The notes under the pieces: model-generated
Seen by the model: the letters and a program-made list of their open reading frames with translations, nothing else
What the model was told of the DNA's origin: nothing
The model's database searches: none
Position numbers and translations under genes: made by a program
Part shown: one piece after another, positions 1 through 64,000 of the stretch
Layout: every line of letters starts with the position of its first letter
Position numbering within the stretch: the first letter of the stretch is position 1
Assembly: GCA_021628325.1 (NCBI GenBank)
Contig: JAJXAL010000006.1
Span: 37-64,036 of the forward strand
Length of the DNA stretch: 64,000 nucleotides
Direction of reading: 5' to 3'
Source: Segatella copri
GTDB lineage: Bacteria; Bacteroidota; Bacteroidia; Bacteroidales; Bacteroidaceae

Positions 1-2
1 GT

Positions 3-428
3 TTAGTTTACACTCTCGACTCTGATAGCACTAAAATTGAAGTTTCCTGTCTTCTTCAAGTATTCAAGCACAACGGGAAAACTCACCCGAGATAAATATC
101 TTTTATCTTTTATCAACTCCGCACATTTAATAAATTCTTCTAACTGATCAACATTGCCTACCAAATCATATAGCAAAGGTGAATGCTGGTCGTATGTAGT
201 GTGACAAATGATATAACCATTCCGGCTATAAACATTATTCCCCCACCAATGAGCATCACAAATTCTAGTATCCCAAAAATAGTATCCGCTACCTAACCAC
301 GGCTGTTTACTACCCCTCTTCAGGATACCATTAGGATATGCAACAGAACAAAAATAGGGACCATGCTGCTCCACTTCCTCATAGTTCTGCCTATCCTCGA
401 GCGTCTGGTATATTTCCGTGGGCTTCAT
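3..428 (-). CDS. Putative ADP-ribosyltransferase-like toxin (CmdT-like), 3' end outside window
   Basis: WLGSGYYFWD..DAHWW motif resembling ART-fold proteins; follows a SecB-like gene; ORF open at window edge. Confidence 0.5.
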   Translation of the reverse strand: MKPTEIYQTLEDRQNYEEVEQHGPYFCSVAYPNGILKRGSKQPWLGSGYYFWDTRICDAHWWGNNVYSRNGYIICHTTYDQHSPLLYDLVGNVDQLEEFIKCAELIKDKRYLSRVSFPVVLEYLKKTGNFNFSAIRVESVN

Positions 429-433
429 ATCAT

Positions 434-847
434 TTATTCTACTATAGTTGTTTTCTCCTTCAAACTCTCAGTAAGCCCCATAAGATTAACGGTAGGCAAG
501 ACTATAGGTCTTACATTAGCTTGCAGAGAAAGCGTACTGATGAATGCTCTGATATACGGAAATATGATAGCAAGACTGTTTGGGTAGAAGTATTCCGGTA
601 TTTCAGAAATCTTAATACGATCCTCAAAAGAAAACAAAGCTACACACGAAACAAAGATTACCTCTGTACTTGTTTCCTTACATTCCACCTTAACATCAAA
701 ATCCAATTCATAGGTTGCCTCCTTCTGATTATACATACCTCTAGGGTTGAACACGATATTCAACTCCGCTTTACCAGGTATATTAAAATCTAATGATGCC
801 TTTGTAAAGTGATATTCTTCTAATTTAAAAGCTGGTTTATTCATCAT
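434..847 (-). CDS. SecB-like chaperone
   Basis: 137 aa; C-terminal NSLAIIFPYIRAFISTLS..ANVRPIVLPTVNL is the SecB-family signature. Confidence 0.85.
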   Translation of the reverse strand: MMNKPAFKLEEYHFTKASLDFNIPGKAELNIVFNPRGMYNQKEATYELDFDVKVECKETSTEVIFVSCVALFSFEDRIKISEIPEYFYPNSLAIIFPYIRAFISTLSLQANVRPIVLPTVNLMGLTESLKEKTTIVE

Positions 848-850
848 GTT

Positions 851-1114
851 TTATGCTGCAAAAAAATACAGAGCGTCTGCCTCTATCCTCTCTACATCGG
901 AATCTACAGACACGTCAAACTTATGCGTATCCATTTTCTTTTCAGAATCAGAATACACAACATCTACACCAAATAGTTCCTTCACATATCTGGCATACTC
1001 AATGACATCGGGACCAATCTCATTGAGATTCTCTATCTCTTTCCAATCATTGTCGAGAACGTCCTTTGGGGTATTCTCGAAATAATCTTTAAGACTTTCA
1101 AAAAGATTTCCCAT
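851..1114 (-). CDS. Small acidic protein, candidate antitoxin
   Basis: 87 aa, first gene of a tightly packed operon (3 and 5 nt gaps); ends ADALYFFAA. Confidence 0.55.
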   Translation of the reverse strand: MGNLFESLKDYFENTPKDVLDNDWKEIENLNEIGPDVIEYARYVKELFGVDVVYSDSEKKMDTHKFDVSVDSDVERIEADALYFFAA

Positions 1115-1161
1115 ATTCTTCCTTAGTTTATCATTTTGTTATATTTATATTATCTTCGCTG

Positions 1162-1169
1162 CAAAGATA
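1162..1169 (-). promoter_or_regulatory. Bacteroidetes -7 promoter box (TATCTTTG) for the 1114-3 operon
   Basis: Plus strand CAAAGATA about 50 nt upstream of the start at 1114. Confidence 0.6.
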
Positions 1170-1256
1170 GTGTTTTTCTGCGATATATCATCTTTTTTAT
1201 CTTATTAGTTACTTACTTATACCAATTTTTAACACAAAATATCATAGAAAAGTCAT

Positions 1257-1311
1257 AAACTAGTTAAAAACTAGTATAAAACTAGTATAAAACTCGTATA
1301 GAACTCGTTTA
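1257..1311. repeat. Five tandem 11-bp repeats (AAACTAGTATA-like)
   Basis: aaactagttaa/aaactagtata/aaactagtata/aaactcgtata/gaactcgttta read directly. Confidence 0.8.
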
Positions 1312-1427
1312 ATCACTTCATATTCCTATAAGCCACAGATGATAGCGGCAACTACATGTCTGGATTAGAGGAGTGGAACTTCTTGTTTTATAATAAAGCG
1401 AAAGGTGAGAAAATTTAGGGATTTTCT

Positions 1428-1643
1428 GCAACAGTTATCGCTTAACTGTTGCGGTGCAAAGGTAGAAATTTTTATTTGATTTCTATTGATTTTTTCAGAT
1501 TTTAACTCTTTTTTCATCTACTTTCCTGACCTTGCAATTCAAATATCATCCTATTTATAACTTCTTGGCTGAGCAAACACGATGTAAAGGACATTTTTCC
1601 GTCTTTTTTGTGTTAAATGCAACAGTTAAGCGATAACTGTTTC
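1428..1643. promoter_or_regulatory. Invertible promoter segment, OFF for the 1711 pilin as assembled
   Basis: 25-bp inverted repeats 1428-1452 and 1619-1643 (24/25 match); minus-strand TACCTTTG at 1457-1464. Confidence 0.85.
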
Positions 1644-1710
1644 GCTAGAAATAAAAGCCAAATCTTAATAAGATACAGGTATTTAACTCAAAAATTAAAC
1701 GTTTAAATTT

Positions 1711-3741
1711 ATGGTATTAAAATTTTCGATGAAGACAATTGTAAAGGTGAAGCTATTGCTCGCCACAATTATGACTTTAACTGCACTCAGCGCCTGCACA
1801 GATGAGGATAATGCTGCGGGCAAGGGGAGCCGGGTGATGACTTTCAGTGTGAATACACCAGGTCAGAATGGATGGAACGGCATCAGTGGTTCAAGAAGCG
1901 GGTCAACTCAGTCACAGCAGATGGGTGAAACCGTGGAAATGGAGGGAAAAATCAACGGAAATTCTGTTTATCTCAGCAGCGAGGTAACTGAAGGTTTTCC
2001 GGGCGATACTCCTGCAATCACCCGTGGTACACAGATTTCTGATGCCAATAACATGAGTGCATTCGGAGTTACAGCATTCATGGACAGCCAGAAATATATG
2101 GATCATGAAAAGCTCACAAAACAAGCTGATGCTTGGAAGCCGCAAAAGAATTATTTCTGGCTCGGCGAAAAGACGCTCGACTTCTATGCCTGGTATCCGT
2201 ACAACTCAGCAGAAGGCACCAATGGCATCCCTGCCGGCATGACATTAAACCAGGAAAATTTCTCTTCTATTTCATATACTGTACCTCAGGAAGTATCTCA
2301 GCAGGAAGACCTGATGTTTGCAGTCAATAAGAATGCATCAGAACCGGCAGATGGCAAAGCAACATCCTTGGATTTCAAGCATTCGCTTGCTGCCGTGAAG
2401 TTCGTGGTGGGCAATCTGCCTGCCGGCTCCAAGGTAACCTCTGTTGCCTTGAAGGGCGTGAAATATAAAGGTGATTTAGCTGTAACTGCCGGTAATAACG
2501 GTGCGGCTCAGTTAGTCTGGTCGAATTTAGCAAACGAGACAAGAGACTTCACTCAGGTAACCGATAAAGAAGTGAAGGAAAATGATACGAATCCTGCTAT
2601 TACACAGGCAGACCAGACCTTCTTCATGATGCCGCAGACGCTCCCTGATGATGCTAAAGTAGAGGTAATTGTGGAAAAATCGGGTGCGAAAGTTACGCTG
2701 ACTGGTGCCCTGCAAGATGCAACGGCAGCTGTGGGAGCAAAAAACAAATGGGAGGCAGGTAATACCTATATCTATACCATCAATTCTTTTGGAATACAAG
2801 CGGAAGTAACATTCTTCGATGGTGTCAAAGGTCTTAATGGACAACCATACACTTCGCATAATATCAGTGCCAACGGTGATCCGTTCAAATTGACTCTGAA
2901 GTATCCTAATACAGTTGAAAAGATAACTGCTCGTATTGCTTATGAAAATAAAGAGACATCAGCAGATGGTTCAACTACATACAATTATGAGGAAATTAAG
3001 CAGTACGAGAATCTGATAGGCAAGAATGAACATAGCTTTACTTCTCCTTGTATGAATAATACGGATGATGAAACGCATGCTAAAGAAAAAGAAACTCCAT
3101 TTGTGGTACAGATCAAGATTAAAGCGAGCACACCTCTCAGAATGCCGACGGATCCTGATAGACCAGGTGAATATAAATATCATCCGGTGTCTGATGACGA
3201 AACATGGTTCACCATTTGGCGAGGTACGATGTTTCCGCCTAATTATGTTTTAAAGTATGCATATTGCTCTGTTTATGTGAGCAGGAAAAACATGACGTAT
3301 AATGGACAAGCAACTGCATCTGTATATAATATGCGAACATCTTCTCAACAATATTTTGAGGTTGACGAGAATCACCCGAAGTTAGGAAAAGGTAAGTTCG
3401 ATTTCAGTTGTATAACCGGTATATTCAACTATAATACTGATACCTTCCAAGGAGTTTCTTGGGCGATAGCTTGCTGGATGAGAGACAACCAGGCTCCTAG
3501 TAACAAAGCTATTTATGGTGAGAAATTCATAAGAAATCATTATTGGTCTTATGGTAGTAATGGTGGAGGTAACTATTGGATATTCAATTATCAAATGGTC
3601 ATCTCTTCGCCGGTAAATTGGTATACTGCGGAACATTCTTATGCGGGATATGGTCAAAATCAGGTTACTTATAGCCAAATGTGCTCACTAACGGGTACCC
3701 ATACTGGTATTTGTGCCCGAGGATTTGCTCCATACTGGTAG
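1711..3741 (+). CDS. Fimbrillin-family (type V pilus) lipoprotein, probable tip pilin
   Basis: Lipobox LSAC, ITRG processing site, FYAWYPY / QEDLMFA / FKHSLAAVKF / FMMPQ motifs, divergent C-terminal domain. Confidence 0.85.
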   Translation: MVLKFSMKTIVKVKLLLATIMTLTALSACTDEDNAAGKGSRVMTFSVNTPGQNGWNGISGSRSGSTQSQQMGETVEMEGKINGNSVYLSSEVTEGFPGDTPAITRGTQISDANNMSAFGVTAFMDSQKYMDHEKLTKQADAWKPQKNYFWLGEKTLDFYAWYPYNSAEGTNGIPAGMTLNQENFSSISYTVPQEVSQQEDLMFAVNKNASEPADGKATSLDFKHSLAAVKFVVGNLPAGSKVTSVALKGVKYKGDLAVTAGNNGAAQLVWSNLANETRDFTQVTDKEVKENDTNPAITQADQTFFMMPQTLPDDAKVEVIVEKSGAKVTLTGALQDATAAVGAKNKWEAGNTYIYTINSFGIQAEVTFFDGVKGLNGQPYTSHNISANGDPFKLTLKYPNTVEKITARIAYENKETSADGSTTYNYEEIKQYENLIGKNEHSFTSPCMNNTDDETHAKEKETPFVVQIKIKASTPLRMPTDPDRPGEYKYHPVSDDETWFTIWRGTMFPPNYVLKYAYCSVYVSRKNMTYNGQATASVYNMRTSSQQYFEVDENHPKLGKGKFDFSCITGIFNYNTDTFQGVSWAIACWMRDNQAPSNKAIYGEKFIRNHYWSYGSNGGGNYWIFNYQMVISSPVNWYTAEHSYAGYGQNQVTYSQMCSLTGTHTGICARGFAPYW

Positions 3742-3816
3742 ACCTCCAGTAGCACCGGATATGCCTGTTCTCCGTAGGGATGCCTTGCGGAGAACACCCC
3801 TTATTTCATAAGCAAA

Positions 3817-3853
3817 TTCCCCCATCCTGCTTTTGAAGGCAGGATGGGGGAAT
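3817..3853. terminator. GC-rich hairpin between convergent genes
   Basis: TTCCCCCATCCTGC...GCAGGATGGGGGAA; near-identical copy at 9577-9612. Confidence 0.7.
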
Positions 3854-3856
3854 TTC

Positions 3857-4726
3857 TTATCTGTTATTTCTGAGATAATATTTTAATTTTTCTATCTGTT
3901 CCTGGGTAAGACCGGAATACTTCATAATCAGATTGATGTCAACACCATCAGTCAGCATATTCTTAGCAATTTCCAAGGCTTTCTCATTCTTACCTTCTTG
4001 CTTCGCCGTATCAATGGAGTTCTTGATATCCCGGTATGCCATCTTGCTGGTCTCGTACTCCCTCATTTCCTGCGGAGTAAACTTGGCTATTTCGGCTTCT
4101 TCGAAGAGGCGGTCGAAGACTTTGTCGCACAATTCTTTAGGGCGCTGGGTAAGCTTATAGAGGTTCTTCAGTGCATAGAGCCACTTCTCGTAGAGCGTAT
4201 CCAGTTCTTCCAGGGGTTTGTTGAACTTGGAAATCTCTACATAGATATATTCGAGTTTGTCGTAAAATACTTTGTGGGTAGCTGTGTCGCACAACTGCAC
4301 ATGATGGCGGATTTTCTCCTTGTCGAATGCGTCCTCGTTCATGCTGAAGTTGAGCAGGGCTACGGTATAGACATGATTGAGTCTGAAATCCCATTCACTC
4401 CCCTTTGGTGCCTGTTCACGGATAGGGAAGGTTGAGTAGAAAAGGGCGCGATCCTTGAAATACGTCTGGTACGCATTCTGCATTTCTACGATGAACTTCT
4501 CGCCGTTTTCGCCCTCGCAATATACATCGAAGATGGCTCTGCGGTCGGTATAGACATCTCCCACATGCTCCGGGTTCAGATACGACACGTCCTTCACAAC
4601 CTGTTTACCATTAAACAAGCTGTTGAGGAAGCAAATGAGTAATTCCTTATTCATTGCTGTTCCGAATATTCGCTTGAAACCGAAGTCGGTCAGCAAGCTG
4701 ATATATCTTTCTTCTACCTGTTTCAT
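3857..4726 (-). CDS. Rpn-family / PD-(D/E)XK nuclease (transposase_31-like)
   Basis: TDFGFKRIFG, AIFDVYCE, FIVEMQ, DRALFY motifs; IAKNML..G C-terminal tail; start placed at MKQVEE. Confidence 0.9.
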   Translation of the reverse strand: MKQVEERYISLLTDFGFKRIFGTAMNKELLICFLNSLFNGKQVVKDVSYLNPEHVGDVYTDRRAIFDVYCEGENGEKFIVEMQNAYQTYFKDRALFYSTFPIREQAPKGSEWDFRLNHVYTVALLNFSMNEDAFDKEKIRHHVQLCDTATHKVFYDKLEYIYVEISKFNKPLEELDTLYEKWLYALKNLYKLTQRPKELCDKVFDRLFEEAEIAKFTPQEMREYETSKMAYRDIKNSIDTAKQEGKNEKALEIAKNMLTDGVDINLIMKYSGLTQEQIEKLKYYLRNNR

Positions 4727-4743
4727 ACGCATTATGTTTTTAT

Positions 4744-4824
4744 TCTTCTGCAAAGATTATGCCAGCGAGCGCAATGAAAGCTTGCTTTCTGATTGCCGAG
4801 CGCCGCACAATCTTCTGCAAAGAT
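4744..4824. repeat. Short palindromic element bounded by 14-bp direct repeats TCTTCTGCAAAGAT
   Basis: Repeats at 4744-4757 and 4811-4824; internal GCAAT-GAAAGC..GCTTTC-ATTGC dyad. Confidence 0.65.
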
Positions 4825-4900
4825 ACGCTGAATATTTGTAACTTCCAAATTTTTAGGGCTGTTTTTTTCATTGAGGAGTGGAAAGTCTTTTTACTTATCC

Positions 4901-5114
4901 CTTCACCTCCCTTCACCACCCTTCACCCTTAACTCACTGACCCACAAAATATTAAACAAAAAGGTGAAGGGTGAAGGGTTGAAAACTCTTTTATATATAT
5001 ACGCGTGAAGGGTAAGGGTAAAAACCGAAAAAAAGACCCTAGGGTCAAAAATCGCAAAATCCATAAAATAAAGAATATAATATAGAGTTTAAAATATACC
5101 CTTCACCCTTCACC
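4901..5114. repeat. CTTCACC iteron-like cluster in both orientations (candidate origin)
   Basis: CTTCACC at 4901, 4911, 4921, 5101, 5108; GGTGAAG at 4963, 4970; AT-rich core. Confidence 0.7.
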
Positions 5115-5301
5115 TCGTCATTTTTCAACTTTTTCTTCCGACAGGCAATACAAAACCAAACATCATCTTCATCTTCAAAATACCCCCCAAAAAGGGCGCC
5201 GATTTGCTGCGTTAAAAAGTTTAACCTAGGTTATAGTTTGTAAAAAGTGAGCGTTATGACGCTCACCCACTCTATTCACAAATTTGTAGTAATTTCGCAG
5301 C

Positions 5302-5742
5302 ATGAATCAAAAGATCAAAGAAACATTAGACATGGGCAGTTTTTTAAAAGAACTGGCAGAAGAAGCTGATACAAAACTCGGCTTCGCCAAAGAGTTAGGT
5401 ATGAACCAACCCAAAGTGAGAAATAACAGGGGCGGCAGGAATACCATCAGCATGGATACCAAAAAGGGAACCTTCACTCCCGAAAAACTCCTTGCCATGG
5501 AAGAGGCTATCAAAACCTACCTGAGACTGGAAGACAAAATGAACAGACATCAGGAAGGATACCAATCCAAACTGAAAATCTACAAGGAAAAAGTAGACAG
5601 GTGGGAGGAAGAGAAAGGAGAAGATTATTGGGAGGAAAGAAAAAGAAAATGGGCACTGTTCAGACAAAAACTTCCATACAATACTGTTTCCAGAAAATCA
5701 GCTATGATTTATAAGAAATTCATCAAACTGACAACCCTTTAA
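5302..5742 (+). CDS. Hypothetical protein
   Basis: 146-aa ORF 11 nt upstream of the VirE-like gene. Confidence 0.65.
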   Translation: MNQKIKETLDMGSFLKELAEEADTKLGFAKELGMNQPKVRNNRGGRNTISMDTKKGTFTPEKLLAMEEAIKTYLRLEDKMNRHQEGYQSKLKIYKEKVDRWEEEKGEDYWEERKRKWALFRQKLPYNTVSRKSAMIYKKFIKLTTL

Positions 5743-5753
5743 ATTTTAAAAAT

Positions 5754-8069
5754 ATGGGAAAAAAGAAAACAACAGAAGCAATCAACAGTGAACAGGAAAC
5801 CATGGAGGAGAAAGAGGCCTTGCCCTCATTTTTCACTAACCTGTTTTCCTCTGCCAGCAACCCGCTCCCTAACAGAGCGGTGCTGGAGTACAACATCATG
5901 CATTCGGCACCGGTAAAAGCCAATACCGAAGGCTACAGGGCGATGATGAAGGTGGACAAGAGAACGGCAGAGGACATCAAGCACCGGCTGCCCTGCATCA
6001 CACCCAGCGTGCAGCTCAAAGGTAATGCCAAGAAGCTGACCGACTTCAGGAAGGAAACCTTCTGGCTGATGCTCGATTATGATGACGTGCCCCCCGAAGA
6101 CATCGCAGATCTTAAGAAAAAAGCCCTGAAACAGCCCTTCACCATGGTCTTCTACATCACCGTCTCGGGCAAGGGATTCCGCATCCTGCTCAGATATATG
6201 CGGCCTGAAGGATGCAATCTCACTGCCACCGAACTCCACCTGCTCGCCATCAGGAAAGCCATGAGCATGTACGACAAACTGCTGGGTATCAGCAGCGACA
6301 AACAATGCCAGGACATGGTGAGAAGCTGCGGACTGGCTTACGACCCCGAGGCTTACTTCAACTGGAATGCCGAAGTTCTACCCATCACCCGGGAGGAGGT
6401 GGAGAACTTCGAAAAAGCCACAAAGCAACAGGAGGAACAGAACAGGAAAAGGCAGACGGAGGCTGAAAAATCCAGAAAGAAAAGCCCTCGCAAACAGGAA
6501 GACGAGGCGCCACCCAAGACGCTCACCACCGAAGAGATTCTGCAGTATGTAGACAAACTGGCGGAGAGCTGGGAGGAGCGGTTTGAGGAGCATCATCACA
6601 ACAGCTACGTAGTAAGATACGCCACATTCTGCCTCTGTTTCGGAGCCGAAAAGGAGGAGGCTGTGAAACATATGGCAGATAAGTTTGGCGGCGAATATGC
6701 CGATACCGAGCGGGTGGCACGGGAGATTTACAAGCATACCGAGCGGCTGGGAACCTGGAAGATAAGACAGCAGGGAGATGATGAGCAGAAACGCTATACC
6801 AGCATGAGAGCACTGCTGGGATGGCTGGGAGCCCGATATGAAATGCACCACAACACGCTGAGCAACCAGTATGAAGTGCGCGCCATCAACACCGGAGAGA
6901 AGCTCTATCTCGACTGGACCGAAGTGGATACCCGGGTGAGCAATTCCCTGTTCGTGAAGATGGAACTGGATAACATCTGCACCACCCAGAAAAAGCTGGA
7001 TACGGTAATCAGAAGTAACTTCAGTCCCGAATTCAACCCCATGGAGGAATATCTGAAGAGTCTGCCGAAATGGGACCGAAAAACTGACTATATCGCAGAA
7101 TTGGCCCATCGGGTAACCGTGATGCAGACAGGCGGTTACCGCCATACGGAGGAGGATTTTGCCTATGCCTTCAGGAAATGGCTGGTCAACATGGTGGTTT
7201 GCTGGGTTCGGCCCGATGTCACCAACCAGTCTATCATGGTTTTCGTAGGCAAGGGCGGCATCTTCAAGACCACGTTTTTCGACCATCTTCTGCCGCCCCA
7301 TCTGCGCAAGTATTTCGCCAACGATTCTACGGGCGACTACAAGAACAAGGATTTCCTGCAGATGTGTGCCAGCAAGGCGATAGTGTGTCTCGATGAGTTC
7401 AGCTGTCTGCGCGGCAAGAACCTGGATTCCTTCAAGAGCAACATCACGAAGCGCAACATCAGCATGCGAATCCCTTATGCCGAGTGGGACTGCATCCTGC
7501 AGAACAATGCGGGGTTCTGTGCCACGAGCAATGAGGTTCATATCATCGATGATGACGAGAACCGCCGTTTCCTCATCTGGCGCATCGAGAAGATCAAGAG
7601 TCCCATCGACTTCCCCTTCAATTACGAGGGCATCTACTCCCAGGCTGTGGCACTGGCTCAGGAGGTGATAGAGAAGCGCCGCAGGGGTGAGCCCTGCGAC
7701 TGGGTTTACTGGTTTACGAAGGAGGAGAACGAGGAGATTCAGCGCCACAATCTTTATTTCCGTGTAAACAACTACATAGCCGAGCGCATCAACAAGTTCT
7801 ACCGTGTTCCTGATGCCGATACGCCGCCCGAGTTCTGCAAGTTTGTTACGGCGAGTGATGTGATGGAGCGCATCTGCACGAACCCCGCCTTCCGCCAGTC
7901 GATGTCGAACAAGGACATTTCGATGTTCATGGAGGCGCTGGGGTTCAAGAAGATTCACCGCAAGACGGGCAACGGCTGGAAGGTGATAGAAATGCGTCCT
8001 GACGAGATAGAGAACAACCAGAAGATGGATGGCAGCGAGAATATTCCGCCCGAGGATCTCCCATTTTAG
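5754..8069 (+). CDS. BT4734/VirE N-terminal primase-like + VapE-type P-loop helicase
   Basis: LMLDYD and SGKGFRI primase-like motifs; Walker A GKGGIFKTT, Walker B VCLDE, ENRRFL. Confidence 0.85.
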   Translation: MGKKKTTEAINSEQETMEEKEALPSFFTNLFSSASNPLPNRAVLEYNIMHSAPVKANTEGYRAMMKVDKRTAEDIKHRLPCITPSVQLKGNAKKLTDFRKETFWLMLDYDDVPPEDIADLKKKALKQPFTMVFYITVSGKGFRILLRYMRPEGCNLTATELHLLAIRKAMSMYDKLLGISSDKQCQDMVRSCGLAYDPEAYFNWNAEVLPITREEVENFEKATKQQEEQNRKRQTEAEKSRKKSPRKQEDEAPPKTLTTEEILQYVDKLAESWEERFEEHHHNSYVVRYATFCLCFGAEKEEAVKHMADKFGGEYADTERVAREIYKHTERLGTWKIRQQGDDEQKRYTSMRALLGWLGARYEMHHNTLSNQYEVRAINTGEKLYLDWTEVDTRVSNSLFVKMELDNICTTQKKLDTVIRSNFSPEFNPMEEYLKSLPKWDRKTDYIAELAHRVTVMQTGGYRHTEEDFAYAFRKWLVNMVVCWVRPDVTNQSIMVFVGKGGIFKTTFFDHLLPPHLRKYFANDSTGDYKNKDFLQMCASKAIVCLDEFSCLRGKNLDSFKSNITKRNISMRIPYAEWDCILQNNAGFCATSNEVHIIDDDENRRFLIWRIEKIKSPIDFPFNYEGIYSQAVALAQEVIEKRRRGEPCDWVYWFTKEENEEIQRHNLYFRVNNYIAERINKFYRVPDADTPPEFCKFVTASDVMERICTNPAFRQSMSNKDISMFMEALGFKKIHRKTGNGWKVIEMRPDEIENNQKMDGSENIPPEDLPF

Positions 8070-8079
8070 GAAATTCTGC

Positions 8080-8157
8080 TTCGGAGATATTTTTTTATCT
8101 TTCGGAGATATTTCCGTATCTTTCGGAGGGATTTTCTTATGATTCGGAGAGATTTTA
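8080..8157. repeat. Four 21-bp-period repeats (TTCGGAG core)
   Basis: TTCGGAG at 8080, 8101, 8122, 8143. Confidence 0.8.
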
Positions 8158-8213
8158 TTCTACCAGGCAGAAGAAAGAAGCAACTGACAAAAACAGACTA
8201 AAAAGAACAAATT

Positions 8214-8426
8214 ATGATAGAAGACAGAAGTTACGGGAAGGCAGAGCTCGCCATGCTCTACTTTCCCACCGCTACCCCCAGGGTAGCGCTCAACCGGCTG
8301 GTGAGATGGATCAACCGGTGTCCCGAGCTCAAGCAGAGCCTCTGTTCGGGCTACGCCGGCAAGTTTTCCCACTTCTACACCCGGCAACAAGTAGCAGAAA
8401 TCATCGAATTTCTGGATGAACCATAA
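8214..8426 (+). CDS. DUF4248-family small protein
   Basis: YGKAELAMLYFP..L.RWI..L..GY....YTRQQV..I..FLDEP pattern. Confidence 0.85.
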   Translation: MIEDRSYGKAELAMLYFPTATPRVALNRLVRWINRCPELKQSLCSGYAGKFSHFYTRQQVAEIIEFLDEP

Positions 8427-8597
8427 AAAATACCACTTTTTTCAACCTTTTTTTCCCGAATCCCTGCAAATCGCACAAATCGCATAGTTGGGGGTTCGGG
8501 AATGTTGTATCTTTGTATCGTCAATCAGAGAGGTTGATGCAGCAACGATCTCGGCGGAGACACAGACTGCTTTTACTAAAACTAAATTTTTAAAAGT

Positions 8598-9134
8598 ATG
8601 ATTCTCATCAAGTTAGCGAAGAACAAGAACAAGACAATCAAGGAAGCGTATGGCAAGTATTATGCGCGACCAGTAGTAACAGAAACCATCGGTATCGATG
8701 AACTCGCCGAACACATGGCGAGCCACAACACCCCGTTCTCAAAGGGTGCCATCAAGGGCCTTCTCACCGATATGGTGAGCTGTGTGAAGGAGCTCGTGCT
8801 CCAGAACAAGGCAGTGAAAATAGACAACCTCGCCATCTTCTCCATCGGCATCATCAACAAGATGGGAGCCGCCAGCATCAAGGAGTGGAGCCTCGCCAAG
8901 TTTGTAGAAGGCTACCGCCTCAGAGCACGTGCTACCGGCAAGCTCAGCAACACCCAGCTCTCTCTCGATGCCAACGCCAAGAACGCCATGGATCTCCTCA
9001 ACTCTAGCGAGAGCGCTGCAGGCGATACCACCACTGGCGATACCACACAGGGCGGCGGAACCACTGAGGGCGGCGGTACATCACAAGGCGGCAGCACCGA
9101 CGGAACAGGCGACAACGGAGACGGCCTGGAGTAG
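8598..9134 (+). CDS. HU-like DNA-binding protein (Bacteroidetes type)
   Basis: GKYYARPV..TIGIDELAEHMA..KAVKIDNLAIF; Gly/Thr-rich acidic tail. Confidence 0.85.
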   Translation: MILIKLAKNKNKTIKEAYGKYYARPVVTETIGIDELAEHMASHNTPFSKGAIKGLLTDMVSCVKELVLQNKAVKIDNLAIFSIGIINKMGAASIKEWSLAKFVEGYRLRARATGKLSNTQLSLDANAKNAMDLLNSSESAAGDTTTGDTTQGGGTTEGGGTSQGGSTDGTGDNGDGLE

Positions 9135-9420
9135 TGATCAGTCTCTCAAATATGCGAAACGACAGAAGAAGGAAGGAGTGAACTGACCGGCGACAGGGAT
9201 ATTCCGAAGGCACAAAGCGGCTGGTTTTCATCCTGACGATTACGGATAAACAGCAAATCATAACGACCCAAGAACCTGCCTTTTACGGGTATCCGGGCTG
9301 GCAGTTCCTCCCCCGCCCTTCTTCTTCCAGAAACGCTTACTGAAACTAAATTTCAACCACTAAAACAAGCATGTGACTATCATTATCCACTTAGTATTAA
9401 TCATTAAAAAACAAAGCAAA

Positions 9421-9513
9421 ATGAAAAAAGTAAATTGGAAAACCATCATCAACTTCCTCATCACGGTATTAACAGCTGTAGCCAGCTCATTCTGTGTACA
9501 GAGCGTAAGTTAA
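9421..9513 (+). CDS. Smalltalk-family peptide, 30 aa (absent from ORF track)
   Basis: MKKVNWKTIINFLITVLTAVASSFCVQSVS; A-rich leader; usual position after HU gene. Confidence 0.8.
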   Translation: MKKVNWKTIINFLITVLTAVASSFCVQSVS

Positions 9514-9576
9514 GCCAGGGATTGGCAGAAACAGACAGATATAAGTTTTTAAATTTTCGTTTATCAGATAAAGCAA

Positions 9577-9612
9577 TTCCCCCATCCCGCTTGAGAAAGC
9601 AGGATGGGGGAA
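9577..9612. terminator. GC-rich hairpin with GAGA loop between convergent genes
   Basis: TTCCCCCATCCCGCTT-GAGA-AAGCAGGATGGGGGAA. Confidence 0.7.
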
Positions 9613-9711
9613 ATTATTTCTGTATAGTAATGCTTTTCATTCTAAGCGAAAAGCAATTCTTATGCTATCCCTGCGCTCCGCTCTGCAGCGTTGCGCAAAG
9701 GATGAGTAAAT

Positions 9712-12621
9712 CTATTTACCTTTTGGCTCATACCCAGTATCATAAGTAAATGTTGACTTATTGAGTACCCAAGAAATCTTACAAGCCCCTTCTTCAGGAC
9801 CACCATTACTTACATACCCCCATCTAGCCGGGTAATTTTTATTGACTGAGCCGTCTAGATAACCAGTATACTTTAAATATTTCGTATTTATAAATCCTGA
9901 GCCACCAGCTCCCGAGTAAGGAGAGTAACTTCCGCCTCCGCCTACGTAGCCACCACCTCCTTGGGATCCGCCATAACCGAACTTATGTCTTACGACTCCC
10001 CCGATTCCAATACCAGCAGCTCTAACTTCAACACCCCAACCTCCCAAATAATTGGCTCCTATCACTGAGTTTGAATATCCAGGTCGAGGTAGCTGAATAT
10101 TACCTGTGTCATGTGTTACATTATCATAAGTAGGAAATGTTCCGTTCATTCCGCCACCATTTCCAGACTTTTTTCTCTGTTTGTAGTCGTCTTGTGGTGG
10201 TCGTGCAAAACTTCCTGAGCCACCTGCTACAAGTAAAAGTTGTTCATTCAGCACATCGGTTTGGTAATTAATATATTCAAATGTTTCACCAGTAGCTCCT
10301 AATTTTTGGATAGCAATATGGCTACCTCCGCCTCCCCAACATACGCCGGCTGGCAGCACTAAGCCACTGCTTTTACCATTATTATATCCTTTGGCATCAC
10401 CAACACAGATAAAGAGTTCCTGGTTTTGTGTGGCTGTATATAAACCATAATTATAACCAGGATTACCTACGTCAAAACGAGTATAATTAATACCAGTATT
10501 CATAGGAAATGCACCTTCTGAGCCCCAACATTCCATCAGATACTCTCCAGCTTGAGGAGCATGAAACGTTTGAAGAGCTCCAGTAGACCAGAAGAGACGC
10601 TGTATTTTCCAAACAGGCACATCAGCTTCAATATTTTTCTTAACTATAGGATTGTCACGAGTAGGTGAAAAACTTATGTTTGTTTTTTTGCCCCAACCAT
10701 TATTAATCTTGTCATCATCTGCTTTAAATTCAGCAGACATACCAAACGGAACAATAAATACGTGTCTGCTGCGATAATCTATAAGACGATTATATTTCTC
10801 TTTCGTTATACTGTTGTATGGTTTGTTACCTATAAAATTGGATGATGGAAAATAGAGCTCCTGACCTTCGTAATATCTATAGTCATAAAAATCTTTATCC
10901 CTTACTGGTTTGGACTTAGATTTATCACCATAGAAGTACATATAACTGTCATTCTGGAATTGTCCAACTCCAGTATAACTAAACATATCCATAACTGCCA
11001 AACCTACCTGATGTTTCAATTGACAAGACCCATTTCCTGCAGCATTAAATTCTATTCTACCCACCTGTAAATCCGCTTTTTTTAAGCCGGACCATTGACT
11101 CTGATCACTTACAAATGGATGATTCTGAATCTTATCAGCAAAGAACTCTTCGGCTGTTTCGGCGTTTAAGTTTACATTTTGCTTATCTGGGCTATATGGA
11201 TAGTAGACAAAATATTTACATGAACGCATATATGGGATGTATTTACCGCCTGTAGTGTAGAAACTTAGTCCTCCGTTAGTAACAACAAGCTGCTCATTTT
11301 CACGAACCAGTTCATTATAACGATTTACTATATAAACACCTACTGCAGCATCCCCCATAAAATTGCTCTGTGGAAAGTACTCTATAAATCTGTCATTGTC
11401 ACCCTTGTCTGTTTCATTCCAGGAGTTATCATACTCTATAGTCCTCCATATTTGATTTACCATATTGGCTGAAAGCCTATAGATGATGGATGTACCTGCA
11501 TTCCATGATTTACCCTTAAGAGGTATTTTAAATTCCTCTTCTTGCCCATTTTTTGTCAAAGTGAAGGACAGCTCAGCCCCCTCAGGCAAAGTCTGAGGAA
11601 TCATCATCAATGTTGAATCACCCAATGTGAGCGCCCTATCTGCCTGACCAACAATAATATCTTGATCGCTGAAATCGAAGGTGTAGGTTGCCTTATCTGC
11701 ACCAAGAGTCCATTTTGCATTTGGTACATCACCATTATTTCCACTATACTTTAAACTACAGGTTCCCTTATTAGGGATACCACGCAATTCAACCTTTGTC
11801 AGTTTTTTCCCGGAACCAACAACAGCTGCCAAATCCTTACTGATAGCGAACGTTACAGCAGTAAGGGCATGCTGGAATTTCAGGGCTGTAGGGTTAATTT
11901 TTGGCTGACGTACGGCTACGGCATAAATCAAGTCGGGCTGTTTGGCTATCTCGTCTTTTTGGGCTGATGCAGTATATGTTATCTTGGTCATTTCATGAAG
12001 AGGTATGTCCGTTTCAAACTGCAGAAATGAGGTTGCATCTGTACTATATGGAGCAAAGGCAGTAATGCCGCAATTTTTGCCCTCTGGCCATACGGCTCCC
12101 TCGATCTTCCAAAAATTATTGTTATCGAATGGTGCAGGTACGGCTATCTCATCTTTGCCATCTTTCTGGAATAACGAAATCCATTCATTTACGCCTGGTT
12201 TAACTCTAACCCAAGCTGATACGCCAAAGCTATCATAGTCTGCAAGTGCTGTCTTTTTGGCTCCGCGGGTCTGCACCGCACTTTCCTGGTCTCCGTCTGG
12301 CAGCGGTGCGCCAGAACGGGTGATGCGCTTTCCGTCCCGGCTCCAGATATGGATACCGCCCTGCTCTATCGAGTGGAGATAGAGAGGCTTGCCATAAGAT
12401 GTAGGCACGACGATAGGTTCCTCGCCCTTTGCAGCGTCCTGGGCTGCACGTGAAGAGGAAGCTGGAGCCGGAGAAGTCCAGCTGTTGTCGAGCGTGGTGC
12501 TGAATACAATTCTGTCATCAGACAGACCCGAATGTTCCAGCGATTCGCTTTCCGAACATGAGGTGAAGGAAGCGAGCACACCGAGAGCCGCCAAGCAGCT
12601 CAGATAAGTTTTCTTCTTCAT
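9712..12621 (-). CDS. Large fimbrillin-family lipoprotein with Gly-rich C-terminal domain (probable tip adhesin)
   Basis: Lipobox FTSC, QTRG site, QPDLIYA/FQHALTAVTF/LMMIPQ, second fimbrillin domain (YFVYYPY, ADLQVG), MECWGSEG..GGGGSHIA..VAGGSG. Confidence 0.85.
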   Translation of the reverse strand: MKKKTYLSCLAALGVLASFTSCSESESLEHSGLSDDRIVFSTTLDNSWTSPAPASSSRAAQDAAKGEEPIVVPTSYGKPLYLHSIEQGGIHIWSRDGKRITRSGAPLPDGDQESAVQTRGAKKTALADYDSFGVSAWVRVKPGVNEWISLFQKDGKDEIAVPAPFDNNNFWKIEGAVWPEGKNCGITAFAPYSTDATSFLQFETDIPLHEMTKITYTASAQKDEIAKQPDLIYAVAVRQPKINPTALKFQHALTAVTFAISKDLAAVVGSGKKLTKVELRGIPNKGTCSLKYSGNNGDVPNAKWTLGADKATYTFDFSDQDIIVGQADRALTLGDSTLMMIPQTLPEGAELSFTLTKNGQEEEFKIPLKGKSWNAGTSIIYRLSANMVNQIWRTIEYDNSWNETDKGDNDRFIEYFPQSNFMGDAAVGVYIVNRYNELVRENEQLVVTNGGLSFYTTGGKYIPYMRSCKYFVYYPYSPDKQNVNLNAETAEEFFADKIQNHPFVSDQSQWSGLKKADLQVGRIEFNAAGNGSCQLKHQVGLAVMDMFSYTGVGQFQNDSYMYFYGDKSKSKPVRDKDFYDYRYYEGQELYFPSSNFIGNKPYNSITKEKYNRLIDYRSRHVFIVPFGMSAEFKADDDKINNGWGKKTNISFSPTRDNPIVKKNIEADVPVWKIQRLFWSTGALQTFHAPQAGEYLMECWGSEGAFPMNTGINYTRFDVGNPGYNYGLYTATQNQELFICVGDAKGYNNGKSSGLVLPAGVCWGGGGSHIAIQKLGATGETFEYINYQTDVLNEQLLLVAGGSGSFARPPQDDYKQRKKSGNGGGMNGTFPTYDNVTHDTGNIQLPRPGYSNSVIGANYLGGWGVEVRAAGIGIGGVVRHKFGYGGSQGGGGYVGGGGSYSPYSGAGGSGFINTKYLKYTGYLDGSVNKNYPARWGYVSNGGPEEGACKISWVLNKSTFTYDTGYEPKGK

Positions 12622-12698
12622 AATTTTTTACTATAAAATTTTTAATTTTTGAGTTGATTACCTGTATCTTAGAAGAGATGAGGATTTTTAATTTTTAG

Positions 12699-12735
12699 CT
12701 TACTGTTATAACTTAACTATTTTGGTGCAAAGTTA
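12699..12735 (-). promoter_or_regulatory. Promoter (TAACTTTG at 12728-12735) next to a degenerate recombination site, ON orientation
   Basis: Homologous to the 1428-1710 unit in flipped arrangement; no partner repeat found. Confidence 0.65.
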
Positions 12736-12804
12736 CGAAATTTTATCTAAATTCCAACATCTTTTTCGGATTTTAACACTCTTAAATCTACATTTTTTTT
12801 TAAT

Positions 12805-12839
12805 CCCCCAACCTACTTTCGCAAGCGGGATGATGGGGG
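12805..12839 (-). repeat. CCTACTTTCGCAAGCGGG hairpin repeat (GCGA loop on minus strand)
   Basis: Copies at 12937-12970, 13404-13428 and 18204-18240; related to 3817 and 9577 hairpins. Confidence 0.75.
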
Positions 12840-12936
12840 CTTAGCTTTTGGTTTTAACCACATCAAAAAACTATAATTAAGAGAACTTGATATACAACTT
12901 TTTTGAACCAATGAAAATATTAAAAAGTAAACAAAA

Positions 12937-13098
12937 TCCCCAACCTACTTTCGCAAGCGGGATGGGGGGAACTATTTTTTATATAATAAACCTTATTTTA
13001 ATATAAACTAGCATTCAGAGAATGCTTGAAAAAAGACAGGAAACCGCTTCACAACGGCATTCCCAACTAAAAAACAAAGTCTGGACCGCTGCCCAAAG
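12937..13098 (-). ncRNA. Candidate structured RNA element, copy 1
   Basis: Same ordered set of three hairpins plus CCGCTGCC as 18204-18362. Confidence 0.45.
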
Positions 13099-13641
13099 AG
13101 TAATATAAACTTTATATAAAATCAAATTTTTTTTTGTAAACCTTAAAAAACAAACTTTTCTAATTAAACCTAAAATTATTATTTTAGAAACTATATGTAA
13201 TATAAACAGACTATACTCTATGATTCAAATAACAACCAAACAGAAGGAAGGATTTATCTCTAAATTTCAAATAGAACATTTTATAAACGAGAATACAACT
13301 CGCGCATCTGCTTTTTTTTAAAAAAAGTAACGCAGCCAGAGGTACCCCACCGGGCACCCTAGCTTGCGTGGTTGATATAATGATACTGTTTTTTTGATAG
13401 ATACCCACCTACTTTCACAAGCAGGCGAGTTCGTATAACTTTATTTAATATTACCTATTTATTCGTTTCGTTAAAATAATATCAATAGATATTGCAATGC
13501 TCTCCACTTCACAGCTTAGAGCAACAGAAAACGCTTAAACATTCCTGGAGCCTCAGCTCCCTATCATACATCAACTATTTAATCTTAACTTAACTATTTC
13601 ACTTCTTTTTGATATGCTAATCAAACATATCAGACCTTGAA

Positions 13642-14679
13642 CTATGGCCATATATCTTGTGTATTTTCTTTCCACGAATTGAGTGTAATCTTGAAATAAG
13701 GGAGAGCCTCTGTTTTAACAATAACACCACCGCCAGTAGAGGTGGAATTACCCGTAATCGTGACATTAATCTGATAACGGTAGTTTGGCAACACCCAGTT
13801 GAAATTCCTGTTTGCATTGCTGTTTAAAATAGGAATCTTGAACTCAGAATTCCATATCTTGGTACCATCTTCTGTCCCGCAGTGGGCAAAAATCTTCAGA
13901 TAGGTTGCATTATCCGCTACCTCACTGTTAAGAGGCATATAGCAGGTATAAGTCAATTTATCACCAGTAGGATTCTCTACTGCCGGATAAGGAACGAAGG
14001 TTCGACTTTGCGGCATCTGAGGACTGTCGAAAATCGGCATATATAACACCTGCTCAGGCACATTCATCAGCTGATAGCTGTCTATCGTGATAGGAAAGCC
14101 ATGCACCCTATCATTCTTCACCGTAAGGTTGAAGGTGAGTTTACTCTGCAGGCGCGTCAACTGCAAATTCAGTGTTTTTTGACTGGTATCATAGTCTTTC
14201 TGGATACCCGCCATCAGCAGACATTCCGGCGACTGTGACTTAAGTCGGTCGGTAAAGGTATGAAACTTCTTGCTGAACTCATCCAGAGTTCTGATTTGAT
14301 AGAAATCATCTACCTTGGCTCCCGATTTGATGGCATTAGCCAATACATAGACCGTACAGCCCGTAGCTTGAAAAGTTTCTAATCTTACTGTTTTTTGTGC
14401 AGCAGGGTCAGTGGTAAACTGCTCGGTCTTGGAATGCAGGAGTTTCCCGTTCTTGGCAAAGAGAAATACAGAGAGGTCGTAGATATTCTTCTCTGCATCG
14501 GGCAAGACCTCAGGAGCTTCAGCACCCGCCATCATAGTGTTGGCAGAAGCCATCACCTTGACGTCAACCCTTCCTCCCCCAATCTGTGCTTCTTCCTGCG
14601 GCGAGCACGCCGCAAGAAGGCACAGAAGGGTTATGAAAAAAGCAGTAAACCCATTATATATTGTTACTCTATGAGTCAT
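13642..14679 (-). CDS. Fimbrial (type V) minor pilin lipoprotein
   Basis: Lipobox LAAC, EKNIYDLSVFLF, VYVLAN, LTRLQSKLTF, PNYRYQINVTI; start placed at MTHRV. Confidence 0.8.
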   Translation of the reverse strand: MTHRVTIYNGFTAFFITLLCLLAACSPQEEAQIGGGRVDVKVMASANTMMAGAEAPEVLPDAEKNIYDLSVFLFAKNGKLLHSKTEQFTTDPAAQKTVRLETFQATGCTVYVLANAIKSGAKVDDFYQIRTLDEFSKKFHTFTDRLKSQSPECLLMAGIQKDYDTSQKTLNLQLTRLQSKLTFNLTVKNDRVHGFPITIDSYQLMNVPEQVLYMPIFDSPQMPQSRTFVPYPAVENPTGDKLTYTCYMPLNSEVADNATYLKIFAHCGTEDGTKIWNSEFKIPILNSNANRNFNWVLPNYRYQINVTITGNSTSTGGGVIVKTEALPYFKITLNSWKENTQDIWP

Positions 14680-14751
14680 AATAGTCTGAATTAAGTGTTT
14701 TAATACTTGGATGAACCCCTCCTCCTGAAGAGGAGGGGACATCTAAAATAT

Positions 14752-15645
14752 CTATTCAAAGGTGAAGTTGTTGTCTACATCCTCGAAAGGAAGTACCTTC
14801 ACAGAGAACTGCGGATTACCTTCTGCATCCTTTGTGATGGTAACATAGAACACTACATCATCCTGCTCGCTCACCTTGAGCGGTTTGTTGTTCTCGTCTA
14901 CGATGGTATCGATGATCAGTCCGCCATCATTCTTGTAGATGAGGAGGCGGCAAGGATCCTTACCGGTAGGCAAGATGGTTACAGGGTCGGTAGCCCAGTC
15001 GGTCTCCTTGGTAGCCTTGCGGCCCGGCAAACGGTAGTTTACACGGTTACCATCCGATGTACCGCTGTAGGCGATACCGCTGTAAAGACCTTCCAACACC
15101 ACTCGGTAGTTGCCCTCGCCATAGGTTGGCAAGAGGTTTTTGGCATAAACTCTCGCCTTGGCGGTCTTGTCCTGCATATATACGATATGCTCCTGATTGG
15201 TATTGGTATGGCTATAAACCGTGAGTTTGCCATGATACTTAGGAGTGAGAGGGGCTGCGATGCTATCGCCCTGGATATGCATCTGGAGCCACACATTGTG
15301 AATAGACTCACCGATGACAGGCTCGTTGACCTTCATCTTCTCATCCTGCTCGCTATGGAGCGCTACGAAGGTAAGACTGTCGTTACCTTCAAGGTCGGAG
15401 TCAATATGGAATTGTCCATCTTCCCCGATGGTATATTTACCTGCTAATATGTTGTTCTTAAAAGCATATAGCGTATTCACGGAAGCAACAGAACCAGGAA
15501 GTACCTGGTCTGTTCCATCGGCAATTCGCAGAATGACATCGTAATGCCTGCGTGCAGGGTATTCATCGTAAATGCTGCATGCCGACAACAATAGCAGAGC
15601 TACTGCACATAGCGTGATACTTCTAATGATTCTGTTACTTGTCAT
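14752..15645 (-). CDS. FimB/Mfa2-family anchor pilin
   Basis: Lipobox LSAC-SIYDEYP, no Arg propeptide site, follows the major pilin. Confidence 0.7.
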   Translation of the reverse strand: MTSNRIIRSITLCAVALLLLSACSIYDEYPARRHYDVILRIADGTDQVLPGSVASVNTLYAFKNNILAGKYTIGEDGQFHIDSDLEGNDSLTFVALHSEQDEKMKVNEPVIGESIHNVWLQMHIQGDSIAAPLTPKYHGKLTVYSHTNTNQEHIVYMQDKTAKARVYAKNLLPTYGEGNYRVVLEGLYSGIAYSGTSDGNRVNYRLPGRKATKETDWATDPVTILPTGKDPCRLLIYKNDGGLIIDTIVDENNKPLKVSEQDDVVFYVTITKDAEGNPQFSVKVLPFEDVDNNFTFE

Positions 15646-15687
15646 AATGATCTACAATAATTATCTCTTATAGGTTTTAAAAGCGAT

Positions 15688-16818
15688 TTACTGGAATGTA
15701 GTATTCTGCAATACGTCAACCCAGTTCTCTGCCTCAACGTTGATTTCAGCAACCTGTGGCTGTGTAGCATCCCATGGATCATCAGAACCCTTCTTCTTGA
15801 TAGTAACATTACACTTGTAGTTCTTACCTGGAGAAGTTGCGAATACCATAGCCTCACCATCAGCTGAATCATAGGTACCATCTACAACTGCTACGTTCAA
15901 AGGCAAAGCATAGTAAACAACCTCTGCATTAGCACCTGTACCAGGATTATACTGACCCTTCAATACAAGACGGGTATTGTTACCTGTCTGGGTCTTGTTA
16001 GGTGTGGTATACAGGAATGAATTCTCGCCAGCAGCTGTAACCGCCTTGTGCAAATTCTGATCACTCTCTGTTGTGTTATCTGCCTTGCTGAAGATACCAT
16101 GGATGAAATCATTTTTAGGATCTGTCAAACCATCAACCCAACCAGTCTTGGAATAAGCGAAATTCTTTGGCAGGTGAGTAAGATAGATGTCGCTAACCTC
16201 GAAGGTAGCACCACCAGGCAACTGTACATCCAACTGATTCAATGTTACGCGAGATACCAGGTTCTTAACTCTTACATCTGCTTTGAATGTGAGTGGTAGA
16301 TTACCCTGCGTCAGCTTTGTTTCGCCATACTTAGGCAACAGCTTGCTATCCTTCACAACAGCTTTAGCTGATTCAAGAGTAACCTGGTTGAAAGCATCCT
16401 TGGTGGCAGCCTTCTCAAGATCAGCCTTCTTCTCATTGGTGTTAGCCACTACTACAACCTCGTCGTCAATAGTAAGGTCGGTAGCAAAAATCTTAACCTC
16501 TGCCTTAGAAGAACCAGGAGTTGTTACCAGCTCAGCAGCCTTGAAGCTGCGAACGATACGCTTGTTACCGGTCTTATCGAAAATACCTACTGTAAGGTCC
16601 TCGATATGCTTCTCGTTGTCGGTCAATTTGGTTGTTGTTGTTTCTCCAGCACGAGACATCATCTTGCCTGTGTTGATAGTGAGCACCACGAGACTCTCTC
16701 TCTGAGGAGCTGGATTACCACCACTCTGCTGATCATCGTCAGAAGAGCATGAAGAGAAACAAACTAAAGCGGCTGCCGCAGCGAGGAAGCCCATACGAAT
16801 TGTCTTGAAAGTTTTCAT
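15688..16818 (-). CDS. Major fimbrial subunit (FimA/Mfa1-like)
   Basis: Lipobox FSSC, MSRA site, EKHIEDLTVGIFD, VVVVAN, TRLVLKGQY, C-terminal NWVDV donor strand. Confidence 0.8.
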   Translation of the reverse strand: MKTFKTIRMGFLAAAAALVCFSSCSSDDDQQSGGNPAPQRESLVVLTINTGKMMSRAGETTTTKLTDNEKHIEDLTVGIFDKTGNKRIVRSFKAAELVTTPGSSKAEVKIFATDLTIDDEVVVVANTNEKKADLEKAATKDAFNQVTLESAKAVVKDSKLLPKYGETKLTQGNLPLTFKADVRVKNLVSRVTLNQLDVQLPGGATFEVSDIYLTHLPKNFAYSKTGWVDGLTDPKNDFIHGIFSKADNTTESDQNLHKAVTAAGENSFLYTTPNKTQTGNNTRLVLKGQYNPGTGANAEVVYYALPLNVAVVDGTYDSADGEAMVFATSPGKNYKCNVTIKKKGSDDPWDATQPQVAEINVEAENWVDVLQNTTFQ

Positions 16819-16891
16819 ATTATGAACTGTTTTTTTGAAAAATGTTATGAATAAAATTATTAATTAATAAATTGAAAAATAGCTAATCTTT

Positions 16892-18136
16892 TTAAAGCTT
16901 GAATACCAGGGATACACCCGAACCGAGAGGCAGGAAGGTTACGCTGGAGAACTTGCCCTCCTTAACCGGCTTTTCACCGTTGGTATAGCGGCGGTATGAG
17001 CAGCTCACCACATCAGCACAGAGGGTGAAATCCATAGCGAAACGCTCGGAGAGAGCGAGATGATAACCCGCACCGATACCTCCACCCATGAAGTGGCCCT
17101 GCCGCTGTTTGCCATACAGTCCGCCGATATGGAGCTTGTCTATATTGAATCCGCCCCAAACCACATTGGCACTCAGGAAGAATTTCTCGTATGCCTTGGT
17201 AAACCAATAGCGGTATTCCGGCTGTACAGAGTAGTTCTTATACGTAGAACCGCCATAGCGGAAAGGATTATAGGTAAGCATGAGGCTGATGGTAGAATGC
17301 TGGGAAATCTTGATTTCTCCACCCAGCGAAGCAATACCCTGTGCATCGTAGAGCAGATTGCTCTTGATGCCAAACATAAACTCCTTGGCAATGACCGGAG
17401 GTACGGTATCTACCGGAGCTTGAATGATTACGGTATCGGTCTTCTCTACCGTTACGGTATCAATCTTCTCTACTGTTACGGTATCGGTCTTCTGAACCAC
17501 TATCGGTTCCGGCTCCTTAGGAGGTGGAGGAGTTTCTACCTGATAACGTACAATCACATCGGTGCGGCGGGTTGCCTGGAAGTAATTGTCCTTCATAAAC
17601 TGCCATGCTTTACCCCCAGCGAGTGACTGGAGCTGGGTTTTTCTCTGGTCGATTACTCTACCATTACGGGTATGCACCACAGGAGTGTTCTTGATGATAG
17701 AAAGCGCCTCGAAACGCTGCGGCATATCACCATTCTCGATGAGTCGCTGCAACGTAGCCCAGTCAACACCATGCGACTTGTACTTCACCGTGTTGCTGAC
17801 AATTGGCATATACAATCCCAACTGCTTCACTACAGCGTTAGCTCTCTGTCGTGAAAGTTTCTCGTTGATAGCGGTACTACCGGTAGGGGAACTGTATCCC
17901 GCCGTAGACACACCGACTATCTTCACTTTGTTTTTCTGACCCTCATTGCCAAACAACCTTCTGTACCGGTCGAGGAAGGCATCGAGTCGTTGCTGATTTT
18001 CAGGCACCGCCAGATCAATGTCTGTATTACCTTCTGTGTGCAAAATGGTGAGAGTATCCACACTGGTCTGCGCAAAGGCAGCAGTTGGTAACACCATTAG
18101 CAGAAGAGCGATGACAATCTTACCAATTTTCTTCAT
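16892..18136 (-). CDS. OmpA-like + DUF3575 outer-membrane protein
   Basis: GYSSPTG..NEKLSRQRA, GVDW, FGIKSNLLYD, QPEYRYWF. Confidence 0.85.
   Translation of the reverse strand: MKKIGKIVIALLLMVLPTAAFAQTSVDTLTILHTEGNTDIDLAVPENQQRLDAFLDRYRRLFGNEGQKNKVKIVGVSTAGYSSPTGSTAINEKLSRQRANAVVKQLGLYMPIVSNTVKYKSHGVDWATLQRLIENGDMPQRFEALSIIKNTPVVHTRNGRVIDQRKTQLQSLAGGKAWQFMKDNYFQATRRTDVIVRYQVETPPPPKEPEPIVVQKTDTVTVEKIDTVTVEKTDTVIIQAPVDTVPPVIAKEFMFGIKSNLLYDAQGIASLGGEIKISQHSTISLMLTYNPFRYGGSTYKNYSVQPEYRYWFTKAYEKFFLSANVVWGGFNIDKLHIGGLYGKQRQGHFMGGGIGAGYHLALSERFAMDFTLCADVVSCSYRRYTNGEKPVKEGKFSSVTFLPLGSGVSLVFKL
17428..17499. repeat. Three in-frame 24-bp repeats encoding K(T/I)DTV units
   Basis: TTACGGTATC(GG/AA)TCTTCT.. 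at 17428, 17452, 17476. Confidence 0.85.
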
Positions 18137-18203
18137 TTTTTTACATTATCTTATATTGAGTTAATAATTACCATTTATATATCTAAAAAGACTTCCTTTA
18201 AGT

Positions 18204-18362
18204 TCCCCCCTACCTACTTTCACAAGCGGGTTAGGAGGGACAGTAATATAACTTTTCTATCTAACCAGCATTCATAAAAATGCTTGATATATAAAAACTT
18301 CTGCTTTCCGCTTCACAGCGTAGAGCTGGTTATAAGTAAATGTACTATAGGCCGCTGCCTAG
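18204..18362 (-). ncRNA. Candidate structured RNA element, copy 2
   Basis: Homologous to 12937-13098 with stems preserved despite substitutions. Confidence 0.45.
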
Positions 18363-18726
18363 AAAAACAATTTAAACTATAATTACCTATTAAAGGTTCT
18401 GTCTATTTCTATATCTGGATTTATATATTGTTCCGGTCGTAACAACCGTAAATTTCTTTCTTATTTAATGTTTTGCAAATCCGTTATACCGGATATTTAC
18501 AAGTGTACGAATCCTCCCGTTGTCAGACCACCATCCGTAGGGGGGCGGCTCAACAAAAGTTATTTTTGAAATGATGATTAACAGCATCTCGCTTTCGGAA
18601 CAGACTGTTCAGGTAACTAGTATGCAGTAAACCAGATAGTTGATAAAACAATAGGAGAGCCCGTCTCTAAAACGAGGCTAAAACTCTCCTATCTGATCAT
18701 GAATGATTCTTATTACTTACTACTTC

Positions 18727-19887
18727 TTACATATTGATATCGCCTGTGAAGCCATTTCCCCATGTTGCAACTTCTACTTTGAAGAAGATAGCCTTGCCGA
18801 AGATATTTGCACCTGGCTCTGGGTCTTTGCCACCTGGGTCTACAACACCACCTCCATCAGGATTAGGGGTTACAGGATCTACCTTACCGCAACCATCGGT
18901 GAGATTGAGGGTATAGATATACTTGTTACCCATCTCCCATACTGCCTTGGAATTGCCTGCAGCAGCAGGAACCGGTACAGCTACCCAACCGTAATCTTTA
19001 TCGGTAGAAGCTGCACGTGGGTACATATATTTACCATCGTTTGTATATTTCACATTGATCAGGAGGGCAATATAAGCACCCTGATCATAAGGAGCATTTT
19101 GTGAAACTACCGCACCATTCCATGGAGAAAGTTTCTGAGGAACAATCATAGCACCAGTATTCTCTGGAGTCAGAAAAGCTTCTGTCTGCCCTGTAGTAAC
19201 GAGTTTGATAGGACTATCGAAGAGCATCTGATAGGTAACCTTGCCTTCTGTCTGCTCTTGCCAAGTACCCTTACGAGTTTCAGTATTAAAGCTGAAAGAA
19301 CCCTTGCTGTCAGCATTTACAATGCGAATACCTGCGATATGATAGGTAAGGTTCGGGTTGGTATTCTTAACCTTGAACTGGAGCTGTGAAAGGATATGCT
19401 GGAAGTTCATTTTTACACCACTGTTTGCATCTGCATCAGCTTTACCCTTAACAGCATCGATAATCAAATCCTTCTGGTCTGCAATAGCTGTTGGTATCTG
19501 TGCTGAATAGGTTACCTCACCAGCAGCGATATTAAGTGTACCCTTCCAATCATCCTTAGCTGGGTGAATACCGATGAATTTATAGCTCTTACCAGACTGC
19601 CAATACCATGGGCGAGTTGGAATAAATTGAGGATCTTGAGCATCTGCTGTTTTGCTGAATTTCTCGTCAGCAAAATACTCTATTGGAGCGTCTGCCTTAG
19701 TAATGTCATAACCTGTTACCCACATATCTTGGAGATTCTGGGTTGTTGTTTCTGCACCACGGCTGTTCTTGCCAACCTTGGCAGTAAAAGAAATCTGTGA
19801 ACTCTTCGCAACATCTGTCGTCTCATCTGAAGAGCATGATGCCATTGTGATGGCAGCGGCTGCCATCATAAAAATCGCTTTATTCAT
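18727..19887 (-). CDS. Fimbrillin-family lipoprotein (Mfa-like)
   Basis: Lipobox MASC, NSRG site, QKDLI, FQHILSQLQF, WEMGNKYIYTL. Confidence 0.85.
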   Translation of the reverse strand: MNKAIFMMAAAAITMASCSSDETTDVAKSSQISFTAKVGKNSRGAETTTQNLQDMWVTGYDITKADAPIEYFADEKFSKTADAQDPQFIPTRPWYWQSGKSYKFIGIHPAKDDWKGTLNIAAGEVTYSAQIPTAIADQKDLIIDAVKGKADADANSGVKMNFQHILSQLQFKVKNTNPNLTYHIAGIRIVNADSKGSFSFNTETRKGTWQEQTEGKVTYQMLFDSPIKLVTTGQTEAFLTPENTGAMIVPQKLSPWNGAVVSQNAPYDQGAYIALLINVKYTNDGKYMYPRAASTDKDYGWVAVPVPAAAGNSKAVWEMGNKYIYTLNLTDGCGKVDPVTPNPDGGGVVDPGGKDPEPGANIFGKAIFFKVEVATWGNGFTGDINM

Positions 19888-19992
19888 AACTTTATTAATT
19901 AATTAAAAATGTTAAATTATTTGTTTATAAAATGATAGAATTTACATTCAGTCCTATATCTGTGTATAGTAAAGAATGGTTATGAAACAACT

Positions 19993-20991
19993 TTACATCG
20001 GAATATTGATATGAATCTCGTTCCATTTGCCTACATTTGGTGCCAATCCACTACCATTATCAGGAACCGGCTTCGGCAACGGGAGATTTTCTATCTCAAC
20101 CTTGATATGAGTCTCGTCCTGATGTTCAGGGTCGTGAATCTGGTCGGTAACATCCTTCTCATAATTCCAATGACTACCATCCTTGAGCTCTGCATAGATC
20201 ATGAGTTTATGCTTGACAGGCTGGTTAGGACAATGACCGAAAAGACTTAAATTGCCGGAAAGAGTAGTCTGGTCTGCATTTCCTGTAAGATTGAACGGAA
20301 TGGTAACCTTAGCTTCCGACAATTTGTCGAGACCAGCCAGCCATCCACCCGCTATACCAGAAATGGTAGCTCTCAACGTCTTTACACCATGCAGATTCTG
20401 TACATTCTTGATTTCTACCGAGCATTGGTTTACTCTCGCCTTCGGTTTCATGGTGATCAATGTCTTCTCACCACGTTCCTTTACCACAACACGCTCAACA
20501 TGAGCACTCCAGAGCATTTCAGGTTCCAGCATCCAAGGCTCGTTCTCAGCATCTGTAGCACGAGGTGCCGACTGCGCCATGGTAGAAAGGAAGCCCTGCA
20601 ACTCGCGGGTATGAGCCGAAGTAACCTCGAAGGTTTCAAACTTGTCCATACCTTTTATAAGATGCGTCTCCTTATCGCTGTTTACGCAGAGAACATTGTA
20701 AACGCCAGGAGCTACTGAGATATAACCGCCTTGGAGACTGGTCAACTCATAACTCTTAGGAGCACCACCATCTACCGGATAGAGATAGACACTCATGGAA
20801 GCCGGATTGGCATCGGGAGCCTCGCTCCAGTCGAAAGCCACCTCTACATTCTGCTGATGCGGATGGTCATAACACAATTCCTTATGTTCACAGGATGAAA
20901 ACACCTGAGCGGCAAGCAACAGGAACACCGCAGCTACCAGCATCTTAAGGAACGCATAAGCTAATTGTCTGTAATGATACATTGCTGTCAT
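19993..20991 (-). CDS. DUF5119-family lipoprotein (pilus associated)
   Basis: SCEHKELCYDHPH..V.V.FDW..AP.ANP..M..YLYP signature. Confidence 0.85.
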   Translation of the reverse strand: MTAMYHYRQLAYAFLKMLVAAVFLLLAAQVFSSCEHKELCYDHPHQQNVEVAFDWSEAPDANPASMSVYLYPVDGGAPKSYELTSLQGGYISVAPGVYNVLCVNSDKETHLIKGMDKFETFEVTSAHTRELQGFLSTMAQSAPRATDAENEPWMLEPEMLWSAHVERVVVKERGEKTLITMKPKARVNQCSVEIKNVQNLHGVKTLRATISGIAGGWLAGLDKLSEAKVTIPFNLTGNADQTTLSGNLSLFGHCPNQPVKHKLMIYAELKDGSHWNYEKDVTDQIHDPEHQDETHIKVEIENLPLPKPVPDNGSGLAPNVGKWNEIHINIPM

Positions 20992-22232
20992 TTTGCACCT
21001 CCTTTCTTACTGTTGGTATTACCTTTTCCGATGAGCCAAACCAATGAAATTTCTGCCTGAGAAGGACCTATCCAGTTGCGGCGTCGGCTTGCCTGATATA
21101 CATAGCATCCCTCCTTCGGAAGATAGGTCTTATAATCGGTACGAATAAAACCGATACCCAATCCGAAGTCCAGATTCAAACGTTTTGCTATAGGATATGA
21201 GTAGCCGTATTCCAGACCACCCACATAGGTTGCCTTGCTCTGGAATCCCTTATTACCCTTTTCAAGATCATAGGTAAGGAACTGACCGTAGAGTCCGATA
21301 TGATGGCCCTGCAGCGGTTTTTCCTTCGCCTTAGCACCGAAATATTTGCGTACGTCGAATCCTCCGCCATAGACACGCCAATAGCGATGTCTGTCAGCGT
21401 TGCTCCACCATGCAAACATGCCTGTAGCACCAATGGTCCAGCCCTTGCCCAAACTAGCCTCTATTCCGATATTCGGAACCAGTGCGGCATCATAGAGCAG
21501 GTTGGTCTTCAGCGCCAGATATGCATTCTTGCCTGTTGATACCGGTTCAGTATCAGCAGGTTCTTGTGGTGCAGGAATTTCCGCTGGAGGTGGAACCACC
21601 TCCGGTTCAACTACTGCTGGCGGTTCCGGCTTCTCTACCTTCTGCACTTCACAAATCACTACAGCTCCAGAGCGCAGGGTATAGAAATGCTTGTCGAGCA
21701 AGTATTTCCATGCCTTACCACCATTTAAGTTTTGCAACTGTCGTTTTCTGCCGTCTACTACCTTTCCATTCTTCACAACCCATTCCGGAGTGTTCTGGAT
21801 AATGGAGAGCGCCTTGTCACGCCATGGCACATTTTCCCTGGCGATGATTTTAGCGAGTCCATCCCAGTCTTCACCTACCGATGAAACTGCATACACTCTG
21901 TCTGGCAGCATTAATGTTTGCATCAGATAATCACGCAAGCGCTCACCTCGTTTTTCCGCCACTCTCTTGTTGAATGCCGAATTTCCCTCTGGCGATGCTG
22001 CTGAAATAATTCTGATGTTCTGCAGCCTAAAGTCCGGATTGCTCTGCAAGTCTCTGATACCCTCTACCAACGCATCGAGTTTGGCTGCATTTTTGCGGTA
22101 AGAGAGATCCAGCTGGGAATAGCCTGTACGAAAGAATATCGTAGTCCTGAGGCTATCTTGCGTAGTAGCAGCGTTCGCGTTTGCCCACAATACCGTTGAC
22201 AGTAACGCAACCATCACTAACTTCTTTACCAT
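20988..22232 (-). CDS. OmpA-like + DUF3575 outer-membrane protein
   Basis: SAASPEG..N, GEDWDGL, LKTNLLYDAALVPNIGIE, WIGPSQAEISLVW. Confidence 0.85.
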   Translation of the reverse strand: MVKKLVMVALLSTVLWANANAATTQDSLRTTIFFRTGYSQLDLSYRKNAAKLDALVEGIRDLQSNPDFRLQNIRIISAASPEGNSAFNKRVAEKRGERLRDYLMQTLMLPDRVYAVSSVGEDWDGLAKIIARENVPWRDKALSIIQNTPEWVVKNGKVVDGRKRQLQNLNGGKAWKYLLDKHFYTLRSGAVVICEVQKVEKPEPPAVVEPEVVPPPAEIPAPQEPADTEPVSTGKNAYLALKTNLLYDAALVPNIGIEASLGKGWTIGATGMFAWWSNADRHRYWRVYGGGFDVRKYFGAKAKEKPLQGHHIGLYGQFLTYDLEKGNKGFQSKATYVGGLEYGYSYPIAKRLNLDFGLGIGFIRTDYKTYLPKEGCYVYQASRRRNWIGPSQAEISLVWLIGKGNTNSKKGGAK

Positions 22233-22575
22233 AAAATTAATTAATTACTATCACTCACCAGGTTTGAGGGAGCGAGTTCATAGAACTGTGTGCCTTCTCC
22301 TCAATTGCTGTTTTTTATTTTACCTAGTTTCTGAATGATTTATAAATTTTGTATTGAGTTATTTCCCTGTTCCTTATATATAATAAGACTTGGGTTCCGA
22401 CCAGTTACGGTCTGTTTCTTTCTCGCCATTATACCTTCTTTATCTAACGGCGTTTTTACTTCTTCTTTACTTCCTATTCAACTTCTTCTACATCTTCAAA
22501 ATTGCACCTCTTTGCCGGTGTCAACTTTTCCCATGTATTATTTTGGATATCGATTAACAGTGTTACGTAACTGAT

Positions 22576-22690
22576 GAAACAGTTATACGTTAACTATTGC
22601 CAAAGCTCCCGTTTACTGCCGAAACAGTTATACGTTAACTGTTGCCAAAGCTCCCGTTTACTGCCGAAACAGTTATACGTTAACTGTTGC
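22576..22690. repeat. Three tandem copies (45-bp period) of recombination site GAAACAGTTATACGTTAACTGTTGC
   Basis: Copies at 22576, 22621, 22666 with identical 20-bp linkers. Confidence 0.9.
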
Positions 22691-22889
22691 TTTGTGTGTA
22701 AAATAGACCATATAAAGTCTGATATGTACTATTAATCGCCTAAAAATGCCCAATTATTGCGATATTATTACAGAAAGAAAGAAATATTGACAAGAAAGTG
22801 TTAATTATATGTTAAAATCAGTTTGAAATGTTTGTTATTAGATAAAACTTGCTAACTTTGCAGCGTAAAAGTTAACGTATAACTGTAGC
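22666..22889. promoter_or_regulatory. Invertible promoter segment, OFF for the pilus operon as assembled
   Basis: Inverted partner 22865-22889 (17-bp perfect match AGTTAACGTATAACTGT); plus-strand TAACTTTG at 22853-22860. Confidence 0.85.
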
Positions 22890-23020
22890 GCAAAATCACT
22901 CTATTTTCTAGTTTTTCCAATTATTTATTTGGTTATACAGAAAAAACTCCCTACCTTTGTAAGCCGGATTCAATAAATCACTATAGATAATTTAAGATAT
23001 AACTAACAAAACAAAAGAAA

Positions 23021-24013
23021 ATGAAGAAAATTGGACTTTTAAACAGGATGAAGAAACTTTTTACACCATTTTTAGCAACAGAGAAAAACATCACACTCGG
23101 AGATTTCACCATGGAGTATGCTTACCGCAGACAGAAAGAAGGAGAAACGAAGAATGCCGGCAGATGCGGAACCGTGCTCAGTCTGGCTACACATCTCAAG
23201 AAAGCCGGAGTGGACAGGATTCCACTGGAAATGATCAATGTGGCACTCTGCATACAGATTATCGAATACTTCCATCAAGCCAGAGATATGCGCCGCAACG
23301 TGAAGAATCCGCAGAAACTGGCTAAGGGAACCATCATAACAAGAATAAGAACCCTGAAGGCGGTGCTGCAGGAGGCTGTGAAAATGGGCTATATGGAAAA
23401 GAATCCGATGGCGCTGGTGCCGTCAACTTATCATATCAGACCCATCAGAAATGAAAGATATGCACTAACAGAAGAGGAACTGGCAATACTGCAAGCCTCA
23501 CGATGCCATACACCGGAACTGAAAGATGCCTTCATGTTCTGCTGTCTGACCGGTCTGAGAAAAAGCGACGCACTGAGTCTGCGACCAGCCGACATACAGG
23601 AATACGACGGCACCTATTATATACATAAGGTGATGAAGAAAACCCAGACGCTACTCCACATACCGCTATCGGAAGAAGCGCTGGAGATTCTGAAACAGGA
23701 ATACGAAGACGGTGACTCTCCCTTCTTCTCCCATCTCTCGCCCTATCACCTGAACCAACATCTGAAGACATGGCTCTCGGAAAACGGTATAGACAGCAAG
23801 CCCATCACCTTCCACTCGTCGAGACACACCTGCGCTACCCTCCTGCTGAACATGCAGACCGACATGTGTACCATCTCGCATATCCTGGGCCATCACAGCA
23901 TCGCCACCACCCAACTCTATATCCACGTAACAACGCAGAAAGAAGAAACAGCCCTGCACCAGTTAGGAAAAATGCTACACCCATGCTTTACACACAGCAT
24001 GCAGCCTTGTTAA
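23021..24013 (+). CDS. Tyrosine site-specific recombinase (probable DNA invertase)
   Basis: TGLRKSD, MKKT, HSSRHT, LGHH, TQLY catalytic set; adjacent to inverted repeats. Confidence 0.92.
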   Translation: MKKIGLLNRMKKLFTPFLATEKNITLGDFTMEYAYRRQKEGETKNAGRCGTVLSLATHLKKAGVDRIPLEMINVALCIQIIEYFHQARDMRRNVKNPQKLAKGTIITRIRTLKAVLQEAVKMGYMEKNPMALVPSTYHIRPIRNERYALTEEELAILQASRCHTPELKDAFMFCCLTGLRKSDALSLRPADIQEYDGTYYIHKVMKKTQTLLHIPLSEEALEILKQEYEDGDSPFFSHLSPYHLNQHLKTWLSENGIDSKPITFHSSRHTCATLLLNMQTDMCTISHILGHHSIATTQLYIHVTTQKEETALHQLGKMLHPCFTHSMQPC

Positions 24014-24037
24014 CCGGACTTCCATAAAAACACATCA

Positions 24038-25723
24038 TCACAGCCGTATCTGCTCCTGGCATCTGTCTGCCACCTCCTTCCTATGCGTAACACAGATAAT
24101 AGTCTTATCGGCATACGAAGTAAAGAGACGGTCGAAAAGAAGTTTCTCGGTTTCGGCATCCAGCGATGAGCTGATTTCATCAAGCAACAGAATGTTACCT
24201 TCGCGCAAAAGACTGCGGGCTATGGCGATGCGCTGTGCCTGACCGCCACTCAAACGGGTGGCATGCTCTCCTATCTTCGTATCCATACCTGCCGGCAAAC
24301 TGAAAACGAAATCGGCACAGGCTACATGAAGGGCTTCGGTAAGCTGCTCATCGGTAGCCACGGGATTGGCAAGAAGAAGATTATCGCGAATGGTTCCGCT
24401 CATCAGCGTATTACCCTGCTCTATATACACGATATGCGAACGCATGCCGGTTCCTTCTGTCTCTTTGCCCAGGGCATCATACAATACTATCCTTCCGCTA
24501 TCGGGCTGGATGATACTCGACAAGAGACGCAGGATGGTGGTCTTGCCACAACCGGTTTCTCCTACTATCGCCACAGATGTGGCGGGACGGAAATCATAAG
24601 AGAAATGACTGACAACAACTTTCTTTCGCTCATCGGGATATGAATAACTCACATCCTGAAGACGGATGCCGCAAGCACGCTGCAAAGGTATAGAAGCATC
24701 TGCCTGCGAAAGAGATTCCTCCTGCTCGGTATTTTCAATCTCTACCAACCGGTCTACACTCGCTGATGCATGAATCAGCTGGGGGATCATGCCCAAGAGC
24801 GACATGATAGGACTCTGTATCTGACCCACCAACTGCAGGAAGGCGGTCATCACACCAAAGGTTATCAACCCGTTCTTGAGTTGGATGGCACCATAGACAA
24901 AGGCTCCGAAATAGCCATAACTGAAGGTGAAGGCAAGGAGCAGGCGGGATATCAACGTAAAACGGATACGACGGCGGACCAAATGATGCAAACACTGCTG
25001 CATGCTGCCTACCCTACCGGAAACCGTGCTCTCTGCCTGCAAGGTCTTGATGGTGAGTTCATGTTCTACCGTCTCCTGAATCATCATCTGTATGCTGCTC
25101 TCCTCCTCACGTATCGCCAGCGTCATCTTCTTGAGTCGGCTGCCGAGATACTTGGCACAGACTGCAACCACCGGTGTCAGTACCAGAAGGCTCCATGCCA
25201 GAATGGAATCGATAGAACGCATCAGGAAGAAGGCACCGAAGAGCTGCACCAGGGTGACTACGATTGTGGGCAGGATATCCGTAACTACCGAAGAGGCTGA
25301 TGAGAGATCGCGCTCCAAACGCTGGCTGATGTCGCCGGAAAGCATATCGGAAGCAGGCTTTCCGGAACCAGCCTCAGTCTGATGCTTAACGGCATAGAGT
25401 TTCCTGCCCAGCACAAACCGGAAAAGGCGGCTACGCATATCATTCTGGAGGATTACCTCGGTGATGCCGGAAAGATAGAATACCAGCTGGCGAAGGGCTA
25501 TCAGCAGGGCGATGACAGAAAAAAGCACGATGGTTTCGCGCAGCACATTGCCACGCCAGATCACCACATCGATGAACCGGCGACACAGCCAGACGAGCCA
25601 CAAACCTAATGCTACCTGCAGGAGACCGGCGATGATGCGCAACAGCAAACGTCCACGGACTGCAGACATCTGGCGGAAAAACCATAGTGCATACTTCCTC
25701 ATACCAGTCCCTCTTTCTGCCAC
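24038..25723 (-). CDS. ABC exporter, fused permease + ATPase
   Basis: N-terminal TM helices; GETGCGKTT, LSGGQAQR, LLLDE. Confidence 0.92.
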   Translation of the reverse strand: MAERGTGMRKYALWFFRQMSAVRGRLLLRIIAGLLQVALGLWLVWLCRRFIDVVIWRGNVLRETIVLFSVIALLIALRQLVFYLSGITEVILQNDMRSRLFRFVLGRKLYAVKHQTEAGSGKPASDMLSGDISQRLERDLSSASSVVTDILPTIVVTLVQLFGAFFLMRSIDSILAWSLLVLTPVVAVCAKYLGSRLKKMTLAIREEESSIQMMIQETVEHELTIKTLQAESTVSGRVGSMQQCLHHLVRRRIRFTLISRLLLAFTFSYGYFGAFVYGAIQLKNGLITFGVMTAFLQLVGQIQSPIMSLLGMIPQLIHASASVDRLVEIENTEQEESLSQADASIPLQRACGIRLQDVSYSYPDERKKVVVSHFSYDFRPATSVAIVGETGCGKTTILRLLSSIIQPDSGRIVLYDALGKETEGTGMRSHIVYIEQGNTLMSGTIRDNLLLANPVATDEQLTEALHVACADFVFSLPAGMDTKIGEHATRLSGGQAQRIAIARSLLREGNILLLDEISSSLDAETEKLLFDRLFTSYADKTIICVTHRKEVADRCQEQIRL

Positions 25724-25965
25724 TGGGCAATAATCGCCTCGCAGTCTTTTTCTGCCTGAGCCATGACTACATCATACTCATCGCACAGAGCCTGAGCCAA
25801 CGAAGCTACCGTAAATTCGCCCTGTTTCTCAGCCGTCTTCCAGAGAAAGGCGGCAGTTTCGTTGAGACTGATCAACTTGGTAAAGTCTACTGCCTGCATA
25901 CCTTCGGCTGTTACCACATACTCACCGCAAATTTCGCGGAGCTTGAAATCTTTCTTGATCTTCAT
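25699..25965 (-). CDS. PqqD-family protein (RiPP recognition element)
   Basis: F.LREICGEYVV..ISLNETAAFLW..L..EYDV..AEKD. Confidence 0.88.
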   Translation of the reverse strand: MKIKKDFKLREICGEYVVTAEGMQAVDFTKLISLNETAAFLWKTAEKQGEFTVASLAQALCDEYDVVMAQAEKDCEAIIAQWQKEGLV

Positions 25966-25978
25966 TGTATCTTGTTTT

Positions 25979-26482
25979 TTAGTTTTTATATGATAAACGG
26001 ATATAGAGCTTGATTATTTTAAGCAAGCCCCTACGCACAGGCCTCAACCTCTGCCATCTGTGCCAGTTTCCGAGCGCTTTCTGCGAGATGAGACTCTTGC
26101 GGCTGCCGTCGGGACAGATGACAGCATGCGCCTTCGCAATGACATCCTTGCGCAGGCAATGCTCCTTAAAACCGAGATTTCCATCGCCCGTCAGCACGAT
26201 ACGGCAATCATCTGCAGAAAAGGATGCGGGGGAAGCTGCTCCTGTAACAGGCTCTATCCCGATGATGCGATGCACCACCGGATAGCCTTCTTCTACCCTC
26301 GCCATCACAATATCGCCCACCTTCAACTCGCCTTCTACCGGATAGAATTCTACGCAATCTCTATCACCTACGATAAAGGGAAGCATGCTGGTTCCTTTGA
26401 CCGGAAACTTGACAGGACGACCTTCACGGATGAATTGCTCGAGCGCGGCTATTGCCTTATATTTTGAATCGGATGTATTCAT
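25979..26482 (-). CDS. S24/S26-family peptidase
   Basis: KGTSMLPF, GDIV, VVHRI, TGDGN. Confidence 0.85.
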   Translation of the reverse strand: MNTSDSKYKAIAALEQFIREGRPVKFPVKGTSMLPFIVGDRDCVEFYPVEGELKVGDIVMARVEEGYPVVHRIIGIEPVTGAASPASFSADDCRIVLTGDGNLGFKEHCLRKDVIAKAHAVICPDGSRKSLISQKALGNWHRWQRLRPVRRGLLKIIKLYIRLSYKN

Positions 26483-26521
26483 CTTTCTATTGTACGATTG
26501 GTTTTTACCCGACGGTTGGTT

Positions 26522-27445
26522 TTACAGACTGATGGTCTGACTGCAAAGGAGGGCTGCACCGGCATCAGGCAGACAGTCGAGCTGATAAAGCCGGGTAGCC
26601 CCAATCAGCTTCTCTATCGTTTGATGCTGGCCATCTGCAATTTCCTTCTCCCATGCCTTGCCGGAGACAGAAGTCTTGATAGACACATAAGACTCTATGA
26701 CGGTCTGTTTTCTGATTTTATTCTCTGGTGCCTGGCGCAATTGGACAATTGCCCCTATCGGATATTCCTCGTTCTTATAGCAAGGTGTCTTTCCGCTCCA
26801 AGGCGAGCCACTCACCATGGGCGTTCCTTCGTGCGATATATATACCACCGGGTTATCATCATTGAGCAATCGGGTGCCCTCGATATATTTGAGCCACAGT
26901 CCGGAATGCGTACTCTTGCCCGTTCCGCTCTTGCCCAGGAAGAGATAAGCCTTTCCATCCTTTACTATGGTAGAAGAATGAAACAGGAGTGTATCTCCGG
27001 CAGCCGAACGCATGGCATAGAGCAGCATCAGCGAGGTGTCAACGGTTGCCTTGAGGGATCCGAAAGCCGACTTCTGGCTGAAGGTGCCAGCAGGAACCAG
27101 AAGACTGGAATGCTGATAATCATGACCTGTAACCAGTATCGATTTCATATCAGTCATTGCCATCAGGAACGCCTTCTGCTTCTCTCCCAGACTACCGCTG
27201 ATAATGAGCTGTCCCTCCTCATCCTGTCTGCATTCCTCCTTGAAACCTGCCGGTTTCCTCAGTTCTTCCCCGCTTTCGTTCAAGGTAAGAGAGAAGGAGG
27301 TCAGGGCAGCAGATGCGACCTGTTCATCGCATTCAAACGCCTGATAAGCCTCCAGTAAAACAGCCATCATCTCCTGAGAGGAATCAGGATAAGAAAGGCT
27401 GAACCCGACATGGGCTACCTGATAATGCTTTATAATAGATTCCAT
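26522..27445 (-). CDS. HPr-kinase/PEPCK-like P-loop kinase
   Basis: LFHSS, FLGKSGTGKSTH, LNDD, GSPWSGK. Confidence 0.8.
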   Translation of the reverse strand: MESIIKHYQVAHVGFSLSYPDSSQEMMAVLLEAYQAFECDEQVASAALTSFSLTLNESGEELRKPAGFKEECRQDEEGQLIISGSLGEKQKAFLMAMTDMKSILVTGHDYQHSSLLVPAGTFSQKSAFGSLKATVDTSLMLLYAMRSAAGDTLLFHSSTIVKDGKAYLFLGKSGTGKSTHSGLWLKYIEGTRLLNDDNPVVYISHEGTPMVSGSPWSGKTPCYKNEEYPIGAIVQLRQAPENKIRKQTVIESYVSIKTSVSGKAWEKEIADGQHQTIEKLIGATRLYQLDCLPDAGAALLCSQTISL

Positions 27446-27630
27446 TATTCTGTAATTTCATTTATGCTCCCTATAAGGAACGGTTCAAGTTTTTCATTAC
27501 TGCAACAAAGGCTCAGAGGCCTCATTGTCTGCAATTTCGCAACAAAAATACGATTTTTATCTGAGAAAGCCAAATCTTTCTCTATCTTTCTTCAAATTAC
27601 TGAAGTTTTGCAGATGGAAATCGGCGCACA

Positions 27631-27677
27631 AAAAAAAAGAGATGAAGCTAAATCTACGTTGCTCCATCTCTTTTTTA
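27631..27677 (-). terminator. Intrinsic terminator after glmM
   Basis: AAAAAGAGATG..CATCTCTTTTT stem with T-run on minus strand. Confidence 0.75.
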
Positions 27678-27696
27678 TGATTTTATATTCTGTATC

Positions 27697-29088
27697 TTAC
27701 TGCATATCGTAAACCACCTGCATGAGTTTCTTGCCCAGTTCATCAGCCTGCTCCATGGTAGAGGCCTCGCTATATACTCGGATGATAGGCTCGGTATTAC
27801 TCTTGCGGAGGTGGACCCACTTGTCAGGGAAATCGAGCTTGACGCCATCGATATCTGTTACGGTGACATCCTTCTCCTTACCATACATCTCCTTAACCTT
27901 CACGAGGATCGCATCTACATCGGTAGATGGAGTCAGGTCGATGCGGTTCTTGGCGATGAAATAGTTAGGGAAGCTGGCACGGAGTTCGCTCACCTTGCAG
28001 CCCTTGTGAGCCAGACTGCTCAGGAAGAGGGCGATACCAACGAGGGCATCACGACCGTAATGGCTCTCTGGATAGATAACTCCACCATTGCCTTCACCAC
28101 CGATAACAGCGTGAACATCCTTCATCTTGGTAGTTACATTCACCTCGCCTACAGCAGCTGCAGTGTACTTGCCACCATGCTTCTCGGTAACATCACGGAG
28201 GGCACGGGTAGATGAAAGGTTGCTGACGGTATTGCCTGGAGTCTTGCTCAACACGTAATCTGCCACACTTACCAAGGTATACTCTTCACCAAACATCTTG
28301 CCATCTTCGCAGATGAAAGCCAGACGGTCAACATCAGGGTCTACAACGATACCCATATCGTAGCCACCCTTCTTCAACTCATCCATGATACCACCGAGGT
28401 TCTTCTCCAATGGCTCCGGATTATGAGCGAAGTCGCCTGTAGGCTGACCATTGAGGAAAGTATATGCTACACCGAGCGCATCGAGCAACTCTGGAAGTAT
28501 AACGCCACCAACTGAGTTGATGGAATCTACACAAACCTTGAAGTGGGCATTCTTGATTGCTTCGACATCTACAAGCTTCAAAGCAAGTACGGAGTCGATA
28601 TGGCGCTTGTTGAAGGTATTGTCTTCAGTATATTTTCCGAGATGATCCACATCCGCATAGTCGAAGTCTTCCTTCTCTGCGATACCCAGCACCTCGTTAC
28701 CATTAGCTGCTGTGAGGAACTCACCCTTCTCGTTGAGGAGTTTAAGGGCATTCCACTGACGTGGGTTGTGAGAAGCTGTGATGATGATACCGCCGGCCGC
28801 ACCACTCATGGTAACAGCAAGTTCGGTGGTAGGAGTAGTAGCCAGACCGATGTTCAGCACATCGTAGCCCATGCCCATGAGGGTTCCACAAACCACATTT
28901 TTTACCATCTCGCCAGAGATGCGTGCATCACGGCCTACAACGATGGTATTACTCTCTGAAGCACCGCTACGGCGAATGAAGGTAGCGTATGCTGAAGTGA
29001 ACTTTACGATATCGAGCGGATTCAAAGTATCGCCCGCTGGACCGCCGATAGTACCGCGGATACCAGAAATTGACTTAATCAGTGTCAT
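27697..29088 (-). CDS. glmM: Phosphoglucosamine mutase
   Basis: MTLIKSISGIRG start, ITASHNP, DPDVDR, GGEGNGG, RKSNTEP. Confidence 0.9.
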   Translation of the reverse strand: MTLIKSISGIRGTIGGPAGDTLNPLDIVKFTSAYATFIRRSGASESNTIVVGRDARISGEMVKNVVCGTLMGMGYDVLNIGLATTPTTELAVTMSGAAGGIIITASHNPRQWNALKLLNEKGEFLTAANGNEVLGIAEKEDFDYADVDHLGKYTEDNTFNKRHIDSVLALKLVDVEAIKNAHFKVCVDSINSVGGVILPELLDALGVAYTFLNGQPTGDFAHNPEPLEKNLGGIMDELKKGGYDMGIVVDPDVDRLAFICEDGKMFGEEYTLVSVADYVLSKTPGNTVSNLSSTRALRDVTEKHGGKYTAAAVGEVNVTTKMKDVHAVIGGEGNGGVIYPESHYGRDALVGIALFLSSLAHKGCKVSELRASFPNYFIAKNRIDLTPSTDVDAILVKVKEMYGKEKDVTVTDIDGVKLDFPDKWVHLRKSNTEPIIRVYSEASTMEQADELGKKLMQVVYDMQ

Positions 29089-29108
29089 AAATATATCTCT
29101 TTTTATGT

Positions 29109-29807
29109 TTATCTTCCTTTCTGCAGAGTCATGTCGTAGACACATGCCTGCACACTGCCCGATGCCGATGTGGTACCGTAAGAGTGAGGTACGAGCAAAC
29201 GGATATGAGCGATGCGTTCATCATCAGTCTTCGGTCTGCCTATCTTAATCCAGGTGAATGGTATGAGCCAACCGCTAGGCACGGTAGAACTTACACTGCC
29301 ATAATTGGATGAATTATATGTATTGGCCATCAGACTGGCTTTAGGATCAACGAAAGAACCGGTGAATGTACCGGAAGTATTGGTAACGCTTATCTTATCT
29401 ACATAATAGGAATAAGCAGGAACTTTGTTTGAAAGCGTGAGACACTTATCGCTCATTTCAGCAGCATACGAAAGGTTATACTCATCAAAGCGGACCAATA
29501 CATCTACCGATGTACCTTTCTTGATATAGTCGCCACATCCCTGGTCAATCACCTGCATATAGATACCGTTACTGTTGAAAAGTACCCATTCGTTGTTGTT
29601 CTTTGCTGTATCCGTCAGTTTTTCATTATTTTTCCAACGTCTGTTGAACTCATCCTCGGAGATGACCTTAATATTTTCCTTACGCAAGAAAGAGCTGATA
29701 GAATCGAGCTCTCTGTCGCGCATGTCCTTATAAGTCTCACTATCATTGCATGCGGCAAACGATAAAACAGCCGCGAAAGCAATCATTGCAAACAAAAATT
29801 TCTTCAT
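29109..29807 (-). CDS. DUF4827-family lipoprotein
   Basis: Lipobox FAAC-NDSETY, FKBP-like VPSGWLIP..LLVPH; typical glmM neighbour. Confidence 0.75.
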   Translation of the reverse strand: MKKFLFAMIAFAAVLSFAACNDSETYKDMRDRELDSISSFLRKENIKVISEDEFNRRWKNNEKLTDTAKNNNEWVLFNSNGIYMQVIDQGCGDYIKKGTSVDVLVRFDEYNLSYAAEMSDKCLTLSNKVPAYSYYVDKISVTNTSGTFTGSFVDPKASLMANTYNSSNYGSVSSTVPSGWLIPFTWIKIGRPKTDDERIAHIRLLVPHSYGTTSASGSVQACVYDMTLQKGR

Positions 29808-29970
29808 TCTTCTTTTTAAAATCTGATTTATTGGGCAAAGGTACAAAAAAGATAAGACAACACCGAGAGGAATAGGTTGATTTTATTATTATTTATCACT
29901 TATTATCATCCTATTGCCTCAAAACGGGGTTGTTTTCTGTCTTTTTCGTCATTTCTAAGGAAAAAAACGG

Positions 29971-31011
29971 CTACTTCAGCATATCGGCGTATGCCAGGAT
30001 AGCCTTCAGTGCTATCTGCTCTGCCTCCTGTATGCTGCAAAGCAATTTGCCGCCAGAAGCATTGCGATGACCGCCACCATTGAAGAACTCGGCTGCCATC
30101 TTATTGCATGGGAAATCGTCTACCGAACGGAGACTTACCAATATGCGATTGTCTATATCCGTATCTTCACGAAGAGAAATGGAGAGTTTGTGTCCCTTGA
30201 TGGTAAGAGGTACGTTCACCAGTCCTTCCAGGTCGCCCTTGATAAAGTCATACTTCTTCAACTCTTTACGGGTCACTGTATAGAAACTGGCATGAAGTCC
30301 CTCTACTACCTGCAGCTTTTCATTCATCAGATAGCCACGGAACCGGACTGCCGGAATGCGGGCATTATTGAAGACATTGCGGTAAATCTTATCCTTGTCG
30401 ATGTTCTTGGTAAGCAGCAAGCAGATGATGTAATAGATATAAGGCTGGGTAGAATTATAGGTGAAACCGCCCGTATCGGTCATCATGCCGCAATAGATGC
30501 AGGTAGCCCAAGTCTGATCCATCTGTGGGAAACCTCCCAACTGCCAGACTACACGGAATACCAGGTCGCTGGCACTGCTGGCATGTGGCTGCGAAACCAG
30601 CAGTTTAGCCTCAAGATTAGGAGACAGATGGTGGTCGATGATGACACGCTGAGTCTTGCAACCCAACAATACATGGTCCATCTCATCAAGACGTCCCTCA
30701 CTGCTAAAGTCAACACAGCATACCAGGTCGGCTTCATCGAAAGCTCGCTGCACCAGTTCAGGCTGTCTGTCATATCGCAGGATACCGGCAGCTCCAGGCA
30801 ACCAGGAAATAGAATCCGGTATCATATCCGGCACACAAATGTCAACTTTCTTGCCCAAAGAGCGAAGATAACCAGCCCATCCCAAAGAAGAGCCGATGGC
30901 ATCACCGTCTGGCGACTTATGTGCACAGACGACAATACGATGAGAAGCCGCTATCGTCTCTCGGAGAATAGCGGCTTCCTGATCAGTCAATATATTAATG
31001 TTTATATCCAT
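29971..31011 (-). CDS. DHH-family phosphoesterase (NrnA-like)
   Basis: HKSPDGDAIGS, IIDHH, TDTG, GGGHRNASG. Confidence 0.92.
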   Translation of the reverse strand: MDININILTDQEAAILRETIAASHRIVVCAHKSPDGDAIGSSLGWAGYLRSLGKKVDICVPDMIPDSISWLPGAAGILRYDRQPELVQRAFDEADLVCCVDFSSEGRLDEMDHVLLGCKTQRVIIDHHLSPNLEAKLLVSQPHASSASDLVFRVVWQLGGFPQMDQTWATCIYCGMMTDTGGFTYNSTQPYIYYIICLLLTKNIDKDKIYRNVFNNARIPAVRFRGYLMNEKLQVVEGLHASFYTVTRKELKKYDFIKGDLEGLVNVPLTIKGHKLSISLREDTDIDNRILVSLRSVDDFPCNKMAAEFFNGGGHRNASGGKLLCSIQEAEQIALKAILAYADMLK

Positions 31012-31020
31012 CCCATTAAA

Positions 31021-31932
31021 TTAGAAGAGCTTGTTTGGATAAACACCCTCATCGATAAGATGCTGAATCTTATCAACAACACTCTGGCGGTCGGCTGCAT
31101 AAGTTACACCAAACCACTTGCTGGTAGTATCGAGCACCTTAACGGTAGCTGTACCCTCATTGATGAGCTTGTTGACCATCAATGGGATGAAGAACTCAGC
31201 CTTCTTGTTTTCCATATTCTTAGGATCACTCAAGAACTCCTTGAAGTACTCCTCACTATGCTGGAAGTAATCAGGTGTAAAGCCCCAAACGTTCATGGAA
31301 ACAGGAGTATTGTCGCCAACAGCAACCCACTCGCCCTGCTCGTCCTTGTAAGATACCTTACCGTCGATACGCATGATCTCGGTACGCTCTACACAGGTTG
31401 TCAAGTTCTCATCAGCATCCTTAGAGCAGATGCCGCGAGCTACGGTACCATTCTCACTCAAGGTATTACCTACACGGAAACCTACCATGGCGTAACGGTT
31501 CTTGCTGCCCTCTGGAAGTTCAGAGAGGAACTTGCCGATTACCATGAAGCAATCGCGGTTGTAGAAGTCATCGCAGTTGATTACGCAGAAAGGTTCCTTG
31601 ATGATATCCTTTGCCATCAGGACAGCATGGTTTGTACCCCATGGTTTCTCACGACCTTCTGGAACTGAGAATCCCTCTGGGAGATCATCCAATGCCTGGA
31701 AGCAAAGTTCTGCAGGAATATGACCCTCATACTTTGAAAGAATCTTCTCACGGAACTGATCTTCGAAGTCCTTGCGGATAACGAATACGATCTTTCCGAA
31801 ACCAGCCTGAATAGCATCATAGATGCTGTAGTCCATGATAGTCTCACCATTAGGACCCAGACCATCAAGCTGTTTCAAACCACCATAACGGCTACCCATA
31901 CCGGCAGCCAAAAGCAATAACGTAGGTTTCAT
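31021..31932 (-). CDS. Sugar-phosphate nucleotidyltransferase family
   Basis: LLAAGMGSRYGGLKQ, REKPWGT, INCDDFY; start at MKPTLL. Confidence 0.9.
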   Translation of the reverse strand: MKPTLLLLAAGMGSRYGGLKQLDGLGPNGETIMDYSIYDAIQAGFGKIVFVIRKDFEDQFREKILSKYEGHIPAELCFQALDDLPEGFSVPEGREKPWGTNHAVLMAKDIIKEPFCVINCDDFYNRDCFMVIGKFLSELPEGSKNRYAMVGFRVGNTLSENGTVARGICSKDADENLTTCVERTEIMRIDGKVSYKDEQGEWVAVGDNTPVSMNVWGFTPDYFQHSEEYFKEFLSDPKNMENKKAEFFIPLMVNKLINEGTATVKVLDTTSKWFGVTYAADRQSVVDKIQHLIDEGVYPNKLF

Positions 31933-32119
31933 TTTGTCTATACTTTTATTTATTAATAGTTGATAGTTATTAAAAAAATAACGATGCAAAAGTAACAAAA
32001 AAAATGCAGTTAACCGCAAGTTTTCCTACTTTTTTTTGATTAATATCAATTTTTGTCCTTTTATGCACTATCTGTAACACATATCAGACTTATTTCCGGA
32101 CACATCTCCCAGGCTAAAC

Positions 32120-34525
32120 CTAGAAAGGATAACCCACAGCGAAATGCAGACTCTGGGCATCCTTGAACCGACGGATGTTATAGATGCCATTCTTGCCGGT
32201 ATCGTAAGGAACATGCAGACCGATACCCCAGTCGACACGTATCACAAACATACCCATGTCATAACGCACACCGACACCGGTGCCTACCGCCAGCTGCCGG
32301 AAGAACTTGTCTACATCAAACTTGCCGAGCGGACTGTACTCATGGTTGCGTAAGGTCCACACATTACCTGCATCCAGGAAAAGGGCTCCATAGAGATCGC
32401 CCCATACCTTCTGACGATATTCCAGATTCATCAGATACTTGATGTCGCCCGTCTGGTCGATATACGAATACTTGCTGTTGGTAGGCTGGTATCTGCCCGG
32501 TCCGATGCTCCGCACATTAAAGGCTCGCACACTGTTGGCACCACCGATATAGAACTGCTCATAATAAGGAGCATTCTCGGCATTGCCATAACTCCAGATA
32601 ATGCCGGCATTGACATGTCCCACCAGCGTACCATCCTGGGTGATACGCCAATATTTCACGAAATCTGTCTCCAGTTTCAGGAACTGAGCAAACGGATTCT
32701 TGAACATCTTCTTGTCTTTCTCGTTCCATCCCTTTCCGGCCGCCATGTAACCGAGCGAAAGGATATTGGCTGCCTCGCTGATGGTGGTTGACCAGGTGAT
32801 AGGATGGCGGTAACGGCGCGGACTGCGATAAGTATAGGTGTAACTCATCTTAGGTACAAACTGGTCGCGCATCGATATCTGAAGATAAGGATGCAGGGCG
32901 AGGATGCTATCGAAAGCGGCTGTGCGGCTGTTCATAAACTCATAAGAGAGAATCAGCGGGCTGAAAGAATGCTGATGCTGATAAGAGGTAGACCACGCAT
33001 AGGTTAACTCGCCCGCTGCCACATGACGTCGGAAATAGCTGGCTCTGTTCAGCACATTCATCGAAGCCTTGATGGTAGTAGTTGGCACACCCCGATATTT
33101 GGTAGGCATATGCCCGGCACGGTATCTGCGCTCATTCTGCTCCATCGTTCTGAACATATTCCAAGGCGTGATGATGCGAGGGAACTCTACGGAAACATCC
33201 GATCCGTATTCATAGGAATTGATGCGGGTAGAACCTCCACCAGCCTGACTGATGGTTTGCCACTCATGCGAACCATGCAGGTTGACAGTAAGTTTTTCGC
33301 CTCCATGAAAAGCATTGCGCTTGGTAAGACCCACTACCAACTCCGGTCCTACTCTACCGGTCGTTTTGCCGCGGGCATTTGCCTCGACATAGAAATCGTA
33401 TGGCTTGTCGAATACCAGATCGACATTGGCATCCAAGGTATCACGATATACGACATTGCCCAGACTGTCTAGGGTCTGCACCGAACGGGGAGAGAACTGG
33501 ATGCTGGAATAGCTGAAGAGTCCCATCTCCTGAAGTCCGGTCTTGGCACGCTCCTCGGTACGTACCCGATACAGTTCACGGGGACGCAGGCGCAGACTCT
33601 GCAAAACGATGCCCGGACGTATCGGCATCTTTCTTCCATTATAATGGAAACTCAGATAGCTGCGCACAAAGGAATCCTTCAACTCCTCCATATACTGCTT
33701 TCTGAAATTAACATGAATCTTTCCGATATACCACTGGCGGGTAGCCCTATCGTCCACGCTGTCTGCCATCATCAGCCGCAACTGCACCTTGCCGGGCACA
33801 TTCACGGTATCGGCAAGATAAGAAGCATAACTGTTCTGATAGAAATAATAGCCCCTGTTGCGGAACAGACGGGTGATACGCTGACGTTCCGATTCCATGT
33901 TGGCAACATTGAAAGGACTCCCCTTCCGTATGAGCGCCTTGTTCATGGAAGCATCTATAAACTGCTTGCTCTTGGCTGGGAAGTTGAGATAAGCCATAGA
34001 ATCAAACGTCCAGAGATGACCGAAGTCTACCTGATAGGCAACCTTCGCCTTCTTCGGATTGCTCTGTGTCAGCACATCATAAGTCACCTTACCGTTAAAA
34101 TAGCCATATTTATCGAGCTGATGCTCGGCTACCTGGGCACGGAGTTGCGGATTCACATTCGCCATCAGCTTAGGTTTGGAACCGAATACCTTGGTTATCC
34201 ACTTAGCCAGTGCTCCATCCGACTGAGAGAAAGCATTCCATATCCACAGGCGCACAGGGAACGGTGTGCGGTAATAGCTGCTTCCGAACAAAGCACCGTT
34301 CGGAGCCGAAGCCAGGGCATACTCCATCTCGGTGATGGTAGAATCAGCATAAGTTCCCTTCTCGTAGTTCTTATACTCGATAGGTACCAGACCCGTAAAC
34401 AGCTGCTCGTCTTCTTTCAGCGCACTGGTTGAAGAGCAACCCGTTATGAGCTGCCCCGACAACATCAGCAATGCTGCCACATATATAATAAGGTATAACC
34501 TGTTCTGCTGTTTCATATCGCTCAT
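32120..34525 (-). CDS. BamA/TamA-family outer-membrane lipoprotein
   Basis: ITGCS lipobox, GGANSVRAF, FLDAGNVW, AVGYPF end. Confidence 0.9.
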   Translation of the reverse strand: MSDMKQQNRLYLIIYVAALLMLSGQLITGCSSTSALKEDEQLFTGLVPIEYKNYEKGTYADSTITEMEYALASAPNGALFGSSYYRTPFPVRLWIWNAFSQSDGALAKWITKVFGSKPKLMANVNPQLRAQVAEHQLDKYGYFNGKVTYDVLTQSNPKKAKVAYQVDFGHLWTFDSMAYLNFPAKSKQFIDASMNKALIRKGSPFNVANMESERQRITRLFRNRGYYFYQNSYASYLADTVNVPGKVQLRLMMADSVDDRATRQWYIGKIHVNFRKQYMEELKDSFVRSYLSFHYNGRKMPIRPGIVLQSLRLRPRELYRVRTEERAKTGLQEMGLFSYSSIQFSPRSVQTLDSLGNVVYRDTLDANVDLVFDKPYDFYVEANARGKTTGRVGPELVVGLTKRNAFHGGEKLTVNLHGSHEWQTISQAGGGSTRINSYEYGSDVSVEFPRIITPWNMFRTMEQNERRYRAGHMPTKYRGVPTTTIKASMNVLNRASYFRRHVAAGELTYAWSTSYQHQHSFSPLILSYEFMNSRTAAFDSILALHPYLQISMRDQFVPKMSYTYTYRSPRRYRHPITWSTTISEAANILSLGYMAAGKGWNEKDKKMFKNPFAQFLKLETDFVKYWRITQDGTLVGHVNAGIIWSYGNAENAPYYEQFYIGGANSVRAFNVRSIGPGRYQPTNSKYSYIDQTGDIKYLMNLEYRQKVWGDLYGALFLDAGNVWTLRNHEYSPLGKFDVDKFFRQLAVGTGVGVRYDMGMFVIRVDWGIGLHVPYDTGKNGIYNIRRFKDAQSLHFAVGYPF

Positions 34526-37500
34526 TACTTTTCGTTAAGTTTCAATGGGTCAAAGTCCTTTGTTCTGGCTTTCTCCATCGTATCCTTCTTTTCGTTCGTA
34601 CTCTTCTTCACCGCAGAATTCTTCTCCATTGGGGCTGCAGGAATCTGCTGCTTATCGGTCTTGAAACGGAAGATATCCTTGAAATGCTGCAACTTTCTCT
34701 GCCATTTGAAACCGACACCGTACTCACCTATCAAACCTTCGAGCCAATCGTAGGTATTGTTGTTGTAGAAGGCACGGATATACTGGCTCGCACCTTCGTT
34801 GAGACGGTACTGCAATTCGATATTGTTGAAGAATGCATCATCATTGTTGGCTGCATTCTCCACTTCTGCACCGGTAGAAACCTTGCCGCCCACACTGAAA
34901 CTCAAGCGGTTGTTGAAGAACCGCTTGGCAAACTTAAAGTTGTAATCGGTGTGCATGGCACCTGCTGCATTGGTGGAGTTATCTACCGACATACCGACAT
35001 CCACACCCACAGAACGCATCGCTGAACCTGCAATATTATTGATCTCTGAGTTGAGGAATGAGGTCAAGGCACTGTTCATGGAGAACGAATTGGTATTTCC
35101 GTTGGCAAGATACATGCCCGAAGCCAGCATCGTAATGGCTATCTTACCCCGCTCTTCAATACTCATCGTGTTCAGTTCATCCTGCAAGGTGGCATCGTTT
35201 GGTGAGGAAACGATAAACTGGATGCCTGGCTTATTCAATGTCTGCGAGAGTTTTACGCCACAAATGAAATCCACCGAGCGGCCGGTTCCCTGTCCCTCGT
35301 TTACCGTTGTCCTGACATTCTCTGTTGCCGTGATGTTCAGGGTCGGGTTGAACGGATCGCCGTTAAACTCTATGTAGCTGCCGTCCTGGATATCAAACGT
35401 CTTGAGCGGAATGATAGGCAGCGAATATTTCATCTTGCCATTGTTCAGGGTATACTTGCCCGTGATGCCGATGCCATCAACCGAATTGTAAGTCATCGTC
35501 AGATTACCACCGCCCATCAGGTCGATGTAGTTGGTCTGGTCGGCATTCAAAGCACAGAGGATATGAGCCGACTCATCTATCGACATGCCCAACATCATGT
35601 TCAATCCTTCCAGTGCCGGACGCTCGACAACGACAGGCTTTCCACTCTTGAAATTCGTAAACTTCACCAGCTCATCGAGCTGCGTATCAGTAGTCAGTTC
35701 CGATTCTTTCAGCACATACGTCATATCCGTATTGCCGAGGACATCCAGCTTACCCTGCATCTTCAGATTGCTTACCGGTCCGCGCATCGCACCATAGAAG
35801 TTGACATACGCCTTGCCGAAAGCCTCGGAACGAGCATTCTCCTTGGCATCAATCAGCAGGAAGTTCTGTGCTCTCATCCGGATATCGAGCATCATCTTCT
35901 CTATATTCGTAAAGTCGAGACTGCCCTGGATATTGAGCGGACTCTCATTGTTGGCATACATCATGAAGTTTTCGAAGAGCAACTTGCTGTCGATGATACG
36001 GACCGGATCGTTGGCAAAACGCATCGTGATGCCATACGGCACACTGACGAGATAAGCCGAATCCAGATATACTTCGCCCTCAACATCCAACTGGCTCAAG
36101 GCTCCCTTCAAACTCAGTTTTCCTTCGCCATATCCCTTCAGACCCATAATCTGGTCAGGAACAAAACCGTTGACAAAATGCAGAGGCAACTTCTCCATAC
36201 CCACTTCGGCATCGAGATAACCGTTTCCTTCCGACTTGTAAGTACCCTTTACGGTAGCTACTTCTTCACCCTCATAATTGAGGAAACCATCTACATAATG
36301 AGAACCGTCGCTCTTTGGCATGTAAACGAATTCAGTACCGACATCTCCCATCGGACACTTTTCGTAAACCATATTGTCGATGTTCAGATTAGAAGAAACC
36401 GAGAATTCATCCTTGGTCTGGATAATATGGAAGTCGCCGTCAAGAATACCCGAGATGTCAGGCATATAAGGAATCACGCTGAGCACTTTATCCAGATTAA
36501 ACTGGCTCATGCTCACCGTAAGATCCTGCAGCGCTTCTTCGTTTTCATCATTGCTGTATATGCGGATACCCATGCCGTTGGCTGCCTTCAGACTCAGATT
36601 GGCAGAAACACGGTCGTCATTGCCCAACATCAGATAGTTGTCATCGTTGGCAGTAAACTTCTTGTAACCCAGGACAGGATGGGTATCGATGAGCGAAATC
36701 TTCACGCCGTTTTCCAGCAACAGCGCCTCCAGACCCACATCTACACCCAATCTGTTTTTGGCATCATAGATGCGGGCATCGATATTGGAACCCTTCTCCT
36801 GCAGTTCGCCCTCTACCTGTGCCCGGAACACATACTGAGGATTATGCTTGTTGTTCTGAACACGTGCTGCATAGCGGATGGTATCGCCCTCAGTCTTCAC
36901 CAAGGCACGGATCGTATCCAACTGCATGCCACTCGCTACCAGTGAATCGATGTTGAGATAACCATTGACACCTGTTACAGGCGACATGGTCATCTTCATA
37001 TCCACCGTCTTGAAATCATAACCGCAGTAAGCAATGAAACGGGAAATGAAATTGTCCTTTCCTGTGGTAAGATAAACATGACCGAAAGGGAACTGACTGC
37101 GAATCTTCACCTGGTCGATATGATGGTTCCTAAGCTGATGAACCAATTCTTTCTGCAATCCGGCAAAACGGCTCATCAACTGCTTATAGCCTCCGTGTAC
37201 ATCCATGTTGAGATGGAAGTCGCCGCAATCGATGACTGCGTGCGTGGTATCTCTGCGGGTAAAGACATCGGCGTCAACACCCACCGGACGGTAATTCTTT
37301 TTTGCCGTACGAACCGTAATATCACTCATCGAGGCCATGATGTCGTGACTGTCCTTCAGGTCGGACTTGATATCCATGTGACCGCAGAGCGACAGGCGCA
37401 TCGGTGCCTTCGTTACCTCTAACGAATAAAGATTCACATCGCGGACATCTGCCACCAGGGTAGCCTCCAGTTTCTTGGAATTCGTAAGTGCATCAAGGCT

Positions 37501-39291
37501 GACGAGCCCCGTAAGATACTGGTTCTTGCTGTCGATATCGGCATGCACCTTTCCATTGGCAACGTGAGCCACTGCCAATACATGATCCAGTTTGTATTTG
37601 CCATACTGAATCTGGTTTACCTGTGCCTTAGCCTGCAATCGGGTACGAGGAGAGAGGAAATCGGTTCCCACTCCCTTCGCCTGCAATGAGCCGGTGAAAG
37701 AATGCAATTTCTGTTTTGGAAGGAAATGCTTTGTCTGGATGTTGTGCGCCTGAATCTTAGCCTGATAAGCCAGATGGTTCATATCGATGCTGCCGTCTTT
37801 CCGGGTCTTCGCATCCACTTTGGCATCTACCTTCATCCTACCACGACCTTCGGTAATGGCGAGTCGGGTAGCATATCTGGAGCCGTCTGCCTGAATGTTG
37901 CCGCGGATTCCGATACCGCTAGGTACACGTATCTCCTGCATCAGAGAAGGGTCAAGCATGGCGGTAACGAAATCCAGATGATAGGTACGTGCGTTCAGAT
38001 CTACATTTGCCTTCAGACGGTTCATATCCGTCATGTTACTCAGGTTACCATCTGCACTCAGTTCGAAGGCTGTTGGCAGCGACAGTTTCAAGCCCGAGAA
38101 AGATGCCTGCTGCATATTTCCCTTGAACGAACCTTCTATCTTCATCGGATAGAATGGCCATTTCTTCTTCATGGCACTTGGGAAGGCATCGCCTGCAAAG
38201 AGGAACAGGTCTGAACGGCCCAGAGCACCCTTCAGCTGTGCCATCAACTTGCCAGGATTCCTGTCAGCAAAGGCGTTCATATCCATATCCACCGTTGCCT
38301 GCAACTGGGAGTATGGGGTACGGAGACAGATATCAGGCAACTGCAACTTCACGGAATCCATTACGAATCTGCCATAGAGCTGGTCTACCTGCAAACCGCT
38401 TTTCTCCTTAAACCGGGCTTCACGAATCTTGACATCTATCTTTGAATCGCAATAATAGAAAGAGTCTGCCTTCAAAGCCAGGGCCGACAGGGCGAGATGG
38501 TTAAAGTCCATGCCCGATACCGGACGGATATAGTTTTGGTCATAGTTCACCTTGCCATTCTTCCAGTCAAGATGGCCTACCTGATAAAGTCCTTTGTAAA
38601 GGTCGAGATAGGTAGTCTGCGCCACCGCATCTCCAAAATAAGCATTCACCTGGAGGGTATCTCCAGGCATGTGTAATACGAAATCAGTGTTCTTCAGTTT
38701 CAGTTTATCAATATTCACCTTCCAGAAATTGGTACTAGGCGTAGTATCCGGCGGCACCGTATCGCTCAACTCTACCGAGAGTCGGGCATCAGCCAACAGG
38801 GCATGGTTCACCCTGACCTTCTCCTTTCCCAGGTCAATGCCATGAGCCTTCAGGCGCAGATTACCTACATTGCCCTTGATTCTGGCTTCGTGAATAAAAT
38901 TAGTGGTATTCACCTTCATCTGGGTGAAATTGAGTTCATCCACCATGACTTGACTTTCGAAAAGAGGCAACAACTGTACGTCTACCACCATCTTCTGGAT
39001 GTCGGCAACGGTATCTCTCTTATTTCTTAAAGCCAAGTTTGGGGAATTTTTGAGTGAGTCGATTGGCTGCAGTACCTTAACGCCTTCCACTCCCAGTTTC
39101 AGAGGGAAGACGAGGCGTACCTGCTTCACCGAAATATCCATACCCGTCGACTCAGAGGCATAAGCAGCCACTTGCTTTACCGCCCAATTCTGAACAGGAG
39201 GCAGATAAAGCAGAATGGATAACAACAAGATGAGCACCAATGGAGTCAACACCGTGATTCCTGCCCATTTCGCATACCTCTTCATAAGCAT
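34525..39291 (-). CDS. tamB: TamB (translocation and assembly module)
   Basis: 1588 aa, N-terminal anchor YLPPVQNWA, C-terminal F.GDPFNP.LNI.A domain, coupled to TamA-like gene. Confidence 0.85.
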   Translation of the reverse strand: MLMKRYAKWAGITVLTPLVLILLLSILLYLPPVQNWAVKQVAAYASESTGMDISVKQVRLVFPLKLGVEGVKVLQPIDSLKNSPNLALRNKRDTVADIQKMVVDVQLLPLFESQVMVDELNFTQMKVNTTNFIHEARIKGNVGNLRLKAHGIDLGKEKVRVNHALLADARLSVELSDTVPPDTTPSTNFWKVNIDKLKLKNTDFVLHMPGDTLQVNAYFGDAVAQTTYLDLYKGLYQVGHLDWKNGKVNYDQNYIRPVSGMDFNHLALSALALKADSFYYCDSKIDVKIREARFKEKSGLQVDQLYGRFVMDSVKLQLPDICLRTPYSQLQATVDMDMNAFADRNPGKLMAQLKGALGRSDLFLFAGDAFPSAMKKKWPFYPMKIEGSFKGNMQQASFSGLKLSLPTAFELSADGNLSNMTDMNRLKANVDLNARTYHLDFVTAMLDPSLMQEIRVPSGIGIRGNIQADGSRYATRLAITEGRGRMKVDAKVDAKTRKDGSIDMNHLAYQAKIQAHNIQTKHFLPKQKLHSFTGSLQAKGVGTDFLSPRTRLQAKAQVNQIQYGKYKLDHVLAVAHVANGKVHADIDSKNQYLTGLVSLDALTNSKKLEATLVADVRDVNLYSLEVTKAPMRLSLCGHMDIKSDLKDSHDIMASMSDITVRTAKKNYRPVGVDADVFTRRDTTHAVIDCGDFHLNMDVHGGYKQLMSRFAGLQKELVHQLRNHHIDQVKIRSQFPFGHVYLTTGKDNFISRFIAYCGYDFKTVDMKMTMSPVTGVNGYLNIDSLVASGMQLDTIRALVKTEGDTIRYAARVQNNKHNPQYVFRAQVEGELQEKGSNIDARIYDAKNRLGVDVGLEALLLENGVKISLIDTHPVLGYKKFTANDDNYLMLGNDDRVSANLSLKAANGMGIRIYSNDENEEALQDLTVSMSQFNLDKVLSVIPYMPDISGILDGDFHIIQTKDEFSVSSNLNIDNMVYEKCPMGDVGTEFVYMPKSDGSHYVDGFLNYEGEEVATVKGTYKSEGNGYLDAEVGMEKLPLHFVNGFVPDQIMGLKGYGEGKLSLKGALSQLDVEGEVYLDSAYLVSVPYGITMRFANDPVRIIDSKLLFENFMMYANNESPLNIQGSLDFTNIEKMMLDIRMRAQNFLLIDAKENARSEAFGKAYVNFYGAMRGPVSNLKMQGKLDVLGNTDMTYVLKESELTTDTQLDELVKFTNFKSGKPVVVERPALEGLNMMLGMSIDESAHILCALNADQTNYIDLMGGGNLTMTYNSVDGIGITGKYTLNNGKMKYSLPIIPLKTFDIQDGSYIEFNGDPFNPTLNITATENVRTTVNEGQGTGRSVDFICGVKLSQTLNKPGIQFIVSSPNDATLQDELNTMSIEERGKIAITMLASGMYLANGNTNSFSMNSALTSFLNSEINNIAGSAMRSVGVDVGMSVDNSTNAAGAMHTDYNFKFAKRFFNNRLSFSVGGKVSTGAEVENAANNDDAFFNNIELQYRLNEGASQYIRAFYNNNTYDWLEGLIGEYGVGFKWQRKLQHFKDIFRFKTDKQQIPAAPMEKNSAVKKSTNEKKDTMEKARTKDFDPLKLNEK

Positions 39292-39303
39292 GGATTTTTT
39301 GAG

Positions 39304-39972
39304 TTAGGGTGCAATAGCCCGCCATAGATTATCATCCGGCAGCGGAGCCTCTGCTACGATTGTTTCTTTAGACACAGGATGAACAAATTCTACTCTGTGT
39401 GAAAGGAGAGAAATACTGCCATCTGCATTGCTACGTGGAGAACCGTATTTCAGATCTCCCTTGATAGGACATCCCATCTTGGCAAGCTGGCATCTTATCT
39501 GATGATGACGACCCGTCATCAAGTTCACCTCCAGAAGTGTATAATGGTCTGTATGACCTATCACCTTATACTTTAATATCGCTTTCTTCGAGTTTTTCAC
39601 CTCATGGTCGTAAGCATAGCTCTTATTCTGCTTTTCATTTCTTACTATCCAATGGGTGAGCGTAGCCTCAGGTTCCTTTGGCATGTTCTTCACGATTGCC
39701 CAATAGGTTTTGTGAACTTCGCCATCCCGGAACATATTGTTCAGACGGCTCAATGCCTTAGAAGTCTTGGCAAATACGACCAAACCCGAAACAGGACGGT
39801 CAAGGCGATGCACCACACCGAGGAATACATTTCCCGGCTTGTGATACTTCTCCTTGATGTACTGTTTCACAGTCTCCGAGAGAGGTTCGTCGCCGGTCTT
39901 GTCGCCCTGCACGATTTCGCCACTTCTCTTAGAGACTATGATTATATGGTTGTCTTCGTAAACTACCTGCAT
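39304..39972 (-). CDS. RluA-family pseudouridine synthase
   Basis: VHRLDRPVSG, TGRHHQIR, GDLKYG. Confidence 0.93.
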   Translation of the reverse strand: MQVVYEDNHIIIVSKRSGEIVQGDKTGDEPLSETVKQYIKEKYHKPGNVFLGVVHRLDRPVSGLVVFAKTSKALSRLNNMFRDGEVHKTYWAIVKNMPKEPEATLTHWIVRNEKQNKSYAYDHEVKNSKKAILKYKVIGHTDHYTLLEVNLMTGRHHQIRCQLAKMGCPIKGDLKYGSPRSNADGSISLLSHRVEFVHPVSKETIVAEAPLPDDNLWRAIAP

Positions 39973-40001
39973 GTTTTATCAATAAAACGATTGCCGAGAG
40001 A

Positions 40002-40760
40002 TTACATGTTCATACCACCGTCGATCTGAATAACCTGACCGCTAACATAGCTAGACAAGTCGGAAGCGAGGAAGAGGCAAACATTTGCGATATCCTCAGT
40101 CTGACCACCACGACGCAATGGAATCTTCTTCATCCAGTCCTTGCGGATTTCCTCAGGCAACTGTGCAGTCATTGCAGTCTCGATGAAACCAGGAGCTACC
40201 GCATTAGCGCGTACGCCCTTAGGACCCAACTCCTGAGCGATAGACTTAGCCAAAGCAATCATACCAGCCTTAGAAGCTGCATAGTTGCACTGACCTGCAT
40301 TACCATGAACACCTACTACAGAAGCCATGTTGATGATAGAACCACCACGCTGACGAAGCATGATTGGAGAGCAAGCATGAATGAAGTTGAAGGCTGACTT
40401 CAAGTTTACATTCAAAACAGCATCCCACTGAGCCTCGCTCATACGGAGCATCAAACCGTCTTTGGTGATACCTGCATTGTTAACCAGAATATCGATAGAA
40501 CCGAAGTCCTCATGAATCTGCTTAACTGTCTTCTGTGTCTCCTCGAAATCTGCTGCATTACCAGCATAAGCACGACAGGTTACACCAAGAGCCTCAATCT
40601 CCTTACGAGTAGCTTCCAAACCGGCAGCCATATCGTCGTTGAGTACGAGGTCTGTAAATGCGATGTTAGCGCCCTCAGAGGCGAACTTCATAGCGACAGC
40701 CTTACCGATGCCGCGAGCAGCACCTGTTACAAGGGCTGTTTTACCACTTAATAATCCCAT
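40002..40760 (-). CDS. fabG: 3-oxoacyl-ACP reductase
   Basis: TGAARGIG, NNAGITKDGL, YAASKAG. Confidence 0.93.
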   Translation of the reverse strand: MGLLSGKTALVTGAARGIGKAVAMKFASEGANIAFTDLVLNDDMAAGLEATRKEIEALGVTCRAYAGNAADFEETQKTVKQIHEDFGSIDILVNNAGITKDGLMLRMSEAQWDAVLNVNLKSAFNFIHACSPIMLRQRGGSIINMASVVGVHGNAGQCNYAASKAGMIALAKSIAQELGPKGVRANAVAPGFIETAMTAQLPEEIRKDWMKKIPLRRGGQTEDIANVCLFLASDLSSYVSGQVIQIDGGMNM

Positions 40761-40812
40761 TTCTTTCTTATTTAATTAATTATCAATTAGTTACGTATTT
40801 ACAATCTTTTAT

Positions 40813-41409
40813 TTAGAGTTTCAAGCCCGACTTTCCCAAGGCACCATAAACCACCTTGGCAACCAGAGGTTTGCTCGACTCCACATTCATGCCATGGCCC
40901 AAACGTCCATAGATAAATGGAACCTCGAGACCTTTGATACAATAGTGAGTAATATCGGCCACCAGATCGATGTTATCAATATCAAACTCACCATCTTCTC
41001 TTCCTTCGGCATAAATTCTTCTGAGAATCTCTATTTCGTCTTCATCGAAGTTTTTTCTCGCCTTCTCAACCATCCAGATGTTTCGGAAGAACTCAGCACG
41101 GAGGTTACCGTTTCTTACAACCGTTTCCTTAATCATACTGAGGTGAGTATAGATAAGCTCGATGATTTTATCCTGTGGACGCATCTTGCAATTAGCAACC
41201 TCGTCCAACTTGTCCGAAAGACGCTCCAACTCAGATTCTATCACCGCGTAATAGACATCCTCCTTCCTACTGAAATAAGTATAAAGCGTACGTCTTCCCT
41301 TACCAGAAGCTACAGCAATATCATTCATTGTAGTATTTGCTATACCATTCTTGGCAAAGAGTTGTCGTGCGACATCTACCAGTTTTTGTCTTGTTTTGGA
41401 TACTGACAT
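40813..41409 (-). CDS. TetR/AcrR-family regulator
   Basis: ARQLFAKNG..TTMNDIA..SGKGRRTLYTYF. Confidence 0.92.
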   Translation of the reverse strand: MSVSKTRQKLVDVARQLFAKNGIANTTMNDIAVASGKGRRTLYTYFSRKEDVYYAVIESELERLSDKLDEVANCKMRPQDKIIELIYTHLSMIKETVVRNGNLRAEFFRNIWMVEKARKNFDEDEIEILRRIYAEGREDGEFDIDNIDLVADITHYCIKGLEVPFIYGRLGHGMNVESSKPLVAKVVYGALGKSGLKL

Positions 41410-41520
41410 ATTGAAGCCCTTCCTTTTTTTATTAATTGCACATAAAAATATTATTGTGCAAAAGTAGCACTTTAATTCGAATTAAACAAATATTTAATGT
41501 TAAATTAATAAATTAGGGCA

Positions 41521-41566
41521 CAAAAAAATCGGATAAGATGTTGTTGAAACCAACTTCTTACCCGAT
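41521..41566 (-). terminator. Intrinsic terminator downstream of tRNA 3' remnant
   Basis: Minus strand ATCGGGTAAGAAGTTG..CAACATCTTATCCGAT-TTTTTT. Confidence 0.7.
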
Positions 41567-41569
41567 CAT

Positions 41570-41587
41570 TGTTGCGGCGGCAGGACT
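41570..41587 (-). other. Prophage attachment site: duplicated tRNA 3' end (initiator tRNA-Met-like)
   Basis: Minus strand AGTCCTGCCGCCGCAACA = end of T loop, T stem, acceptor strand; rest of tRNA absent. Confidence 0.65.
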
Positions 41588-41726
41588 GATGACAAGCCTA
41601 CTACCGCCGGATAAGATTTTAGATGCCCAATATCATAACCAACACATTAATAATATGATATACCTTATTATATATAGGGGAGAAAAGAACTAAAAAAAAT
41701 CAGTAAGCACTAATTTTCGTTTGAAT

Positions 41727-42104
41727 TTAGTCCTTTTTATCCTTACTTTCGAGAAGTTTTATATAATTCTCCAATGTATTGATGCGTTTATCCTTTTCCT
41801 GGATTAACTCTTTGAGATACTGGGTCTCCATTTTACTATTGTTAATCCTAACATTCGAGAGAACATTATTAGAACCAATGACTTCTCCCGTCTTTTTCGT
41901 GGCCCACTCGGGAGTGGTAAAGAAGTCATCCATCGAGCACTTGAGTACATCACGCATACGCTCAAGGGTATTGCAAGTGACACTCGTTGCCGTTTCAACA
42001 TGATACAAGCCAGTTGATTTTCCCTGAAAAACCTGTTCTTCGAACTGTTTCTTGGTTAAACCAGCTTCTGCTATTAACTTTCTGAGTACCTGACCGTTAT
42101 ACAT
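41727..42104 (-). CDS. Phage repressor-like XRE HTH protein
   Basis: LRKLIAEAGLTK..TLERMRDVLKCSMDDFF plus C-terminal coiled coil; divergent from early operon. Confidence 0.75.
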   Translation of the reverse strand: MYNGQVLRKLIAEAGLTKKQFEEQVFQGKSTGLYHVETATSVTCNTLERMRDVLKCSMDDFFTTPEWATKKTGEVIGSNNVLSNVRINNSKMETQYLKELIQEKDKRINTLENYIKLLESKDKKD

Positions 42105-42132
42105 AACAACACAATTTAATTAATAATATTTA

Positions 42133-42197
42133 ACTAATATCTATTAGTATTTTTACTAAAAGATATTAGTGTTTTCTAATTTTTATTCGTAACTTTG
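42133..42197. promoter_or_regulatory. Two 16-bp palindromic operators plus early promoter
   Basis: ACTAATATCTATTAGT 42133-42148, ACTAAAAGATATTAGT 42155-42170, TAACTTTG 42190-42197. Confidence 0.7.
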
Positions 42198-42225
42198 CAA
42201 CAAAGTTAATAATAATATTTGAAAT

Positions 42226-42444
42226 ATGAAAGAAAATATGCAAAAAAGTGATGAAAAAAATTCATTGCGCGACTGGTACAACGAGATTCCTCGTAACAAG
42301 CGCAACAAGTTCATTTTGGCTCTGCAGCTGAAATTCGGCATGTCGGCATCAGGCATCTACGACAAGATCAAGAAGAACAACTGGTTGCCATACCAGCGTG
42401 AGATGGTAGAAGAGGTTATCAACGAGGGTAAATGGGAGAAGTAA
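42226..42444 (+). CDS. Cro-like small DNA-binding protein
   Basis: 72 aa, HTH-like FGMSASGIYDKIK, divergent from repressor. Confidence 0.6.
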   Translation: MKENMQKSDEKNSLRDWYNEIPRNKRNKFILALQLKFGMSASGIYDKIKKNNWLPYQREMVEEVINEGKWEK

Positions 42445-42651
42445 ATGGGAAAGATGACTATCAAGTGCAACAGCGAACAGCTGAAGTACATCCAGAAGGA
42501 CTTCGAGGACGCTAGCGTTCCGGTCGATATGTCGTACGGACCTTTCCATAAAGGCAAATCTGAGGTTAATCTTTTCTACGATGACGCTGAAGACGGAATT
42601 GTAGAAGGAATTGTTAAATATAGAATGAGAAACAATGAAAAGAAAGGTTAA
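42445..42651 (+). CDS. Hypothetical phage protein
   Basis: Abuts upstream stop; part of early operon. Confidence 0.6.
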   Translation: MGKMTIKCNSEQLKYIQKDFEDASVPVDMSYGPFHKGKSEVNLFYDDAEDGIVEGIVKYRMRNNEKKG

Positions 42652-42940
42652 AACTATGTCTATAGAGGATGCCATCAAGGAAAAATTCCCTGATGCTACT
42701 ATATATGAAGTTAGAAACGACCGTTTTGGCAAATGTGTATTAGGTGTAGTTTCCACCAAAGATGGGAAAGATCATATTGTCGAATGGGATAAAAGCGGGA
42801 ATGCTTCCGAATGTGAGGTAGGCGGTAGAGACTTCCGGGAAATCAGATGGAACGAAGAGGAGCAGCGACCAGAATACATCCACACCAAGCTACTTCTCCA
42901 CGACGATAGATTTAACGTACAAGTAGATGCCTCCAAGTAA
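42635..42940 (+). CDS. Hypothetical phage protein
   Basis: Overlapping operon packing. Confidence 0.6.
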   Translation: MKRKVKTMSIEDAIKEKFPDATIYEVRNDRFGKCVLGVVSTKDGKDHIVEWDKSGNASECEVGGRDFREIRWNEEEQRPEYIHTKLLLHDDRFNVQVDASK

Positions 42941-43094
42941 ATGTCTAAGCTGCCCAATAGGGGTGAACTGTATCAACGGAAGATACTGCCCCCTATTTCG
43001 CAGATATATAGAGCATAGCTCTGAACCACTCGGATGTACACCTGAAAAAATAAACGAATATGAAAGCAATAATGACACTGGAATCAGGGTATAA
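42927..43094 (+). CDS. Small Cys-rich phage protein, 55 aa (absent from ORF track)
   Basis: MPPSKCLSCPIGVNCINGRYCPLFRRYIEH..C; overlaps both neighbours. Confidence 0.55.
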   Translation: MPPSKCLSCPIGVNCINGRYCPLFRRYIEHSSEPLGCTPEKINEYESNNDTGIRV

Positions 43095-43239
43095 GGCTAT
43101 CATAGATTTCCTTACCCCCCCACTACGTAAAAGATTCGAGACACAAGCGGAATTCGAAAGCCGCATTCTCTCAGAAATCAACCTATCTCAGCCAAATGCT
43201 GTCAACAAAGCCGTAAAGCTACATATCCTAAGGCATTAA
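43060..43239 (+). CDS. Hypothetical phage protein, 59 aa (absent from ORF track)
   Basis: MKAIMTLESGYKAIIDFLTPP..VKLHILRH fills gap before primase. Confidence 0.55.
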   Translation: MKAIMTLESGYKAIIDFLTPPLRKRFETQAEFESRILSEINLSQPNAVNKAVKLHILRH

Positions 43240-43315
43240 GGCTATCGGCAGCAAGTATTTTGTTTTGAGCCTGCAAACATTTATCTTTGCAGGCAGTTTT
43301 TAAAGGAAAAGAAAT

Positions 43316-46246
43316 ATGATCAAAGCAGAACAGATTTACCAGGCAACCGATGACGGACTGGACATAATCATCGCATTATACCCGGACGCCAAAGAATGCG
43401 TGCAGAAATACTGCACAGGAACGCCCAAGAAGCACTTTGCCATCCGAAAGGAGAATACCCCATCGTGTTCCCTGAAGAAGTACAAGGAATGCTGGAGAGT
43501 AACAGACTTTGGAGGCGAAGGAAATGCAGAATCTCCTATCGATCTCTATATGAAGGAGAAGAATATCGACCGTTTCCCTGATGCCATCCTTCGCCTGGCA
43601 GCAGAGTATAACGTTACCGATGAGCTCAAGAAGGATGTAAACAAGCCTACTTTTGCAGAACGTGATGCCACCATCGATGAGAAAGATGGTACCCGCATCT
43701 TTGAACTCAATGATAAATTCACGGAAGATGAACTGAAGGTTCTTGGCCCAAACGTGAAGCAGGAACATGTGGATGCACTAAACTGGCATTCAGCCAAATG
43801 GATTGGATATGTCAAAGACCGCAAGGTCAAGATCAAATACAGCAATGAGCACTACCCTATCTTCATGCGTGAGTGCCTGGTTTCTCCAGCTGAAGGAGAG
43901 AAACCGGAAGTAAAATTCTACAAGATATACGAACCGCTCAACTTCAGCAAACAGTGGAGATTCTCATATACTCCTGATGGTGTCAAGCCTAAGAAGTACA
44001 TCAATGGTCTGGCTGAGCTCAAGAAAGCATACCATGAGTTCAACGCCAAGGAGATGGCTGAATTCAACAAGACCAACGTCGATGAATCGAAGGTCTATAA
44101 AGAACAGAAACTTCCTGAAGCATTCATCTGCAGCGGCGAACGAGATAGCCTCTGCTGCAAGTCTCTCGGTTATCACCCTCTATGGTTCAACTCTGAGACC
44201 TATAAGCTCAGCGAGGAGGAATACAGAGAAATCATGAAGTATGTGGAAGTACTCTATAATATACCGGACATCGACGAGACCGGTATCTCCAAGGGAACGG
44301 AACTTGCCCTGCGCTACATTGACATACATACAATCTGGCTGCCACAATGGCTCAGGACCTACCACGACAACCGAGGAAAAGGCCGCAAGGATCTCCGTGA
44401 CTGGATGGAGCTGCGCAATACCCGCAAGGACTTCCGCAACCTGATGACGCTGGCCATGCCTGCCCGTTTCTGGGTGAGCAAGCTCAACAAGAAGTCCAAC
44501 ACCTGGGACCACTACATCGATACTGCGTGCCTCTACAATTTCCTTCGCCTTAACGGTTTCTACACGCTCCACGACGAGAACTCCACCATCACGAAGTATG
44601 TAAGAATCACCGGTAACATCGTGAAGCTCATCACCACAAGAGATATCCGTGAGTTCTGCCGACAATGGGTCATCGACAGAGCAGAAAAGCGAGATATTCT
44701 CAACCTGGTATTGAATACCCCGAAGCTCTCCAGCGCTGCGCTCGATTCACTCCAGGAAATAACGCTTGACTTCACCAACTACACCAATCATTCACAGCTG
44801 TTCTTCTTCCCTCGTGTCAGCATAGAGGTAACCAAGGATGGTCTGATTGAGTATCAGCGTGAAGGAAGCTCGCTCAAGAACTACGTATGGCAGGAGAACG
44901 TCATCGATCATAACTTCAAGAAGCTCGATGATATGTTCACCATCACGCGCACCATCGATGAGGATGGCAGACCGAAGTTTGATATCGAGGTCAAGAACGT
45001 GAGTTCTCACTTCTTTGGCTATCTGATCAACGCCTCACGCACCTACTGGCGCAAGGAACTGGAATACAACTTCGAGGAGAGAAGCGTTGATGAGAAAGAA
45101 GCATATCATAAGGCTCACCTATTCGATATCGCAGGTGAAGGCCTGACCGATGTCGAGATTGCCGAACAGAAACAGAACCTCATCAACAAGATATTCACAT
45201 TCGGGTATATGCTTCATCATTACAAGTCTCCTTCACGAGCATGGGCGCCTATGGCCATGGACAACAAAATCGGCGAAGACAACGAATGCAACGGCCGTTC
45301 GGGTAAGAGTTTCTTCTTCAAGACACTCTCTTTGCTGATGAAGACCGTTAAGCTGTCCGGTAGAAATCCGAAGCTGATGGACAACCCTCATGTCTTCGAC
45401 CAGGTAACCCAGCACACCCAGATGCTGCTGCTCGATGACTGTGACCGGTATCTCAACACAGGACTCTTCTATGATAATATTACTTCAGATATGACTGTAA
45501 ACCCAAAGAACAACCAGAGCTTCACTATACCTTTCGAGGATAGCCCGAAAATTGCCTTCACTACTAATTATGTGCCGGCAGATTTCGATCCGTCTTCAGA
45601 GGCGAGATTGCTGTATATGGTGTTCTCAGACTATTATCATCAGCGCACGGAGGATAATGACTACCAGGAGACCAGAAGCATCAGAGATGACTTCGACAAG
45701 GATCTGTTTTCCAAGACCTATTCTGAGGCCGAATGGAACGCAGATATCAACTTCTTCCTGCAATGCTGCCGCTTCTACATATCTCTCGTGGGAGAACCCG
45801 TAAAGATACTGCCACCTATGGAGAATATCGTTAAGCGCAAGTTTAAAGCTGATATGGGTGTAAACTTCGAGGATTGGGCCAGTTCTTATTTCTCTGAGGA
45901 GAGTGGAAGACTCGACGAGTTTGTCGTAAGAGAAAAGGCATTTACAGACTTCAAACAGTTCTCTGGCCTTAACAAAGCAACGACACAGAGCTTTACCAAG
46001 AAGCTGAAGGCATTTGTGGAGCTATGCCCATACATTGAAGCCCTGAACCCGGATGACCTCTGTAACAGCCAGCATCGCATTATCAGAAGAGATCCAGCGC
46101 ATCCTGATGGAAGCCCGGTTGAGATGATTTATCTCAGAAGCAAGAAGAGTGATTCTCCAAAAGAAGAAACTCAAGCAAAAAAGGGTGATTATCAATCGAC
46201 AATCGACTGGAGCAAGATAGATACTAATAGTAACGAACCTTTCTAA
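43316..46246 (+). CDS. Phage primase-helicase
   Basis: Toprim-like CSGERD and PDIDETG; Walker A GRSGKS, Walker B LLLDD, FTTN. Confidence 0.88.
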   Translation: MIKAEQIYQATDDGLDIIIALYPDAKECVQKYCTGTPKKHFAIRKENTPSCSLKKYKECWRVTDFGGEGNAESPIDLYMKEKNIDRFPDAILRLAAEYNVTDELKKDVNKPTFAERDATIDEKDGTRIFELNDKFTEDELKVLGPNVKQEHVDALNWHSAKWIGYVKDRKVKIKYSNEHYPIFMRECLVSPAEGEKPEVKFYKIYEPLNFSKQWRFSYTPDGVKPKKYINGLAELKKAYHEFNAKEMAEFNKTNVDESKVYKEQKLPEAFICSGERDSLCCKSLGYHPLWFNSETYKLSEEEYREIMKYVEVLYNIPDIDETGISKGTELALRYIDIHTIWLPQWLRTYHDNRGKGRKDLRDWMELRNTRKDFRNLMTLAMPARFWVSKLNKKSNTWDHYIDTACLYNFLRLNGFYTLHDENSTITKYVRITGNIVKLITTRDIREFCRQWVIDRAEKRDILNLVLNTPKLSSAALDSLQEITLDFTNYTNHSQLFFFPRVSIEVTKDGLIEYQREGSSLKNYVWQENVIDHNFKKLDDMFTITRTIDEDGRPKFDIEVKNVSSHFFGYLINASRTYWRKELEYNFEERSVDEKEAYHKAHLFDIAGEGLTDVEIAEQKQNLINKIFTFGYMLHHYKSPSRAWAPMAMDNKIGEDNECNGRSGKSFFFKTLSLLMKTVKLSGRNPKLMDNPHVFDQVTQHTQMLLLDDCDRYLNTGLFYDNITSDMTVNPKNNQSFTIPFEDSPKIAFTTNYVPADFDPSSEARLLYMVFSDYYHQRTEDNDYQETRSIRDDFDKDLFSKTYSEAEWNADINFFLQCCRFYISLVGEPVKILPPMENIVKRKFKADMGVNFEDWASSYFSEESGRLDEFVVREKAFTDFKQFSGLNKATTQSFTKKLKAFVELCPYIEALNPDDLCNSQHRIIRRDPAHPDGSPVEMIYLRSKKSDSPKEETQAKKGDYQSTIDWSKIDTNSNEPF

Positions 46247-46515
46247 CCCCCTACATATATAATAGGGTATATAGCCCCAAGTTATAGTGCAAAGGTACAA
46301 AAAATATCTGAATTATGCAAATATTTTCGGCAAAATTTTCAAGCGAAATTCGCTGATTTTTATATTTCTTTTCTCATGTTACGAGGGAGTGATGAGCATC
46401 TGTTCATCGCTCCCTTTTTCGTCTTCACCAGGTATGACCAGCCCTGCCCGACAGGCTCATTTTAGCCCTTTTCCCCCGCCTACCGTTGTTTTCCCCACTC
46501 CCCTTTCTTATTTAT

Positions 46516-46810
46516 TATACAAATCTTTTGTAACTCTGTAACAGAATGTTGGTAAGAAGGTATAAATAACTAGAAAAGAGGGGGTTAAATCCAATTTTGG
46601 ACGTTTACAAAGTTGCGTTACAACTTAGTTACAAACTTTTAGGAGTTTGTAACAAACCATTTTTGTATCAGCGGCTTACTTCTTCATATAGGTTATGTTA
46701 CAACTTTGTTTTGGCCCACTTTTTTGTATCTGAAAAATGTATCAAGAAAATAACGCTGATTATCAGAGAGTTATAAAGCCAAAGTTACACGATACAAAAA
46801 TACAAACTTT
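46516..46810. repeat. (G/T)TTACAA / GATACA iteron-like cluster, candidate phage origin
   Basis: Many GTTACA/TGTAAC and TGTATC/GATACA copies in both orientations just after the primase-helicase. Confidence 0.6.
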
Positions 46811-46838
46811 TCGGACGAAATTACATCACATCAAATTT

Positions 46839-46900
46839 GCTAAGAAATATTAGCTTTTTACTAATAATTATTAGTTATCTCAATTTTTATTTGTATCTTT
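46839..46900. promoter_or_regulatory. Second operator pair plus promoter
   Basis: GCTAAGAAATATTAGC 46839-46854, ACTAATAATTATTAGT 46860-46875, TATCTTTG 46893-46900. Confidence 0.65.
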
Positions 46901-46915
46901 GCCGAAAAATGGCAT

Positions 46916-47500
46916 ATGAATAGAGTAGTTTACATCAAGGTGCCTGCTCATATCAGGCAATGGGCATACCACAGTTATGGAAATCCAATTATTTTCCCTA
47001 TCATCGGCAACGAGGTTGCCGTCATACGTCGGTTCACAAGTAAACCGCCTCAGGCTAGAATGTCGCCAGAAGAACAGGAGAGCCAGGAAGAGATGGAGAA
47101 GGCGGATGCCGCCTCACTGCACCAGAGCGTGACGAATACCTTCAAAGATGAGGAGTACGAACAGAGCCGATGGCTCATTCACCCTAATGAGTATATCGCC
47201 ATCTCGCTTCCGGAATCCAAGGCAAAGCCAATACGTGAGTACAACTACCTGGGCCCACGTGCCAGAAGAGCCGTGAAGGAGATGATCACCGACCTTTTCA
47301 AGATAGACCTCTGGGCATCCCTGAAGGACATCGCTGACCGCTCATGCAAGCTTTCATCACTCATTTCAGCCTGGTGCGAGCAACATGGCATTGGCATTGA
47401 TTATGAGGATACCGTGCGCCAATGCTTCTACAGAATGCGCGATCAGCACGCAAAAAAGGGCATAAATTTAAACTCTACAACAAGATTTCATAAAGATTAA
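46916..47500 (+). CDS. Hypothetical phage protein, possible late-gene regulator
   Basis: N-terminal VYIKVPAHIRQW and C-terminal HTH-like WCEQHGI..EDTVRQCFYRMR; between replication and head genes. Confidence 0.6.
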   Translation: MNRVVYIKVPAHIRQWAYHSYGNPIIFPIIGNEVAVIRRFTSKPPQARMSPEEQESQEEMEKADAASLHQSVTNTFKDEEYEQSRWLIHPNEYIAISLPESKAKPIREYNYLGPRARRAVKEMITDLFKIDLWASLKDIADRSCKLSSLISAWCEQHGIGIDYEDTVRQCFYRMRDQHAKKGINLNSTTRFHKD

Positions 47501-47574
47501 TACAATTTTTTCCGTTTCGGCGAACAACTCCGAACAGAATGAAAATAATCGAAATAACCAAACAACTTAGAAAT

Positions 47575-47988
47575 ATGGCATACATCAAAAACATCATCAA
47601 GATTGAGATGACAGAGGCAGAAAACCTCAAAAGTGTCGTCTTCCCTATGGATCAGAGATGCATTGTACCGTCGGCTGCTAACTTCTGGTCAATTCAATGC
47701 AAAGTTCCGTCAAGTTGTGAGATTTCCGACAAAGTAGAGTCAAAAGTCCGCATTTTCACCTCCAAGCTCACCTTCAAGTCGTGCGAGCAGATAGATCCGA
47801 ACTACCGACCTCTAGCCTTCAGAATCACCACGGCAGATGGCATTCGCTACCTTATGGGCTGCGACCGCCGACCATATCCGGTACTCACCCGTACCGAAAA
47901 CCTGCCAAGTTCACATACGGAATCTTCCCTGATTACCTATACAGCGACTTGGACAGACGTCATCAGACCGCTCCAAATCATAGAATAA
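47575..47988 (+). CDS. Hypothetical phage protein
   Basis: ORF upstream of head protease; start placed at MAYIKN. Confidence 0.6.
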   Translation: MAYIKNIIKIEMTEAENLKSVVFPMDQRCIVPSAANFWSIQCKVPSSCEISDKVESKVRIFTSKLTFKSCEQIDPNYRPLAFRITTADGIRYLMGCDRRPYPVLTRTENLPSSHTESSLITYTATWTDVIRPLQIIE

Positions 47989-48047
47989 GTTTTTTTATTT
48001 CTTCTCCTTATTATATAACTTTGCGGCAATCAAATTCGCTAAGTTGT

Positions 48048-49073
48048 ATGAAATATCAAATATCTATCACCGGTTATATAGGGTCGTGGACCAAGTTTAT
48101 GGTCCGCGATATCCTTAATAACAACAAAGGCAAGCACGTCGATGTAGCCATCGATTCGCCGGGCGGTGCGGTTTCCGCAGGTCTCGCCATCTGTCAGATG
48201 TTCAAGGACCATGGCGATGTGACGGTTGACTTTCAGGCGGGCTTCTCTGCATCTGCCGCCACCATCTGTGCGATGGGCGCCAAGAAGATCCGAATGAACA
48301 AGTACAGTTTGCTCCTGGTTCATAAGTGTTCCACGGAGCAGTTTGTATGGAGCGCCCTCAATGAGGAAGAAATCGGTTCCCTCATCGAGCAGCTGCAGAA
48401 GCAGCAGGAAGACCAGCAGAAGATAGACAATATCATTGCCAATGTTTACTGCGATCGCTCGGGAAAGAAGCACGAGGATATCATCAAGGTGATGTCTGAA
48501 GCCAAATGGCATACCGTGGATGAGTGCATCGATCTCGGTTTAGTGGATGAGTCGATGGATGGCAAGCCGGCTGAAATCACGGAGTCAACACAGAACTTCA
48601 TCAAGTACAACAATCTTCCAGCATTGCCAGAGGTCGTCAATTCCTGGTATGAGAAGAAGCCGGGCTTCCTGGAACGAATCTTCGGAAAGGAAAACTCACA
48701 CAAAAATGTTTTAGATATGATTAAGAAATGGACTCACATCAACAATGTTCTCAACGTAGAGGGCATTGAGGCAGAAGAATCAGCCAAGGACTGCACCATC
48801 TCCCAGGAGCAGATGCAGAAGCTGGAGGATAAGATTGCTGCCGACTCCAGCTCGATCAAGACCAAGGACGAGGAACTCGATAAGGTCAAGAACGAGAAGA
48901 AGGAACTGGAGGATAAGGTCAAGAACCTGGAGAAGGATAAGAAAGACCTTGAAGAGAAAGTAAGGGATCTGGAGAAAGAACCGGGTGGCGAAACCCACAC
49001 TGCCGTAGATGACAACAAGGCTCAGGACTTCTGCTCAGATCAAGTATCGGACGTTTTAATTGATTTTGCATAA
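48048..49073 (+). CDS. ClpP-type prohead protease with scaffold-like coiled-coil tail
   Basis: IDSPGG.V..G, SASAAT, LLVH; start at MKYQIS after TAACTTTG box. Confidence 0.88.
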   Translation: MKYQISITGYIGSWTKFMVRDILNNNKGKHVDVAIDSPGGAVSAGLAICQMFKDHGDVTVDFQAGFSASAATICAMGAKKIRMNKYSLLLVHKCSTEQFVWSALNEEEIGSLIEQLQKQQEDQQKIDNIIANVYCDRSGKKHEDIIKVMSEAKWHTVDECIDLGLVDESMDGKPAEITESTQNFIKYNNLPALPEVVNSWYEKKPGFLERIFGKENSHKNVLDMIKKWTHINNVLNVEGIEAEESAKDCTISQEQMQKLEDKIAADSSSIKTKDEELDKVKNEKKELEDKVKNLEKDKKDLEEKVRDLEKEPGGETHTAVDDNKAQDFCSDQVSDVLIDFA

Positions 49074-49074
49074 T

Positions 49075-50166
49075 ATGGCAGAGAATGATAAATTTGTTGC
49101 ACCTGTTGACGTAAAGGAACAGCTGCAAAAGACGGCAAAGATCTACCGTAATAAGTTAATCACCATGCCTACCAGAGGTCTGAAGAAGTCACTCAGCTAC
49201 ATGACTCTTCGCCCAGGCATCCGTGTATCAGAGACCGTAGGCGAACTTACAGGCGGTGCTGAGTTCGGTCCATACGATGAGAACCGCGTAGCTGACGGCA
49301 ACGTCAAGATTACACCTCGTACCCTGGAGGTGTTCTTTGGCAATGTCGATATCAAGTTCTCACCTAACTCAGTTTATTCCACCATCTGGGGCGCCAACGT
49401 CACTAATGGCGATGCCCTGAAGAATGTGCCTATCACGCTGCAGGTTCTTCAGCTCCTCGCCCTGAAGCTCGGCAAGAACCTCGACAAGGTTCTGTTCAAG
49501 GCAGTACGCAACCCTACAGGAACAGGTTCTGTTGACCTCTTCAATGGTTTTGATACCATTGCCAAGACTGAACTGGATGCCGGCAAGCTTTCCAGTGGCC
49601 TCGGAAACCTCATCAAGGTTGCAGACATCCTGGGCGACAACAAGACCATCAACGACGACAACGCCGTAGATTTCGCACAGGGCATCTGTGAATTCGCCGA
49701 TGAAGAGCTGATGGCAGAGGATAAGGTTTACCTTTACGTTCCTCAGTCATTCGTCAACCTCTACAACCGTGCCTTCCTCAAGAAGTTTGGTGCTGCTCCT
49801 TACAACAAGGATTACAACCACCTCACCGTAGAAGGATTCGGCAACGTTGAGTTCGCTGTCCTTTCCAACAAGAAGGATGCTCCTTTCTTTGAACTTACTA
49901 CCAAGAGCAACATGCTGGTGGGCGTCAACGAGATCAACAACAACGATGTTGAGCAGATTAAGGTCGAGAAGTATCACCCATGGAAACTCGACTTTATTGC
50001 TACCAAGTTCTTCGGTACCCAGTTTGAGAGCATCAACAAGGAGCGAGCCCTGTTCATCACCGATGATGGTACCAAGCCACTCATCCAGAAGGCAACCAAA
50101 TCATCTGTCAGCCAGACTGGCGACAATCAGAGTGGCAAGGACGCTACCGCTGACGGAAACGTCTAA
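49075..50166 (+). CDS. Major capsid protein
   Basis: About 363 aa directly after the protease; DLFNGFDTI motif. Confidence 0.7.
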   Translation: MAENDKFVAPVDVKEQLQKTAKIYRNKLITMPTRGLKKSLSYMTLRPGIRVSETVGELTGGAEFGPYDENRVADGNVKITPRTLEVFFGNVDIKFSPNSVYSTIWGANVTNGDALKNVPITLQVLQLLALKLGKNLDKVLFKAVRNPTGTGSVDLFNGFDTIAKTELDAGKLSSGLGNLIKVADILGDNKTINDDNAVDFAQGICEFADEELMAEDKVYLYVPQSFVNLYNRAFLKKFGAAPYNKDYNHLTVEGFGNVEFAVLSNKKDAPFFELTTKSNMLVGVNEINNNDVEQIKVEKYHPWKLDFIATKFFGTQFESINKERALFITDDGTKPLIQKATKSSVSQTGDNQSGKDATADGNV

Positions 50167-50199
50167 TGTTTCACCTTATATAATATAGGAGATTAAATT

Positions 50200-50802
50200 A
50201 TGGTTTGTACTAACAAAGATTTATATAAATCGGTGCGCAAATGTCCGGGAACGATTATTCGTCCCGGCATTAAGCCTAAGTTCCTGGTCATTCCACTCTC
50301 GCAGATTCTGACATGGCCAAAGCTTCCGGACCCAGGCGATACCACCAAGGGACTGGAGGAACTCGCTACCTACAAGGGCGACTTCACGCTGGAAGCTGAC
50401 GCCAAGTGGCACGTAGTAGACCTCGTGGCGCTCAAGTCTTCCATCACTACGGAGACCCAGGGCGAGGCTCCATCTGCCACCTTCCTCAACAAGGCAGAGT
50501 ACATCATCGGCGGCACGGATGCCGATATTACCGGTCTTGGCCGTATGGCTATCAATGATGACCTGATCTTTGCCCAGCAGGATCCTAACGGTCGTTTCCG
50601 TATCCTCGGCAACGAGATGTTCCCGGTTAAGTCAACCTTTGCCCAGAACAGCGGAGCAGGAGCTACAGACTCCAAGACCTCAACGCTCAGCGTGGAAGCT
50701 ACCGATTTCTGCCCTGCTCCATTCTATGATGGCAAGCTCGAAACCGATGAGGGCGACATCAAGGGCAGCGATGGTTCTGTATGGACAGCTGAAGGAACAT
50801 AA
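50200..50802 (+). CDS. Probable major tail tube protein
   Basis: 200 aa acidic/Thr-rich; DPNGRFRILG, GAGATD, PAPFYDG; followed by terminator. Confidence 0.55.
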   Translation: MVCTNKDLYKSVRKCPGTIIRPGIKPKFLVIPLSQILTWPKLPDPGDTTKGLEELATYKGDFTLEADAKWHVVDLVALKSSITTETQGEAPSATFLNKAEYIIGGTDADITGLGRMAINDDLIFAQQDPNGRFRILGNEMFPVKSTFAQNSGAGATDSKTSTLSVEATDFCPAPFYDGKLETDEGDIKGSDGSVWTAEGT

Positions 50803-50849
50803 TTCTAGCCCAAATATACATAACTACATACGGTAAAATTAACTTGCTT

Positions 50850-50892
50850 AGGTGGCTCTCGCTTTATGCCTGAGCCACCTTTGTTTATTTTT
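50850..50892 (+). terminator. Intrinsic terminator
   Basis: AGGTGGCTC..GAGCCACCT then T-rich tract. Confidence 0.7.
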
Positions 50893-50912
50893 CACCTTAT
50901 TATATAGAATAC

Positions 50913-51593
50913 ATGGATCATCAATTCACCAGACAGATACAGGAGTGGCTCAACTCCAAGCACGAATCAGACGAAGCCATCATCAAGGGCGCCAACATGC
51001 TCTTCCGTCTCAACCGCGACCGCTTCTATCATGCCAGAGCCACCCGCCAGCCACAGGCATACCGTACCAACATAGAGTATGAACTGAATAAGTTCCTCAA
51101 GATCCGTCTCGACAACATGACCATCGAGGAGGTCAGGAAGATGAACGATATCGTGATTCCTGAAGCCCAGGCTATCATTGCCGAAGGAGAAGCAGAGAAT
51201 AACGGAGAAAATCAGGGAAAATCGGAGAAAAACGGCGATTCCATCGAGGAAAATGCCTCTACCGATGATACAGAACTCCCGTCCTCGGATAGCGATGGAG
51301 TGGCTGTTATCCGTAAGGGCAAGCGCAAGGATCACGATTTCCTGCCCAAGGAAGTAGCCGACCTCTGGGATATCAACGCCAAGCGATACAAGGAAATCAA
51401 ATCTACCTTCGAGACGCTCAAGGCGATGGAAGACAAGGAACCATGCGACCGATACGAGCATCTAAAGATTCTTTCGGATCTCGACAAGAAGTATCGTGCC
51501 GATATGCTCACCTACGACTCATACCAGGTGACACGTGCCGACCGTGACCGTGTAGCTAAAGCCAGACTCGCCGAAAATGCCAGCCAGGGTTAA
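50913..51593 (+). CDS. Hypothetical phage protein
   Basis: 226 aa, KGKRKDHDFLP motif; coupled to next gene. Confidence 0.7.
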   Translation: MDHQFTRQIQEWLNSKHESDEAIIKGANMLFRLNRDRFYHARATRQPQAYRTNIEYELNKFLKIRLDNMTIEEVRKMNDIVIPEAQAIIAEGEAENNGENQGKSEKNGDSIEENASTDDTELPSSDSDGVAVIRKGKRKDHDFLPKEVADLWDINAKRYKEIKSTFETLKAMEDKEPCDRYEHLKILSDLDKKYRADMLTYDSYQVTRADRDRVAKARLAENASQG

Positions 51594-52152
51594 AGTTGCC
51601 GATATACTCAAACCCATCGATGAGGTGAAGATACAGGCATACTTCGGACGGCACCTGCACACACTCGGACTCATCAAGTGGATCCTTTCACAGATTGGTC
51701 CTGCTGATGTGTGGGTGTCTTCCTACTCCACCTCCGAGGAGTTCCTCAGAGGTTTCCGCCTGATGCGGGATTCGGGCAGCATCTCGTCGGCAAAGATGCT
51801 GCTGGATGTGAAGGCAAGCAAGAAGACCGTACACCTGTGGCGGCTTATGTCGGCATGCTTCGATGATGTCTATCTGGGCGAGAACCATTCCAAGGTGACG
51901 CTTTTCCGGAATGATCAGCATGTTGTTTCGGTCGTCACGTCCCAAAACCAGACATACGGCAGCCGTGACGAGAGTACCATCATCACCACGGAACCACAGG
52001 TCTTTGCTGACCTGTTCAATGGATATACCAGTCATTGTGACAATCAAAGCTTAAGAATCAATGGAAATTACTCAGGAGTTACTCAACAAAGTGCAAGAGC
52101 TGGCAGAGAACCTGACTCCGATCTCGGAGATGTCCGTCCTTTTGGATATTAA
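51577..52152 (+). CDS. Phospholipase D-like (HxK) protein
   Basis: WVSSYS..NHSKVTL..VTSQNQT..RDE, single PLD-type motif lacking the Asp. Confidence 0.6.
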   Translation: MPARVKVADILKPIDEVKIQAYFGRHLHTLGLIKWILSQIGPADVWVSSYSTSEEFLRGFRLMRDSGSISSAKMLLDVKASKKTVHLWRLMSACFDDVYLGENHSKVTLFRNDQHVVSVVTSQNQTYGSRDESTIITTEPQVFADLFNGYTSHCDNQSLRINGNYSGVTQQSARAGREPDSDLGDVRPFGY

Positions 52153-52342
52153 GGAGGATGTTCTGCGTGATGAGATTCTCGACCCTGCATCAGAGCTCCG
52201 GCGCGTCTATTATCTGGGCATGGCAAAAGTCAGGCAGCAGATTCGCAGGAATGAGCTGGAGCTGGCTGCAGCCGGCTCACCTCAAGCCGTACAGCGCACA
52301 CATGAATATCTGAATAAAATGTTAGAGGAGATCAAGATATGA
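52061..52342 (+). CDS. Small HTH-like protein, possible terminase small subunit component
   Basis: 93 aa, ISEMSVLLDI..AAAGSPQA; upstream of terminase. Confidence 0.55.
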   Translation: MEITQELLNKVQELAENLTPISEMSVLLDIKEDVLRDEILDPASELRRVYYLGMAKVRQQIRRNELELAAAGSPQAVQRTHEYLNKMLEEIKI

Positions 52343-52971
52343 GAGAACCAGCCAACATCGATGCCATCATCGACCTGATGGACCGCACACCCGAAGAGAT
52401 GGATGCACAGAATGTTCCCGCACCCGTGCGCGACCGCATTCTGCGCATCCGGGCGCTTTATGCCTGGTGGCTCATCAATCCACGCAAGACAGACCAGGAA
52501 CTTGTCTTCAAGGATATGCAGGACTACAAGGTGCAGCGCATGATGGCTTATAATGACCTGCACCTCATCAAGCTCATACTGGGCAACCTGCAGAAGGTTT
52601 CCAAGGACTTTGCCCGGTACCGTTTCGACCAGATGATTCAGCGCACCTACGAGAAAGCAGACAATATGGGCGATGCCAGAGCCATGGCTGCAGCAGCTGC
52701 CGCATACGGCAAATACCACCTGCTCGACAAAGAAGATCCTGTCGACAACGGCTATGACCAGATACAGCCTCAGGTCTTCATACCTACTTCAGACCCTCGC
52801 CATCTCGGTCTCAAGCGCATACCTAACGTGATGGGCACCATCAAGAAGCTCATCAAAAAATACACCGACAACTCCATGGATCTCATCAAGATCGAGAGCG
52901 AAGACTATGACGAGCAGCTGCTGGAGTATACACCTACAGAGGAAATCAAACAAGAGGAGGGCACAACATGA
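52339..52971 (+). CDS. Hypothetical protein, possible terminase small subunit
   Basis: ATGA-coupled to both neighbours, directly before TerL. Confidence 0.6.
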   Translation: MREPANIDAIIDLMDRTPEEMDAQNVPAPVRDRILRIRALYAWWLINPRKTDQELVFKDMQDYKVQRMMAYNDLHLIKLILGNLQKVSKDFARYRFDQMIQRTYEKADNMGDARAMAAAAAAYGKYHLLDKEDPVDNGYDQIQPQVFIPTSDPRHLGLKRIPNVMGTIKKLIKKYTDNSMDLIKIESEDYDEQLLEYTPTEEIKQEEGTT

Positions 52972-54569
52972 TAGAGCAATACTTCAACCCTGCGCAACAA
53001 GAGGTCAACCTCATATCCGCTCGCGACAACGTGGTCGTGGGCGGTCGAGGCATTGGCAAGAGCATTCTCCATGCCACCTTCAACCTGCGCAACATGCAGC
53101 GCATGCCTGGCAGCAATGGCGGCTTCGTCTCCGCCAATACCAAGCGATGCCTCACCAACACCATACCGTCCATGCTACAGCACTGGGAGCGATGGGGCTT
53201 CCACCGTGGCAAGCACTATGTCATCGGCATCAAACCGCCCAAAAAGTTGGGGTGGCCTGATCCTGTCATCCCTCCTTCCAACTGGGAGAACACCATATCG
53301 TTCTACAACGGCTCCATCGGCACCATCATCTCACAAGACCGCAAGGGCACATCTAACTCCCTCTCGCTCGACTACCTCGACATCGACGAGGCTAAGTTCA
53401 TCGACTTCGAGCAGCTCAAAGACGAGACTTTCCCTGCCAACCGAGGCAATGTCAACCTCTTTGGCCAACACTACTATCACCATGGCATGCTCATTACTTC
53501 AGATATGCCCGTGACTAAAAAAGGCTCCTGGTTCCTCAACTATAAAAAAGACTGCGACCCTCACCTCATAGAGGCGATATCATCACTCGTGGTGGAGGAG
53601 TATGACATACGCAACCGCATCAAGACCTCTGGCCACATCAGCCTATATGCCAAGCGCAGACTCAAAGAGATTGGGCTGCTCCTGGCACAACTGCGTTCCA
53701 AGGCTCTCTTTTACAAGGAGTACTCATCCGTCTATAATGTCGAGGTCCTGGGCATGGAGTTCATCAAGCAGATGAAACGTGACCTCCCTGCACTCACCTT
53801 CCAGACATCCATCATGTGCAAGCGACCTTCCATCTCGCTCGATGGCTTCTACTCCAACCTCAGGGATGTCAACCTCTACTCTGCTCCAAACCTCGACTAC
53901 CTCGATGGACTGGAGTATGATGTGGAAAAGCTGCAGCACGTTGATTCAAGAATGGATGCAGACGTTGACCCAGACCGTCCGCTCTGCATCGCCTTCGATG
54001 CCAACGCCCTCATCAACTGGATAGCCATTGGCCAAGACAACCTGCGTGGAGAGGCACGCTTGCTCAAGAGCATCTTTGTCAAGTATGAGGAGAAGCTGCC
54101 CACCCTGCTCGACAAGTTCATGGCTTACTATGCATATCATCGCTGCAAAGAGGTCAACTTCTACTATGACTCCACCTTCGTGGGCAACAACTACGCCCTG
54201 ATGAATGATGACTTTCACACCTTCATCACCAACTATCTCACCGACCATGGTTGGTATGTCAACGAGGTCTATCTGGGCAACCCGATGGGGCATATAGAAA
54301 AAATGCTGCTCATCAATCGCATGTTCCTGGGCAAGGCTGACCACCGTGCCATGCTCAATGATGAGAACAATGAAGACATGCTTTTATCCATCCGACTCGC
54401 TGGTGTCTACAATGGCAAGAAGGATAAGCGAGGCGAAAAGCTGGCAGAGACCGAAGAGGACAAGCTGGAGGCTCGCACCGATGGCTCCGATGCCTTCGAC
54501 TCTCTGATGATTGGCATCGAGAAGTTCCCACAGGCTGATGGCTACGTCTCCTGTGGCTCCATGCTCTGA
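52968..54569 (+). CDS. Terminase large subunit
   Basis: Walker A GGRGIGKS, Walker B LDIDEAK, nuclease IAFDAN..TDGSDAFD. Confidence 0.88.
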   Translation: MIEQYFNPAQQEVNLISARDNVVVGGRGIGKSILHATFNLRNMQRMPGSNGGFVSANTKRCLTNTIPSMLQHWERWGFHRGKHYVIGIKPPKKLGWPDPVIPPSNWENTISFYNGSIGTIISQDRKGTSNSLSLDYLDIDEAKFIDFEQLKDETFPANRGNVNLFGQHYYHHGMLITSDMPVTKKGSWFLNYKKDCDPHLIEAISSLVVEEYDIRNRIKTSGHISLYAKRRLKEIGLLLAQLRSKALFYKEYSSVYNVEVLGMEFIKQMKRDLPALTFQTSIMCKRPSISLDGFYSNLRDVNLYSAPNLDYLDGLEYDVEKLQHVDSRMDADVDPDRPLCIAFDANALINWIAIGQDNLRGEARLLKSIFVKYEEKLPTLLDKFMAYYAYHRCKEVNFYYDSTFVGNNYALMNDDFHTFITNYLTDHGWYVNEVYLGNPMGHIEKMLLINRMFLGKADHRAMLNDENNEDMLLSIRLAGVYNGKKDKRGEKLAETEEDKLEARTDGSDAFDSLMIGIEKFPQADGYVSCGSML

Positions 54570-54635
54570 TACGCTGACCGATTTACTTATTAGATAAATA
54601 ACATGGTGGCTGGCATTCTTGCTTGACCGCCGATG

Positions 54636-54669
54636 AGGGGAGTGCGCTGTGAAGCGTGCTCCCTTTTTT
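54636..54669 (+). terminator. Intrinsic terminator with GTGA loop
   Basis: GGGAGTGCGCT-GTGA-AGCGTGCTCCC-TTTTTT. Confidence 0.8.
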
Positions 54670-55142
54670 CGTGCCCTTCCGTGACTATCTCCACATGAAA
54701 AACACGTTTTACATTCTTGCAAATTCTTTAACGGTCCTTTACATATTCCGCCCAATCCAAGGGGGTCGAGGGCGCGCTCGGGCGCAGGGCGGTGGGGGGT
54801 CCTTTCGGAGACAAAGGGCAATTCTTTCCCTTTGAATCCCTTGAAACCACGATAAAATCGGGGTTTTCCACTCTTTGGGTGTGGAAAACCTGTCGTAAAA
54901 CGACACATTTTGCCCTCTCCGCCCCGAGGTCGAAGACTGCAAAATGCTGCGATTTCATCGCTCTAAGGTATGTTTTTCTCCCCAAACTCCGAAAAACATG
55001 GCTTTTTTGATGCCGCAAATTTACCCTTTCTCATATCGTGTAAATATGTTAAAATTTGCGGTTTCATCGGTCTAACATCCATGACGCTCAAACGCCACTG
55101 AGGCTTAACACCAGGGTAAAGGCAAAAAGCCTTTTCTTTGTC

Positions 55143-55431
55143 CGCTTTATCCTGTCCGAGAGCTTTTCCCTTTATCGGTTATCCATCGGTCATTATCTCT
55201 TTTTCGGGTGCAAAGGTACGGCGGACGGCATGCACCAAGTACCGATAAATCTATTTTCCAAAAACTTTTCGGCAGCCTTCCGCAATCAGAGATTGGGTAT
55301 TCCTTAAAACTTTTGCCTAAATTCCTTGGCTTTCATACCTCTTCTCCGCTCGTCTGCATCGCACCGTAAAAAGCGACAAAAACGACCGACGGACAGAATA
55401 AAAAAAACTCTCAGACGGGCAGGCAAAGACG
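55143..55431. promoter_or_regulatory. Long imperfect inverted repeat, candidate single-stranded-DNA promoter
   Basis: 55143-55239 pairs with 55325-55431; TACCTTTG only on minus strand of left arm (55211-55218). Confidence 0.55.
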
Positions 55432-55486
55432 AGTTCAAACAAAAAAGCTCCTTCCTCCCTCTGGCTAGAATAAAAATTTTAAGCGT

Positions 55487-56011
55487 ATGAAAACTTTCAA
55501 TTATTACGAGTACAGCTCCAAGCGTTTCGACCGCTCAGCACAAGCAGAGCAAGTGAGAAACTTCATCTTTGCCTTCAAGGATGGAAAGCAGTGGGCGACA
55601 GACGCAGCTGCCGATATGGTGGTCAGCTCTTTCGTCAACACCTATGGCGACAAAGCCAGCGACTTCGTGATGGTTTGCGCTCCAGCAGCCAACTCAAAGA
55701 AGTACACCAAGCGCTTTTCTCGCTTCGCCCAAAAGGTGAGCCAAGGCGCAAAGGTACAGAACGGAAACGAGCACATTTCCATCTATGGAGAGCGCACAGC
55801 CAAGCACTTCAGCACAGACAGAGTGTGTGAGAGCTTCGACTACAGAGTGGCACTCGATAGAGAGTACTTCAGCGGAAAGAAAGTCATCATCTTCGACGAC
55901 GTGGTGACGAGCGGAGCGACCGCCCGAGAGTTCGCCAACGAGCTAGCCGAATGTGGCGCACAAGTGATGGGAGCGATGTTCCTAGCGAGAACAAAGAGAA
56001 TGTATAACTAA
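55487..56011 (+). CDS. Phosphoribosyltransferase-domain protein (ComF-like)
   Basis: KKVIIFDDVVTSGAT PRPP-binding loop; IFAFKDG. Confidence 0.85.
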   Translation: MKTFNYYEYSSKRFDRSAQAEQVRNFIFAFKDGKQWATDAAADMVVSSFVNTYGDKASDFVMVCAPAANSKKYTKRFSRFAQKVSQGAKVQNGNEHISIYGERTAKHFSTDRVCESFDYRVALDREYFSGKKVIIFDDVVTSGATAREFANELAECGAQVMGAMFLARTKRMYN

Positions 56012-56026
56012 CAAATAACAAAAGAT

Positions 56027-56710
56027 ATGAGACAAAATTATAACAATCTTTGTATGGAGGAGAGACCGCAGTACAGAGCCTATAACCAAGGTTTCGACAC
56101 CCTTACCAACGTTGACTTGATTTCTTTGGTAATCAACAGAGGGGCAGGTACCAAGGACAGCCAAGAGCAGGCACGACAGATTTATAACATCATGGGCAAC
56201 TCGCTTCGCAACATCGGCAAGGCGAGAATAGAAGACCTGGAAGTGGTACCAGGAATTGGAGACTGCAAGGCGATAGCCCTACAGGCAGCCATCGAGCTAG
56301 GCAGACGCTACCAAATGGAAAAGGTAGCGAGAAACACCGACCTAGGCAGCAGCCTGGCACTCTACAACTATCTTCGCCCAATGATAGGCTGCAATGAGAC
56401 AGAGGGCTTTTGGGTAGTGCTGATGAACCAAAACTTTAGGCTGATAAAGTGCACCAAGCTCAGCGAGGGAGGCATCACCGAGACAGCGGTGGACGTTCGA
56501 CTGATAATGAAAGAAGCCGTGCTCAACAATGCAACCATCATCGCCGTGGCACACAACCACCCATCGAACAGCACGCAGCCGAGCAAGGCGGACGATATGC
56601 TCACGCAGAAGATAGCCAAGGCGTGCGAGGTGATGAGACTTTTCTTGATGGACCATATCATCTTGGCTGAGGATGGCTTCTACAGCTATCACGACAAAGG
56701 CAAGCTATAA
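56027..56710 (+). CDS. radC: RadC (JAB/MPN + HhH) protein
   Basis: ERP, VPGIGDCKA, AHNHPS..PSKAD, DHII. Confidence 0.92.
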   Translation: MRQNYNNLCMEERPQYRAYNQGFDTLTNVDLISLVINRGAGTKDSQEQARQIYNIMGNSLRNIGKARIEDLEVVPGIGDCKAIALQAAIELGRRYQMEKVARNTDLGSSLALYNYLRPMIGCNETEGFWVVLMNQNFRLIKCTKLSEGGITETAVDVRLIMKEAVLNNATIIAVAHNHPSNSTQPSKADDMLTQKIAKACEVMRLFLMDHIILAEDGFYSYHDKGKL

Positions 56711-56938
56711 TATATATATAATAAGGTAAGGGGAAGGCTAAAACCTTCCCCCTCATTTTCCAAAAATTTTCGCCTGCGGCGAAAGCGTCTGGCAAGAGCC
56801 AAAAAGCGGTCGAGCATTCTTTATATACCATTTTCCAATCTTTATTGCAATTTTTGTTGTTAAATTTATCATTAAATTTGCGATTTACAAAAAATAGCCG
56901 TATCTTTGCACCGTGTTAATATAAACAGGATGTGAATT

Positions 56939-57367
56939 ATGAGCAATACAACGACTATATATACAACATACCAAACTGATGGCAGCCCTGTTGTGGCTAT
57001 ACAAGACAAAGGTACTGGCAAGGTTGCATTCGCTGGTGTTACCAATAAGGCTAACTTTTTCAACATCAGTACTGCCGACAGACTCAAGGAGTTGATGACT
57101 CGTGCCGTTAACAACCGCACACGTGAGCGCAACTACTTCAAACTATATTGCGAAATGCTTGACGGCAATATTACCGAAGAAGAGTTTGATAAAGAGATTG
57201 AAGAGCATGAGGATAAGTACATCATCAAACAAGATAAAGATGCTTCCATTGAAGACATTGAGGTGGCTCTTGAGGTCAGCCCATCGCTCATGAGCATCAC
57301 CTCGCCTGATGATATGGCTGAGGTATTCTCTTTCAGTGAAAAATCAATGCAAAAAAGTCTCCAATAA
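56939..57367 (+). CDS. Hypothetical protein (moron gene 1)
   Basis: Own promoter TTTG-N20-TATCTTTG (56877-56908); acidic. Confidence 0.7.
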   Translation: MSNTTTIYTTYQTDGSPVVAIQDKGTGKVAFAGVTNKANFFNISTADRLKELMTRAVNNRTRERNYFKLYCEMLDGNITEEEFDKEIEEHEDKYIIKQDKDASIEDIEVALEVSPSLMSITSPDDMAEVFSFSEKSMQKSLQ

Positions 57368-57807
57368 TGGCTATATATATCAAAGAAGGTGAAATCATAG
57401 AGGGCAAAAAAGCTGATGTCATTGCCAGAAGGGCTGAGTGGAAGGGACTCAAAGAGGAACCTATCACGGGCAAAAAGATGACATTATACGAACTAGACCG
57501 AAATAGTTCCGTAGAAATCACCGAAGCTCTTGAGCTCAACGAAGAGGACAAGAAAATACGAGAAGATCTCAACGTCCATGGCAATGTGGGTGACAAGATA
57601 CAAGGCGATGCCATCAGGCTTTGGGTTGACTCCAAAAGAAATTCTCTGAAGTTCAATACCAAGGAAGGCATCTCTGGCAGACATGGAGCCAACCTAGTGA
57701 GCACAAACAAGCGCACGGTGAGCAAACTCAAATATTCATTCGACAATTATAAAAAACTTTTCAAACACTCGGCTATCGAGTCTAACATTAAAGGACATAT
57801 AAAATGA
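57367..57807 (+). CDS. Hypothetical protein (moron gene 2)
   Basis: TAATG coupling with upstream gene. Confidence 0.7.
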   Translation: MAIYIKEGEIIEGKKADVIARRAEWKGLKEEPITGKKMTLYELDRNSSVEITEALELNEEDKKIREDLNVHGNVGDKIQGDAIRLWVDSKRNSLKFNTKEGISGRHGANLVSTNKRTVSKLKYSFDNYKKLFKHSAIESNIKGHIK

Positions 57808-58196
57808 ACATAGATATTCTTGCATTGTGTGACTTTGCACAAGATAATGACGGCAAACTTACCATCGTGGGCACTTTTGACCACTATGTGGTAAGAAAAG
57901 CACCGCTGCCTAAGAGCAACCTCTTCATGGTAGCGAGAGTTAAGATGAACAGCGAGGAAAGCAAACTTCAGCAAGAGTTCTCGGCAGAGGTTACAGAGAT
58001 GAGCACTGGCAAGATGATTCTTGGCCAGCCCATCAATTCCAAGATTGAGCCACACCCTTCAGATGAGTTTCTCTTCAGCAACTTCATCTTTGAGTTTACT
58101 GACCTGCAGTTCCCGGCTGAAGGTAATTATAAGTTTTCGTTCAAAATCGGCGACGTAGAGAACTCACTACCACTTAAGGTATATTTCCAGAAATAA
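57804..58196 (+). CDS. DUF6941-like protein (moron gene 3)
   Basis: LCDFAQDNDGKLTIVGTFD..FPAEGNYKF; ATGA coupling; terminator-like hairpin 58205-58240. Confidence 0.7.
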   Translation: MNIDILALCDFAQDNDGKLTIVGTFDHYVVRKAPLPKSNLFMVARVKMNSEESKLQQEFSAEVTEMSTGKMILGQPINSKIEPHPSDEFLFSNFIFEFTDLQFPAEGNYKFSFKIGDVENSLPLKVYFQK

Positions 58197-58501
58197 GCAT
58201 AACAAACCCTCGATACTCAATGTACCGGGGGTATTTTTTTGCGGAATATGCACGGAAAATCGAGGAAAATGCGGGGAAAATCGGGGAATTTCCGAGGAAT
58301 CCATTCCTCGAAGTGGCAGAACTGAAGGGAGATCCTGCGGTCGTTTCCGGTCGCTTTCGGTCGTTTTCGCTGTCATTTCCGGTCATTCCTGGATATGATT
58401 CAGATTCTTTCCGTTTTCTTTCCGTTTTTATTCCTTTTCATTCCTCATTTTCAAATTATATTATTACTTTTGCACCGGAATTTATTCAATTAATTGCAGT
58501 T

Positions 58502-58900
58502 ATGAAGAAAATTATTCTATTTTTAGCCATCATTTTTATGGCTATTGGCGCTAAAGCGCAGAGCACCATCCAGTCTGAGGATGGTAAGTATCCGGTTTAT
58601 TGCGACCTCAAGGCATATAACTTCTGGGGTGTCGGCAAAGTGAAGGTCATGCTTGATATGGGAGCTGTCTCTAATGGTGGAGGTTCCTTCGAGAGCTTAT
58701 ATGATGAGGATGGCAAACAGATCAAGTTCAATACCGTCATGGCAGCCGTGAATTATATGGCTAAGAAAGGTTGGATACTTGACAAGACATATTATGTAAC
58801 AGAGGGTGCCGGCAGGGCTGTTCTCCACTATGTTCTGGTGAAGAGAGTGAAGAATGATTCTGAGATTCGAGAGGGTCTGATTACCAAAGATGAGCAATAA
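58502..58900 (+). CDS. Exported hypothetical protein
   Basis: Signal peptide MKKIILFLAIIFMAIGAKAQ; TACTTTTG box upstream; FNTVMAAVNYMAKKGW. Confidence 0.75.
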   Translation: MKKIILFLAIIFMAIGAKAQSTIQSEDGKYPVYCDLKAYNFWGVGKVKVMLDMGAVSNGGGSFESLYDEDGKQIKFNTVMAAVNYMAKKGWILDKTYYVTEGAGRAVLHYVLVKRVKNDSEIREGLITKDEQ

Positions 58901-59146
58901 TATGTTATTAAGCATGTTTTGAAAATAAAAATGAGCGAGGAATGAAAATTTCTCGCTTTTTTTTTGGCGGTTCCAAATATTCTTCGTACTTTTGCCAACG
59001 GTTACAAGATGATAGTAGTCTATCCGGTAGGGCGACCGTTTCGCCTATGGCTTCTGGCCGCAGGCTTTTTTTATGCCTAGGAAAATCTTTTTTTCTAACT
59101 GGGAAAATAATTTTTCCCAACTGGGAAAATTGATATGCCCAATACA

Positions 59147-59228
59147 TGGCGGCTGCATGAACCGTAAGATTTGATTTGTCCTCTCGGATAAGCCATCATC
59201 TTGTAACCAACGGGGAATGCAGCCGCCA
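59147..59228 (+). ncRNA. Candidate c4/CI-like antisense RNA
   Basis: 12-bp closing stem; internal CATCATCTTGTAACCA complementary to 59000-59013 and 59253-59268. Confidence 0.55.
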
Positions 59229-59272
59229 CCCTTTTGTACAATCGGCTGTTAATGGTTACAAGATGATGCAAT

Positions 59273-59515
59273 ATGCAGAATTCAATTCTATTAAGTGATG
59301 CGCAGGTGAGACCTGCAGGCATCAGCGTTGAGGAGGGCATGAATGCCCTCAAGTGTGAAATCAAGAAGCTCGCCAAGACCAAGAGCGAGACCTTCAGCTA
59401 TATCTGCGGGGAGACCGTGACCTATGGAGAGGTTGTGCTCACCATGGTTGGTTTCGCAGCTGTGATGGCTGTTGTCATGATTGGTGGTTTCATTTTCGGA
59501 GGGGAGGTAGCGTGA
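59273..59515 (+). CDS. Small membrane protein
   Basis: C-terminal hydrophobic helix; ends GGEVA coupled to next gene. Confidence 0.65.
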   Translation: MQNSILLSDAQVRPAGISVEEGMNALKCEIKKLAKTKSETFSYICGETVTYGEVVLTMVGFAAVMAVVMIGGFIFGGEVA

Positions 59516-59808
59516 TGAAGAAAAGTAGAAACCGCAGAAGACGCACAGCTAAGCTGAATATCAAGGATATCTTCAACATCAATTTCTTCATTACTGAAGG
59601 CAAGCAGATGAACGCCCATAAGGTGGAACTCAAATTTCAGAGAGACAACAAAGTTGTCGCATCAGTTGTTTACATCGATGATGCGCCACACAAGCAGACT
59701 ATTATCCGATGGTATGATCATCGCTACTATGCTCTTCCATATGGAGCTAAGGAGGCTAAGCAACTCAATATGACTTTGGCCAAGTTGAAAACCATAAACA
59801 AAGATTAG
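59512..59808 (+). CDS. Hypothetical protein
   Basis: Basic N-terminus, GTGA overlap. Confidence 0.6.
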   Translation: MMKKSRNRRRRTAKLNIKDIFNINFFITEGKQMNAHKVELKFQRDNKVVASVVYIDDAPHKQTIIRWYDHRYYALPYGAKEAKQLNMTLAKLKTINKD

Positions 59809-59810
59809 GC

Positions 59811-60080
59811 ATGAACGAAAATAATTCAACCAACCTGCACATGACAGCAGACGTCTGGAATGCGCTAGTAGATATGATAAACGTTGGCCAGCTGGACAAC
59901 TTCATCGAGACTCTTGAGTTTGCTCAAGACAAGTTTATCTCAAACGAGGTAATAACCAATGCCGTGGATGATTTTGGCGGTGCCGGACAGGTTCTCCTGA
60001 TGCTCAATGCATTCAAGCGCATGGAGAACCTCTTCAAGACCATCAACCAGGCTCTGAAGGCGAAAGGAGGTGTGGCATGA
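59811..60080 (+). CDS. Hypothetical protein
   Basis: Ends KGGVA, ATGA-coupled. Confidence 0.65.
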   Translation: MNENNSTNLHMTADVWNALVDMINVGQLDNFIETLEFAQDKFISNEVITNAVDDFGGAGQVLLMLNAFKRMENLFKTINQALKAKGGVA

Positions 60081-60397
60081 AAGAGCGCAAGCACATCATA
60101 GGCTTCGGCACATACCAAGCCCCACCACCTCCACCAGAGCCAGACAAGGAGACTGAGGATAATCTAGTGGAGCAAGCCCTAGGTCAATATCTCATCGACT
60201 ACAAGCCATACGACCCAGACGATGAGGTTGATCCACAAGAGTTCAAGACCTCACGAGAGATACAAGAGGCACTCTCCGATATGGTGACAATCTCTATCTC
60301 TACCATCACAAAGTACATGAACTCGCATGGCTATGACATGGTAAATGTCGAGGGCGGCGGTCTCACCTGGCACCTGCAGCGAGATGCCCCCTTCTAA
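60077..60397 (+). CDS. Hypothetical winged-helix-like protein
   Basis: KTSREIQEALSDMV..ITKYMNSHGY..LTW. Confidence 0.65.
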   Translation: MKERKHIIGFGTYQAPPPPPEPDKETEDNLVEQALGQYLIDYKPYDPDDEVDPQEFKTSREIQEALSDMVTISISTITKYMNSHGYDMVNVEGGGLTWHLQRDAPF

Positions 60398-60568
60398 AAA
60401 ACAAGATCATTTTTTTTCATTTTTAGTAAACAATAAAACGACGGATGGGGTCTTAGGCACATGGCATGGCAGCTCTATCCCCCAGTACCCGGTAGTCGCA
60501 AGACTATCGGGTATTTTTATTTTCCTCCTTTTCTTCCTAACTTTGCAGTGTTTTAATGAGACAACAAT

Positions 60569-61630
60569 ATGATCACTGCAACAAAACCAACTTCGCCATT
60601 GTTTACATCGTCGCTCGATACCTTTACATTTAAGATATCGGGCGACACCGCTACCGTCACCATCAAGTGCAACGGCATGGAGCTGCTCAGCGAGACCTAC
60701 TACCCAGTCTCTGGCTCCATCACCATCTACGACCTCGGCACACTCATCGCCGATGCCGTGCGACCTACAGTGACAGCTTCCTTCACCATCGACATCACAG
60801 AGCACCAGGGCGAGAGCGATATCGCCACATGGTCGAGCGGTGCCATCACCGCCTACTACGCCACCGTTGACATCGACATGTCGTGCTCATCATTCATAGA
60901 CCGATACTTCCTCACCCTCCTCGATGGCACCAAGCTCACTCGACTGGGGCATCGTGAATATCTCCATGCCGCTGGCATCAACAGCTCCACCCCTACCGTG
61001 GTGGCACAGTTCTTCAAAGACAACCAGGTCACCACCGTTCAGGTTCCATCCTCAGCCACACCTACCCACACCGCCAACGGCATCACCTCATTCGATGTCT
61101 CACCAGACCGATACTGCGACGCATCAGAGGGCTACCTCTTCGCCTACACCGTCACCGTGGGCGACCGCACCCAGCAATATCAGATTGACCACACAGGCTC
61201 CATTGCCGACCCAGTGCTCCTCTTCACCAACAGCTTCGGCTGCCAAGAGATTTTCTATTGCCTGGGCAAGAAGAAAATCGCACCGATTTTCGAGCGCAAG
61301 AGTGCCGTCATCGGGGGCAAAAAGATAAATTACCAAGTCAAAGAGACACGCACTTTCGAGGGCGACACGGGCATCATCCCACCATCCATGGCACACTTCG
61401 CCGAAGACCTGCTGCGCTCCGATGAGGTTTACCTGTTCCGTGACTATGCCCAGGATAAGCAAATCACCCTCACAGACTCCAAGAGCGAGCGCACCAACGA
61501 GGCTGACGACCTCGCTGAGTTCACCTTCTCATACCAGTACTCTCAGCGCATCCAGAATGTCGTGTTCAAAAACATCGACACCTCGTCAGGCAAGATCTTC
61601 GACCGTTCCTTCGACGATACGTTCAATTAA
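60569..61630 (+). CDS. Hypothetical phage structural protein
   Basis: Thr/Ser-rich, FTNSFGCQE, ends IFDRSFDDTFN; TAACTTTG box upstream. Confidence 0.65.
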   Translation: MITATKPTSPLFTSSLDTFTFKISGDTATVTIKCNGMELLSETYYPVSGSITIYDLGTLIADAVRPTVTASFTIDITEHQGESDIATWSSGAITAYYATVDIDMSCSSFIDRYFLTLLDGTKLTRLGHREYLHAAGINSSTPTVVAQFFKDNQVTTVQVPSSATPTHTANGITSFDVSPDRYCDASEGYLFAYTVTVGDRTQQYQIDHTGSIADPVLLFTNSFGCQEIFYCLGKKKIAPIFERKSAVIGGKKINYQVKETRTFEGDTGIIPPSMAHFAEDLLRSDEVYLFRDYAQDKQITLTDSKSERTNEADDLAEFTFSYQYSQRIQNVVFKNIDTSSGKIFDRSFDDTFN

Positions 61631-61642
61631 ACTCCTTCAGAT

Positions 61643-61915
61643 ATGGCAAACAACACAGACAACAAGACCGCCAAGGCCATCCACATCAACGAGCTGCGCC
61701 GTGCCCTCGACATCTCGCGCATCGACCGCACGCCCGTGGACCTAGACTGTTGGAAGGCTGGCGATGGTTCCATCATCCACTATAGGGGCTGGTTCGTCAA
61801 GAGTTCCTCATGGCAACAGGGCACCCACAACCTCTACAATCCCGTCAACCACCAGATACGCAAGGTGAGAGACATCTTCATCTTCAGATACAATGACCAT
61901 CCAATATACTTATAA
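61643..61915 (+). CDS. Hypothetical phage protein
   Basis: 90 aa between structural gene and portal. Confidence 0.7.
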   Translation: MANNTDNKTAKAIHINELRRALDISRIDRTPVDLDCWKAGDGSIIHYRGWFVKSSSWQQGTHNLYNPVNHQIRKVRDIFIFRYNDHPIYL

Positions 61916-61920
61916 TAATT

Positions 61921-63324
61921 ATGGCAAGCAACAACAACAGCAACAACATAGACATCACCTATGCCACCATGGGCGAGGTGATGGATTATCAGACATCATC
62001 GCCCACGAGCGGTTTCACGGAGTCGTCCACCGTCTTCGATGATGACGGTACCACGCCTCTCGTCAGCGTGAAAGTCGGGGGAAAGGAATATACCTATGTA
62101 CCCTTCGGCTACGAGAACCAGCTGCCCTACAAACTGATCAGCAACATAGGCAGGAGCAGCGTGATGGCTCAGAACAAACTCTTCAACGTGCTCACCTGCT
62201 ACGGCATGGGGTTCCAGTACAACGACGTGGAGACCAAGCTGCCTACGAAGGACAGGGAGGTGAACCTGTTCCGGATGCACAACTCGATGAGCCGCTTCTT
62301 CCTGGAACAGATTACCGACATGAAGTATTTCTTCTTCTGCGTATCTGCCATCGTGCTCAACAAGAAGGGCGACAAGATTGTGGCGGTAAGACACAAGGAG
62401 GCGTGCTACTGCCGGTTTACCAAGAGCGTGAACGGACGCTCGGAATATGTGCTCTATGCCAACTGGAGAAACGCCACTGTGCCAGCCAACATAGAGGTGC
62501 TGCCGCTGCTCGACGAGCTGGATCCGCTGGGCGACCTGCAGAAGCGCATGGGGCTGGACGGCCAGAACGGCAAGGTGAAGGCAAGACAGTCGGGGCAACC
62601 GGGATGCAAGGACAGGGTCTTCGCCATCGTTACCCGCTTCCCTACCCCGGGCTGCCAGTACTATCCCGTGCCCTACTACTCCGCCATCTTCAGGGACAAA
62701 TGGTATGACATCTCCCGTCTCATCGCCATCGGCAAGATGGCGAAGCTGAAGAACCACGCCACCATCCCCTACCTGGTAGAGATACACAACGACTACTGGC
62801 GCGGCATCTTCAAGGAGGAGCACATCACCAGTACGGAGGAACAGAAGAAGCGCAAGCTTGCCGAAAAGGAGAAGATACGCGACTTCATCTCGGGCATAGA
62901 GAACAGCGGCAAGCTCTGGATAGCGGGCTACTATACCACGCCCGACGGCAAGGAGGTGAAGATGGTGCGCATCACCCGCATCGATACCTCGAAGGACGGA
63001 GGCGACTACAGTGATGATATCGCCGAGAGCAACAACATGCAGTGCTATGCCGACAACATCCACCCTAACCTGGTGGGCGCCACTCCCGGCAAGAGCCAGA
63101 GCAACAATTCGGGTTCCGACAAGCGCGAGCTCTTCACGCTGAAGCAGAGCATAGAGAAGGCATTCCACGACCTGATGGAGACGGTTCACTGGGTGATCAT
63201 CTACTTCAACCACTGGGAGGAGAAGGTTTATCCGGATGTGCCGCTCATCATGCTCACTACCCTTGATGAGAACAAGGATGCCAAGAAAGTGTCTAACAAT
63301 CCAAATTCAAAGACAGATGATTAA
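61921..63324 (+). CDS. Portal protein
   Basis: 467 aa; YVPFGYENQLP, YYPVPYY, SGIENSGK, IHPNLVG..SGSDKRE. Confidence 0.75.
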   Translation: MASNNNSNNIDITYATMGEVMDYQTSSPTSGFTESSTVFDDDGTTPLVSVKVGGKEYTYVPFGYENQLPYKLISNIGRSSVMAQNKLFNVLTCYGMGFQYNDVETKLPTKDREVNLFRMHNSMSRFFLEQITDMKYFFFCVSAIVLNKKGDKIVAVRHKEACYCRFTKSVNGRSEYVLYANWRNATVPANIEVLPLLDELDPLGDLQKRMGLDGQNGKVKARQSGQPGCKDRVFAIVTRFPTPGCQYYPVPYYSAIFRDKWYDISRLIAIGKMAKLKNHATIPYLVEIHNDYWRGIFKEEHITSTEEQKKRKLAEKEKIRDFISGIENSGKLWIAGYYTTPDGKEVKMVRITRIDTSKDGGDYSDDIAESNNMQCYADNIHPNLVGATPGKSQSNNSGSDKRELFTLKQSIEKAFHDLMETVHWVIIYFNHWEEKVYPDVPLIMLTTLDENKDAKKVSNNPNSKTDD

Positions 63325-64000
63325 TATTACCGCAGAACAGTTTGAGCAGCTCCTTCCATTCGTGGGAGCTGCTTCTGAAGATGTCTTCACGAAGATGCAG
63401 CCTGCACTGGAGAACGTATATTTCGACCTGGTGGCTACGGTTATCGGTTCAGACTTCGAAGATGCAGCCTGTATGGAGGACAGTCCGATATTGGGGAATG
63501 TGCGTTCCTATGTCATTCTGAAGACCTTTATCCTGCGTCTCCGTTCCAACGACCTCGTAATGACCGACAACGGTTTCGGCGTTGTATCAAACGAAAATAT
63601 CTCTCCCGCATCACAGGCGAGGGTTGACGCCCTGTTCAGAGAACTGACCTATAAGCAGGACCAGCAGCTGCACGGCATTCTGAACCGCCTGCGCACGGTG
63701 GAAGGATGGAGCGAGACTGTTCAGGCAAGCAACAACATCGCCTCCTTCTTCTGGTCGCCTCTGGTATTGAGGGCTTACTCGCCGGTACGCGGTTTCGTAA
63801 CTTTTGATGACCTGACAGCCCACCGGAGCGAGATAGGTACTGCGGAACTTGCTCTGCGCAGACAATTCTCCGACTCACTCATCGAACAGTTGCTTGAGGA
63901 GGAGCGCAAGGCACAATATGAGCCATTTCATCGGCATGCCATCGTAAAAATGTGCCATTTCATCGGCGCTCACATTTCTACCGGCGAAACGCCCGCTGAT
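63317..64000 (+). CDS. Phage protein after portal (DUF6712-like, possible head-tail adaptor), partial
   Basis: MINITAEQFEQLLP..DLVMTDNGFGVVSNENISPAS; appears open to window end; absent from ORF track. Confidence 0.6.
   Translation, partial: MINITAEQFEQLLPFVGAASEDVFTKMQPALENVYFDLVATVIGSDFEDAACMEDSPILGNVRSYVILKTFILRLRSNDLVMTDNGFGVVSNENISPASQARVDALFRELTYKQDQQLHGILNRLRTVEGWSETVQASNNIASFFWSPLVLRAYSPVRGFVTFDDLTAHRSEIGTAELALRRQFSDSLIEQLLEEERKAQYEPFHRHAIVKMCHFIGAHISTGETPAD

Follow-up and report, generated by a model that had tools for sequence, protein, structure and literature searches.

A CmdTAC-family module in antitoxin-chaperone-toxin order with an IS256-interrupted toxin gene in Segatella copri

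Introduction

Whether three tightly packed genes at the edge of a Segatella copri contig form a known toxin-antitoxin-chaperone (TAC) system in an unfamiliar order, and whether that system can still act in this genome, is the question raised by the locus studied here. It lies at the start of a 64,000-nucleotide stretch of DNA, referred to as the window. The antitoxin gene was downstream of the toxin gene in all TAC systems identified at the time of Sala et al. (PMC3581621), and a system composed of an ADP-ribosyltransferase (ART), an antitoxin and SecB was attributed to Aravind et al. 2015 by PMC7159879. The anti-phage system PD-T4-9 is CmdTAC (PMC9519451), with toxin (T), antitoxin (A) and chaperone (C) in T-A-C order. 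An earlier note, made from the letters of the window, had read the locus as a CmdTAC-like module of Bacteroidota, rearranged and with a toxin of the ART type, and this reading was upheld by matches to the PADLOC profiles PD-T4-9_A and PD-T4-9_C. We consider it probable that the locus is a CmdTAC-family module in A-C-T order, that its intact form aborts phage infection via a predicted RNA ADP-ribosyltransferase, and that the copy in this genome, cut by an IS256-family element, is inactive.

Locus layout and promoter

The features of the locus, in window coordinates, are as follows.

1..17, minus strand: left end of an IS256-family element, which adds the last four residues and the stop to the 141-aa ORF
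18..428, minus strand: CmdT-like ART toxin fragment, first 137 codons (PD-T4-9_A, E = 4.7e-40, profile positions 1-129 of 187)
434..847, minus strand: gene for CmdC, a SecB-like chaperone, 137 aa (PD-T4-9_C, E = 1.6e-46; PF02556)
851..1114, minus strand: gene of the CmdA-like antitoxin, 87 aa (three predicted helices and a tail ending in YFFAA)
1161..1169, minus strand: -7 promoter box of the Bacteroidota type, placed 46 nt upstream of where the antitoxin gene starts

As called, the toxin-side ORF covers 3-428 (141 aa, stop at 3-5), and the three ORFs are separated by gaps of only 3 and 5 nt, in line with the tight spacing claimed in the earlier note. The claim that they have their own -7 box was also borne out by the box at 1161-1169. 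The pattern, taken from the consensus in PMC8748976, was enriched in the window, with 26 occurrences compared to 9.9 in shuffled sequences. There was no exact TTTG -33 partner 15-24 nt from this box, and a sigma-70 promoter/terminator scan stayed at chance level (6 seen, 7.1 expected). According to Pfam, the neighbours of the module in the window include fimbrillin-like, PD-(D/E)XK_2, VapE-like and HU-like genes.

A second promoter-like structure was observed nearby. Perfect 23-bp inverted repeats at 1430-1452 and 1619-1641 enclose a 166-bp segment with a -7 box at 1456-1464 on the minus strand, which is likely an invertible promoter for the fimbrillin gene at 1711; in the assembled state, this putative promoter faces the A-C-T operon. 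The same segment was present in contig C101 between two divergent fimbrillin-like genes and absent from L021, an intact metagenomic relative of the locus. Two further copies of the repeat motif were located at 22623-22690, in direct orientation and 45 bp apart. In addition, G+C-rich hairpins of about 50 bp recur 3ʹ of genes in the fimbrillin region (3807-3858, 9571-9622, and 12804-12969), and similar hairpins were found on both sides of the intact cassette of L021.

Conservation of the gene order

To follow the gene order, 195 loci from genomes, metagenomes, viral contigs, plasmids and one phage were read, with one locus from an unpublished genome left out. A toxin match was present in 192 loci, repeats included: 123 were A-C-T, 35 T-x-C, 1 x-C-T, 8 C-T, mostly near contig ends and with no antitoxin detected, and 25 had no SecB in the fetched flank. 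These 25, of which 18 were weak matches (<50 bits), did not enter the trees. Discarding loci fetched more than once, rows with an unresolved order and toxins shorter than 135 aa gave 141 rows (105 A-C-T, 35 T-A-C, and 1 x-C-T), from which 64 representatives below 75% identity were drawn (34 A-C-T, 29 T-A-C, and 1 x-C-T); as the searches were seeded with the toxin of the window, the A-C-T share in these counts is overstated. The 34 A-C-T rows formed a single clade, with support of 95/86 in the toxin tree and an SH-aLRT of 90 by a quick method in the chaperone tree. The three genes are co-conserved, as the earlier note had supposed, and the order is rearranged: the window and the 105 de-duplicated loci have A-C-T rather than the canonical T-A-C.

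The promoter followed the same arrangement. In 27 of the 34 A-C-T representatives, the 120 nt upstream of the antitoxin gene contained a -7 box; upstream of the toxin gene this was so in 4 of 34, that region being coding DNA and hence an imperfect control. The spacing between the chaperone and toxin genes in these representatives ranged from -11 to 16 nt. The A-C-T genes are likely expressed as one transcript, antitoxin first.

The single x-C-T locus, L014 (L014:1495-2790), encodes a toxin with histidine at the first position of the catalytic triad (H-type) and was placed apart from the main clade by the toxin tree and the chaperone tree alike. Grouping L014 with the A-C-T rows as one clade was rejected (AU p = 0.006), but its upstream gene matched the antitoxin profile described below with an E value of only 3.2, so a second, separate origin of the toxin-last order is likely on these sequences but not proven. 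The trees are unrooted; we infer that T-A-C is the ancestral order because it is more widely spread, occurring in Acinetobacter, Psychrobacter, Vibrio phage loci and other Bacteroidota.

Two loci departed from the three-gene form. At L005:4490-5384, an antitoxin-toxin pair of the A-C-T clade had no secB gene or remnant between the two genes, and its 78-aa antitoxin had no aromatic-AA tail; the pair has the look of a naturally arisen derivative without a chaperone. Its record carries the label Flexilinea, although in our reading the DNA looks Bacteroidota-like. At L187:2986-4495, an H-type CmdT and a CmdA-like gene stand ahead of a gene for a YbjN-family protein (Pfam, E = 1.1e-06), which occupies the place of SecB, a possible chaperone swap.

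The chaperone and the antitoxin

The 137-aa product of the middle gene scored 27.9 bits against the SecB family PF02556 (cut-off 26), confirming the clear SecB-like protein of the earlier note, and was the only SecB above the Pfam cut-off in this genome. We rejected a housekeeping SecB, as the protein scored far under the NCBIfam SecB cut-offs, matched PD-T4-9_C (PDLC04072) strongly and is patchy in occurrence. Its gene adjoins the toxin gene, well inside the two-gene distance between T and C that PMC11618068 uses to call CmdTAC.

The 87-aa protein is acidic, as claimed, with a pI of 4.2 and 22 D/E residues against 9 K/R. Its model comprises helices at residues 4-14, 17-32 and 37-48, with pLDDT below 50 for residues 59-87, and ends in YFFAA. 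CmdA is described as having N-terminal helices and a long unstructured tail with a terminal LAA recognised by ClpXP (PMC11618068; bioRxiv 2024.02.24.581848), and the 87-aa protein shares this build, with a terminal AA. PADLOC PD-T4-9_B did not match the window protein; the same profile gave the A-C-T relative L110 an E value of 0.021 and also missed most of the tested T-A-C middle genes. When a profile of 34 A-C-T antitoxins was run against 331 ORFs from the T-A-C loci and L014, the top nine matches were all middle genes (E = 8.5e-11 to 0.15). Among the nine was the annotated Vibrio PD-T4-9_B, with a weak E value of 0.074, and direct hhalign of this pair was also weak (probability 1.2). On the CmdA build and the recovery of T-A-C middle genes, the protein is likely the antitoxin, as the earlier note proposed, and its tail is likely a chaperone-addiction tail and ClpXP degron.

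The antitoxin ended in AA in 21 of 35 A-C-T and 19 of 28 T-A-C representatives. The distribution was uneven among the branches: 20 of 21 antitoxins had the ending in the subclade with the relatives of the window, compared to 1 of 13 in the deeper A-C-T rows, in which the end residues were mostly hydrophobic. As only this one deeper row ends in AA, the ClpXP step is not clade-wide in A-C-T. This genome encodes both ClpX and ClpP.

Family, fold, and active site of the toxin

The assignment of the toxin to CmdT is carried by sequence homology. The fragment matched the PADLOC profiles PDLC04068, with the E value listed above, and PDLC04069 (E = 5.8e-09), and the intact toxin of L002, the Segatella sinensis allele, gave 3.2e-45. 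The fragment carries the WLGxGYYFW motif pointed out before, as WLGSGYYFW. A profile of 119 toxin relatives aligned to a Vibrio phage protein annotated as PD-T4-9_A with a probability of 99.6 (hhalign, E = 1.5e-23), placing Q8 over a histidine. Other searches were negative: the window toxin matched nothing over cut-off in Pfam and nothing in NCBIfam, a sequence search of solved structures returned 0 matches, the intact homolog P0001 found no match in an annotated phage collection, and the T-A-C toxin of L015 likewise matched nothing when run against viral sequences. DUF3990, which the earlier note had suggested checking, was absent from the window toxin and from 7 of 7 scanned relatives.

The fold was assessed on P0001, which has 192 aa and is 93% identical (model pLDDT 89.6). 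The top rows of three fold searches were ART or RES folds, comprising PARP, diphtheria-type and RES domains, with a best Z of 7.5 (rmsd 4.4, 142 aligned), and RES NADases tied with ARTs at the top. No match reached Z 8, and no PDB Foldseek match fell under E = 0.001. The scores are middling, and the model is consistent with the ART fold that the earlier note predicted.

The CmdT triad is HY-[E,D,Q], and its tyrosine is required for defence (PMC11618068). The A-C-T clade does not carry this triad: it was Q-Y-Q in 33 of 35 A-C-T representatives, the exceptions being one truncated toxin and the H-type L014. The first residue was Q in 34 of the 35, whereas the 29 T-A-C rows had H in 25 and Q in 3, with 1 unaligned; Q therefore marks the A-C-T clade yet is not exclusive to it. 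The earlier note had placed YQT where such ARTs often have HGT. YQT does align at the position of the ART histidine, but CmdT relatives mostly have YHT or FHT there. Only three toxin residues, Y50, W62 and Q165, were invariant.

The exchange of H for Q bears on the chemistry. A changed or weaker toxin activity may apply, because PARP9 of humans, whose triad is Q-Y-T, appears in PMC9189837 as an inactive enzyme for want of the histidine. Decay of the toxin is disfavoured, because dN/dS was 0.07-0.27 in 9 of 12 pairs (the remaining pairs gave 0.42, no amino-acid change at all, and saturation, one each), and the Q-Y-Q toxins are under purifying selection. One alternative retains the tripartite control and gives the Q-Y-Q toxin another reaction, namely hydrolysis of NAD+ or modification of protein, DNA or another RNA motif, in place of mRNA at GA. 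The near-fixation of Q in the A-C-T clade, the lead of the RES-family proteins NatT and MbcT in the wide fold search (Z 7.5), and the role of the histidine in assisting NAD+ orientation in PARPs (PMC9189837) favour it. Nevertheless, we regard it as improbable, as H-type CmdT, the annotated Vibrio protein among them, has WLG-GYYFW, W-W-G and the third-position Q too, the first-position Q also occurs in canonical T-A-C loci, and Z differences within 1 count as ties.

A further family was seen among the weak matches. L131, L136-L139, L142-L147 and L156-L163 encode proteins of about 200 aa with FHG and WLGHG-YFWE motifs; they are weakly CmdT-related (<50 bits), SecB was undetected in their fetched flank, and Pfam gave nothing in 5 of 5 tested.

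Proposed action and biological role

For an intact A-C-T module, we propose CmdTAC-like action by analogy with the E. coli system. The SecB-like chaperone would hold the aromatic tail of the antitoxin and shield its terminal AA from ClpXP. During infection, this tail would lose the chaperone to a freshly synthesised structural protein of the phage, the freed antitoxin would be degraded, and the released toxin, with Q8-Y50-Q165 standing in for the H-Y-(E,D,Q) triad, would ADP-ribosylate mRNA, halt translation and abort the infection. With the toxin gene last, antitoxin and chaperone would already be there when the toxin is made, giving it a partner to fold onto. CmdT of E. coli ECOR22 alone is insoluble and non-toxic and needs CmdA for folding (PMC11618068), and because of this need we take the A-and-C-first order to be a safe assembly order. 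The same observation removes the force of a test set out in the earlier note, in which a toxin harmless by itself would have counted against the reading.

A stress-responsive or addiction-type cassette with no anti-phage role appears very improbable beside this anti-phage reading. In its favour, mycobacterial TAC is described as stress-induced (PMC3581621), and most of the 87 flanking ORFs scanned were housekeeping, surface or without assignment. On the other side, anti-phage defence is the role of the closest characterised family (PMC11618068; bioRxiv 2024.02.24.581848), and the module is patchy, being present in 7 of 151 genomes of the genus, with its own genome included and one a weak partial match. 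Moreover, some copies lie amid phage genes (portal, terminase, tape measure, integrase), a setting partly due to our choice of a viral collection to search, or beside defence-linked genes (MmeI, RloB, AbiEi, AAA_21).

Relation to known systems

The A-C-T module belongs to the known CmdTAC family and is new as a conserved, reordered, Q-type Bacteroidota clade. With CmdTAC/PD-T4-9 of E. coli ECOR22 and E. coli O112ab:H26 it shares a homologous ART-fold toxin, a SecB-like chaperone, a small antitoxin whose helical N-terminus leads to a disordered tail ending in AA, a single tight operon and a frequent prophage location. The homology is drawn through the PADLOC profiles and the Vibrio protein. The differences are the gene order, the first triad residue (H there, Q here), the antitoxin length (121 aa for CmdA of O112ab:H26, 87 aa here), the Bacteroidota host and the broken toxin. 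TAC systems such as HigBAC of M. tuberculosis, MqsRAC and HigBAC of E. coli NT1F31 likewise combine a SecB-like chaperone with an antitoxin that has an aromatic, aliphatic-ended tail; in these the toxin is an RNase rather than an ART, and in all TAC systems identified by the time of Sala et al. the antitoxin is downstream of the toxin, whereas here it is upstream. ARTs of the diphtheria-toxin/PARP class and the RES toxins NatT, MbcT and ParT have in common with the toxin the predicted fold (Z 5-7.5) and the tyrosine at the second triad position, but identity is 5-13%, and the module toxin is a self-acting bacterial TA toxin without delivery domains.

Published rules treat the A-C-T order differently. 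The homolog rule of Vassallo 2022 (PMC9519451) requires the toxin, a downstream ORF and then SecB, and so excludes it, whereas the rule of Vassallo 2024 (PMC11618068) requires only T and C within two genes and would silently count it. The proteins themselves are already covered by a public profile, since PADLOC model PDLC04068 gave 269 bits on an A-C-T locus. Our literature search returned no paper on the A-C-T order or on CmdTAC in Prevotella, although Extended Data 1b and 3a or the supplements of PMC11618068 may show it; nothing on either subject was found in PMC13069673.

A wider reading, which we put forward tentatively and think unlikely as a whole, is that A-C-T is a functionally distinct CmdTAC branch. 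The toxin gene would have moved from first to last at least twice in Bacteroidota, with the order aiding folding onto a pre-made antitoxin-chaperone complex, and Q-Y-Q would have a changed target or chemistry. The release switch would have been swapped within the branch since then, being an AA degron in gut Prevotella-type loci, a tail of hydrophobic residues other than AA in the deeper rows, and missing from one genome, where the antitoxin has no tail and the pair no chaperone, and the module would serve as a defence of human-gut Bacteroidales that senses phage structural proteins.

TAC operons are described as toxin-first, with CmdT needing CmdA to fold, and a large toxin-last clade offers a natural test of what order does for assembly and safety. 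Similarly, the H-to-Q change can show whether mRNA modification depends on the ART histidine, and the several antitoxin tail types how far ClpXP dependence reaches. Searches based on gene order would skip the clade, and with it a likely anti-phage system of gut Prevotella/Segatella.

Interruption of the toxin gene by an IS256-family element

The earlier note expected the toxin to continue in the adjacent window. Instead, an IS256-family element follows codon 137, and the contig ends 36 bases beyond the window start. Similarity to homologs stops at codon 137 (window 18), precisely where the terminal repeat of the element starts, with positions 17-1 being its left end. The 55 bases that close the contig also open contig C173 and close contig C194. 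C173 holds a 1369-bp element encoding a 401-aa Mutator-family transposase (Transposase_mut, PF00872, E = 8e-100) between 25-bp imperfect terminal inverted repeats at both ends. In its 1.37-kb size, transposase and repeats, it is an ordinary member of the IS256 (Mutator-type) family; the right junction, needed to read a target-site duplication, falls outside the assembly.

Of the 192 codons of the toxin itself, only 137 are left. The fragment keeps Q8 and Y50 but has lost Q165, the third triad residue, and the last four predicted strands. In a tblastn search with four homologs, and with the C-terminal part of each, none of the 266 contigs showed the missing 55 codons. The smallest contig in the assembly is 1026 bp, contigs under about 1 kb having been filtered, and the missing piece may have been lost in this way. 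An assembly artefact, with the toxin gene whole in this genome, might be suspected from the coincidence of the break with a contig end and an IS right end joined to no contig, but it is hardly credible, as the toxin match stops exactly at the terminal inverted repeat, the same IS end meets another flank in C194, the 55 codons are in none of the contigs, and size filtering can account for the missing right-hand piece and not for the junction.

Because the interruption breaks the toxin gene, the module copy in this genome is likely inactive, reduced to an antitoxin-chaperone pair plus a dead toxin fragment. Near-identical intact copies occur in Segatella sinensis, the nearest named relative (91.7% identity over the locus), and in gut metagenomes. 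The insertion is likely recent, because each gene of the intact allele L021 has one synonymous change and no amino-acid change relative to the window, and the knockout is likely recent with it. Among four public sequencing runs, contigs from two diverged from the window at position 18 into an intact toxin gene, and the other two did not reach that site; no public run shared half of the words of the locus, the best reaching 0.40.

Another near-identical A-C-T copy, at L076:3318-4574, had frameshifts in the chaperone and toxin genes, from decay or assembly error. The IS256-family element itself (G000:C173, L197) carries an outward -7 box overlapping the transposase stop and could drive genes downstream of its insertions.
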